From NCBI RefSeq assembly GCF_009914755.1, contig NC_060928.1: 64,000 bases of DNA; one strand, 5' to 3'. Below the pieces are notes generated by a model. That model searched no databases and had not been told where the DNA came from. It saw only the letters and a program-made list of their open reading frames with translations. Both the position numbers and the translations under genes were made by a program. Each line of letters opens with the position of its first letter. Within the stretch, counting starts at the first letter, position 1. This stretch comes from the human T2T-CHM13v2.0 reference genome, Homo sapiens. Positions 1-64,000 of the stretch are shown here, in pieces.

Positions 1-281
1 TCAAAAATTCTGCTCAGTTTTTCTTGGCATGAAGAATTGTTTAGCTAATTTTGAAAACTTGTGTTCACAAAGTCTAAAAATTTAATCCAAATTTGAATGA
101 GGAAGATGAGACAGTTTATCAACTTTCTCTAATGAAAGTTACTGGTAACATGAAAAAACAATTTCCTACTCATACAATAAATCTACACATATCTTTTTCA
201 GCCTTTTTGGACTTTGTTGTTGTTGTTGTTTAGTGGAAAGATTTGCTTTATATGATTAGACATTGAAAAATTTGTATGGCT

Positions 282-790
282 TTGGGAAAGAAAAAGATGC
301 CTCTGACATCCAGGAGCTGGCCTGGCACTCCAGCTATGTCTTAGCGATCTCCTCTTCAAATAAATGATTTCACAGAATACCGACATCAGACAATGCCACC
401 CTATGACCATGGTGAATCAAGACAAAAACAAGACCTCTCCGTAACCATGCATGAACACAGGCAAAGAATGAAATCTGTTTAAATCACAAACATGGCCCAA
501 TATCTCCCAATCCTGGCTAATTAGAGTGGCTATTGCTTGTTTATTGCTGACAGTTTTAGCTTGACTCTAGTCTTCCCTCTTCCTAGATAAGAATTATTGA
601 GAGATCCAGTCATGACCTTATATCACTTCCTAACAACATCCGATCTAGAGCAAAGCCATGCTTCTCAAACCCTCCTCCAAATCACGTGACACAAGGCCAC
701 ATTCTGTAAGTTCTTTCTAATGCCCTTTTAGTAAGACACCCCACCCCCCGCCCCGCACCATGTGTGTTCCTGGAGGAGGACATTGAGAAC
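282..790 (+). mobile_element. Old solo LTR (MER-type ERV LTR, subfamily not assigned)
   Basis: Resembles a recalled ancient LTR consensus (acagaataccgacatcagacaa...caagacaaaaacaagacc...tagataaga...gagcaaagcc). Confidence 0.5.
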
Positions 791-898
791 TTTAAAAATT
801 TACCTTTTAGTAATTTCAGATTAACTTGGTTAGATTTATTGGAGAGCAAAACAATTCTCCCTCAGGTGACTTCCAAGGGATAATTATGGGATAATGTA

Positions 899-961
899 TT
901 AGGTTGATGCAAAAATAGTTGTGTTTTTTAACAGTAGTTTCAATGGCAAAACCCACAATTA
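899..961 (+). mobile_element. MADE1 (Hsmar1-derived MITE), partial
   Basis: ttaggttgatgcaaaaatagttgtg...caatggcaaaacccacaatta matches MADE1. Confidence 0.8.
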
Positions 962-1981
962 TCATAAGCTAGCCTTCCAGGTTAACTTTCCTAACTTGTA
1001 CAATATTTCCTTTCCTGATTTCCTCAATTTCCATTATACTTTTCTTCAGACAAGTTAATAGTCCAATGAAATTTTTTCAAATGCTCAACAATCTTCCTCA
1101 TTCCCAAATAAATTTTAATATATATGTATAAGCACATATACATGCATATTCATTATATATTTGTATACTTGTCACTTTAGACAATTTGAGTATAGAACTA
1201 CTTTCAAGGAGATGACAATCCAGTTTGCCTTTGGCTGGTACACTTCTTGCCATTTGCTTATATAGGCATTTTGACATTTTGAAGTTTCCTCCCATCTTGA
1301 GTACAGCTGATCCAACTATCTGGGAGTAAACAGAAAGACCAATGGACACCCACAGGAAACATGCTGAGGTGCACATGGAATGTGGATAGGAAAGAGGTCT
1401 GTTATGATAAGAAGGGCTGTGGTGAGCATCATAGCCAATGTGGGGAGCCACATTCTGCAGCTCTTGGTAAGTGAGGTCAGTGGAAAGACTTGAGTCATGA
1501 AGTGTATATATCATTCTTTCAATTCCTGAGGAAAGCTTCATGGGGGAAACGATTTTGAATAAAATGAGAAACAATTAGTTTGGTCATGTTTTATTTCACA
1601 ACAAAATTTCCTGTTTTTAGTTTAAAAGGTACCTATGACTAATAACGTTTTCCCCAAATTTTCAGGATATGAAGCTTGTGTTCCTTGAGTTTGACATAAA
1701 TTGTGCTTCAGGCACTTACACAAGTTGATGAATAGCAATATAATTGACTCATTGTGAATGCCTTTATTCATATTAACCTATTATGATGAATTTCAAATTA
1801 TAGAGTCTAGATTAGCAGTAGAGCAATTATCTGAGCAGTGAGCTTGTCTAGAGACTATTCTATATTTTTATCTTCAGGAAGATGTCCACAATGGAGCTCC
1901 TATTAAGACCATAGCATGTTGAAAGTAAATTCCTCACTTAGAATTATTTCAAGACAACAAAGCATACAGTATTGGTATCCA

Positions 1982-2480
1982 TGTATCAGATAAGACTTTT
2001 CAGTTGCAGAGAACCCAACTCCTTGGGAACTAAGCAATAATGTAGATTTGTTGGTTCATAAAACTGTAAACCAAAGGAAGAGCCAGCATCAGACTTCTTT
2101 TGGTCAAGATTTTGGCCTCTGTCTTCATGCTGGCTTCATCCTCAGCCTGGCTGTAACCTCATGGTCACAAAGATGGCTGCCGTAACAGCTAAGGCTGCAC
2201 ACTTCCTTATTCATTTCCCAAGTAGAAAGCATCACTTCTCACAATCACCAAATGATAATTCCAGATCTTTACTCAGATTGAACCAAGGTAAATTGACCAT
2301 CATTGCAAGGGGTGTAAGAATATGCTGAAGACCTTCCCCTGAGCTGGAAGTGGGTCAGTCCACTAAGAAATCATGGTTACTGCGTAATTACCAGGTGGTC
2401 ACTACAGTTATTTCCTTAAAGGAAAATAGGGGTCCGTTTGGAGAGGAACAGGGGGAGTAGGTGCTGGTTAGACCTGTCAA
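1982..2480 (-). mobile_element. MLT1 (MaLR) solo LTR, old
   Basis: tgtatcag...cagttgcag...aacccaactc and catggtcacaaagatggctgc are MLT1K/L-like motifs. Confidence 0.65.
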
Positions 2481-2534
2481 GCATCTGCCATTTTAATATC
2501 TCTATAGAAAATGATATTACATCCTACCTATAAG

Positions 2535-2765
2535 TGGCAGTATTGGGCTAAAAACGTGGGCTCTGGACTTAGATTGTGGCCATTGAATTCCTAATTCATC
2601 ACTTACTAGCAACATGGTTTTGTGAAAGTCACTTAACGTCTCCATTTCTCAGCATTTTTATTTGTAAAACAAAATTAACAGACTCTTGTAGAGTTTCTAT
2701 GAAGATTCAATGGAAAAATGCATATAAAGCACTTAGTATAGAGCTCCTCACTTTGTAAGTACTTG
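2535..2765 (+). mobile_element. MIR SINE
   Basis: Core gtcacttaac...ctcagcatttttatttgtaaaa and tail gcatataaagcacttag. Confidence 0.75.
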
Positions 2766-3529
2766 GAGCAACATTTGCATGTGAACTAGCCACTTGATGG
2801 TCTCTCTAAGGCATCACTTTTATCTGCTTGGGCATCTGTGTGGTGCCCAGTGTGATTTGGGGGCTTCTCTTTCCATCCTCAGGTCATTTTTATCAGCTAC
2901 TGGATTCATTTTAAGCAGACTTTTGACCCAGAGACTGGAGGGTGGTCTGATACTATAAAAGCAGTGTGTTCTGGTACATCGTGGTATAAATGTTCAAAAG
3001 GAAGCCCCACCAGGGGTTCCCAATAGGGAGTTTCCTTTGCAACGTGAATATCATTCTTAAGTGGTTTGAGAACAGGGTACAGCAGCATCTTACTGGGCAT
3101 CAGTTTGTGTGCTCCTGTCAGGAAAATTACCATCCAAGCCCACTAAACCCACACAGAACCATAATGTTTTAATTATTCCTTTATTACTTCCTTCAGGTAA
3201 TTGGAAGGCTAAATATACTTACATGGCAATACTCTATTTTATTTTATTTTAATTGAACTTCACTCTATAAAAGACTTGGAGTTAAGGTGGGGAAAACAGG
3301 AAGAAAGGAGGAGGAATAACTAGTTAGTTATTTGTTTTTAAAACTCACCATGTGAGGGCTAAAATCAAAGCTTGGATTACATTTGGGAAAATCTACATAA
3401 ACTTTGTAATGTGTAAAGTAGGCAAATTAAGAGAGATTGCATCAAGTAACTCTGCCTTGCAAAATAATTCATCTTGTGTATTTACTAAAATGACAAACTT
3501 GGTGGTTTTGAAATGTGATTTGTGTTTTT

Positions 3530-3780
3530 AAGGGAAGCAGTTAGGGCAGAGTAAAGAACTTCAGCTTTGGAGACAAGAAGACCTGTACTCAAGTCCTGAC
3601 AGCACTGTTTATCAGATGTGTCACCTTGGAAATCCCTTGACATCTCTGAGCCTCAGTTTCCAAATCTGTGAAAGAGAGATAATAACACTATCTTTGTAGA
3701 GCTTATGGGATGATTAGAAATAATGGGCATGGTTGTCTAGTACAGTGTATGGGAAATATTAAGAGTGCAAAATAATTCTT
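3530..3780 (+). mobile_element. MIR SINE
   Basis: Core tgtgtcaccttgg...ctctgagcctcagtttcc. Confidence 0.75.
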
Positions 3781-4009
3781 ATTTATAAAAATTTATTGTA
3801 CATGTACATTTTGTAAGGAAAGATCTGTTATATAATGCAAACCACTCAGATTTCCATGACCTGTTGTCGAGTGTCCTACACCCGATCATAAAAAATTCTC
3901 GTCTTACAGGGTCTCATGGCTTCAAGTCTAAAACAGAAATTTACATACATCCTAGTGCCACTGAGGAGAGCAAATAAACAGAAACTGCCATTATCAGTCC
4001 ACTAAATCT

Positions 4010-4350
4010 GTAGTTCTCAATCTTGGCTGCACATTGTAATCACTTAAGAAAGCTTAAAAATCCTCAGTGCCCCAACTATACTCCTGAAAAATTAAATCAG
4101 AAGTTCTGGGATTGGACCCAAGTATCAGTGCTTATTTAAAGTTCTGCAGAAAATTCAAAGTGATGCCAAGGTGGAGAACCATTGTTTTAAACCATTGCTT
4201 CTCACGCTGTAATGTGTGCTGGAATCACCTTGGGGTCTTGTGGACTTGCACATTCTGGTCCTGGGAGGTCTGAAGTGGGGCCTGAGATCCTGCATTCCCA
4301 ACATTAGGCAATGCTGATGCTGCCAGTTCCTGGACAGCAGCCTTGAGTGG
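4010..4350. mobile_element. Two adjacent MER5 (hAT-Charlie) fossils
   Basis: gttctcaa...ggctgcacatt...aatcac...gagaaccattg, then tggggcctgagatcctgcatt...gctgatgctgc. Confidence 0.7.
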
Positions 4351-5120
4351 GGCTCTGTTTGGGGTTCTCACTCATCCTATTATGCTTATTTCTTCCTTTC
4401 TGTGCCTCCTCTGCACCCTCCAACTCCTCTCCCACACAACCATCCAGTTTTGGGGAAAAGCCTTTCATAAGAGATACTTCTCTTCCCAGGAATTACTTTT
4501 TCTGCTGAGACAGGCCCCAGTAATTTTTATTCATGAGAGTAGAATGTTATTCCTTTCCCCTGGAGTGTTTCAAATTGCTCTACTTTTCTTAAAGTGATTT
4601 TGATTTATGAGAAATGTATGCTTCTGTTTTCAGTACAAAATGATCATAATTTCATCAGAAAAAGGGAGTTGTTAAAGTATTTGACATAACTCTAACACTT
4701 TCAGAAGTTTATTTGACTGCTCTGGAAAGTTTTTAAAGACAATCATTTTGCACAACCAAAAATCAAGAAGGATACTGGTAGTGTTTGTTTAGATTCAAAA
4801 CGATCAAGAATTGTTGATCCTTCTGATATTTGGATTTGAATCCCTAAAGCAGCTTTAAACCAAACTGTCTGTTTGGATCATTTGGCTAAACTTCACTGGT
4901 CAGAATATTACTTGCTGCTCTACATCTGACCTTGACTTAGGGCATAGGAAGCAGAAACTCCGGGACAAATCTGGGACTTGCCCAGTGTATGTTATAGAAA
5001 TATTCACTTTAGTGGTCTGCAGAGACACCCTTCAAAGAACATAGCCAGGATATTAAATATCCATTTCTTACTTTCTTAGTTTTTTAATTCATTAGAGCTG
5101 GAACAGAAGACCAAGAGAAT

Positions 5121-6110
5121 TGTAGGGACCAGCCCCACAGGGTCGGTGGGTTTTTCTCCCCATGTGTGGAGATGAGAGATTGTAGAAATAAAGACACAAG
5201 ACAAAGAGATAAAAGAAAAGGCAGCTGGGCCCAGGGCACCACTACCACCAAGACATGGAGACCGGTAGTGGCCCCAAATGCCAGGCTGTGCTGATATTTA
5301 TTGGATACAAGACATAGGGGCAGGGTAAGGAGTGTGAGCCATCTCCAGTGATAGGTAAGGTCACGTGGGTCACGTGTCCACTGGACAGGGGGCCCTTCCC
5401 TGTTTGGCAGCTGAGGCGGAGAGAGGAGACAGCTTACACCATTATTTCTGCATATCAGAGACTTTTAGTACTTTAACCAATTTTGCTACTGCTATCTAAA
5501 AGGCAGAGCCAGGTGCACAGGATGGAACATGACAGCAGACTAGGAGCATGACCACTGAAGCACAGCATCACAGGGAGACAGGCCTCCGGATAACTGTGGG
5601 TGGGCCTGACTGATGTCAGGCCCTCCTCAAGAGGTGGAGAAGTAGAGTCTTCTCTAAACTCCCCCAGGGAAAGGGAGACTCCCTTTCCTGGTCTGCTAAG
5701 TAGCGGGTGTTTTTCCTTGGCACTGACGCTACCACTAGACCATGGTCCACTTGGCAACAGGCGTCTTCCCAGATGCTGGCGTTACCGCTAGACCAAGGAG
5801 CCCTCTAGTGGCCCTGTCTGGACTTGACAGAGGGCTCACACTCTTGTCTTCTGGTCACTTCTCACCATGTCTCCTCAGCTCCTATCTCTGTATGGCCTGG
5901 CTTTTCCTAGGTTATGATTGTAGAGCGAGGATTATTATAATATTGGAATAAAGCGTAATTGCTACAAACTAATGATTAATGATATTCATGTATAATCATG
6001 TCTATGATCTAGATCTAGTATAACTCTTGTTGTTTTATATATTTTATTATATTGGAACAGCTCGTGCCCTCGGTCTCTTGCCTTGGCACCTGATTGGCTT
6101 GCCACCCACA
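5121..6110 (-). mobile_element. 3' LTR (LTR13-type), 990 bp
   Basis: Preceded on the minus strand by the PPT. Contains a minus-strand AATAAA at 5297-5302. Confidence 0.95.
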
Positions 6111-6127
6111 TCTGCCCCCTTTTTATT
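6111..6127 (-). other. Polypurine tract
   Basis: AATAAAAAGGGGGCAGA immediately precedes the TG of the 3' LTR on the minus strand. Confidence 0.85.
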
Positions 6128-6147
6128 AACTAGGATCGCCATCACCA

Positions 6148-6204
6148 TCATTGCTTGTCGTTGACTTTGGACTTGTTTCTGGACTCCTTGGAGGCATCTG
6201 CAGA
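6148..6204 (-). CDS. Putative Rec-like protein, coding exon 2 (18 aa + TGA)
   Basis: Acceptor TGTTGTCTCTTTTAG|TCTGCAG at 6205/6204. Reads SADASKESRNKSKVNDKQ* in a frame different from the Env tail. Confidence 0.6.
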   Translation of the reverse strand, partial: SADASKESRNKSKVNDKQ

Positions 6205-7897
6205 CTAAAAGAGACAACATAAGCATACCAGTATTAATAATGCCAGTGACAACAATGATTCTCCAAGGGGTTTGATCCATTTAAAGGGATTAAGATCAGA
6301 TAATTCTTTAGTTATTCCTTCAAAAATGTCTGAGCCAGGAACAGTGGATAAATGAGCCTGTGAAGCCTCAAAAATTTGTTCTTTAAGTTTTGAAATATCC
6401 AAGGTTAAGTTATCATCCCAGGCTTTTAAATGTCTTGAGAACTTTTCCCAGCTATGCTGATCTTTATTATAAGCATAAGGCATTATGCAGTAATCAGAAG
6501 TATTCCAATCACACTGTAATTGCATACGGTGTTCCAAATTCATAACTCTATTTCCCAATCATATCACACGTTGGCAGAGATCATTAATTTGATTAGCTAA
6601 TTTTTGATCAATTTGAGCCTTAGAATTCCAAAGTCTGGAGGAGTTTTTTTGCCATGCTTCAACACATTGAGTGGTTTGAACGGAATTGTGAATCATAACT
6701 CCAGCAGTTGCCACTGTTGCAGTAACCGCAATTAGACCTGCAATGACTGCAATAAGAGTAAAAATAAATCTCTTTGTTCTTTTGAGGATACCTTTAAGAA
6801 CTTCATTGACTATGTATATAGAGGGGGAAGACTCCCACGGATGATGTAAAGAAACTGGTATCCATACCCCCTCCCTAGCACTTACCAAGAGAATACTTGT
6901 TGTGGGATTAAAAGTAGCATCAATGCACGTGAACAGCTTACAATTATCACATTCTATAGTTTGTGTACTGGGAATGATAATTATATTTCTAACTAACAGC
7001 AGGTGAGTGGTTTTGACACAACTCCTGATGGGTATTACCTGTTTAGATATCAAGGTGATGTTGAATGTGGGTGTTTTGGTATTAGTGTGAAGGAGTTGAT
7101 AAGTAGTGTTCCATATCCTTATTCCTGTTATAGCTGCAGCTAATTTCCATAATTCAGGATGTTCTGGGGTAACAATGGGATGAATCATTTTTGGTCTAGG
7201 AGGAACAATGCCTGCGTCCATCCATTTAAATGGGTAAGGAGACACCTATTGTCTCAACCTGTATGACTGCCATCCATCCTTTATATAATCTAACAAATAA
7301 TTATACTCCGAGCATGAGGTATTTTTGCTGGAGCAATCCTGCGAATAATGCTCTTTTGGAGCCCAATCAATAACAGTTCCCATGGCTAGACTTTGCAGCA
7401 CAATGGCCTTGGGAGCATTACAATCATTCCATAAAATTGAATTCAGTAGAAAAGTTCCCTTTGTAGGTTTCTTTGGGCAGTCTGGCAGTCCTTTTGTTTT
7501 ATTGCTGTTAGTAGTGACAGGAGCCCTCAATTCCTCAAGAGGCTTAAGTTTAACAGTGAGAAGTTGAAAAGAATTGCTACTGAACACATTATGTACTTGA
7601 TAAGAATCATTTGTTAAGGATGGTACGGTCCACATCCAATTCTGGTAAGAATAAGCTAAACAGCCAGGTGATACACAGTGGTGGGTATTTATAGCCAAAT
7701 GACAGATTAAAGTGCATACCTTCTTCTTCCGGTTGAGCTGGAAACCTATCATCATTAGGGACCAGCATGAATGCACTATTATTAGTGTAAACTTCTACTG
7801 AGGAGTCCATCCAGGAGACAGACCAAATTAAAGGGGGAAAAGGAACATATGCCCAGTAGGTATAATTTTGAGTTGCCCCAACTGGTGGTATACTTAC

Positions 7898-8158
7898 TGC
7901 TGCACTGACTACCATAAAGACAGCCAGAATTATATTACTGGTCGTTTTTGGGATTCCTTTTTCTTTTAATAAATTTTCTGTGTGATGGGATAAGACCTTT
8001 ATTTGACCCCATGTTGGTGGAGTTGAACGAGTGGTGTTGTAGGTCACACAGCGAGATTTTGTCTCAATGTCGAGGTCATGAAGTTTATGTGTCAGGAGGC
8101 GAAATTTCCTCCTCGGTTTTTGAGGGGTCTTTGCCTTTTGTTTCTGGGAACGTTTCAT
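7898..8158 (-). CDS. Putative Rec-like protein, coding exon 1 (87 aa, shared with the Env signal peptide)
   Basis: ATG 8158 has A at -3. The exon is 261 nt and ends at donor GCA|GTAAGT (7898/7897). It encodes a basic patch KPRRKFR, LTHK and PPTW at residues 47-50. Confidence 0.6.
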
Positions 8159-8159
8159 C

Positions 8160-9696
8160 TTTGGAGTTATGGTGCAATTTCAGTTGTCGGTGGGGGGGAC
8201 CCACATGGGCTGTAGTCCTTTTCCTGGGGAAACACAAGCAAAACCCCTACCCCATGTTACGACTGTGCCTAATTCCTATTTGTTAGTTGCATCCTTCCAC
8301 CATACCCGCATTCCTTTTTGTGGATCAAATTTACTTCCAGTGAAATGTTGTTCTGCCACTGTAAAAGGTTGATTTCTTGCTAGGTTTAAGAAATTTAGTG
8401 TAAAAGGAGCCAGATTTAACTGAGCATGAGGAGTGGCAGCATCCCTCTGTTTTAGTGTCCTGTTTTCGAAGTTGATCTTTGAGTGTTTTATTGGCTCGTT
8501 CCACCAAGGCCTGTCCTTGAGAGTTATAGGGGATGCCAGCTGTGTGAGTAATTGCCCATGTTTGAGTGAACCTTTTAAAAGCAGCACTAGTGTATCCGGG
8601 GCCGTTGTCAGTTTTCAGTTTCTCGGGACAGCCCATCACCGAGAAATATGAAAGCATATGTTGTTTAACATGAGCTGTACTTTCCCCTGTGTGACAAGTG
8701 GCCCAGATAAAATGAGAAAAGGTGTCAATAGTTACATGTATAAAAAAAGCTTGCCAAAAGCAGGATAATGAGTCACGTTCGTTTGCCAGAGAGCATTCTG
8801 TGAAAGTCCTTTAGGGTTAACTCCTGAAGAAAGTGGCTGTAAAATTAACACTTGACAAGTAGGACAGTGACGCACATGGTTTTAGCTTGTTTCCATGTAA
8901 GGGGGAACTTTTTTTGGAGTCTCGCAGCGTTGACTTGAGTTAAAGTATGAAAATTTCGTGCATTTGTAAAAATGGGAGCAACTAATATATCAGCTCTGGC
9001 ATTTGCTGCCAAGAGGGGTTTGGGGAGGGGTGTGTGGGCCTGAATGCGAGTAATGTAGAAAGGAGAAGACCTTGCTTTGAGCACAGACTAAAACCTTTGA
9101 AAAAGAAAGAATAGGTTATCATTAGGCAGAAATTTGATTAAGGCAGTTTCAATATTGCGAGCAACATGTGCTACATACGCCAAGTCAGAAAGAATGTTAA
9201 CTGGTTCAGGGAAATCTTCAAGGACAGCCATAACAGCAAGTAGCTCAGCTCATTGTGCTGAAATAGCTCCTGTATTAAGAACACGTTCTCTTGGTCCTGT
9301 ATATGCTGCTCGGCCATTACAGGAAGCATCAGTAAAAACAGTGACAGCTTCAGCCAATGGGGTGTTTCTAGTAATGTTAGGCAAAATCCAAGAAGTGAGG
9401 AAGGAACTGAAATAATTTTACATTAGGATAGTGATTATCAATTATACCCGGGAAAGTTGCCAAATGTACTTGCCAAGCGATGCAGGTTGCAAAAGCCTGT
9501 TGGACTTGTAATCGGGTGAGGGGAACAATGATTTTTTTTGGTGGGGGGGGGGCGCTTAATAACCTTGTCTTCTAGCTGCATTCCTAAATAGTGATAAGGA
9601 GAAGAAGTTTGGATTTTTTCTGGGGCAATAACTAAACCGGCTGCTGCAACTGCTTTTTGTACTGCAGAAAAACAAGATATTAACACAGAGCGAGAA
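8160..9696 (-). pseudogene. pol: pol remnant: RT C-terminal piece, tether/RNase H and integrase
   Basis: Motifs AGLVIAPEKIQTSSPYHYLG (post-YxDD RT), VFTDAS (RNase H), KTDNGPGY and GQALVERAN (IN). Stops and frameshifts are present. The first IN catalytic Asp reads Asn (WQTNVTH). YxDD and pro are absent. Confidence 0.9.
8221..8245 (-). promoter_or_regulatory. env/rec splice acceptor
   Basis: GGTTTTGCTTGTGTTTCCCCAG|GAA at 8224/8223 in the IN 3' region, 65 nt upstream of the env ATG. Confidence 0.75.
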
Positions 9697-10381
9697 TTTG
9701 CCGCGAGATCAGCTGCTTGCTGAGCAACATCAGCGGGCTGTAGCTGATTTTGTGCCGCAGGACGGCAGGGAGGCTGTAAAATTACAGGAAATTGCCAGGC
9801 TTTGGGATCCCCATATTCTCTTGCCTGTGCTATAGCCCTGATAAGAGGAGTGCCATTTTGAGGAATGTATGTAACTTGTTGCTTGTGAGTGGCAAACTTG
9901 GGTAGACGAGATTACTTGCTGAGCAGGTCTTTCCTGGGCCTGAAATCCAGGCTGCCACCGGCAACTGTGGACCAGGCTTCAAGGGAGCCTGAGGCTTCAA
10001 GGGAACCCGGTTTGTAGAAAAGGAACCAGGCCTCAAGGTATCCTGTGACTCCAGGGGAGTCCGTGACTCTAGCCGAGTCTGATTAGGAGGAAAAGAACCA
10101 GGCTTCAAGAGAGCCTGTGACTCTAGCCGAGTCCGATTAGGAGGAAAGGAACCAGGCTTCAAGGGAGCCTGCGGCTCTAACTGAGTCTGATTAGGAGGAA
10201 AAGAAACAGGCATGAGAAAACTAGGCTGTGGAGGGATAGGGTTGAGGGCCTCATTACTGGGTAGAACAAGCAGAAGGTTGACAGCCCTACAGCAGGGCTG
10301 AACAGGGACAGGGTTGAGATAATACAGGAGGGTTTTTATAAAGTTTAAATAAGCCGAGTACCTAGTACTGGCCTGTCCCAT
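9697..10381 (-). pseudogene. gag: gag remnant (MA N-terminus, Pro-rich repeat region, start of CA)
   Basis: ATG at 10381 gives MGQASTRYSAYLNFIKTLL, an HML-type myristoylated MA start. A deletion follows at ~10324. After a frameshift the sequence reads RAIAQAREYGDPKAWQFPVILQ, like the HML p15/CA boundary. Confidence 0.85.
9970..10212 (-). repeat. 54-bp (18-codon) tandem repeat in gag, about 4 degenerate copies
   Basis: Units start at 10085, 10139 and 10193 (aggaggaaaRgaaccaggc...). Peptide unit approximately PGSFPPNRTRLESQALLK. Confidence 0.9.
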
Positions 10382-10408
10382 GGTGTCCCCGGAATGCTGA
10401 GTGCTCAA

Positions 10409-10417
10409 GCTTACCAC
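10409..10417 (-). promoter_or_regulatory. Proviral major splice donor
   Basis: GTG|GTAAGC between the PBS and the gag ATG, the usual HML position. Confidence 0.7.
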
Positions 10418-10508
10418 CAAGCTTATTGACCGCAATCCTCAGGAATCTGTCGTCGAAATCCTCTGCTGAGTCCCGCACTCAAGGTGCAACTTCACACAGC
10501 GAGGGAGA

Positions 10509-10527
10509 GCCCCATGTCGGAGCGCCA
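10509..10527 (-). other. Primer-binding site, tRNA-Lys-like (degenerate)
   Basis: TGGCGCTCCGACATGGGGC lies 2 nt after the 5' LTR. It differs from the Lys1,2 PBS TGGCGCCCAACGTGGGGC by one insertion and two substitutions. Confidence 0.85.
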
Positions 10528-10529
10528 GA

Positions 10530-11521
10530 TGTAGGGACCAGCCTCACAGGGTCAGCGGGCTTTTCTCCCTGTGTGCAGAGATGAGAGACTGTAGAAATAA
10601 AGACACAAGACAAAGAGATAAAATTGGAGACAGCTGGGCCTGGGGGACCACTACCACCAAGACGTGGAGTCCGGTAGTGGCCCTGAATGCCAGGCTGCAC
10701 TGATATTTATTGGATACAAGACATAGGGGTAGGGTAAGGAGTGTGAGCCATCTCCAATGATAGGTAAGGTCACGTGGGTCACGTGTCCACTGGACAGGGG
10801 GCCCTTCCCTGTTTGGCAGCTGAGGCGGAGAGAGGAGACAGCTTACGCCATTATTTCTGCATATCAGAGACTTTTAGTACTTTCACTGATTTTGCTACTG
10901 CTATCTAAAAGGCAGAGCCAGGTGTACAGGATGGAACATGAAAGCGGACTAGGAGCATGACCACTGAAGCACAGCATCACAGGGAGACAGTTAGGCCTCT
11001 GGATAACTGTGGGTGGGCCTGACGATGTCAGGCCCTCCACAAGAGGTGGAGAAGTAGAGTCTTCTCTAAATTCTCCCAGGGAAAGGGAGACTCCCTTTCC
11101 TGTCTGCTAAGTAGCGGGTGTTTTTCCTTGGCACTGACGCTACCACTAGACCATGGTCTGCTTGGCAACAGGCGTCTTCCCAGATGCTGGCATTACCGCT
11201 AGACCAAGGAGCCCTCTAGTGGCCCTGTCTGGACTTGACAGAGGGCTCACACTCTTGTCTTCTGGTCACTTCTCACCATGTCTCCTCAGCTCCTATCTCT
11301 GTATGGCCTGGCTTTTCCTAGGTTATGATTGTAGAGCGAGGATTATTATAATATTGGAATAAAGCGTAATTGCTACAAACTAATAATTAATGATATTCAT
11401 GTATAATCATGTCTATGATCTAGATGTAGTATAACTCTTGTTGTTTTATGTATTTTATTATACTGGAACAGCTCGTGCCCTCGGTCTCTTGCCTCGGCAC
11501 CTGGGTGGCTTGCCGCCCACA
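10530..11521 (-). mobile_element. 5' LTR (LTR13-type), 992 bp
   Basis: Direct repeat of 5121-6110 with about 50 differences by manual alignment. Followed on the minus strand by the PBS. Confidence 0.95.
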
Positions 11522-11629
11522 GAGAATGGCTTTTGAGTCAGATGTATCTGGGTTTGAAATCTCAGCTCTTCCTCTTTGCTCCTTTGAGCTCGAGACATGG
11601 TATTTTTTTTGCTTATTTGCGTAAATAAT

Positions 11630-12090
11630 TGTTTATTATGATTTCACATAACAGGAAGTCATGAGATGGTTGGTTCTAAGAGCGGCTCAGAAACTTGACC
11701 ATGTTATCGAGGCTTTTCTGATCCTATCACATTAACAATGTCATTCCTCATGGGTATAAGATGGCTGTGGTAACTCCAACCACCACACCTTCACAGGGCA
11801 AAGTCCTTAGTAGAAAGGGAACATATGTATCAGGGAAAAGAGTCCTTCCCAGGAACCTCTAATAGATTTCCCTCTCATCCACCTAGCCAGAAATAGGCCA
11901 CAGGCCGACCCCTAAACCAATCACTGACAAAAGAGAGTAGGATTATCACTATGGACTTAAATCAGTCATAATTCATTCCTGAGGGGCAGAATTCACATTG
12001 TCACTAAAGAGCACATGGTCAAATTGGAATCCTTTTAGGAGGCAAAAAAACGGTAGGATAATATTGGTTTGACAACTGTCAGCCTCTATC
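11630..12090 (-). mobile_element. MLT1 (MaLR) solo LTR, old
   Basis: ttcacataacaggaagtc, aagatggctg and cccctaaaccaatcactg motifs. Confidence 0.6.
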
Positions 12091-12661
12091 ACACCATTGA
12101 TAAATGTCTTGCCTCCCTGTTCAGACTGTCTCTGAAATAGGCAATTTGACAACGGCCCTTGGGGAAGGAGCAGCAGGCTTGTTAGCCCTCAGCTGTTTTT
12201 TGTTTGTTTGTTTTTGTTTTTACATGAGAATTTCTTTACCTTGCATCATCAACATTCTTTTTCTTCCAATGAGTATTTCTATTATAATTTTTTCACCATC
12301 AAAAACTTTAAAAAAGTTTTTGCCTAGCAGTTGAGAACAGTATGATCTCCATCTCTTTGTCCAAATTCTAAGGCTGAGAGAGTAAACTGTTTATTTATAA
12401 ATCAGCACTCTAAGTTAACATCAAATTAAGTCTCCATCAGAGAGGAAAGAAGACAATTTTGCTCCCCTTTAATTAAATATTGTGAACATTTGTTGCTTCC
12501 ACCAACACTGTGTTACCAGTGTTTTACTGGAGGTGACTGTGTCTTACTTTATATTCCAAGAAGCTAACATGTTTTCTCACTCACAGATGTTCAAGAAAGT
12601 TTACATTGAAAATAATCTCTGTACACATAGTTTCACTCAAAGTTACTTGGCAAAGTCATAA

Positions 12662-13107
<446 letters not shown>

Positions 13108-13451
13108 TGAACTGACATTATTTGGCATAGAGTAGGCGTAGAGATTAGTCTGTTTTCATAGCACAAAGGCCCCTATTCTTCCCAAGCTTATTGGTACACA
13201 TCAGTCCCAGCGACCACGGTTGAGGAATATCAGGGATTTAGGGGCCAGCTCATCACATCTTAAACTTCAGCGATGCCCTGTGTCTGAGTCAAAGCAAGGC
13301 GTACGTGCACAGTATCCACTGTAACTTGTTTGGCTGGTTTTCATGGGTTAACCAGTTGACTTTAATGGTCAACACATTTCCCAGTTTGAAAAGTCAAAAT
13401 CAATGTGTAATACTAGAATTCTTATGAAAATGAAGTATGTAAAGATATTTT

Positions 13452-13821
<370 letters not shown>

Positions 13822-13826
13822 TTAGA

Positions 13827-14132
13827 ATATATATATATATATATACACACACACACGTATATATATATATACGTGTATATATATATACATGTATATATAT
13901 ACACATATATATACGTATATATATACACATATACGTGTATATATACATATATATACACGTATATATATACACGTATATATATACACGTATATATATATAC
14001 GTGTATATATACACGTATATATATACGTATATATATACACGTATATATATACACGTATATATATACACGTATATATATATACGTATATATATACACGTAT
14101 ATATATATATACACGTATATATATATATATAT
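13827..14132. repeat. (TA)n-derived compound micro/minisatellite with CACG/TACG interruptions
   Basis: About 305 bp of alternating purine-pyrimidine, unit approximately CACGTATATATATA. Confidence 0.97.
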
Positions 14133-14559
14133 TTTTTTTTTGAAAACGGGAAGCTATGATTACCCTCAGTCTCCATCAGTCACTTGATGTAACACTGCAC
14201 ATTCTCTAGGGACTACCCTGGCAGGGAGAGGGTCTCGGATACATCACAGACTCTTCTGTCTTGAAACATGAACACTGCAGGCCAGTAAGGCGGGGTGTGC
14301 ACCCATCAGCACCTCTGGGCTGTCCTCCTGACCTAATGTTTTCTTGGGGGAAGGCAGTTCTGTGAGGCGGGCTTGTTCTGGCAGGCTCTGGTTAGGCCAG
14401 TCAGTTTGTATCTTTCCAGTCATGCTTAATCTTGGTAGCTCTTGAAATCTTTCCTGACTGGAAGTCCAGAGCATGAACTTTCTTACCTAGGGCCCCATAT
14501 TTCCAAGGAGTGGCCTTGGGCTTGAAGCTGACATTTTGAGAGTCACACTGAGTCAGAGA

Positions 14560-14770
14560 GTTGTGATGAGGAGCTCAGAGTTCGCAGCCACATGTTCCGG
14601 GCTTAATTCCCAGCTTTGCCTCTAGCAAGCTATGTGACCTCGGGGAGTTGCTGCATGTCCCTTTGCCTCATAGCCTCACTTTCTTTGCCATTGCCACAGG
14701 GCTGTAATAAAGATTAAATGAAAATGGTATCTGCCACATAGAAAACACTATGTAAGTAAGACTATCATCA
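14560..14770 (+). mobile_element. MIR SINE
   Basis: cccagctttgcctctagcaagctatgtgacctcggg...aagattaaatga. Confidence 0.7.
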
Positions 14771-15639
14771 CTTGCCTCCATCCCAATTCAGACATGCTGT
14801 ATATCAACTTTAGCAAATCTAGATGACAAGTAACATCAACTAAGAAGATTGCTGGGCTGCACAAGATAGGGGCTGAAAGAGGCAATATTATAGCTACTTG
14901 GTTGTGATCACTATTTTCATCAACATTTTTGTTTTAAATTTTCTTAAGTATCTTATACTTTATTTTCAAATTAAAATGTAAGATTTTGTTCTTTTAAATT
15001 CTTTATATATGTGAGGCAGAAGTGTTACATATGTGAGATAAAAAATGGACTCTTTTCAGAATTTAAAAAAAGAAATCTATCGAGAGGCAAGACTTTTCCA
15101 ATACCAAAGCAAATAGCCAATCAATTTAGTCACAAGACCCCTAGTTTCAGGAGATAGAAATTCTAGGGTTGGTTTTGATTGCTTTCAGTATAATGATCTA
15201 ATTACCTTATTACATAATATATCCACCTAACATCCATATGAGTTTGGGGTGGGCAACGGCATCACCGCCTCTTCTTTTAAGGAGCACTGCCTGGTAGGAT
15301 TATTACCTGTGTAGCTGAAAACAGCGATTGTAGTACTGAGGAATTAACCCTAGTTAGAGATTGGGAAGACTCACAAATAGGGAATATGCAGTCAGGATTA
15401 TTTTTTGACAAGTGAATTATCCAGTTGGCACTACTCAAGTAACACAAGAGTTTCTGATGGTTGGAAATGAGTATAATGTGGATAAAGTGTTGGTGAAACA
15501 CAGGTGCACATCTTGAGCTAAAAGATAACATTTCGGCTGTTTCTCTGGTCATTAAAAAGCTGCTTACACATCACATGTACACAGCTTCTTAGAAGCCACT
15601 TAAACGGAATTATCTCAGCAGGGTAGTGGGTTTGGGTTG

Positions 15640-15900
15640 AGTAGGCAGCAGAGCAAAGTTATTAAAAGTACTGACTCTAGAATGGAAATTCCTGGAATCA
15701 GATCAAGGCACCAACACATTTACCTGGTGTGTGGCCTCAGGCTACTTCCTTGACCTAAGGATCTATTATCTTGTCTGGAAAATTGATATAAAAATAGTAC
15801 CTACATCATTAGGTTGCTGAGAACATCAAATATGAAAATGTACATTAAGTGCTTAGCTCAGAGACTGAACAGTGAGAGCTCACTACATTTTAGCTATTGC
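15640..15900 (+). mobile_element. MIR SINE
   Basis: tgtgtggcctcaggc...aatagtacctacatc...aagtgcttag. Confidence 0.7.
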
Positions 15901-17029
15901 TACTTTTTACTATCGTTTGAAGGCACTTCCCACCGTGACCTTGCATTGGTAAATAACATAATGATTAAAAGAAGTCTGCTCCTGATTGGCACCAAGCTCT
16001 CCTTTATTCAGGGAACTCTAATTTGTATTTCCATTAAATGCTTTGAATACTGGTGAGACTAGAAAGTCCTGGAACTGGATACCCACCCTCTTTCTGTCAG
16101 AACCTGTGAGTCAGGTTCAGGGTAGCTGTCACCTTCCTATATTGTTTCCACTTAATGACACCACTCTTTCCCCACCATTTTCTTTGAAAGGCCAAGGAGC
16201 TATTGGGAAAACTCTCAAGACTTGAGAGCAGGCTCCTGAAAGGAGTCAGTAACTTGCCTGAGTCCATGTAGAACTGAATTTCTGCACAGCTGCTTGGACT
16301 GCCTTAATAATAGCCAAATTTAATGAGCATTTTACTGTGTGCTGGAACCTTACCTGCATTATCTTGCTTAACCCTCATAACAGCCTTTTGGAATAGGACT
16401 TTCATTACTTATATTCATTGGAAGAAGCTAAAGAAAGGTTTATAATTTGTGCAAATAAAGTAAAGAGAGGTGAATAAGTCCAAATCAGCACAACTCATAA
16501 GCACCACTGTGTGCTCTGAACACTCTGTGATGTGAGATGCAAGAACTTTGTGCCTGATAATTGTTGTCCCTCTGAGTCCTGTAGGATGCCTATATTTTTG
16601 AAAGCAAAAGGAGTAATGCCTGCTAAACTTTGCCTTTTTCTTCTTTACAGACTCACTAGCTGAGTTTTTCACATTGCCTGCCAGTAGACACTTTGGCTGA
16701 CCTCAAAGGGCAGCCAGCTGGACACAGATTTTCAGGAAGGCACAGAGCAGTTCTGATCCTTGCCTAGCACTTCCCTTGAGCTTTTATAAATGGAACTTGA
16801 TATGCCTATCCTGGAGGACTTTGCAACCAGGTAAAACTAAAGACCACACATACAAATCTGCCATACGTGTTTAGAGACTCCTGACAGAGTTTCTATTTCA
16901 TGACTCACTTGGGAAATATGGAGCACCTTTGTAATATGCTGGGTCTGGAGCCAGAAAGGATGTGAAGGGAATCTGAGACACTGTCCTCTGACAGGTGTTT
17001 CTGCTACTATGTGTTTGCTAACGTATTGG

Positions 17030-17241
17030 TGGTAGTCACGCGGAAAAGTGTGCCATGCTCCAGTAAGTTTGTGAAAGTCTGTGTAATATTAAGTTAAACA
17101 AGTTTCTTCAGAGCCTTTATTTGCTGTTGTTCATAGTGAATTGCTAAGTATTAAGGGAGCTCAAATGACTCTAAAATCATTTTTTTATTGGAGCATCTTG
17201 TGGGACTACTTTCCTTTAGAATACATTTTCACAAACCCTGG
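17030..17241. mobile_element. MER103C-like hAT fossil
   Basis: aagttaaacaagtttcttcagagccttta...ggagcatcttgtgggacta. Confidence 0.6.
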
Positions 17242-18314
17242 TAAAAATGCTTTAGCACGTAGGCTCAGGGATAAAGCCAGGCTCTGCCATTTAGGTGCTG
17301 TGTGACTTTGGGAAAGTGATTTCAACACTCTGTCCTACCTCTCTTTCATCATCAGTAAAATTAATGTCATAATGACATCTATCTTCTAAGGCCTTGCAAA
17401 TATGCTCATGGTCAGCATCCAACAGATGTTAACTGTTATCTTTAAAAAATGGTACTTCAGTTTTAAATTTTGAGGTTAGTTTCTTCACCCCCATAGAATT
17501 TAATCTCCTCTCGTATTGTCATCTGCTGATATAGGAGGAAAAGAAGCCCTTAAAACAAAAAAAAAAATCAAATCATTGTTTCTGTGGTAGGTCATGTCCA
17601 TCCTGCTATTGACCTAAAAATGTAAGCATTAAGATCAGTAAGAATTTTCTTAAACGAGAAGAGAGGTCCATGTGGTTCTTCTCCCAGCCTACATACAGTT
17701 CGTGTTATAGGTCTGTAATTCTGAGTTCTCAGGACCTGGGAATTTCTCACCAGGGGCTCAAATTTTCTTCCATGAGAAGGCTGTCTAGCAGGGCTGCCTA
17801 GGTAGGCAGAGACTGAAGCCCTCCTCAGTTGCTCCTTCTTCTGAGAACTCTGCAAGCCAAGGTCTAGACACTGCAGTTCCAGACATCAAATTGGCACTTT
17901 GTTTTAGAAAAAAGAGCACAGATTGTTTTAGAAAAAAGAGGACAAATCAAGGGATGTCAAGCTGTTGGTAAAAATATTAAAAACTGTGGCAAATGAAATG
18001 AGGAGGTAGCCATGGGACTATAGGTAGATAAATACCACTTATTCCTTCAAAATCATCTTTAGTGCTTAAAACTCATCTTCCTTCCACCATGGCCTAAGCA
18101 AAATCCCCCATGTTACAACCAGTATTACAGCAGCAATAACGGCAACCACGGAAGTGAAGGTGAGGTGGTGGTATTGTATAAGAAAGGGAATATATCATTC
18201 ACACAGGAGAGCCCAGCAATTCCTGTTTCCCAATCCACGGGGAAAGGAGAAGGGGTAGGAAGTCTCCAAAACTCTCATCCCTGGAGATATCGATTTAGAT
18301 AGCATCTATGGAAT

Positions 18315-19005
18315 TGTTAAATCAAGATGAGACTGAAGCTGCCTCCTTACATAGTTAAGTTCGGCCTAAAGATTTTTCTGTACATTGTGAACTATAACAA
18401 GCGGAGTTGTAAACCAACCGTAGCCCACAACTATGCCAATCACTGGGTTTTGGCTAATCAAATGCACCCAACTACTCAAATCCTGGTCAAATAAGGCAAC
18501 TGGAGAACTTTATCCAATCCACTTGTTTCTCTACTTCACCTCCTTTTTCTGTACCTCACTTTCCTTTTGCTGTCCATAAATCTCCCACCATGTGCCTGTG
18601 CTGGAGTCTCTCTGAATCTGCTGTGATTCTGGGGGCTGCCCAATTCGTGAATCGTTCATTGCTCAATTAAACTCCTTGAAATTTGATTAGGCACCCGGGG
18701 GCAGTGGCTCACACCTATAATCCCAGCACTTTGGGAGGCCAAGGTGGGTGGACCACCTGTGGTCAGGAGTTCGAGACCAGCCTGATCAACCTGGTGAAAC
18801 CCTCTCTCTACTAAAAATACAAAAATTAGACAGGTGTGGTGGTGGGCGCCTGTAGTCTCAGCTCCTCGGGAGGCTGAGGCAGAAGAATCGCTTGAACCCA
18901 GGAGGCGGAGGTTGCAGTGAGCCAAGATGGCACCACCGCATTCCCTCCTGGGAAACAGAGCGAGACTGCCGAAAAAAAAAATTGGTTGAAGTTTTTCTTT
19001 TAATA
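18315..19005 (+). mobile_element. MER57 solo LTR (ERV1), interrupted near its 3' end by an Alu
   Basis: tgttaa...gctgcctccttacata...gttcattgctcaattaaactcc, resuming after the Alu as ggttgaagtttttcttttaata. Confidence 0.85.
18690..18981 (+). mobile_element. AluS inserted in MER57
   Basis: Full Alu dimer with a short A tail. Confidence 0.93.
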
Positions 19006-20529
19006 GGATTTAGGCAGCATACATGATGCCAGCCTGCAACTATACCAGCCATAAGTGGAGTTGATTACATAGAGTATTCGGGGGGTGGGGGAGTGGGGAT
19101 GAAAAAGAGTGGGAAGACAGCAGGAATATATTGAAAGTGAAAAGTTGACAAAATTAGTAGAACTTCAGGATTGGTTAGTTATTGAAGGTCAGAGGGAGTA
19201 GTGAAGAATAATTCTGTTTCATGGACTCTGTTGGTTGGATTCTAATGTCATCAAAGGAGAAAGAGTAAGTTCGGAGAGGAAATAATGAGGTCAGATTAAA
19301 ACTGCACTTTGGCTGTTGGCTATTCATTCCTATTGATCATACAATGTTAAGTTTATTAAAGCACTATCCATTTTTAGTGATATCTCAAAATGCTAAATTC
19401 AGGCAAGGAGTTTATAGCATTTCAGGACCTGGGCTAAGTGATTTTAAGGCAGGTTCTGCAAGGAGGGTAGTAGAGATGAGTGAGGACAGTGAAGCAAAAG
19501 TCTTGAAGCAAGTCTGGATGAGAAATTATTTAGTCTTCATAAATAAGCTGTCTGGCTCACAGCCTTAAATTTCAGGAAAGGGTATTTCCTGGATGAAGCA
19601 GATAAATTATTTTGCTTGGCCCAGTATTATTTAATATATACACGCAAAGAGTATATGCAGCCCCATGACCCCCTGTAGTTTAATGCAGGGACTAAGGAAT
19701 TATCAAGATGTGAATGGAACATTCAGGCAGATGAGTTCACCAGGCTATCTAGAAACTAGGCGTGGAAATGGAAATAATGATTTCAAGTCGCCTGAACAGA
19801 ACATACTTTCTGACTCAAGCAGGAACTCAATAAAATACCTTGCAAATCTCCTCTGAGGGGGTATTCTATCAAGGATCATTCAGGAGACTAAAACTTGGGA
19901 ATGCTCCCAGAATGTTAGTCACTTGCATCCAAACCCAAGAGGGAAGGATCAAGTCAACATGATCTTCTTCCTCTTCTCGTTTTATTCTCTTTGGGATCTC
20001 TCAAGCTAAGAAATTACACTGCACATTTCTTGTGACCTCCAGCAGAGCTTGAGGAAGAGAAGAATATCTAAATAACTGTTAGATTTATTCATATTTTGAA
20101 AGTTTTATCAAGCTTCCTGAACTTGACCAGTTAAGCTAGACTGACAAAACCAAGGTTGGAATTTTTTATAAAGGAGGGATGGAGAGATGCAGGTCATTAT
20201 ATATATCAGCTACCTCCTCATCGAGCCTCTATCCCTAAACTTTAGCCACTGCTTCACTATCAGAACAATTAAAGATTTAAAACACACCTTATAAATGTTC
20301 CTTCTAGGAAAATTACAGGTTTATAGTCATCTCCAGAAAATAAGGAACAAATATGCTTTTACATTGTCCATGATCTGTAATTGTTTTTTGAGATGAAGCC
20401 ATTTTCAAGCCTTTGGAAGGGATAGCAGAGGAAAAACCAGGTGGCAGAAATGACCTTGACTATTTTTCCACCTGCCCAGTGTTTTAGCTTGTTTTAAAGG
20501 ATGATCAAATGTATTGGATGTATTTAATT

Positions 20530-20930
20530 AATGCATTCAACAAATTAGACAGGTGTGTGTTTTTTAGACACCTACTATATGCCAGCAGTATTATAGGATC
20601 TGGGATACAACAATGGACAAATAAATGTCTCCGCTCTTCTAGAGCTTGCATTCTAGTCACAGACACAAGCAAAAAATAAAAACAAATGAATATATTTGGA
20701 TAAGTATATATGTTGGGAGTTACCAGGGCTGTGAAAAAAATATAGCTGAGGAAGAAATACACATTCATAGGAGAATGCTTATCTTAAAAGGAGGGAGGTA
20801 GGCCTCTCATTCAATATTTGAGCTCAGACTTGAAGGAAGTGAGAGAGAGAGCATGCATATATATATCTGGGTGAAAAACATTCCAAGCAAAGGGAACAGC
20901 AAATGTGCAAATGCTCTGCAGCAACTCTCT
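20530..20930 (-). mobile_element. L2 3' end
   Basis: cattcaacaaat...cacctactatatgccag...ctagagcttgcattctagt. Confidence 0.75.
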
Positions 20931-21062
20931 GTGTATTAATGGCATGTTAATAGAAGGAAATGGGCTCTCATTTCCACTTAAGTAGTAATATCTGGTGGCA
21001 GTGCTGTGGGACTAGCCAGGGTTGGTATAGAATACACCAAAGAGGGTATTGGTAGAAACCTA

Positions 21063-21607
21063 GGTGGAAACTAAGTGTCCATCAATGGATGAATGAATAC
21101 AGAAAATGTGGTATATATACACAACGGAATACTATTCAGCCATAAAGAAGAATGAAATCCAGCCTTGGTGACTACATGGATGAACTGTTAAGTGAAATAA
21201 GCCAGGCACGGAAAGACAAATACTGCATCATCTCACTTATATGTGGAATCTTGAAAATTTGATCACATAGATGCAGAGTGGAGTGGTGGTTACCAGAGCC
21301 TGGGGGTGGTGGGGGTAGGGGGAGATGTTGGCCAAAGGATACATACTTACAGCAGGATAGAAAAAATAAATTTCAAGGGATCTACTATAAAGCAAGGTGA
21401 CTATGGTCAATGATTATATATTATGTTCTTGAAAAATCTAGAGTATATGTTATATGCCCTTACCACAAAAATAACTACGTGAAGTAATGCACATGTTAAT
21501 TAGCTAGATTTGACAATTCCACAACGTATATGAACTACAAAACATCATGTTGTGCACTATAAATGCATACAGTATTATCTGTCAATTAAAAAATAAAAGA
21601 AAAAAAG
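21063..21607 (+). mobile_element. L1MA-type 3' end
   Basis: aagtgtccatcaatggatgaatg...gaatactattcagccataaa, ending in an A-rich tail. Confidence 0.85.
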
Positions 21608-23819
21608 GGTTTTGAATTTACGTAAGTATGCAAATCCAAGCATACTCATTTGAGACCATGATGTACACTGCAAAAGTCTTTTTTCTTCCACTGACCTACT
21701 TACCAAAAGATCTCTGTGCTGTCCCAGATTTCAGACTTTCAGGCTTAAACATGTTGTCTGGGTTCTGACCATTTCAAAACTGCTTTATCACTGGCTTCAG
21801 TCTCCTTATAGACACATATTCTCTACATGTTTTTTCTTTCAGTTAATCTAACCTTGGTGCAAAGATTTTCTCTCTGTATATGAACTAACTCTGCTGCCCC
21901 AAGGTTTCCTCCATATATAAGAATATAAAGTGCATTTGATGAAAGTAAAGGTTTTGAATCAAAGGGTATAATTTAGAAAATTTAGGGCATTCAAAACTGT
22001 CCCCCTCTCCTGCCTTCTGAAAGAGCTCAATGTGTGTTACTAAAGAATGAGGGAAACTGTTTCTAACTGTAGAAATAAATCCACTATGTATAATAAATCC
22101 ACAATATTGAGAAACAACTCTGCATGCTGTTGTCTAAGGTCAAGCTAAAGCTTCCCAGGAATTGGAATCTCAATAAATATTGGTTACATTGAACAGAACT
22201 TTGGCAGATTTTCTACTCTTTGTGTTGCATTTTTGGCAAATAATATTTTTTAATAAGTACCTCCAGTAAATAACAGCAACATTTGGGACAATTTTGTAAA
22301 TGAGATACTTATTAAAAATATATAATGTCTTTGTTATTCTCTTAGTAACTCAGTGTAGATATAATCTTAATTTACCACCTAGGAAAGCTCTACTGCAATG
22401 ACTCATTCCTTTTTAGAGCTTAATGGAACCCAAAAGATTCCTATGCTTATTTTGCATCCAGAGATATGAGCTCCAGAGAAGTTATATAGGGTTAGAAAAC
22501 AAGTTCCTGATTCTCAGGCTGGGTTTTTTTTTCATTACAACATTCTGCCCTTCATGGATTCCCGTGATTGCTTCATAGTCCAGAAGCATCTTACCTTTTC
22601 TTGAGCAGAAAATAGAGAGAGAAAACATACAGCAGTAAATCTGAAATTCTGGAGAGAACAAATTTCTTTTTACTAAACCTTTGGATCATAATTTGGCCCA
22701 AGGCTGAGGCTAGATATAAGATGATATCCTGGTGTTACAAACAAATAGTTATTTCAGACAAACAAAAGATGCCTGCTTTTCTTTCTTACTATATTGACTA
22801 CCTGGGTTGTTCTTTGACCGAACTTGTTTTGTCATCAGATAGAACTTGACGAGCTTTTCTAACTTATGATCAATCTGAGTGGAGCTCTTCAACAACTGGC
22901 TCAGAGTTCTGTGGAATGACAGAATAATAGCTCAGTTCATATTTTAAGCATAGTAAATAATTTCTTTCTTACTAGTCACATAAAATGACTGTTCATTATT
23001 CTTTTATTTGCATTGGGTAATAAGGTAACAAAGCTGCTATTCATGTCGGCAATCGTTTTTCTACAGACAAAAGAACACATCTTAGGTAAATAGAAACCTC
23101 TCTGCTCCAAAAACAAATGCAAAGATTTTGATTCATAGCTTTGACTGAAGTCTTATAAAGGGTAACTTTTAATATATATGACTCATAAATAACAAATATA
23201 CATTAAAAAATGAGACAGAGAAATTCCCCAATCCTAAGGTGGGCCTTGGTAATGTATAGTACTATTTTATATGCAAAGTTCAATGAATGATTACTTAAAT
23301 CTCCCCCTCTCCTTCTCCACTGGTCTCTTTTTCAAAAAAAGAAGTTTTGATTCCTCAGATGGAAATAGACTCACAGCAATCAGGGGAAGTTGGGCAGTGT
23401 GGCAGTAGTTACAGAGTAAGCAATATTTTGATTTCATTTTTTTCTTGCTCAAGTATAAAATGTTAATACTCCTTGCAAAAAACCCCACAGTTATTACTTA
23501 ACCCAAATCTACTATGGAAAATAATACTCATAATAAAAAGAAAACAAAAGCGTTTGCATAATAGTCATGATAAGAAAAATTAATAGGTGTCTCCATTGAA
23601 CTCTGCCTGCACATGACTTGCATAGATCTCATTCAAGAATAACACTCAGCTCTTTACTTTTTATTTCATATTAAACATTTGAATCTAGAACTGTTCTATT
23701 TGTCTTGAGATTATTATTTCTTGATTTCTTTTATTTTCTTCTCATTTTCTCCAAGCTTAGTCATCTTGATGAAAGTCAAGAGAGGAAAAAATTGACAAAA
23801 TGAATTGTCACCACATTCT

Positions 23820-24650
23820 TTTAAAGAGTCTGCTACATGCCAGACTATTCTAGGGACCAGGAAAACCAGTGATCCTCACTCACTTTGAGTTTACATGGCA
23901 TGGGCAGGCAACAGACAATAAATAAATGGACACAGTAATTATTTCATATAATAGGGGTTCATTTGGTTTGGGAATTCTGAAAACACCTCAGCTGGTGATG
24001 GTAGTTAACTGTAACTTGAAACCATGCATAACTCTGGGGCCAGAGCATTCCAGGCAGAGCACAAGACTCTCCATCAGAAGGGAGATTAGCATGCTTGAGG
24101 ATGAGAAAGAAGGCCTGAGCAGCTGGAGCAGAGTCAGTGCCACATGATAGGCAGGGATAGGCCAGAGTTTGAGAACCCTGAGGGGCCATGGCAAAGGGTC
24201 TGTACTTTATTCTAGCTACAGTAAGAAGTTGTTGGAGAATTGAAGCAGGACAACAAAGTGATTTTATTTATTTATTTATTTATTATTTTTTAATTTAAAG
24301 ATCACCCTTGCTGTTGTGTAGAATAGAAGCAAGGAAACTGTTGTAATAATCCAAGTAAGAAAGGATGATGTTTAGAATAAGGTAGTTGCAGTGAAGACAG
24401 AGAAAAGCAGACAGGTTTTAGATGCATTTTGAATATAAATATACGAGGACTTGATCTATTAAGTGGCATTGTGGCAAGGATAGGGAGAAACTGAGGATAA
24501 GTTATTGGTGTTTGACTTGAGCAACTAGGTGAATAATGGTCTCATGTACCCAACTGAGGAAGCCTTGGGTGTGAGCTGGTTTGCAGAGGGAAAGAGCTCT
24601 GTGTTGGCCATAAGATCCTGGGGAGACCCCAAGACTTCTAAGTGGAGCAT
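23820..24650 (-). mobile_element. L2 fragment
   Basis: agcattccaggcagag...ggccatggcaaagg...aataatccaagtaaga L2 motifs. Confidence 0.7.
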
Positions 24651-25451
24651 TATTGCTAATGATACCTTCCATTTATAGATTATATCATACACTGTTACAA
24701 TTTCTATTTGTGTGACTGATGGATTGATTGCATGGGCAGATGAGGCGAGCTGGACATGAAGGAGACGTAAGTGAAGAGAGGAGAGGACACAGAAGCAGGA
24801 AGGAGAATGTGCTCAAAGATGAGATGATTGTTGGTGACTGCCATGCAGAATCTAGCCTTGGCTCTGCCATGTACCCCTGAGAGGAATATCAGTTCTCTTT
24901 CCTCTCCCATGTCCTCCTCTGACTATCTTTATGGGGACTGAAATGAGGCACTTTTCAAAAAAGGTAAGCAATAATTGGCCCATATCTCCTTTCTTATGCA
25001 ATCCTCATTTATCTTTGAGATGTTATCACACTTGATATATTCCCATTCCAGTTGTCATATTAAAGCTTCTTAGTCGATGAACTTCTAGATTCACTTAGAT
25101 TTAGGAGCCAGGAAAAGAAAATATTTATTCTAATATGTTGACATTTACCACTCTGATATTTATATTTCAGTAAGTATAACTTGAATGATTTATTTAAAGT
25201 ATTTTCTAAAACCATAAAGTAACACTGAAGACAGATCATGAATGATGTATTTTCTATTATGTACTCAGTTGCCAACTGAATTTTAATTTTCAGAGGAATG
25301 CTATCTTAAATTACTAGATAATATTTATGTCAGTAACTATATTTTTTTTATTTTTTTATTGTGGAACACATAGGAAATAGCAAAGATAGTACAGAGGAGT
25401 ACAGTGTACCTTTAATCTGGTAACAGGCACTATTTTAAAAATCTGAATATA

Positions 25452-28400
25452 ACACGCCCAACACAGGATAACCCAGATTCATAAAGCAAGTTCTAAGAGA
25501 CCTACAAAAAGATTTAGAATCCCACACGATAATGGTGGGAGACTTCAACAGTCCACTGATAATATTAGACAGATCATTGAGGTGAAAAATTAACAGATAT
25601 TTGGACCTGAACTCAACATTAAAATAAATCTGATCGTAGAGAATTATATTTTCAGACCTCTACAGAACTCTCCACCCCAAAACAAGAGAATATACATTCT
25701 TCTCATTGCTATATGGCACACACTCTATTAATTGACTAGCAGTCAGACATAAAACAATCCTCAGCAATGCAAAAGAACCAAAATCACACAAACACACTCT
25801 TGGACCACAGTGCAATAAATATAGAAGTCAAAACTTTAAAAATTGCTCAAAACCATACAATTACATGGAAATAAAACAACCTGCTTCTGAGTGACTTTTG
25901 AGTAAATAATGAAATTAAGGCAAAAATCAAGACTTTTTTGAAACTAATGAGAACAAAAATACAACATAGTGGAATCTCTGGGATACAGCTGAAAGAGTGT
26001 TAACAGGGAAATGTATAGCACTAAACACCAACAACAAAAGGGAATATTTCAAATTAACAACCTAATATTACAACTGAAAGCATCAGAGAAGCAAGAGCAA
26101 ACCAACCCCAAAGCTAGCAGAAGATTAGAGATAACCAAAATCCAAGCTGAGCTGAAGGAAATAAAGACATGGAAAACCATTCAAAAGATCAGTGAGCCCA
26201 GAGTAGTTTTTCTGAAAAAATTGATGAGATAGATAGGCTGCTAGCTAAACTAATAAAGAAGAAAAGAGAAGATCGAAATAAACACAATTAGAAACAACAA
26301 AGGAAATGTTACCACTCACCACACAGAAATAAAAATAACCATCAGAAACTACTATGAACACCTCTAAGCACACAAACTAGAAAACCTTAAAAAGATGGAT
26401 AAATTCCTGGACAATATAACCTCCAAAAACTAAACCAGGAAGAATTTGATTACCTGAACACACCAAAAATGAGATCTGAAATTGAACAAATAATAAATAC
26501 CCTACCAACCCCCCAAAAAGCCCAGGATCAGATGGATTTAGAGCTAAATTTTACCATATGTACAAAGAAGATCTGGTGTCATTTCTACTGAAACTAATTT
26601 TAAAAATTGAGAAGGAGGGACTCCTCCCAACTCATTCAATGAGGCCGGCATCATTCTGATACCAAAACCTGGCAGAGACACAACAAAAACAGAAAACTTC
26701 AGGCCAATATTCTTGATGAATATTAATGCAAAAATCCTTAACAAACTACTTGCAAACCAAATCCAGCAGTGCATCAAAAAGTTAATCCACAATGATCAAG
26801 TAGGCTTTTTCCCTGGAATGCAAGATTGGTTCAACATACACAAATAAATAAATGTAATCCATCGCATAAGTATAACTAAAGACAAAAACCACATGATTAC
26901 CTCAATAGATGCAGAAAAGGCTTTTGATAAAATTCAATGTCTTTTTATGTTAAGAACTCTCAGTAAACTAGGTATTGAAGGGACAAACATCAAAATAATA
27001 AGTCATCTATGGCAAACCCACAGCTAACATCATACTGAATGCGGAAAAGTTGGAAACATTCCCCTTGAAAACTGATACAAGACAAGGATGTCTTCTCTCA
27101 CCACTCCTATTCAACATAGTATTGGAAGTCCAGGCCAGAACAATCAGGCAAGAGAAAGAAATAAAGGCATCCAAATAGGAATAAAGAAAGTCAAACTGTC
27201 CCTATTTGCAGATGACATGGTTCCATATATAGAAAGCCCTGTAGTCTTGGCCCAAAGCTTCTTCAGCTGATAAACAACTTCAGCAAAGTTTTAGGATACA
27301 AAATCAGCATACAAAAATCTCTGGCATTCTTATACACTAATGACAGCCAAACTGAGAGCCAGATCAGGAATGCAATTCCATTCACAATTGCCACAAAATA
27401 AATAAACAAATAAATAACCTAGAAATGTGGCTAACCAGGGAGGTGAAAGGACTCTACAATGAGAATTACAAAACACTGCTCAAAAGAATGAGATAACACA
27501 AACAAATGGAAAAACATTCCACGCTAATGGATAAGAAGAATGTATATCATTAAAATGGCCATATTACCCAAAGCAATTTACAGAGTCAATGTGATTTCTA
27601 TCAAACTACCATTGATATTCTTGACAGAACTAGAAAAAACATTTTAAAATTTATATGGAACCAAAAAGGAGCCTGAATAGCCATGGCAATCCTAAGTTAA
27701 AGAACAAAGCTGGAGGCATAATGTTACCTGACTTTAAACTACAAGGTTACAATAACCAAAAGCAGCACGGTACTGATACAAAAACAGACACATAGGCCAA
27801 TGGAACAGAATATAGCCTCCAGAAATAAGACCATACACCTATAACCATCTGATCTTTGAAAAAGCTTCCAAAAATGAGCAATGGAGAAAGGACTCCCTAT
27901 TCAATAAATGTTGCTGGGAAACTGGCTAGCTATATACAGAAGATTGAAACTGGACTATTTTCAAACGCCATATAGAAAAATCAACTCAAGAAGGATTAAA
28001 GACAAATATAAAACCTGAAGCTATAAAAACCCTGGAAAACAACCTAGGCGATACCATTCTGGACGTAAGAACAGGCAAAGATTTCATGATAAAGACGTTA
28101 AAAGCAATTATAAGAAAGGAAAAATTGACAAATAGAGCTAAACTAATTAATTAAACTAAATGGCTTCTGCACAGCAAAAGAAACTATCAACAGCATAAAC
28201 AGACAACCTACAGAATGGGAGAAAATATTTACAATCTATGCATCCAACAAAGGTGTAATATCCAGTATCTATAAAGAACTTAAACAAATTTACAAGAAAA
28301 AACAACTCCATTAAAAAAGGGGGGCATGGGACATGAAGAAATACTTCTCAAAAGAAGACATACACAGTGCCAACAGTCATATGAAAAAAAGCTCAACATC

Positions 28401-29150
28401 ACTGATCATCAGAGAAATGCAAATCAAAACCACAATGAGATACCATTTCACACCAGTCAGAATAGCTATTATTAAAAAGTAAAAAATAACAGATGCTGGT
28501 AAGACTGAGGAGAAAAGGGAACCCTTATACATTACTGGTGGGAATATAAATTAGTTCAACCATTGTGGAAAGCAGGGAGGTGATTCCTCAAAGAGCTAAA
28601 AACAGAAATACCATTCAACACAGAAATACTGTAGAACTTGGGTTATATAATAATTATATACTCAAAGGAATAGAAATTGTTCTATCATAAAGACACAGGC
28701 ACACAAATATTCATTACAATGCTATTCACAATAGCAAAGACATGGAATCAACCCAAATGCCCATCAATGACAGATTGAATAAATAAAATGTGGCATTTAT
28801 ACATTATAGAATACTATGCAGCCATAAAAAGAATGAGATCACGTCTTTTGCGGGAACATAGATGGAGCTGGAGGCTATTATCCTTAGGAAACTAATGCAG
28901 GAAAAGAAAACCAAATTCTGCATGTTCTCACTTATAAGTGGGAGCTAAATGATGAGAACTCATGAACACAAAGAGGCAAACAACAGATATTGGGGCCTAC
29001 TTGAGGAGGAGAGGATCCTAAAAAAATAACTATCGGGTACTAGGCTTAGTACCTGAGTGATGAAATAATCTGTACAAAGAATCCCATGACACTGGTTTAT
29101 CTATATGGCAAACCTGCATATAGTACCCCTCAACATAAAATAAAAGTATT
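25452..29150 (+). mobile_element. 5'-truncated L1PA (older, L1PA13-16-like), about 3.7 kb, ORF2 disrupted
   Basis: Continuous ORF2 homology from the endonuclease region through RT (FADD at ~27205) to the 3' UTR. Probable TSD ttttaaaa(a/c)t(c/a)tgaatata at ~25433-25451 and ~29149-29167. Confidence 0.92.
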
Positions 29151-29409
29151 TTAAAACTATGAATATATTTACCTTTAATTTGAAAGGGAAAACCTCTCCC
29201 ACAATTAATTGAGTCCTTTGGTGAAAAAATATTCGTTTCTATTGTGTATATATCCAGAGTGGAATCACAGGGTATGCATATGTTGATGACTAGCTGTTTA
29301 GTAATAAAAGTGATACATGTTCATTGCATTTAAACATTTAAAATAAAATAGCAAAAAGAAGAAGAAAAAATTAAACTACTTTAATCCAAGAACTCATATA
29401 AATATTGTA

Positions 29410-30380
29410 AAAATGTGTGGAAAGCCTTCCTGTGTGGGTGAAGGGAGAGTGTTCCCAGAAACGGGATAAGCTTACTGAAGCACAGAATTCTAGAAAATGT
29501 ATCACTTTGAAGAACATAACTTTTAATAACTGCAGAAATGATAGAATGTTAGAGTGTAAGTGTAGCAGAAGTCTAGGCAGAACTTGGTAGGAGCCTATTA
29601 ATGGAGGGCCTTATAACACCCAACCTAACTTTAGCCTTTATCCTAAGAGCAATGGGAAAGCCGTCCCAAAATTTGGAGATGAGAAATAACATGATCTGAT
29701 ATGTGTTTTAGGAAGATCATCTCTGCCTGCAGTGTAGAGAATGGCCTGGAGTGTACCAAGACTTGAGGCAGAAAATGAGATTTTCTAGTAATCCAGGCAA
29801 GAGATGATGAGTATGTAGACAGGTAAAATGTCAGTGGACACAAATAGGGTTTGGAGGGTTATTGATAGGATTTGGGTGGTGAGACAGGGACAAGTCCAGA
29901 AGAGAGCCCAGTGTTCCTGCTTGAATTATGAAGTAGCTGGTGGTTTCATTCACAACAAGAGAAGGGGAGATCTGGAGCCAAGAGGGAGATGATGCATTGG
30001 CTTTGGATTTACTTGAGGGAGGTGAATCATAAGCCATGTAAATAAATATGTCCAGGAGACAGTAGAAACACAGTTTCTTAATTCAGGAGCAGTCTAAGAG
30101 TTATTAGTAAATAATTGGTTACTTGTGTAAAGGAATTTGAATGAATGAATAAAGAAAAAGACAGAGACAGAAGCCTGAGGAACAGCAATTAAAATAAAAT
30201 GAAAGAGAAAGAAGACTCTGCAAAATAAACTGAGGCAATTGTAGCCACAGAGGAAATAGTGTAATCAGAACTGTGTAATGTCAGGGAAGGCAAATGAAGA
30301 AAGATGTACAGGAATAGGAGTGTAGGCAGCAGGGTCAACAGTTCTGAGTGGTCATATGGAAAGAAGAAGTACTAGATCTG
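29410..30380 (-). mobile_element. L2 fragments
   Basis: gagcaatgggaaagcc...aacatgatctgatatgtgttttaggaagatc...gtaatccaggcaagagatgatg. Confidence 0.7.
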
Positions 30381-30838
30381 TATACACACTCATCCTACCT
30401 AGTTTAATCAATATGAATATTCACATACCTCTAGAAGCATAAGTTTTTCAAACACTGAGAACAATTATAATTACCACTGCCTAGGTGGTAAGAATCTCAC
30501 ATAATATTTTATTTGAAGAAAGTTATTGATAAGATTTGGAGACTGACTTATGTGAGTATGGAATGGAAGGGCCATGGAAAGATGTCAGAGGTGGGATGCC
30601 AGGGCACAAAGCACTCTCCATAGTGAGGGGCAAGGGAGGTATAGGGGTATTCCTAACTCTGAACTCCCCTTACAGCCAATTAACACGGCTGGTAGAGAGA
30701 AAGGGATAGACAGGCATATTAGCTCATCAACTGGGAGTGATCCCCAGCAGGAGCCGAAGAGGAAAGCTGATGTCAACACTTAAATGAAATTGAAGGAGGG
30801 TAAAGGATAATATTCTGGAGGAGAAAGAGGTGACTTGC

Positions 30839-31573
30839 CAGGAAACAACAAGTGCTGAGAGGATGTGGAGAAATAGGAACACTTTTACACTGTTGGTGGG
30901 ACTGTAAACTAGTCCAACCATTTTGGAAGTCAGTGTGGCGATTCCTCAAGGATCTAGAACTAGAAATACCATTTGACCCAGCCATCCCATTACTGGGTAT
31001 ATACCCAAAATATTATAAATCATGCTGCTATAAAGACACATGCACACGTATGTTTATTGCAGCACTATTCACAATAGTAAAGACTTGGAACCAACCCAAA
31101 TGTCCAACAATGATAGACTGGATTAAGAAAATGTGGCACATATATGCCATGGAATATTATGCAGCCATAAAAAAGGATAAGTTCATGTCCTTTGTAGGGA
31201 CATGGATGAAGCTGGAAACCATCATTCTCAGCAAACTATCGCAAGGACAAAAAAACCAAACACCGCATGTTCTCACTCATAGGTGGGAATTGAACAATGA
31301 GAACACTAGGACACAGCAAGGGGAGCATCACACACTGGGGCCTGTCGTGGGGTGGGGGGAGGGGGGAGGGATAGCATTAGGAGATATACCTAATATAAAT
31401 GACGAGTTAATGGGTGCAGCACACCAACATGGCACATGTATACATATGTAACAAACCTGCATGTTGTGCACATGTACCCTAGAACTTAAAGTATAATAAA
31501 AAAAAAAGAAAAGAAAAAAAAAGAGAATGTATTTGCATATCACTTCTGTAATTAAAAATATAATTAAAAAAAA
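30839..31573 (+). mobile_element. 5'-truncated L1PA4/5-like element with 3'-transduced tail
   Basis: ORF2 C-terminus (CWWDCKLVQP) and 3' UTR, then poly-A, a 43-bp unique segment and a second A-run. 17-bp TSD at 30822-30838 and 31574-31590. Confidence 0.93.
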
Positions 31574-33615
31574 AGAAAGAGATGACTTGCAATGTGTCTC
31601 TTTCTGGCATTCTACACTGGCTGTCTTGTATGCTCTTATCATCAATAATCCTTAGGAAGCAAAGAAACACACCACTAATCCAGTGCTTTTCAGTGATAAA
31701 TAGCCCTAGTAGAGTCAAGGGTATTTAGTGTATGACAGTTTAGATAATGTTTTTGATTTGATTCAAGCCAGAGTGTTTAATGGCTTAAAATTGGAACATT
31801 TCCCTGCCTTTTTTATGTCTTCCAGAGAGGGAGGTAGAATCTCTCACTACCTTTCTGGATATTATTATCATTTTTTAATTACAAGAAATTGAAAAAGAGA
31901 AGACAGAAAAGACCCCAGATCTCACACTCTGGGACTATGCTAGGCCTAGTGGATCCAGCTGCCAACAGCACGTGTGTTGTTTTCTTCTTAACCGTATTTG
32001 CTATTTTCTTTTGTTCGATTCTACAAGCACAAGTTGTGCAAAACCACTTTATGCCATCATATGGAGGAACACAGATGAAAGGCATGGCTTTTTCTTCTTC
32101 AAAAGCAGACAGTTCCATGAAGGCAGTGTCAAAATCCACCATATTTATGTCTATACTCCCAGCACCTAGTACATAAAAGGTGCTTAAAAATATTTGCCTA
32201 ATGAACATACGAGTATTGCACTGAGGCCAGGCACATATCCAAGTAAGTTTAATAGAGACACTGTGATTCATGCTGTAAAAGCAGCACAGATATTGCTGAT
32301 AATATCTGCAGGGAAACACTCAGATATCTGAACACAGGCACAAAACACAATCTACTTCATATTAATAATAAGCAAATAAAATTGTAGATTCATATGATGT
32401 GAAACTCAAAAATACCTTTAAGATCATCTTAGATACATTCTTGTTTCAAACTATGTCAAAGCTACACATGTTACAGGGACTCAACAATAAAATACCTCTT
32501 AATCCATGTTCTGAGGCTGAGTTTATAACGTCTGTTTGGACACTGTCATATTTACCTGTTAAAATTTGAAAAGCTTGTATTTTGCAGATCTCTCTTTGCA
32601 ATAGTTGGTTTCATGTCTACAGTATTGAGTTATTCTATGGGAACCGGAAACATTCCTACCAGGTAAATATTTTGAGTATATTTGACAAAGAAATACAAGA
32701 GTGTCTGTGGGGTGACTTCACTAAACAATCAATAGAAATCAAACACTAAAACAAACAATGCAACAATATGACTGTGTGCAATGGCTCTTTGAAAAGTTCT
32801 ATTTGTGAGCTGATACACTTTAATTTTTATAAAAAGTGAAGTCTCTTAAATTATAGTCTTCTGTAAAGAGATGAAGAATTAAACTGATTTCAGGGAAGCC
32901 ATTTAGAATTAAACTTTTCCTTTCAAAGAAAAATTCTTGGGCAAGAAGGATAATTTAACAAGTATTTCTATTAATTCCATTAGCATCAGAACAGATTGAG
33001 GCAATCTGTTGTAGAAAAAGAGAAATGTATGAAAGGCACTCCATCCCTCCCCTGTACCAGCCCTGCCTCTGTTGCCAGTGCTATTATCTTTGGAGTTTCT
33101 ATTTCCTCATCAGATAGATGAAGGAGTTGGGTTAGATTAGTTGTCTATAACCATACAATTCAAACTCCTCCTTAGCATAATAAAAATTCTGTATTATTCT
33201 TTACTATCCAGAATTATATTATATTATAATAATTATATTATTATTTACTATCCAGATTATACTGCAGAAGCAATATTATCTCTGTGCACACAAAATTTAG
33301 TGAAATTGAATATAATAATCTATCTATAAGGTAGAAATAAAGGGAAAGCAATTTATATTTAAATAATATGTATTTTATTATATAAACATTCTGGAACACA
33401 TAACAAAGCAGACAGATGCTTGAGCTTTTTTATAATAAGTCTACATTTGAGAGAAGCATGTAGAGCCACTCAACATAAGAAGTATACAGAAAAGAAAGCC
33501 TAGAAATCTGAGTGTGGACAATAGAATTAAAAAAAAATTGGGATAATTAATATTAGACCTGGCTGATTTGTAGGTGACAAAAGAAAGGAAATGAAGAAAA
33601 TTAGTATGACGTTTT

Positions 33616-33664
33616 TGTCAAAGTCACCAGAGATGTGTTGAACACATCTCTGGTGACTTTGACA
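33616..33664. repeat. Perfect inverted repeat, 24-bp arms with 1-nt spacer
   Basis: TGTCAAAGTCACCAGAGATGTGTT-G-AACACATCTCTGGTGACTTTGACA. Confidence 0.98.
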
Positions 33665-33779
33665 GCTTTATTTGCTGTTTCTTTGAAAAATGTTATTTAA
33701 TCAGGATGCTTTTACTACTTCATTTGAAAAAAAATGTTGGCAGAGTGAGCACATTGGTAATTCAAATTCCATGGGGATA

Positions 33780-35960
33780 TAAATGAAATAGCAAGAGCTA
33801 GGAGGGTTGTTGCCTTTTATGGTGTGATCAGAAGGCCTCTCTCAAGAGGGAACATTTGCACAGAGAACATAAAGAAGCAAAAAAGATGGTCTAAAGCAGA
33901 GGAAGACTCTGAAGAAGTGTGTTGACATGTGCCAAGCAACTACAAGGAGGCCAGCTCAAGAAGTCTGCAGCAGATAGCCCAACACAAAGTGTGGTTGTGG
34001 CAGAGGATGAGGCAGAGAGGTGTGTGGGGAGTACTGGAAGTGGAGTCTTGAAATGGTGTCTTGAAAGCCACTGTATAAACTTCTGACTCTTATCTTAGTT
34101 AGATGGGAAGCCACTTAAATTTAATGTTGAGCTAAGTAGTAACATGATAAGCATTGCATTTTTACGGGAGCTTCTATTTCTTTCATTCGTTCAAAAATGA
34201 ATGCGTTTATATTTGAAAATAGTGTGTAGGGCTGTAAAGGAAAATGTAAGTAGACCAATTTGACCAATTAGTAGACTATAGCAATACTGCAAGTGGGAGA
34301 TGCTGGTGGCCTGGGCCTTAGTGGTAGCAGGAGAGGAACTAATAAGTGATTGAAATTTAGATATGTTAAATAGGAGCAGATAGAAGTTGCTGGTGTATTG
34401 TGTGTGGTCATGGGACAAAGGGAAGAGTCATGACTGAAACCAAGGTTGAGGCTTGAGCAACTTGAGGAGGGGACTAGGATTTATTGAAATGGAAGACTTA
34501 AGCAGTAGAAGGGCTGTGTGCAGGAGAGAAAACAGGAGTTGAATTTGCCATATTTGAGATGGCGATTAGGCATTCCAATAGTGATTGTGAAGAGGTAATT
34601 GGATAAAGAAGTATGGAGTTTGGAAAGAGGTCTGAGCTGGAAATATAAATTTTGGATTTATCAGTGTAAGATGGTTTTTAAAACTATGAGATGACATGAG
34701 ATTGTTAAGGGAGTGAATGCAGGAGAAAAGAGAAGAGGAGAAGGCCTGAAGTTAATGAAGTGGATTTATTTGTGGAGACTGAGCAAGAGTAGCAGAAACG
34801 TATAAAGGGAATCAAGAGAGAATGGTTTTCTGGAAATCCAGTGAAGATATATGCTTCTAGATCAGCTGTGTCCAGCATTTCTGATTGGTCATGATGAGGA
34901 CTGATATTGACAATTGTCATTAGTAACACATCTTTGGTGACTTTGACAATAATTGTTTTTATGGGATAGCGAGGATGAAAGCCTTAATGAAGTAAGTTCA
35001 AAAGAGAAACAAAAACTAAGACAGTAAGTGTAGACCCTTTTTTGAAGAATTGTGCTGCAAGTGGTAGTAGAGAAGGAAGAGGCCCAGAGAGTTTTTGGTT
35101 TTTATTTATGATTTTTTAAGATGTGAGATTATAGAACTTTGTGGATAGATGGGAATAATCTTCCAGAAGAGCGCTATCCAACAGAACTCTCTGTGAGATA
35201 GAAATGTTCTATCATTCATGTCCATGCTATCCTATAGAGTAGCCGCTGGTCACATGTGGTTACTGAGCACTTGAAATGTGGCTAGTGTAACTGAGAAACT
35301 GAATTTTAAATTTTATTTAATTGTAGGCCATTTGAATTTAAATAATCACATGAGTTAGTGGCTAGTGAATTGGACAGCATAGCTCTAAAGAGAGGAAAGT
35401 TAATGAAACAGAAGAGAGAAGGTCAGCTGCTGCAGTGATAACCTTGAATAGCTGAAAGTGAAAGAAATCCCATAGAGTTGAAGGGGTTGGCCTTAAAAAG
35501 GGGCATAGTAGTTGATTCACTGTAACAGAAGGTATAGAAGTTGGTTCAGATACTGGCATGTTGGTAGAGTGGTGGTGGTGGGTGGACGAAATTTCTTTTC
35601 TGATTGCTTGTTTTGTTAAGTGAAATAGGAAGCAAGGTCTCTAGGCTGTGTGAGACAGTACAAAAGCAGTGTTGGAGTAATAGAGAGTAGAAGGGTTTTC
35701 CAAAGAGCTCCTTGAGATTAGTGGTCACGAATTTAGAGACACCAGTTTTTATGGTTTTATGTTTTTCTCCACTCATATTCAGGAGGCCAAGGTGCAGCTG
35801 AATTTACTTGGAATTAGGACTTTGGCAGAAAACTTAATCAAAGGAAAAGGGGCAAGGGAAAGATTAAACTGAAGGACCATGGAGGCTAAGCTGGTTAGGA
35901 GCAAAGCAAGAACATGAGGAGATAAAGGACAGTGAAAAGGTAGAGGAATAATGGATTGTA
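33780..35960 (-). mobile_element. Long L2 fragment interrupted by MER3
   Basis: gatgggaagccac, gcaagtgggagatgctggtggcctgg, gaggtctgagctggaaatataaatttt, ttggtgactttgacaa. Confidence 0.75.
35168..35382 (+). mobile_element. MER3 (hAT-Charlie)
   Basis: agcgctatccaacagaact...gagcacttgaaatgtggctagtg...ttggacagc. Confidence 0.85.
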
Positions 35961-37250
35961 AACACTTTTACCTTATTAAATAAATGACTCAACATGGAGA
36001 TTTTGAAGATGAAATTCTAGGTGTTTCTTGCTATCATCAATGGTCCAACAGTTTTTTTTCCTTTTTTTTACGGTAACAGTTGCAGGGGAATTTTGGATTT
36101 TTTGCATTCGTTGTTTCAGGATTCCATATGGTTGTTTTCAGGAATCCACTCCAAGTGAATTTTGTCCAATTTTTAAAATACTAGAAAAACGGCAAATTTC
36201 CAGTTTCTACTAACTTTGTGATATGTATGCACCCTGTTTAATGCTTTGTGTTTTGAAGGACAGTTTTGTACTCTCAGAATCCTGCAGGTCAAATATTATT
36301 TATACATATTACTGAGAACTATTCACATACTTTGTTTGGTGATAAAATTTTAATTAAATCAACATTATTTTACATAAACGAGTCATTTGTTAAGGCTTAT
36401 AAATCTTTGAATTGTACACAGAGCTTCATTTACACATATGTATCTGGAGTGCAACCCTTTCATGACACACTTTTATGCAGACAATTTGCCTTATCTTGTG
36501 TTATTGAGTCACAAAAGCACATGGAATAACAGATGATGCTTTTACGAGATAAGAAGTGGTCATTAGCTCTGTTGTATACCTGTCATATTTAAGATCAAGA
36601 CCCATAGCAAAATCAATACCATAAGTTTACAATTCTGGGTTCCCAACCTGCCTTTAATAAAAAGTCCATCTTTTATCTACTGCCTCTCAAACACTTGTTG
36701 CTTCTGAGTCAAGGCCTTTTTAGTATCTTCAAGGTTTGTGTGACGAATATGAATTTTACATTAAAATCTTAAGTATATGGGAAAATTCACATTCCTTTTA
36801 CACATTCAAGTGATATTAAATTTGACCCTTACTCCCCATTCCACCAGAACTATGGGATATTTCATTTCAGTCTTTAATGGGCTCCTTGGTTTCTATCACC
36901 TTACTTCCTAGACACTTCTAAGGTCCCAGGAAACGTGTACAAAACAAACAAACAAACAAACAAAATCACAAAAAACATTTGGAGAATGTCCCCGTTGTCT
37001 TGCTATTCCTAAAAGACACATTTTCCAAACCCACAGTGTCCATTGAATTGCAGAGCTGCATGTTTGGAGCACCGAAAGCCAAAGCATGGAACACAGATCA
37101 GGAGACCACAGTTGGAGTTCAGAAATTTTTGCCAAGTTGAAAACTCCAATCTTGGGTCTAACTTTCCTATGTATAAAATACAACCATTTTCCCAGAATCC
37201 TGTCACCTCTCTAGGGACCTGACAGGAGAGGTCCATGGTCCTCATTCTGA

Positions 37251-37583
<333 letters not shown>

Positions 37584-38479
37584 TTATGTATTTCTTAGTC
37601 CTGGATAATGTACCTTCTCTTTCCTTCTCAGGTCTCTTTCTGCTCAAAGATACTCTTCTCTTTATCCTCTCCACTCCAGAATTGCTATGATAACCTCAAT
37701 TACTTTAGGCTTTTACAAAAAATAAAATGCTTTATTTAGATATATTCTGCTTTAGACCCAATTAATTTGGAGCTCCCCTAGGGCAAGAGAGTACAAAGTG
37801 GGCAGGGAGCACAAAACGTAAAATAATGACTCCATAAAGTATGCTCCCCAAGCTTGGAAAGACCATCTCCATGCTGATCTGAGCTTTGGCCCTGACCTAC
37901 CTGCTATTCAGTTAGTCATGTGCTGCAGGAGAGTAACAAATGCAGCACATTCTGAAATTCTCATTCTTAATGCTGTTATTCACCTGAGTAGGGTAATATC
38001 TAATTAGAGCTTTGCCACTAAAACTTACTGTGGCATCCAGTTGCACGTAGCAGGACTAACAATGTACCCTATTGCTTATTCCTGGAAGAAAACAATAGCA
38101 AATTCCAAAGGCCTGTTCTGGCAGGACTGCAGCCAGAATGACCTACTTCTCTAATGCCCTACTGGCCTACTAAAATAACTGAGGTTCTGAGCTGTGTCAT
38201 AAGATCACCTACAATAACAGCTGCTCAGGAGATCAAGCTCCAAAGGAGGAAGCACATTTCTGCTTCACTGAGTTGAGCCAGAATCTCCATTTAATGGTGC
38301 TTTCAGCGAAGACAAATGTGGTTCAGGGGAAAATAAACCTCCTAATTCATGGGGCTGACAATATAAGACTTATAACAAACGGAAAAACTCTTTTTGACCT
38401 TGTGAACAGACTCAGAGATAGGCTCTTGAGTTTCTCCAACTCTGTACTATATTTTTTAGATATTGGCTATATATTTTAT

Positions 38480-38755
38480 TTTTTTTTTAGATTTCAATAG
38501 CTTTTAGGGTACAAGTAGCTTTTGATTACATGGATGAATTGCATAGTGGTAAAGTCTGAGATTTTAGTGCACTCATCGCCCAAGTAGTGTACATGGTACT
38601 CAAGATGTAGTTATTTCACCCCTTACCTCCCTCTAACCCTCCCTGCTCTGAGTCTCCAAAGTCCATTACATCACTATCTATGCCTTTGCAAACCCATAGC
38701 TTAGCTTCCACTTATAAGTGAGAACATACGGTGTTTGGTTTTCTATTCCTAAGTA
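38480..38755 (-). mobile_element. L1PB-type 3' end
   Basis: ttacatggatgaattgcatagtggt...ttagcttccacttataagtgagaacatacgg. Confidence 0.85.
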
Positions 38756-38916
38756 TAAGCCAGTATAGTTCACACATTCATTATAATAGCAGTCCAATGT
38801 TTTAGCTTCCTGTTTGTTAAAATAAAAATTTGAAAGCAGAATAAATCGACTTTCTTTTTAAAGTAGACCTCAGTATTTCTGAATGATCAATGCTTGGAAG
38901 CAAGATCAAGTAATTA

Positions 38917-39226
<310 letters not shown>

Positions 39227-39493
39227 AAAACTGTCCAAAACTTACTTCGTGAGCTTCCGTAGTAAACATAGATTTATTTATTTATTTTTTTTGGTGGGGG
39301 GCATACTTGTTCATTGTTCTAGTGGCACGCTCCCTAGACAGGTAAAGTCAATTCTGGGACTGATTCTTTTTCCTTAGGAAATCTTAGATGTTTTGAAAAA
39401 TACTCCAAAGGTTTCAAACTGGAATATTATGAAACATCCTGTTTAGAACCTTAAAAAGGGAAAGGTATGCATAAATATTATATGGCAATAGTT

Positions 39494-39650
39494 TTCTCCT
39501 TCTCTTTTCTCCACTCTTCCTCCTCCCTCTCCTTCTTTTCTTTCTTCTTTTTCTTCTCTCCATCCTTTCCTCCTTTTCTTTTTTCCCTCCTCTTCCCCTT
39601 CTTTGTCTTCTTGTTCTTTCCTCTCCTCCCCCTGCTTCTCCTTCTCCTTC
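39494..39650. repeat. Polypyrimidine (CT-rich) low-complexity tract
   Basis: About 155 bp almost exclusively C/T. Confidence 0.9.
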
Positions 39651-40461
39651 AGATTATCTGTTTCCCCCAGCCTACAGGGAAATCTGGGGTTCTGTGTAGG
39701 GCAGTGAAGGTGGTGAGTGGGGGCATCCTTTACTTAGAGAAAAGAGTAGGTGGAAAATGGGAACTTTGAATTAAGAAAAGAATTGCTAGCATCCTAGCTT
39801 GAAGCTACATTATTCAATATTGTGGCTTTATTTCCAGAAATAAGTGACTTGTATATGAATGTCTGACCATTCTTTCCAGTAAGCCAATGTACTACTTGCA
39901 TTCTTGATTATGAGCCTTACCATCTTGAATCTCAGTCATATCCATATGATAAAACTATGCTAGGTGATAGGGATCCAAAGCTGAATGGTCCATGATCCCT
40001 GCACCGAAGAAACTCATTGTCAGTAATGGCAAATAAAAATAATTTGAGCTATATTATAGAGCTAAGTGGTAATAGTTAACACTTCAATTTCAATTTTTAC
40101 AGAAAATTGTGAAGCATGTCTATAATATATTGTTTAAATAAAGTAGTCCAAGATCATACAACTATAGGATGTTACTCAAGGCTTGAACTGGCACGGTTTA
40201 TGAGACAGCACTTGAAGTTCTGAAGAATGACAGAGGAAGAAGAACCTGAGGCCAATGACAGCTTCCGAGGGGAAATCATGTTTCAGCTTAGTCTTGAAGA
40301 ATGCACAGTAAACTCTGCATCCCTGGTGGACAAGACAGTTGAGGACATTTCATGTGGAAGAAAAGGAAGGAAAGAGATTGTGAAAAAAAGAGATCATTAC
40401 AGCAACTCTTGATATTTAATATGTCAAGTCCTCTTTCTTTGTTCTTAGTTCCATTGGGTAA

Positions 40462-40829
<368 letters not shown>

Positions 40830-40964
40830 GGAAACATAACTTTTAATAACCTCAGAAATAGACTACTGTATGAACACTTGATATGAAAGAGGTAGCATCA
40901 TATAACGTGGAAAAAGGTGCTGGGACAATTGAGTACCTGTATGGGAAAAAATCAAACTGGACCC

Positions 40965-41371
40965 TGTATTGTATGCCGTGGTGCCCTTCCCAGTTCTCCC
41001 CTTCAGAGTGATGACACTAATTGTTCCAGCTGCAATATTGCTGGTTGACAGGTCGCAGCTGAATCACTCCTCAGGAATTGCCCTTGGCCTAAAGGAGCTG
41101 CCTTGCTGAAGGCTGTGGTCCCTCCCTGAAGGCAGCTCACATCGAGACTAGCTGATGTGGGGATACAAATTCTATCAATTTGAGACAAGCTGAAAGCTGT
41201 TATGGGACCTGCCAAGGCCTCCACTGCATATGCTTCACCATTCGTTTCTCCTCTGCCCAAATCTGCCTTCCTCACCTTTTTTCAGGTACAGTTCCCATGC
41301 TCATGGTCCAATAAACCACATGTTTACAAATCACCATCTCAGAGATCTTCCCAGGGAGGTCTACCTAAGAC
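40965..41371 (+). mobile_element. LTR16C-like (ERVL) solo LTR
   Basis: gtggtgcccttcccag...cccttcag...ggaattgcccttggcc...aataaacc...acctaagac. Confidence 0.7.
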
Positions 41372-41549
41372 CCCTAACTTACACCATACCCCACAATCAG
41401 CTCCAGGTAAATTAAAACTAAAGTACAGAAAGATGGAAATAATTTGCACAAGGTTATACATCTGAACGAGAAAAGAGCTGAGATTTAAACCTGAGAAGTC
41501 TGGCTCTAGAGTCTCTGCTCTTAATCCCTAATGGCAAATAAAATAAACC

Positions 41550-42295
<746 letters not shown>

Positions 42296-44299
42296 TTGGA
42301 ATAGAGAAATCCATGGTGAGAGGTGAGATGACTGCAGTAGAGAACCCTGTGAAAGATATGCTAAGGGTCAGGGTCACAGGGCTCTGTGTATAAGTGTTAG
42401 AGAGGGTTTTACTTCTTTTCTCTTCAGCCTTCACCATAAAATTTTGCAGAAGCCTTCACAAGTTGTCTGGTTATGAGCAAGCAACTCTGAAGTCCTGGTG
42501 ATCCAGAGAGGTGTTGCTTCTGATCTCTTTTCACTATGGAGCCACAGAGAGCTGAACTTCCCATCTCCCAGGGGAGCTTTGAGGCCCATGTTTTAATTTG
42601 CCTGCCTAGCTTTCTCTCCTGCATGGCGTTAGGCATCTCGGAGGCAACATTCTAAAACAAAACTCATCAGTAGCAGGATGAGCCTTGAAAATTCTTTCTT
42701 TTTCTTCCTGAGATTGAGTTCATATAGCATGAAATCATAAGGAAAACAAACATCCTTGTAACATAATCACACATGAGATGGCCACAAGATCTGAGTAGTA
42801 TGAAAGGTCTGATTACCTTGCAGGTACTACTTCCCTCCAGGACAGCTCCCTCTCATCCTTTGCTCCTATGTCATTTGGCAGGCAAAGAGTTGGGGATAAA
42901 GGGCTAATACTGAGGTTAAAAGGAGGGAACCACTGGAAGTCCTGAGCAAAGGGGGTTTGGGGTAGAAGAAAAGAGTAGGATGAGGGGTATGAGGGTCCTT
43001 AACCAACTTTAGGGAGTTGACCAACTGAGTGAACTGAAAGTCAACAACTGTGATATTGCAACAGTATGAGAAATGTGTGCCCAAGGCAGTGACTAGGGTT
43101 CAGACACCACCCTGGACTCCCAAGTCATTCCTACCTTATATTTTTGTAATTCTTTCCAGATATTTGTCAAACTAAGATTTAGGCCATGTAGGACAAGGAT
43201 TGATCTGTTCCCTGTCATCCTCAATGGGAACACAGTTCTGGAGGCTCCACATACATTCAGTTTACCGACTCTACAAGCACATGTTAAGCATCAAGTATCT
43301 GAACAGGGCTCTGAAAGCCACAGATAGCACAATTCTTTCTATCAAGGAGCTCACAGTGTGGCTGAGGAGGCAACAGGCTATCTGACAAGGAGAGTGCCAA
43401 GCCCTTCTCAGGATGTGGGATAGGTCTCAGGGATAGCCCCTGTCTTAAAGAGTACACCTATGAGTTAAAATACATAATCATGAAAGAGAAAACTGAGATG
43501 AAGGAGTGTTAGACTTGAAGTAAGAGTTTTGGAAAAAAATTCTAGGAGAAATAGTTGAAGAGCTGAGTTTTGAAAACGAGTAGTTATTATTGTTACATTG
43601 AATTTAATTATCTTTCTGAAAAAAAGTTTTCTTTAAATTTATATTTTTTTCTTCTCACAGCTTTTATAGTGTCGTGCTTTGAATCCAGTAAGTGCATAAG
43701 GAATTGGGGAAGGACGTTTGGGGAAGGGGCTGGAGTAGTTTTAAAGGTTAAGACTTCCAGAAGGGACATGTAAGCATACATATATAAGCATTTATTTCTT
43801 TCAAATATGACTTCTTGGGCAATTAATGGAATAACACTTTAATTAAAGTCCTTTTATGATAACATAGAGCAGTGGAGCATGGCTAGGAAAAATGAAGAAT
43901 CATACTCTTTCCTATCTTGATTCTTCAATGGATTCTTGAAAAAGTGTAAGAAGAGGTAAACTCATTATTTGATAGTTTAGAAACCTAGCCAACTCTGCAG
44001 GCATTTATCAAGACATTTCAATTGTTTGGTTTTATGAAAGTCTTTGTTTCCATCATTATTGCAAAGAATAAACTTTTATTTGTTCACTGAAGAGTTTCTA
44101 AAGCGTTGGAATTTTAGCAGCAGGAAATTCATTTCTCAACTTGCACTTATCGCCTAAGAGGCATCAAATTGCTCATGAATTAATAGGCTAAAAGGCCTTA
44201 TTGTTTCCTGGTGGGACTCTTTCACAGCGCTGGAGAAAACTGAATACCAAGTGTTGCTCATCATGTGTCTTGGGATATGTTACTGAGGGTCTGAGATTT

Positions 44300-44720
44300 A
44301 CATAGAATTTATAGGAAGCAATGAAACCGAGTTAAGTAGAGAGGAATCTAGATCCTAGAACAATGCTGTGGAGTCAGAAGGCTGTGCCAACAGAACCTTT
44401 AGCTACTACTTCTTTCGCACATGCACTGAGTCAGAAAATGCTGTTTCATGGGCTGTAGCTACTTGTCAGGCCACTGACTCAACAAACTGAAATATTAGCC
44501 AAGTAAAATGTTGCGCAATTCCAGCTGCTCATTCATAGCACAATCTGTAGCCTCAGATTTGCCAGTCTTAGTCGACTAAGAGGAGCCGACATGAGGCAAA
44601 AGGAGAAACAGTCTGACCTTAGCTATAAAGGACAACAGGATGCCAGCACACTAGGGTCATGAGTGCTCTTTTCCTCTTTCATTGAATTGGGGGGCCCATG
44701 ACTAATTTATGCAAATATGA
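44300..44720. promoter_or_regulatory. Candidate enhancer/promoter motif cluster
   Basis: AP-1 TGAGTCA 44427 and TGACTCA 44475, C/EBP GTTGCGCAAT 44510-44519, TATAAAG 44624 and octamer ATGCAAAT 44709, in apparently non-repeat DNA. Confidence 0.45.
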
Positions 44721-47300
44721 CATGGAAAATAATTTCTTGAAGAGAGCTGCTTTGTGCCAAATTCTCCCTGCTTTTCTTTTGGTCTGGTCTATGGATGATA
44801 TTAGCTTATTTTAGGGTCAGGCTTCCAATTTTCCTGCAAGACAGGGCCAAGAAATGTTTATTTCACAAAGAGGCCAAGGTCTCAGATGCAAGACTACAAC
44901 TGAGTGAGGCCCCAGAGGAGGATGACAATAGAAGATGGTTTCACTGGCATTCCATTCCTTTCTCCTCCCCACACCCAATCTCAGAGTGGCCATGGTTCAC
45001 TGAAGGAATAGTAATTGTCATTTAAACCTGGGAACAGTGGTGCTTGGTACTTGAGGGGTGACTCATTTAAATTTATTCACGTTCCCACTGGAAAAACTCT
45101 CTTCTCTCAACTAACAGGATATGAATACCAATTCCCTAAGGTCATTAAGATACTAGAAGGAACTTTCATTATAATAAAATAAAGTATCTAGAAAAATTAT
45201 TCTGCAATAGGAGAATGATAGTCCCTTGGTTCTATAGGAGCCCATTGTTGGTCAACAAGCGTTTCCAGGCATCGCTTACAGTCCCTCTGAATTCTACCTG
45301 CGATGCGGTCTAAACATACTGCTCCTCCACCTGCACTGTCTTGAACTGGGTGGCTCCATTTTTTTCCCTAGATTTCATTCATTTTCTTTTTCTCCATCTA
45401 GTTAGCTCTGTTGGCAGAGAATGTTTGTCCTAGAGTTTGTTCTCATTGGACTGCTTGGTGAAGGTGGTTCTTTTAACACAAGCTGTGGCTCTAGAAATGA
45501 AGCATTAAAGATCGAGTATTTATTCCTCATGGGCTAGACATCCTTTTCCATGTGTTGAACTGCTATAGCATTCTGTATTCAAGTAGGAATTCCCAGTAAT
45601 TAGCTCTGGGTCCACTTTTATTGCTCCCAATCCATGTCTACTGGAAACACTGAGTTCTGAGCAATGACTAATGTCTGCATGCCCTGGTGAATGAATGATC
45701 ATAAGTGAAGGTGGAGAGAAATAGCACTTCACAGGTGGAAGGGACCTAAAAAATAAATCTGCCCCATCTCTCTCAATTTCCTGATGAACAAAGAGATATT
45801 CAGAGAAGTTACTCATTCACAGTTGCTTGTTGGTGGTAGCCAAGTCTCTGATATCCACTTCTAAGGCACTGTTAGTTACACTATGATGTCTATTATCTTA
45901 ACATTATGAAAAGGGTTGCAATAAAATATATTCAGTTCTACAAATAGTTATTGATTCTCTCCTATGTACAACTACAGTTTATCATATGCTGGTCACAGAT
46001 GTCAGTGCTGGGGATACCCACAAAGTCTTTGCTCTCCTGGAGTTCACATTTAACCCAAGGATAGATTACAAGAAAAACACGATTTGCATTATGGTTATGA
46101 CCTTTAGTTGTCACACTATGCAATGAGATAATTTGCACTGGAAATGGCTGGCTGCATGTTGCTTTACAAGTGTAGTAAGCATGTTATCTTCTGTCTTCTG
46201 TGGCATTCCAGATTTAAAACTCTTCTGCTCCATGAGTGCATGCTTAGGGCCAGGTATCCTGTTTTCTGGTTCTGAAGATGTGGTCACAGTAATCATGGCA
46301 CTTGGCAGGGTAGGCTGTTTAGAAGGCATGCAACAAGCAACTGGAGGAAACCAGAGAGAAAGCCAAAGAAGAAAGTTATCCAAAACCAGTTGGGAAAATT
46401 TGTTTTATACTATTTTAGATTATATATATATATATATATTTTGCTAAGGAGTTATAGTAAATCAGAGTTTTCTGTAAATATTTTTTGTAAAAAATTAATT
46501 ACCTCATGAAATAGAAAATAAAGGAGTTGAGGGGAGCACTGAAGAGACTCCAGCAATGTGGCCACTGGAAGGCAGCTTCTCTGTAGAAAGGCCTTGCCTT
46601 AACCCTGGTAAAATAACCCCTCAGACCTTTTTTGCCTTTGATTTCAAGCTTTTTTCAAAAAAAAAAACAACAAACAAAAAAAACCCACAACATTCTACTG
46701 ACTGGATTACAGCGTAGAACGCTGGCATTCTGAAGGTTTTAAATAAAATATTACTAATGCCACTATATATATAAACCAAATTGTCTGAATTCTTCTAGGC
46801 AGCAACTGTGTCTATAACAGTGACTTGATAATTTAGACAAAAGTAATCCATCAAAGAAAAGTTATCCATGTGTTCCACATATGCCATGCTAAGTAGTCTG
46901 TCCTCCACAGACAAGACCTAGTCCTTGCCCTAGGGTAGCTTATATCCAGATGGAGAGACAACATGAGATAGATACTCCTGGTCAGATATTCTTAGTAGCA
47001 AATCAGACTAAAGGCCACAGTAAGTCCAGAACCTTAGTTTCCAACGACATAAATGCAGAAAACTTGTACACTCTAACTCATTACACTGATGTGATGATTA
47101 TAATATGCATAAAGATGTCTAGATTACAGACTTTTGAGAAGTCACAATCAGGATCCTATTTGAGTTAAGTAGAATATCTGATTAAAACATCTATGTTGAG
47201 TACCTACTATGTGGCATATAGTAGGTGCTCAGTATAGATGTTTGCTAGCTATTTAATTTGATTGATCCCATGAGGGCTCACATTTCATGATGCTTTACAG

Positions 47301-47824
47301 CACAGGTCCCCAGTCCCCGGGCCTGGACCAGTGTGTGACCTATTAGGAACCAGGATGCACAGCAGGAGGTGAGTGGCGGGTGAGCAAGAAAAGGTTCATT
47401 TGTGTTTACAGCTGCTCCCCATTGCTTGCACTACCATCTGAGCTCCACCTTTTGTCAGATCAGCTGTGGCATTAGATTCTCATAGGAGCACAAATCCTCC
47501 TGTGAACTGTGCATGGGAGGGATCTCGGTTGCATGCTCCTTATGAGAATCTAATATCTGATGATCTGTTACTGTCTCCCATCATCTGCAGATGGGACCAT
47601 CTAGTTGCAGGAAAACAAGCTCAGGGCATCTACTGACTCTACATTATGGTGAGTTTTATAAGTATTATCTCATTATATATTACAATGTAGTAATAATAGA
47701 AATAAAGTGCACAATAAGTGTAATGTGCTTGAATCACCCCTAAACTATCTCCCTACCCCTTGTCTGTGGAAAGATTGTCTTCCATGAAACTGGTCCCTGG
47801 TGCCAAAACGGTTGGGAACCGCTG
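47301..47824 (+). mobile_element. MER1A (hAT-Charlie), full length
   Basis: Terminal inverted repeats present. 8-bp TSD ctttacag/ctttatag at 47293-47300 and 47825-47832. Confidence 0.9.
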
Positions 47825-49569
47825 CTTTATAGCACTCAAGATAAGCAAAGTGCCTGCAGCCAAGGATGTGAGTCACCAGAACTAGGTGGAAGAACCACTC
47901 TGAGAAAGAAACTGCTAGCACAGGAAAGCAAAAACGACTTCCTCTTGCAATCGTGTCTTAAGAATTTCTGTTAGAATTTTCTTTTCCATTTCTTTCTCTT
48001 TTTTATTTTCTTTATAAACTTTTAAAGCCAGTTTCACAACTTGCATATAAAGAATGTCAGCTGCTTTATTAGTGGTGTTCCACTTGGCACTTATAGGGAA
48101 GCCGGGCAGTCCCGGTTCTTAGGATAAACACACTTTATAGTGGATTTTCTTTATCCAGCCCAGCAGGCTGGCTCTTTCCTTGGGAATAATATTGGGCATG
48201 TGATTGTTCCATCTTCAGATCCTGTATCAACCCGCACATGCTCTTCCAGCTTGCAGCTTTCAAAACCAAAGACATGGCTCCCAAACTAGCTACTTTCCAA
48301 ATCTATTTTAATGAAGGTGCTTCAGGGAGCTGATGATACCAATCCACAAAACAATTTCACAGGGAGAACTGGGCCCATTGTCTCAGCTCTGTGTCTTAGT
48401 AGCTTTGCAAAAGATCATTTCCCAGAGCCTGAGTTTCCAATGACATAAATGCAAACAATTTGTAAAATCTAACTCATTACACTGATGTGGATGATTATAA
48501 TATGCATATTGATGTCTAGATTGCTGACTTTTGAGAGTATAATAAAGCAAATGTTACAAAGAAGGTGAAAATGCAAATATATATTAAGAATCTGCTTTAA
48601 GCTAGGCATGTGCTGGCTTTATATATGGTTCTATTTATTTGATTTTTAATACAATTTTATAAGAAGAGAGTATTAGTTATATTTGATAGGTAAAATAATG
48701 AGGACTCAGTTATTCAGAGTCACACAGGCAGCAAACAGAGGGATTGGGATTCTACTTATAAACGATTTGACTTTATACCAGTGCTCTTTCAACTGGACTA
48801 GGTGGCTGCTGCCACACAATAAATCACACCATCAGAGAATCTTCTAGGTAACTGTTTCACTAAAATGCAATTTCTCTGAACAAAGAACGACAATTTTTGG
48901 CCAGGAGAGACATTCTGAGACTATACAAAAGTATACAAGGATCACTTACCTTCTTAAAAAATATTGTTCTGCCTGTGATCCTTTTAGAAAATAGAAAACA
49001 ACAATAGAAAACTCCAGTGGAGATTTAAGAATTTAGTTCAGAACATTACATTCCTTTAGATTATAGTTTAGCAAAAATTGGTGGATTATTCATTTATGAA
49101 AAAGATTAAATCTCTGACAACGTACATAATAAAAACTACCATACATATTGATATTTAATTTAATAAATATCAATACATATTAATATTTAATTGATTTATT
49201 GAAAAGAATAGAGAGATTGGGCAAGGTTGCTAAGGGTCAGGTTCACTCTGACAAAGGTCTGGTCTCTCTGATTTCCACCATTGCTTAACTTATTCCAAAA
49301 TATGCAGCCTCATTTTAAGGTAAATAACTATGAGACGAGTGACAAGTGTGAAAACATTGTGTTTTCTTTCCAGGACGCTGAATTGAACTGATGTCATTGT
49401 AAAAAGGGAAATGAGTTCTCTGGCTAGGTTTGGGGAACAAACCTCAGACTATCAAGAGTTCTTGAATTTTGTGACCAGTGTCCTGAGCAATTGGCTTCAT
49501 CTAGGCCTCAGATCACAAAACAGAGTTGTATAAAATGGAAAGTGCAATGCTTTTTTAGTAAAATGACTT

Positions 49570-49660
49570 TTCTCTTCCTTCCTTTCTTGCTTTTTTCCTT
49601 CCTTCCTTCCTCCCTCCCTCCCTCTCTTCCTTCCTTCCTTCCTTCTTTCCTTCCCCCACT
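49570..49660. repeat. (TTCC)n-like simple repeat
   Basis: ccttccttcc/ctccctcc runs. Confidence 0.9.
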
Positions 49661-50462
49661 TTTTTTTTGGCAGGGGGATAGAATGTAAGACTATATATAT
49701 CAGATAATTCTCTGGGCTACATTTTAAAATTTTCATCTGATAATTTACTTTTGTTTCTGTGTGGTAGGAGTGAGAGCTCTCAATTATTTAGCACTAATTG
49801 TGTGCCAGGTTCCATCTGAAGGCTTGACAAGAGTCACCTTAATTCTTTGCCATATTTTGAGGTAGATACTACTGGCACCATTTTTTAGACTGAGAAAGGA
49901 GATGTAGAAAGGATAAGATGTTGTCCAAATCCACATTGACAGTAAGTTTTGGACATGAGTCTTTAATCTAGCAATATCCGACTTTAGAGTGTGTTCTTAA
50001 GCACTACTCTATAAGTTTTAAGCAGCTCCTTTATGATGTCATTGAACCGGGTTTTCCAGTCACATTATACATGTGGAGATTAAGACCCATAATAACAATG
50101 ACAACACTTTCATAACAGTTCATCTGTGTTAACATACAAATTCTCGCAGCAACACTCCAGGTAAGTGCTCTTTTTATCTCAGTTTTATGGATTAGTAACT
50201 GAATGCAGAGAGGTTAAGCAACTTGTCCAAGATCACATAGGAGTAGGTAGTAGAATTGGGATTTAAAGCCACACTCTTAACCACAATTCTACTCTGTCCC
50301 TCTGAGTTATAAATTTAATTAGTATGACATAAATATATGTGCAGCTCTTTTAAAGATTTACTGTGCATATTTTTAAAATTGTTACAACATAAGCATTCTA
50401 GGCTTTTATTAGTCCTCCAACTTTAACATTTATGCTTTCATTTTTATCTTGTAAAGTCTTAA

Positions 50463-50818
<356 letters not shown>

Positions 50819-51449
50819 TAAAGAGGAAGATTTTCCAAACACTGATGAAACCTCTAACAACATACTCTGCAGTTCATAGATCGTTCCTACCTAGAATTTA
50901 ATTCGTATATGCATACTGTTTCTTCAAAGCATTAAGAATGTGCAAACAAGACTTCTTGGAAAAATGAGGCATATGGCATGCACAGTCATGAGCTTCATGG
51001 CAGGAGGGCAAGGGGAACACTAAGTCACTTGGGGCCATGAGAAAGGAACTCTGGTCCTGTCCTGTCCTTTCCCAGAGCAGGGATCCTAACACTTCTAAGA
51101 GAAGGGCCATTGGTAGCCTCTAGTTCTCAGAACTGTTTGTCCGCTAATGAAAATTAACACACTTGATTTTGGACAGGTTAATGTGAGATATCTATTATTT
51201 CCCCAGTGAGATATCATGTTGGCAGTTGGATATATTCAAGTCTTGAGTCAGTTGATACCGACTAGATAGATAGATACATAAATACATACATACATAGAAA
51301 ATATTAACAGCAAAATGATGCTGATGGCTCAGGATGTGTGTTGAGACAGACAGAACTGGGTTTTGTCATTCAAGCCGTTATTCACACCCAGTGTCACCTA
51401 GGCCAAGGTTTGAGCTGCAATTACTTCAACTGTGAAATGAGGTTTCCTT

Positions 51450-52420
51450 CAACAGATATATATTGAATGCCTAGAATGTTCCAAGCACTGTTCTAGGTAC
51501 TGCATAGAGCAGTGAAAAAAAAAAAAAACCTGACAAAATCTTCGCCCTTCTTAAGTTTATATTCTAGTGTGTGTGTAGGAAGGAGGGGAACATGGAAAGT
51601 CAGGTACTAAATTGGTGAAAAGGGAAAATATATAGTATGTCAGATGCTTACAAGTATTAAAGAATAAAATAATGCAGAGAAGGTGAAAGGAAGTATTTGC
51701 TGCAGGAAGAGATGAGGAGCTGAAGATGGTGAGAGTTAGAATTGTAAATAGGACAGTCAAAAAAACCTTCACAGAGAAGCAAAAATTCTAAGGCAGGAGA
51801 GGGAGGGAGTCAGGTAGCTATCTGAGAGAAGACTGTTTCAGCAGATGGAAACAGTCTTCAACAGAGGAAAGAGCTATTGCAAAGACTCAACGCCTTGTGA
51901 GATAAAGGGAAAAAAATCAATGTAGCTGAAACAGACTGAATGGAAATCAAGAGGCCATAGAAACCACAGAGGGGTTGAAGATGTCACTGCAGTTTTAGGC
52001 TGAGAGACTGGAAAGATGGAGCTACTGATTACTGAAATGGAAAACTCTTTGGGAGGAGTATATAATTTTGGACAAGTTAAGTTTGAGATTTCTATTGCTG
52101 CCCAAGCGAGTTGTCAAGGAGCCATTTGGATAGTCATATCTGGAGTCAGCAAAGGAGACCAGGCTGTACATACACATGTGCAAATTGTCAGCTTTTGAGG
52201 ATATTTATAGCCACAAAAAGTGGGGATAGGTAGAGAAGGAAAGAGGTCTCAGTTCCAAGGGATTGGAGTTGGCTACTGTTTAGAAATCTAGGAGGAACCA
52301 GCAACAGAATGACAGAGAAACCAGCAACAGGGTGGTAGAGAAAATTCAGGAATGTGTAGTATCCTGGAAGCCAAAGGAAGAGGAAGAGAAAGTAAGCTTC
52401 TACGTGAAATGTTGCAGATA
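51450..52420 (-). mobile_element. L2 fragments
   Basis: caacagatatatattgaatgcctag...aagcactgttctaggtactg, and ttttggacaagttaagtttgag. Confidence 0.7.
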
Positions 52421-52739
52421 AGCTACTTTCTTCACAGCATTACTGCATGAGTTAAATAAAATGCTGTTTGTACAAAACAGCATAATATCTGGCACAGCAC
52501 TGCAGGTAAAGCTTGTTTTCATTTTCTACAATGAAGTTTTAAATGAATATTTAAAAATATATTTTGGACTTCTCAAAGCAAAATGTAATCCCATTTATAA
52601 TTTCATAAAGACATTTTATCTGCTAATATCAGGACATCATTTTCTCAAACACAATGAAACTTTTTAAATGTGAGAAAATAAAATACTTCTCAGAGGTATT
52701 TCATAAAAGCTTAAGATAGACTCTTTTTGCCTCATAACT

Positions 52740-53045
52740 TTTATGTATAATTTAATAAAAGGTAGTAATGAGAAAATCAGATCTAATATATAGAATTTTG
52801 TTTCATAACCAAATTTTTAGAAATAAGTCATCTTATATATTAAAGAATAGCTAGAAGGAGAGAGGGATGAATTTTATGTATAAAATTTATGTATAATAAT
52901 TTTTCCTTATAAAATTTATGTATAATTTTATAAAAGGTAATAATGAGAAAATCAGATCTAATACATAGAATTTTGTTGCATAATCAAATTTTTAGAAATA
53001 AATTATCTTATATATTAAAGGATAGCTAGAAGGAGAGAGGGATGA
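52740..53045. repeat. 131-bp near-tandem duplication with a 44-bp junction insert
   Basis: 52740-52870 versus 52915-53045, about 8 mismatches. Confidence 0.95.
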
Positions 53046-56000
53046 TGAAAGGAAAAGAACAAGACATTTTTCATGCTTACTCTGTGTGACACGCTCTGCA
53101 GGGCGCTTTATGTGTGGATCTTTTTTAGTCTGCATATTAACCCTACAAGTTGGAAATGGCTCCTCTCAAACACTGGAGATAGAGCAGCCCAAATGTATCT
53201 GCTACTGTGGTGCCTTCCATGTGAGTATTTTCTCCAAATGCTAATTTGGAGAAAACAATTTATATGAACGGAGACACTATTACTTATTTGCCCTCAAAAA
53301 TGAAAGTGACCCAAGGCTGGAGATAGGAATTTGTCCCAAACAATGTCTTCAGCCACCCCTCCAAACAAAGTTTGAAAGGGATGTGAATAAGTAAATGCAG
53401 AATCAGAATTTTCTATCTCTTCTGGCCTAAGTTCTTCATTTCTTAGTTGAAGATAACCAAGGCCAAATCACGTAATCAAATGACAGAAAATTATTCTGGA
53501 GACACAACCAGGCATATCAGATCTGTCTGTTTTTGGCTTGTGATGTCCACACACAACACCTGTGAACAGGTGCACTCAGCCTACCAGGAAATGCACTCAT
53601 CATGTGTCATCTACAGATTTTCTCAAGACTAGAGCATTTGTGAGAAATGACCGTAAGGCTTTCCCTGTGGAGTTGAATACAAAGATTGAACATAGACATT
53701 TTGAATAATCCTAGTGACTTGCGGATCCAGTTTCCATAGAGCACTAGTTTCTCTAAGGCCACAGTCACTAAATGAGGTTCCATGGCAGGTGTAAAATCTC
53801 ACTGGGTGATTGTGTCATGCTGTGCTTACAGCACTATGTTGGGGGAGAAGAGAGGAAAACCTATTATTGAAATCTGTGCTATTTTACATGACCTTTTAAT
53901 TACTTATTTTTAAAACATCTCTCCTTCTAGAATGCAAAACTCTCTGAGGAGCTGAGAATATGTCTACTGCTACCAAAATTGTAACCCCCATCATCTAGTA
54001 AAGAGTTGGTACACGGTGAACATTTGCTGTGGGAATGTATTCTGCTTCATTCCAGAGGCCTGCCAATTCTTAATCTCACTATAGGCTGAAGAGCTGCTCA
54101 CATAGAATACTTGTAGTGACTTCCATTTTCACCAGTTTAGATCAGTGGACAGAGAGATGCTGAATTACTGCTCAAGAAGTATAGATCCACATGCCTTCAA
54201 CTTCAGAATCTTAAATTAGAGGCGAATGTTGAGTCTACTAAACTGTATAGTCTGTAAAGGCAGGAACTGTATTTATCTCAGTCATATTTAATCCCAAGAG
54301 TCTTCATAGTACCTGGCCCATATCCGTTGTTCAATAATTGGTTTTTTAAATACCTAACTTATTAAACAATGTGTTTGATTAAACAGCAGTGACAAAAAAG
54401 GGCTTACTCAGTCTTAAGTGCTAGAAGTAAAGACAGTCATGAGGGGCTTGCAGTGAGCTCCACTGGGGGGAATTTTTCTTCTTCACATTTTTGTACAATG
54501 AATGTCATCACAGGACACAGCAGATACCCAAGAAATATTATTTTAAGGTATACTATACTCAAAGAAAACCAGGAAAGCCAAAAGACTCTTAATTAATAGA
54601 AAACTGCTGAGTCAATAGGATAGCTCATATAAATAAATTGTGTTCAGAATTTGATTTTCTAAATTAAAAAAAATTATGTAGTAATATCTCGAGTATAACA
54701 AATGTTTTAAGAATGGATTTGTGAAACTACGGCCATTTAAATAATATCTTGAAATGTTCAAATATCAAATCTTTATTGAATTATATTCTACATAGTGATT
54801 AATCAAAAACTAAACTAGATCTTAATTCTCACTGTAGAAAGTAAGTAGTCTTATAATATATTTGTAAAATTAACATTTTAATGTTTAATTATGTCCGTTT
54901 GGATAGAAACAAACTTAGAGCTGATAGTGACCCCATTGAGGTCTGATAGGGTCTCTTAACGTTGAAGAAGCAGTAAAATCAGTAACAGCTTTCATTCATC
55001 TTCAGGAACTGTATATGGTTATACTTTGTTATACCAATGGTTTCTTAGACTTGTGAACCAGTTATGGATAATAGCCCAATAAGAACAGAATAGTAGCCCA
55101 TAAATCAAGCTGTGTCTCCTATTCAACTACATAAAGATACAACTATATATATATATATATTTTTTTTCCAAACAGGTCTCACTCCATTGCTCAGGCTGGA
55201 ACTTTTATGATTTTTTTAAGCTCATAAGGGAGTAATTCTTAATTGTTAGGTGGAGCTCAAGAAGGGTCAGTGAAGACCCGCAAAGTGGTCAAAATGCCAG
55301 GCTGAGCTGCTCTTCAGTTTGGATGCCTGCAACAAAAATGAAACAAAACAAGAAAACAAGCAAAAAAAAATCACTTTTTGTTCTGTAAAACTTTACATTT
55401 GGAAACTTACCAACTGGTAACATGAGAGGATTAAATGAAGATAACGATCAAGTAAAATAACTGGCATAGCACCTGGTTCTAATAGGCTTCTATAAATGCT
55501 GCTTCCCACCACTCCTCTCTCTTCCACCTGTTTCACCTTTTGAGAACCCTGAATCATGACTTCCAGCTACATTATGCCTGGGCATCATGACTATTCAGCT
55601 CCCTGAAGGGAATGCCTTCTGATGATTGACACTTAGTATCTCTTTCTTACTCCTCTGCCTATCCCCTTGTCTTATTCCCTTACTACTCTCAACCAGGAAG
55701 CTGGAGTAGCTGAAAGTAGATTTCTTCCAACACGAAAATGCCTAGGTCATTAGGTACATAAGAGGTGCTAACTAACTGATAAATAAATAAGGAGAGAGAC
55801 AGAGAGAGAAAGGAAGGAAGGAAGGACAAAACCTAAGATAGTATAAGCCACTGCTAACCTGTGATGTTAGATCTAAGACGTCAAAGAGGAACTGGAGTGC
55901 TGGTGATTCCACCACTGTGATGCCTTGCTGTGGTCACAGTGCAAGCGCTGGGTATATATGTCATTCTAAACTGGAGATATAGGACCTATTTCATGTGAGA

Positions 56001-56844
56001 ACAAGCCTGTTTGATATCAGACATCACCTGGTCAAGCCCTAGCATTGACCATTATTCCAAAGAAATAAAAAAACTCCTCTGTGAGATCAGGCTCAAAGGA
56101 CAGGACTTGAGTTTAAAATAAATTTCTGAAAAGACTCAAAATCAAAGAGCATGAAGTTGTGGCTAACCTGCAGAGAATGCCTATGGATTTGCTTTTTAGT
56201 TCTCAGAAAATGAGATGAGCGGGGCATCAGCTGAAGTTGAGAAGGACTAAATGTAGAGACACCTAAGGAGATTACTACTTTTTATAGTGATTAATGCTCT
56301 TAATGAAGTCATTCTTCCAACTTACCACTTTGTAAGAGGTTTATATACATTCACAGCTGCCCCTCTTCCTTCAGCAAACCAATGGTATGGGAGATATAGC
56401 ACTTGACTTGGAATCAGGCAGTCTGATTTAGAATCTGGCTTTTCACTATCAGCTGTATTAGCATGGTAAGTCACTTAAATGTTCTAATCCTTGTTGTCCA
56501 CTCCACTCCCCACTGCAAAATGAGGATATAGTAGATTCTGCTGGTGCCCATCCAGCCCCATTCCCTTTCCCAGACCAGTGCACCCACTCTCCAGCTACCA
56601 GAAGTGCTGGCTGATAATGGCTGACAGTTGCCACTTTGCCAGGAGAAATGTCCTTGTCTGGAGAAATGTCCTTGCACCTCACCTCCTTCCCCTCATAGCT
56701 CACTGGCAATGAGTAGCCAACATCAGTAATGGGGAGTAATAATGAATGTCTATTTCACAGAGTTGTTAGGATGAAATAATTTAGCATACATGAAAATGCC
56801 TATGATGCTAAAGTAAATGCTGAAATTAAAAAAAAAAAAGAACA

Positions 56845-56964
56845 GACCAGGCACAGTGGCTCATGCCTATAATCCAGGCACTTTTGGAGGCTAAGGCGGG
56901 AGGATCACTTGAGCCCAGGAGTTCAACACCAGCCTGGACAACACGAGGCAAGTCCTGTCTCTAC

Positions 56965-57002
<38 letters not shown>

Positions 57003-57160
57003 ACCCAGGTGTGGTGGCACATGCCCATAGTCCTATCTACTTGGGAGGCTGAGGCAAAAGGATATCTTGGGCCCAAGAAGTCAAGGCTACAGTGAGCTGT
57101 GATTGGACCACTGCACTCCTGAGCAACAGGTGAGACCCCGTCTCAAAAAAAAAAATAAAA
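56845..57160 (+). mobile_element. AluJ with central linker expanded to A35
   Basis: ggaggatcacttgagcccaggagttc and ggctacagtgagctgtgat are J-type. Pure A run at 56966-57000. Confidence 0.9.
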
Positions 57161-60100
57161 AAGGAACTAAGAAAATTATAGCCCATTGCTAACCTCTAAA
57201 ATTAGACTCATTACATCAAAGAAGATAGCCACAAATTTTTACACTTTCTAAGAGAAAATTCTGGTGGAATGGATGGCATATCCGATTCAGAATGGCAGTG
57301 TTTGTGTTCTCACATGTGGAACAGGCTTTTTACATCATCAGAAGAAATGCTGTCAAATGGTTATGCCAATAATGTGTGAGGTAAGAGGATATTGTCCTCG
57401 ATGTCAGGCTGTCTTCCTTAGCAACTTCCTGGAAAATTACAAACATTTATACTTTCAAATAAGTAGAATGTTTGGCGTGGCTCATTGCTGCTCTTTACCC
57501 ATTGGAAGCTGATTTGAGATTTGTTTTGATTTAGGCCTTTCAAATAAGCATCTAAGAGTAATTCTCTTTGTAAATGATAGTGACCATAGTTGCACTCTTT
57601 GTTGAATGCATATTGTATACTGATTACTCTACATACAGTAATTATATCAGTTAATCCTTCAAGGGAGTTACAATTATCCCAACTTTGTACACAAGGAACC
57701 GTGGACTCCATCATTAAATAATTGGCTGAGGTCACCCCACTGGTAAGTGTGTCAGATTCATGGTTGGAAGCCGGCTTTGTATGACCATACGGTCTGCGCT
57801 CTTGCCACCATTTTCTTTAGAGCCGAATTAGGGCTGTGTGTGGAAAGGCACATGTCCATGTTTTTATTTTATGCTTTCACTCTTTTTTCCCCTCACACAA
57901 CTTGCACAATGAACCTGTTTTTCTCTCTCTCTTCAACTATGTGGTTTGTTTCATTTGTTTTTTAAACTCTTAGTGAGATTGCTAAAGCTGGGAGAAACAG
58001 TCACCGATGGGCCTCTCCTTAGGCTGCTCAGATGACTCTCTTAATTTCCATAGAGTTTGATATTTCTATGTTGACTGAGGAAACTGAGATATTTCTGACC
58101 ACATATAGTAGACCAAACACTTAACTAAATATTTTTGCCTATGCTGTCTTGTTCAGTTCTCAAAACAGTCCGGGAAGTAGTAATTATTAGCCCCAATTTA
58201 TATATGAGAAACTTGGGGAGAAGACAGATTAAATAACTTGGTCAAAGTCACATGGTGGGCAGCAGGTTTAGGATTTTTTTTCTAATGCACTTAACTCCAA
58301 ACTCTGTGTTATTTTTATTGCACATTGCTGCATGTTGCCTAAATACCTGAAAGCATTGTTTCCATTTTTCCAGTTATTGGTCTCTTTTAAGAATAATAAC
58401 TTCAGTTCTGTCATTTTGTTATGATCTAGTGGTAACCCAAGGAGGAAGGAAAACTATTGTCTCAGAGAAAATGTGATGTTGAAAGTCTAAAGAGTAGATT
58501 ACCTTGTAAGTATTTTGGTTTCTAAAGAGAAAAATGTGAAGTCATTGAGCCATGAAAAAAGCTGACTCAAATTTAAAAGATTGTTTTGAGTATTAGTGTT
58601 CTAGCAAAATGACAGTGGTTTGTGGCAATTTCCTCCTTTAACACAGTCACTGTGGAAGGACTAGAATGGTTAGAATTACACCCTGGCCTAATCACCAGAA
58701 GATGGAAGAGAAGTAAATTATATGTATGAACTATTCTGAGCACAGATATTTACAAAGAACTACTAAAGGGATTACAAAAGGAAGATTCTCATTTATTGGT
58801 GAATCAGAACTGTGGAATTGAATGGTGCAATTATTTTATATAATGTGAGAATGGGCTAATGTGAGAAATCATCCTTAATACTCATATCTTTCACAGATTG
58901 GGGAAGAAAATCTTCCTGACCCTGGATGCAGGATTTCACAATATTTCAATGTTATTATGAGTACATAGGTAAAAGGTAGAAAGAAGATGTGATAATGATA
59001 TGTCTGGCAAACTTGTGGCTACTCTGCCAAAGATAATCACAAGATACCAATAGTGGGATCAAGTGAACCTGAGTTGAGGAAGTTAAGTAAGAATGTTATT
59101 ACTAAACAGAAGTACCTCAAGTCTCCCATGAAATATTCTGGCATTACCTCCCTTTTCAAAAAATGTTCTTCAAAATTGGTTATTATTTGGAGCGTGTTGA
59201 TCATTTTCCCCTTTAAAGATGATGCTGAAACATTATGGTGCCTGCTTATGTTAATCTATTCTGAAAACATGTTTTCAGAGCAACAATGAATTGCTCATAA
59301 AAATTTTCCCTAGAGCCACGTTAGTTATATTCTTAGCAGTTGCTCAAAATTCAAGATGCTGGCAATAATTGTTTGCTTGTTAAAGTATATCTAATCTGGG
59401 GATTCATTCAGCTAATCTCTACTAGATAGATTGTAATCTTTCTCTTTTTTAAATTCATTTTTTTTTGTTTATTTTTTCGTAAGGCTGGTCAAGGTATGCT
59501 GAGTTAAAAAGTGAAGTGTCAAAATGACATACCATTAAGCTGACCTAATAGGGTAGCTCAAATAAATATCATATTTGGACTGAACATAGAGATTATTGAA
59601 AACTTTCTTGGTAATACATGGTTATTCTTTAGAATTGCATATCGAAGCTTAGTTTTGTAACAGCTCATATATCTCAAAGATTTTATGATTTTAAATACAA
59701 GCACATATTCCTATCAGAAATTTGAATTTAAATTCTGAAATGTAAAAAAATTCACGTTTTTTGAGAGAGATGACACAAAGGCAAAGCATATCATGGCCTT
59801 ATCATAGCTATACTTTGAGACATCTCAACTTTTTGTGGGTGTTTGACTGAGGAACTTTAAAGGACCTATTTACTTTTTCTGACATATCCCTCAAATGAGA
59901 CCAACACTGTTGAAGTTCCATTTGTAAATTTATCACTAAGACAGCTGCAGAAAGGGATAAAGAGGATGAGTGTAACTCCAGCCACTAGTTTAGTAGATGA
60001 AGAATCTGATGTCCAAAGAGATTAAGCGGCTTTCTCAAGGTCACAGAGCAAGCAAGCAATGGAGCCAGTGCTCAGAACCCAATTTTCTGAAGTCCTGCTC

Positions 60101-60673
60101 AGTTTAGACCACTTGGGAAGTGCTTTAAAGCAAGGATAAATTATGTAAAATAAATTAATATGCTTAATTATCAGCCTTTAATATTGCAGGACAGAGTCTA
60201 TTAACTGAGATTTATCTGGTCTGCTAAGCACGCAACAAGATGATTTTAATAATCAAGTTTTATAAATGGTTTACCATGAAAACTGTAGTCTACATCTTTC
60301 AGTCAAAGGGAAATAGAAGATCAAATGATTAGTTTAGGTTAGTCCATAGATAAAATTCCAAATTTTATATGAGTTTCCTTGATAAGAGCCCTCTAAAGGG
60401 GTCTTAACACATAGGTTAGCTCTTGTGCCACTAAAAATGTTGTCCTTTTTGACATTTAGAATCTTTGTTCACTTTGTAAGTAGAAATCTCTTGCCCATAA
60501 AAACATGAACAAATATTTACAACTCTTCAAATTGTAGTTCTATTTTAGGTTTGAAATACACAACATTTGTACAAGTTAAAAATGGAGATTAGAATCTTAT
60601 AATGTAGGATTTGGACGAGATGACTTCTAAACACACCTATAGTTCTCAAATCCTAGGTATGACAATAAGTGAT

Positions 60674-61040
60674 TGTATTAGTTCATTTTCATGCTGCTGA
60701 TAAAGACATACTCAAGACTGGGCAATTTACAAAAGAAAGAGTTTTAATTGGACTTACAGTTCCATGTGACCAGGGAAGCCTCACAAACAGGATGGAAGGC
60801 AAGGAGGAGCAAGTCATATCTTACAGGGTGGCAGGCAAAGAGAGAGCTTGTGCAGGCAAACTCCCATCTTTTAAAACCATCAGATCTTGTGAGATTCATT
60901 CACTATCACGAGAACAGCACAGGAAATACCCGCTCCCATAATTCAATCACCTCCCACCAGGTTCCCCCCATGACACGTGGGAATTATGGGAGTTACAATT
61001 CAAGATGAGGTTTGGGTGGGGACACAGCCAAAACATATCA
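60674..61040 (-). mobile_element. THE1 (THE1A-like) MaLR solo LTR
   Basis: tgtattagttcattttcatgctgctgataaagacata...gggtggggacacagccaaaacatatca. Confidence 0.9.
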
Positions 61041-61439
61041 ATAATTGAGTAATTGCTATATCTTATGTACAATGGGATTAGTGTGATAAATTTACTCATT
61101 CGGAAAAAAGAGAAAGGATCAGCAAAAGGGAGAAAAAACTTTCAATATTAACAATTATTTATTAGTGGTCTTAGTATTACAGAATCCAAATACCATAGAA
61201 CTTTAAAATAGTCTGAAAACAAAGAGATTTAGATAATTTTTTCTCAAATAATTATTATTAAGAAGATTGCTGAATCTTGGATAATCAGTATCTTTATAAT
61301 TTCTTCATTATGCTAGTGTTGTGTATTGTGCAATTTCCTTATTACAATGCTTCATGGGCTAATGACGCAATAGCAGATGTGTATCATGGATAAATGAGAA
61401 AAGCTTGTAGATTCTCAGTTCTGGAAAAGCCTTGGAGCT

Positions 61440-61680
61440 CATGGAGTGTGGTTAAGAAGGCAGGCTCTGGAATTTGATATTAAAGTTTGAATCCTGCTCT
61501 GTCATATACTCCTATGGGACCTTGAACAAGCTGCATATCCTCTCTGCCTCAATGTACTCATTAGCTAATTGGGATAATAATAGTACTGATCTCATAGGGT
61601 TATTGAGAGGATTAAATGACTTAATACATGGCAAGCGCTGAGGATAGTTCCTGGCACATAGAAAATACAGTGTTAAATAT
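61440..61680 (+). mobile_element. MIR SINE
   Basis: gtggttaagaaggcaggctctgga...cagggttattgagaggattaaatga-like core and tail. Confidence 0.8.
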
Positions 61681-62254
61681 TCTCTGCTATACCTGGCCAG
61701 GATTCTCATTTAAAAGATGAAAAAGTGAAAGTCATCAGTAGCAAATCACTTTTTATATTCCAGAGAATAGAGCTTTGTTTGTCATAGATATAAATCTGTA
61801 TGATAAATCTCACTGTATTCTACAGTGAATAATGACAGCTCATCCTGAACTTTGAAAATAACTTTTTTTTCAATAAAAGAATGAGTTCAGTTTGACTCAT
61901 GTGGTCCAGTACAGGGTCACTCCAGGGCTGGCCTTATAAGTCATTGGAACATCTAACTGTCTATGTCGTGTCTTTAGGAGATCTGGGAATGCCCCTTGTC
62001 AAAAATAATTTCCACCCACTGACTGATGTCTGCAGTTTTCTTTAGTTTAAGGAGTTGTCCCCGGTTGAAACACACATTTTTCTATTAGAAATAACAATTT
62101 GAGTTTTTAAAAATCATTTCTATAATCTTGTAAAAGACAATTCAAGAGATAGATTTTGATAAAGGGGAAAGGAGAAGAGAAAATGAGGATTCCGGGTCCT
62201 ACAAGTGAACCATCCAATTGAAGTGGTCTGGGAACTTTGATAGCAGATTTCCCC

Positions 62255-62380
62255 ACATTTTTTAATTTGTATAAATTTACAGGGTATAAATGTAGTTTTG
62301 TTATATTCATAGATTATGTAGTGGCAAAGTCAGTGCTTTTAGGATACCCATCACCCAGATAACATACATTATACCCATTC
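62255..62380 (-). mobile_element. L1 3' terminal fragment (L1MA-like)
   Basis: tttttaatttgtataaatttacagggtataaatgtagttttg...cccatcacccaga. Confidence 0.7.
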
Positions 62381-63729
62381 TCCACAATTTTCCTTGTAAT
62401 CAGCTTTCCACCTCAATATTCCTAAAACAACATCTATCCTGGAATGAATGAGTCTGACTCTTTTCAGTGCACTAAGCCATATGCTGGGCACGATAAAGGA
62501 GGCAGAAGACTGAAATGACACAGTTTCTGTCCTTGCAGAGTGTACAATCTAGTAGCAGACAAAATACATGCACATGTAACTACAATAAATTGCTAAGCAC
62601 AGCAGAGGCATGGAAATGAGCAGAAGTCAGTGGGAGATGACAGACCTGCACTTCTCCCCCTTGCAAGCAAAGTGCCTCCAATGGTATAGGAGAGAGCATG
62701 CAGAAGAAGCCTGACGGCCCATATAAGAGTGAAATTCCTTTCAAAGCATCTATTTCTTTTCTTGTTTATTTTAATGGAGCATCAAATCAGTATTTTAATT
62801 TGCTTTACAACCATGGAAATTTATGTTCCAGGGAGATGCCACGTTGATCCTGTGGCTTCTTATATAAGCAGATATAATGCCTTGTAACCCTGAGAATCAG
62901 GGTGACTTAGTCTGGTGCTTAGGTGTACGGAAGTGTGCAACCTAGCACCTAGAACCTTTCCTGCGTTAATGTCGTCATTCATCACCCACCACTGCTTACA
63001 TAATTCCATTAGAAGCTATGATTCACAGTCTGGAAGGAAGCAAGGGATAGAGTGGCCTATGCTTTCTTTTCCATACACCAATTACAACCTGCTGATATTC
63101 CAACACCATTTGAATCAATAACTGGCAGAGAGAGAAAAGGATTGGGGAAAAATTAAGTCTCTGTAGGAGGTTCATGGTGATCATAACCCTACAGGGACCT
63201 TAACATTGTCAAGTGTGCCTGTAAGGGCCTGGCTTTCCCATTTGAAGTCCAATATTTTGATATATGCAAGATTATCCAAGATTCAGAAATCTTCGCAATA
63301 ATAATTATTTAAGAAAGATTTATCTAAACGTCTTTATTTTCAGGCTATTTTAAAGTTTCATAGTATTTGGATTCTATAACACTAACAACACTAATAAGGC
63401 TTATTTTTTTTCTGTTCTAAGCAACATAAACAAGGAGATACTAGTTTTTAACCACTCTGGAAATAAATAAAGCTAAACTGAAGCATTCTCTACTCCCCTT
63501 CATTTTCCTTCCCACTTTTGAACTAGTTGGAGTTTTGTCTAACGTATTCTAATTGCTTTTGTTTGTGCAACAAAGAAAACATTGAAATTTGTATAATTTC
63601 TGGGCAGAACTAGTATGTTGTACTTCAAGGCTTTTTTATGTTTAACTTTATGAGTGTAACTTTTTTGTTTAAAGTAATATTGATGTCACAAATATTTTCA
63701 AATTCAGTAGATACTAAAAATTATTATAA

Positions 63730-63832
63730 TTTTTTTTTGAAATGGAGTTTTACTATAGTGCTCAGGCTGGAGTGCAGTGGCTACTAAAAGGCATGATCCC
63801 ACTATTGGCCAGCAAAAGAGTTTTGACCTGCT
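63730..63832 (-). pseudogene. 5'-truncated 7SL RNA retropseudogene
   Basis: After the Alu-like 3' end the sequence continues gatcccacta...gagttttgacctgct. This is 7SL S-domain-side sequence that Alu lacks. Confidence 0.8.
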
Positions 63833-64000
63833 TAGACTCACGAGAAGGTCTTGTGAGTCTGACTTCTTAGAAGCTGTCATGTGAAAGCTGTGCCGGTGAC
63901 TGGCTTCCCTGATCCTGCCCTGCTCCAGTCTGAGCCTCACTGACTCCGAGTGTTCAGCGTTTTAGTTGTGGAAATGAGTTGATAATTTGCACAGGCTGGC

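What the first reader, a model, noticed from the sequence alone, without database searches (positions are those of the whole stretch)
6148..8158. Intact spliced Rec-like ORF (87+18 = 105 aa) in an otherwise dead HML-4/LTR13 provirus
Seen: the env frame from ATG 8158 reaches a donor GCA|GTAAGT after exactly 261 nt. An acceptor TGTTGTCTCTTTTAG|TCTGCAG at 6204 opens 18 codons and a TGA. The joined protein is MKRSQKQKAKTPQKPRRKFRLLTHKLHDLDIETKSRCVTYNTTRSTPPTWGQIKVLSHHTENLLKEKGIPKTTSNIILAVFMVVSAA|SADASKESRNKSKVNDKQ. The major donor (10415/10414), env acceptor (8224/8223) and 3' LTR AATAAA are also intact, and every env-inactivating lesion found lies inside the predicted intron. Known (recalled): HML-2 Rec, a Rev/Rex-like CRM1 RNA-export adaptor, is 105 aa made of 87 Env-leader residues plus an 18-aa alternative-frame exon starting SAG, with an Arg-rich NLS near 13-20 and an NES starting at W50. 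Exon lengths, splice positions, LTHK and PPTW50 coincide here. Rec is usually attributed to HML-2, with Rec-like domains proposed for HML-6 and HML-10; I do not know of one described for HML-4. Inference: HML-4 was a complex retrovirus with its own Rec system, and this locus may still encode it. Caveats: the NES is degenerate (WGQIKVLSHHT lacks the last Leu). Two short uORFs precede the ATG (10515 in strong context, 8206 in weak context). About 4 lesions in ~1.7 kb of env could miss 318 nt by chance, so intactness alone does not show selection.
Basis: partly seen in the sequence, partly recalled or inferred. Interest (0 to 1): 0.88.

Follow-up and report, generated by a model that had tools for sequence, protein, structure and literature searches.

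The report
Rec-like gene relic in HML-4 provirus
A broken ancient retrovirus copy on human chromosome 4 still holds, unbroken, the two small spliced pieces that make the RNA-export protein Rec in its cousin HERV-K(HML-2). The same layout appears in most related virus groups, so it is probably an inherited relic and not something special to this copy.

Summary
On the minus strand, ATG 8158 opens 87 codons ending at GCA|GTAAGT (7898|7897). TTTTAG|TCT (6205|6204) opens 18 codons and a TGA.

Protein-anchored mapping puts both splice signals in the same alignment columns as the rec donor and acceptor of an intact HML-2 provirus (chr7, 699-aa Env). Pfam HERV-K_REC scores the leader above its cut-off.

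The signals belong to the family. GT is kept in 7 of 9 HML-4-type copies and AG in 13 of 15. They also go beyond it: in 22 other HML-like env loci sampled, GT was at the donor column in 11 of 21 readable rows and AG in 17 of 18.

This locus is not unique. A chr16 copy (HML4_16p13.3) also keeps the whole ORF.

Against a working Rec:
- The Arg run is private to this copy.
- The third hydrophobic residue of the NES is H or Q in every readable copy.
- Exon 2 is less conserved than the overlapping env frame.
- Both ends of exon 2 are fixed by env codons.
- No transcript evidence could be obtained.

LTR13 U3 holds an unusually stable RNA fold (z -5.4 to -6.5), a candidate export element.

Verdict: probable HML-4 counterpart of rec, apparently undescribed, most likely a relic.

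The parts
10530..11521 (-). 5' LTR (LTR13-type), TG...CA ends
   Evidence: Aligns with the 3' LTR: 988 aligned sites, 47 mismatches, K2P 0.0496. Direct repeats.
10409..10417 (-). Major 5' splice donor GTG|GTAAGC (cut 10415|10414), upstream of the gag ATG (10381)
   Evidence: Read. Use not tested.
10492..10515 (-). Short uORF (7 codons plus stop) in the leader, ATG in a strong context
   Evidence: Read.
8276..10438 (-). Remnants of gag and pol. The gag N-terminus carries a 54-nt tandem repeat (10063-10211). The end of RT, the integrase Zn domain and the integrase core remain. Most of gag, pro and RT are missing.
   Evidence: Pfam: RVT_1 (weak), Integrase_Zn, rve. Tandem repeat. Frames.
8223..8240 (-). 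Env splice acceptor ...TTTCCCCAG|G (cut 8224|8223)
   Evidence: Read. AG kept at this column in 8 of 9 aligned copies.
7898..8158 (-). Rec-like coding exon 1 = Env leader codons 1-87
   Evidence: Translation. Pfam HERV-K_REC 31.4-35.1 bits against a 27.5 cut-off. 31% identity to the HML-2 leader, E 9e-13.
7892..7897 (-). Rec-type splice donor GTAAGT (Val-Ser codons of the Env signal peptide)
   Evidence: Same alignment column as the HML-2 rec donor. GT kept in 7 of 9 copies.
6205..7897 (-). Predicted intron = body of env (SU and most of TM), holding all four env lesions (two frame shifts, two in-frame stops)
   Evidence: Frames. Pfam HERV-K_env_2 and GP41 on the pieces.
6205..6224 (-). Rec-type acceptor: pyrimidine tract (14 of 18) plus AG. 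The AG comes from Leu-Val codons of the TM anchor.
   Evidence: Same column as the HML-2 rec acceptor. AG kept in 13 of 15 copies.
6148..6204 (-). Rec-like coding exon 2: 18 codons in the frame shifted by one base relative to env, plus TGA
   Evidence: Open to the same stop in 12 of 15 copies.
5121..6110 (-). 3' LTR. AATAAA at 5302-5297.
5498..5930 (-). Very stable RNA fold in U3 (LTR positions 181-613; core 5586-5885). Candidate export or response element. The same element lies in the 5' LTR at about 10999-11296.
   Evidence: z -5.40 with 0 of 200 shuffles as stable. z -6.50 for the 433-nt window. All 11 copies tested give z -2.5 to -5.9.

Best explanation
This is the HML-4 (HERVK13/LTR13) counterpart of the rec gene of HERV-K(HML-2), kept as a relic in a provirus that has lost most of gag-pro-pol and whose env is broken four times.

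In the living virus, a doubly spliced mRNA would have formed as follows. The leader exon ends at the major donor and joins the env acceptor. The message then reads Env codons 1-87, uses the donor formed by the Val-Ser codons at the end of the signal peptide, and joins an acceptor in the TM anchor. There it reads 18 codons in another frame.

The product would be a small basic protein with a Lys-rich N-terminus, a conserved PPTWGQIK core, a truncated hydrophobic segment and a charged tail. [quoted passage not shown] The unusually stable U3 fold of LTR13 is the likely RNA partner.

Shown here: homology of the leader, positional identity of both splice signals with HML-2 rec, their presence across HML-4 copies and other HML groups, past purifying selection on the leader, and the U3 fold.

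Inferred: that the sites were spliced in HML-4, that the protein exported RNA, and that U3 is its target.

That the ORF is intact at this locus is most likely luck.
For: - Sequence as described.
- Pfam HERV-K_REC is over its cut-off on the leader.
- An intact HML-2 env on chr7 gives 87 codons, then GTAAGT, and TTAG|TCTGCAGG opening 18 codons. This matches the published Rec layout (PMC2649029).
- Two independent protein anchors (an HML-2 query and an HML-4 query) place the window's donor and acceptor in the same columns as the HML-2 ones.
- In HML-4-type copies GT is kept in 7 of 9, AG in 13 of 15, and the 18-codon frame in 12 of 15.
- Among 22 other HML-like env loci, GT is at the donor column in 11 of 21 readable rows. 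Another 8 carry A at +1, in a pattern typical of CpG decay. AG is at the acceptor column in 17 of 18 covered rows, always behind a pyrimidine tract. The codon before Val ends in A in each of these 17 rows, which is a synonymous choice.
- The homologous acceptor in HML-8-derived env is used in macaque cells according to RNA-seq (eLife 2024, PMC11379458, passages read).
- Leader dN/dS is 0.22-0.84 in 10 of 10 pairs among 5 copies.
- The LTR13 U3 fold has z -5.4 and -6.5, is present in 11 of 11 copies, and sits at the same LTR interval (181-613) as the most structured window of the HML-2 LTR. The HML-2 RcRE lies in U3 (RcRE location from PMC11379458).
Against: - Both splice signals and the stop are built from conserved env codons (Val-Ser; Leu-Val; Met-Met/Ile), so env constraint alone could keep them.
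- Exon 2 is less conserved between groups than the overlapping env frame: mean identity 0.31 against 0.41 over 46 pairs.
- The Arg run at 16-17 is found in 1 of 9 copies. The rest are Lys-rich with 0-2 Arg, which is poor for an arginine-rich RNA-binding motif.
- The position matching the last Leu of the HML-2 NES is H or Q in 7 of 7 readable copies.
- The spliced sRec of SERV-K/MER11 had no export activity, and that virus uses a CTE (PMC11379458).
- GTRAGT is no more frequent than chance.
- Covariation in the U3 fold is weak: 6 compensatory variants against 4.1 in the null, reached by 91 of 500 null runs. The antisense strand also folds well, z -3.5.
- The U3 fold has no sequence similarity to HML-2 U3.
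- The HML-2 control LTR reached only z -2.3, so the z-score says little about RcRE-type function.
- No transcript, junction or peptide evidence could be examined, and RefSeq lists no transcript here (hub table).
Confidence: 0.6

Rival explanations
1. By-product of env. The GT, the AG with its pyrimidine tract and the TGA are kept only because they encode conserved Env residues: the end of the signal peptide, the Cys-rich TM anchor and the Met-Met of the tail. HML-4 never used them for a rec message. It exported its RNA through a constitutive transport element, for which the stable U3 fold is the candidate, as shown for the MER11 LTR of HML-8.
For: - Each signal maps onto conserved env codons.
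- The env frame is more conserved than the rec frame, 0.41 against 0.31.
- The NES and the Arg-rich motif are not conserved.
- A MER11-derived CTE that works without Rec is documented (PMC11379458).
- The U3 fold shows no similarity to the HML-2 U3.
Against: - Synonymous positions are kept as well. The donor is GTR-AGT, with the Ser codon as AGT in 20 of 21 and AGC in 1 of the 21 rows that read Ser there. The codon before Val ends in A in the 17 mapped acceptor rows across groups whose leaders share only about 30% identity.
- The same acceptor column in HML-8-derived sequence is in fact spliced (PMC11379458).
- In HML-2 these very sites make Rec.
Confidence: 0.25
2. The unspliced Env signal peptide is the working factor, not a spliced Rec. 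As with MMTV Rem-SP/p14 and JSRV, the long leader, cleaved from Env, would carry the nuclear function. The spliced form would then be unnecessary or a minor side product.
For: - The leader is long and basic like other betaretroviral signal peptides, whose N-extensions run 61-78 residues (PMC2649029, section 5).
- Selection on the leader cannot tell the signal peptide apart from Rec exon 1.
Against: - In HML-2, the nearest tested relative, the signal peptide does not shuttle and has no export activity, whereas Rec does (PMC2649029, abstract).
- This rival does not explain the synonymous-site conservation of the splice signals.
Confidence: 0.1
3. Host-retained gene. The intact 105-codon ORF at this locus is kept by selection in humans and makes a protein with a present-day function.
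For: - The ORF and all four splice signals are intact while env is broken four times.
- A second locus (chr16) is intact as well.
Against: - Four lesions miss the 318 nt with probability about 0.5 (my arithmetic).
- 2 of 9 copies are fully intact and 3 of 9 have an intact exon 1, which is what neutral decay gives.
- Donor or acceptor are lost in other copies at roughly the neutral rate.
- There is no RefSeq transcript over the provirus (hub table).
- The basic motif has drifted relative to the family.
Confidence: 0.05

Closest known systems
HERV-K(HML-2) Rec (formerly cORF/K-Rev), with its RcRE in LTR5 U3
   Same: - 87 leader codons followed by GTAAGT at the Val-Ser codons.
- An acceptor TTAG|TCTGCAG in the TM anchor.
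- 18 alternative-frame codons ending in a TGA that overlaps the env Met-Met.
- LTHK and PPTW motifs at the same positions.
- A Pfam HERV-K_REC match.
- The most structured part of the LTR lies in the same U3 interval.

   Different: - Leader identity is only 31% (22 of 70 aligned residues).
- Lys-rich in place of the RRRRHRNR run.
- The NES lacks its last hydrophobic residue.
- Exon 2 shares 3-5 of 18 residues.
- The U3 fold shows no sequence similarity and is far more stable.
- No experimental evidence of splicing or function.

sRec of SERV-K/MER11 (macaque HML-2 x HML-8 recombinant; eLife 2024, PMC11379458)
   Same: It is a rec-type message whose acceptor lies in non-HML-2 env sequence at the same site, showing that this site works outside HML-2.
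   Different: The second exon of sRec is 62 residues, sRec has no export activity, and the virus relies on a CTE from the MER11 LTR. The HML-4 exon is 18 codons, as in HML-2.
'Rec domain' reported in HML-10 type II (Grandi 2017, PMC5667498) and HML-6 (cited in PMC7232394)
   Same: Recognition of a Rec-like Env leader outside HML-2 by domain search. The chr1:154.8 Mb locus sampled here, probably the 1q22 HML-10 copy (judged by band only), has the same donor, acceptor and 18-codon exon.
   Different: In the passages I read, those papers describe the leader domain only (puteins of 72-76 residues), not the splice signals or the second exon. HML-4 is not mentioned.
MMTV Rem / signal peptide p14 and the JSRV Env signal peptide
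   Same: Betaretroviral export function carried by the long Env leader (PMC2649029).
   Different: Rem contains the complete signal peptide, whereas Rec does not (PMC2649029, section 6). That Rem's second exon stays in the env frame is recalled and was not checked here. The HML-4 layout follows the Rec pattern.

Membership tests
HERV-K Rec (Pfam PF15695; HML-2 Rec/RcRE system) | Env leader homologous to Rec exon 1 | tested here: met
   31.4 bits (93 aa) and 35.1 bits (190 aa) against a cut-off of 27.5; 36.5 bits in the genome scan; BLASTP E 9e-13 against the HML-2 leader. The model also hits at least 150 places in the genome, many of them not HML-2, so this shows leader homology and not a spliced gene.
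HERV-K Rec (Pfam PF15695; HML-2 Rec/RcRE system) | Splice donor directly after leader codon 87, just upstream of the signal-peptidase site | tested here: met
   GCA|GTAAGT sits in the same column as ATGGTG|GTAAGT of HML-2. GT is kept in 7 of 9 copies. This is the sequence signal only.
HERV-K Rec (Pfam PF15695; HML-2 Rec/RcRE system) | Acceptor in the TM anchor opening a short exon in another frame (18 residues) | tested here: met
   TTTTAG|TCTGCAGATG against TTGTTAG|TCTGCAGGTG, with 18 codons plus TGA in both. AG kept in 13 of 15 copies, frame open in 12 of 15.
HERV-K Rec (Pfam PF15695; HML-2 Rec/RcRE system) | Arginine-rich NLS/RNA-binding motif at residues 13-20 | tested here: inconclusive
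   The window has 3 Arg and 2 Lys in 13-20. The other 8 copies have 0-2 Arg, with Lys, Ser, Asn or His instead. The region is basic enough for an NLS but is not an Arg run.
HERV-K Rec (Pfam PF15695; HML-2 Rec/RcRE system) | Leucine-rich NES around residues 50-60 | tested here: not met
   The window reads W50-G-Q-I-K-V-L-S-H-H. The residue aligned with the last Leu of LKKLTQL is H or Q in 7 of 7 copies readable there. A non-canonical signal is not excluded.
HERV-K Rec (Pfam PF15695; HML-2 Rec/RcRE system) | Structured response element in U3 of the LTR | tested here: inconclusive
   There is a strong fold (z -5.4 and -6.5) in 11 of 11 copies. It has no similarity to HML-2 U3, covariation is weak, Rfam gives nothing, and the HML-2 control reached only z -2.3.
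HERV-K Rec (Pfam PF15695; HML-2 Rec/RcRE system) | Doubly spliced transcript observed | not testable with these tools
   No RNA-seq or EST data were available. RefSeq lists no transcript over 5121-11521 (hub table).
HERV-K Rec (Pfam PF15695; HML-2 Rec/RcRE system) | CRM1-dependent shuttling and export of unspliced RNA | not testable with these tools
   This needs a bench assay.
HML-4 (HERVK13 / LTR13) group | Env and LTR similarity to recognised HML-4 loci | tested here: met
   The env stretch is 85-91% identical to six full-length copies, including chr16:2.68 Mb. That copy corresponds to the locus named HML4_16p13.3 near KCTD5 (the position of KCTD5 is recalled). The leader also agrees with the HML4a Env putein printed in the supplement of Vargiu 2016 (PMC4724089, supplement passages seen).

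The most novel reading that the evidence does not exclude
Rec-type double splicing (about 87 leader codons plus a short alternative-frame exon from the TM anchor) is ancestral to the whole HML supergroup and not an HML-2 speciality. HML-4 paired it with its own non-homologous, very stable U3 RNA element. The two human loci that keep the whole ORF (4q13.3, here, and 16p13.3, which is transcribed in several cell types) still produce a 105-residue Rec-like protein when LTR13 is active.
Probability: 0.1. Interest if true: 0.7.

Novelty: new member of a known kind. Interest (0 to 1): 0.45.

Why it matters
Rec is usually presented as an HML-2 speciality. Only 'Rec domains' have been noted in HML-10 and HML-6.

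If HML-4 and most other HML groups carry the same donor, acceptor and short second exon, then complex-retrovirus regulation of RNA export goes back to the root of the HML supergroup, tens of millions of years ago. In that case Rec, Rem and the signal-peptide factors become stages of one history.

In practice, it gives two natural human ORFs (4q13.3 and 16p13.3) and one defined U3 RNA fold. These can go straight into existing export reporters to ask whether the element depends on a protein or is constitutive.

For human biology the weight is small unless transcripts and protein are found.

Tried and rejected
- Four older papers were not held: the original HML-4 paper (Seifarth 1998, PMC110222), the HML-1/9 and HML-5 family papers, and Magin-Lachmann 2001. 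A remark on a cORF/rec-like frame in them cannot be excluded.
- Literature searches for an HML-4 rec and for named loci found none. The HML-8 paper says a domain search found no Rec domain there. The HML-9 and HML-7 papers say nothing on the matter.
One more locus was allowed. It shows GTATGT at the donor column, but its env end is missing.
- Rfam: nothing near a gathering score. No tRNA-like gene in the LTR.
- LTR13 against the HML-2 LTR: only about 100 nt at the U5 end align, and nothing in U3.
- The covariation test of the U3 fold is weak. Compensatory variants were not above the null (91 of 500 null runs reached the observed count). Pair-breaking variants were fewer than the null in all but 6 of 500 runs. 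The 8 compensatory pairs come from a structure fitted to the same alignment, so they count for little.
- The HML-2 LTR, used as a positive control for fold z-scores, gave only -2.2 to -2.3. The z-score therefore cannot be read as a test for an RcRE.
- Hexamer frequency as evidence for the donor was rejected, since GTRAGT occurs at the chance rate.
- I did not fold the joined protein or search with it, because a joined sequence may not be entered. The exons were handled separately.
Full report
WHAT IS THERE

On the minus strand the window holds a provirus bounded by two LTRs, 11521-10530 and 6110-5121. Over 988 aligned sites they differ at 47 (K2P 0.0496). At the commonly used 0.13% per site per million years (a recalled rate), that puts integration at roughly 19 My.

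Between the LTRs lie the following:
- a leader with the major donor GTG|GTAAGC (10415|10414);
- the start of gag (ATG 10381) with a 54-nt repeat in 2.8 copies (10063-10211);
- directly after that, the end of RT, then the integrase Zn and core domains;
- env.

Most of gag, pro and RT are gone. Env is broken by two frame shifts and two in-frame stops. Its pieces still match Pfam HERV-K_env_2 and GP41.

The group name HML-4 rests on three things. The env stretch is 85-91% identical to six other full-length copies, including chr16:2.68 Mb. That copy corresponds to the locus called HML4_16p13.3 near KCTD5 (the gene's position is recalled). The leader also agrees with the HML4a Env putein printed in the supplement of Vargiu 2016 (supplement passages only).

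THE OBSERVATION

- ATG 8158 opens 87 codons that end in front of GTAAGT (7897-7892).
- The tract ending TTTTAG at 6205 is followed by 18 codons and TGA 6150-6148.
- The env acceptor (8224|8223), both uORFs (10515, 8206) and the 3' AATAAA (5302) are as stated.
- All four env lesions lie in 6205-7897.

Taken alone this is not beyond chance. GTRAGT occurs 4 times in 5.2 kb against 4.84 expected. An 18-codon open alternative frame has a probability of about 0.4. Four lesions would miss the 318 nt about half the time (both figures are my arithmetic).

COMPARISON WITH HML-2

The genome holds an HML-2 provirus on chr7 with an intact 699-residue Env. Its codon 87 is followed by GTAAGT. The tract ending TTGTTAG in its TM anchor is followed by TCTGCAGG and 18 codons in the other frame. 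This matches the published description of Rec: residues 1-87 of Env plus 18 residues from another frame, NLS 13-20, NES 54-60 (PMC2649029, abstract and sections 5-6 read).

The HML-4 leader aligns with the HML-2 leader at 31% identity (22 of 70, E 9e-13), with LTHK and PPTW in register. It scores above the Pfam HERV-K_REC cut-off. I mapped the Rec boundaries onto DNA through tblastn with two different queries, one HML-2 and one HML-4. Both place the window's donor and acceptor in the same columns as the HML-2 ones. This positional homology is the real content of the finding.

FAMILY LEVEL

I aligned the env leader region of 9 copies and the env end of 15 copies.

Rows left out:
- L014, the same locus as L010;
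- L016, a 129-nt inverted fragment;
- L011, for the leader only (107 nt present);
- the roughly 70%-identical HML-2-like loci L017-L030.

L013 is a more distant relative, 66-81% identical. It was kept and is named where it matters.

Results:
- GT stands at the donor column in 7 of 9 copies (lost in L002 and L005).
- AG stands at the env acceptor column in 8 of 9.
- AG stands at the rec-type acceptor in 13 of 15 (lost in L005 and L006).
- The 18-codon frame runs to the same stop in 12 of 15. The other three have indels.
- Exon 1 is free of stops and shifts and has its ATG in 3 of 9 copies (window, L004, L005).
- All parts together are intact in 2 of 9: the window and L004 on chr16.

So the layout belongs to the family, it decays at about the rate expected for neutral sequence, and this locus is not unique.

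The window copy has a one-base gap relative to all 14 other copies in the pyrimidine tract just 5' of the acceptor. That gap is one of the two env frame shifts, and it leaves the acceptor signal in place.

Leader dN/dS between 5 copies without frame shifts is 0.22-0.84 in all 10 pairs. It is 0.33-0.52 between the two deeper sublineages. The leader was therefore under purifying selection while the virus diversified. This cannot separate a role as signal peptide from a role as Rec exon 1.

BEYOND HML-4

The Pfam Rec model finds at least 150 places in the genome over its cut-off, many with modest scores like the window's 36.5 bits. I fetched 20 of these and added L013 and L019, giving 22 loci that are neither HML-4 proper nor the HML-2 reference.

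Donor column (21 rows readable; L081 not covered):
- 11 carry GTRAGT.
- 8 carry A at +1 (ATGAGT, ATGAGC or ATAAGC).
- 2 differ otherwise.

In the largest group, the GT and AT forms differ at two adjacent positions in the way CpG decay produces. Its founder may therefore well have had GT. This is an inference.

Acceptor column (18 rows covered; L072, L075, L081 and L082 not covered):
- 17 have a pyrimidine tract plus AG, followed by TCTGCAG or a close variant, under at least one of the two mappings.
- L077 is offset by an indel in both mappings.
- The alternative frame runs 18 codons in 8 rows, 11 in 6, 9 in 1 and 8 in 2.

One further locus (L084, chr19:61.41 Mb) has GTATGT at the donor column. 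Its env end is missing.

Synonymous positions take part in this conservation. The Ser codon is AGT in 20 of the 21 rows that read Ser at that column. The codon before Val ends in A in the 17 rows mapped at the acceptor. This holds although leaders of different groups share only about 30% identity.

Independent experimental support comes from the literature. [quoted passage not shown]

WHAT SPEAKS AGAINST A WORKING REC SYSTEM IN HML-4

1. Both ends of exon 2 and the donor are made of conserved env codons: Val-Ser, Leu-Val, Met-Met or Met-Ile. The 18-codon length follows from an env tail without indels.
2. Between groups the env frame over this stretch is more conserved than the rec frame, mean identity 0.41 against 0.31 over 46 pairs. 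HML-4 and HML-2 share only 3-5 of 18 residues in exon 2.
3. The other 8 copies read Lys, Ser, Asn or His there.
4. The residue aligned with the last Leu of the HML-2 NES is H or Q in 7 of 7 readable copies.
5. The spliced sRec of SERV-K/MER11 has no export activity, and that virus uses a constitutive element from its MER11 LTR.
6. I could examine no transcripts. RefSeq lists none over the provirus (hub table).

A CANDIDATE RNA PARTNER

Because Rec works through a structured element in U3 (433 nt in HML-2; PMC11379458), I scanned the LTRs.
- LTR13 positions 226-525 (window 5885-5586, minus strand) fold with z -5.40. None of 200 shuffles was as stable. The antisense strand gives -3.50.
- The 433-nt window 181-613 gives z -6.50.
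- The homologous stretch folds with z between -2.5 and -5.9 in all 11 copies tested: both LTRs here and 9 other loci, down to 85% identity.
- The HML-2 LTR has its most structured window at the same interval, 181-613, but only at z -2.3. The z-score is therefore not a test for RcRE function.
- The two U3 regions share no detectable sequence. Rfam and ARAGORN find nothing.
- Covariation is weak. I used the structure of the window copy alone and counted variant types in the others. One-sided changes: 35 keep a pair and 45 break one. Two-sided changes: 6 keep and 2 break. A column-swap null gives 30.3, 48.9, 4.1 and 3.3. It reaches the compensatory count in 91 of 500 runs and an equally low number of breaks in 6 of 500.

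The fold is real and ancestral to LTR13. Whether it is a protein-dependent response element, a constitutive transport element or a DNA-level feature is open.

PRIOR WORK

Searches for an HML-4 rec returned nothing on it.
- A 'Rec domain' has been reported for HML-10 type II. There it was called unexpected because Rec was thought exclusive to HML-2 (PMC5667498, passages).
- The same has been reported for 23 HML-6 elements (cited in PMC7232394, passages).
- A domain search found none in HML-8 (PMC10194239, passage).
- In the passages I read, none of these describes the donor, the acceptor or the second exon outside HML-2.
- The original HML-4 paper and three other older papers were not held. They may contain a remark I could not see. 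bioRxiv supplements were closed.

VERDICT

The most likely reading (0.6) is that this is the HML-4 counterpart of rec, inherited from a layout shared by most HML groups, and surviving here and at 16p13.3 by chance.

The main rival (0.25) is that the signals are by-products of env coding and that HML-4 exported its RNA through a constitutive U3 element.

A present-day function at this locus is unlikely (0.05). The remaining 0.1 goes to the signal-peptide rival, in which the cleaved Env leader and not a spliced Rec carried the function.

It is a new member of a known kind. It is of moderate interest to retrovirologists, mainly because it points to an old origin of Rec-type splicing and supplies a defined U3 fold to test.

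Noticed in passing
L004 (G000:C16:2679979-2685188): This is a second HML-4 copy with everything intact: ATG, 87 codons, donor GCG|GTAAGT, AG acceptor and the 18-codon exon. It corresponds to HML4_16p13.3 near KCTD5, reported as transcribed in three microglia models. It may be the lncRNA gene ERVK13-1, which is studied in cancers. That identification is recalled and was not checked.
   Followed up: partly
window 5498-5930 (minus strand); also about 10999-11296 in the 5' LTR: LTR13 U3 holds a multi-stem RNA fold far more stable than shuffled sequence (z -5.4 to -6.5). It is present in all 11 copies tested. It has no Rfam match and no similarity to HML-2 U3.
   Followed up: partly
window 10063-10211: A 54-nt tandem repeat in 2.8 copies (89% matches) lies in the Pro-rich part of the gag remnant.
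   Followed up: no
G000:C17:44169569-44189005 (L007, L012, L010/L014): Three HML-4-type env copies lie within about 20 kb on chr17. One of them is only 80% identical to the window. This suggests a local duplication or a nested cluster.
   Followed up: no
genome-wide; L070-L080: Pfam HERV-K_REC hits at least 150 places over its cut-off. One large group of leaders (ITIA-M/V-SIP at the donor column) mostly carries A at donor position +1 and has an 11-codon alternative exon where HML-2 and HML-4 have 18.
   Followed up: partly
L084 (G000:C19:61408600-61411700): A Rec-like leader with a 162-aa open frame has GCG|GTATGT at the donor column. It is possibly the HML-6 ERVK3-1 region, judged by chromosome position only. 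The env end is absent from the 3.1 kb fetched.
   Followed up: partly
window 8098-8113 (leader residues 16-20): The Arg residues of the basic motif (RRKFR) are private to this copy. The 8 other copies have Lys, Ser, Asn or His there.
   Followed up: yes
L016 (G000:C8:146238343-146241538), next to L002: An inverted fragment of roughly 130-200 nt from the env leader and donor region (94-95% identical) lies about 1.6 kb from the chr8 HML-4 provirus.
   Followed up: no
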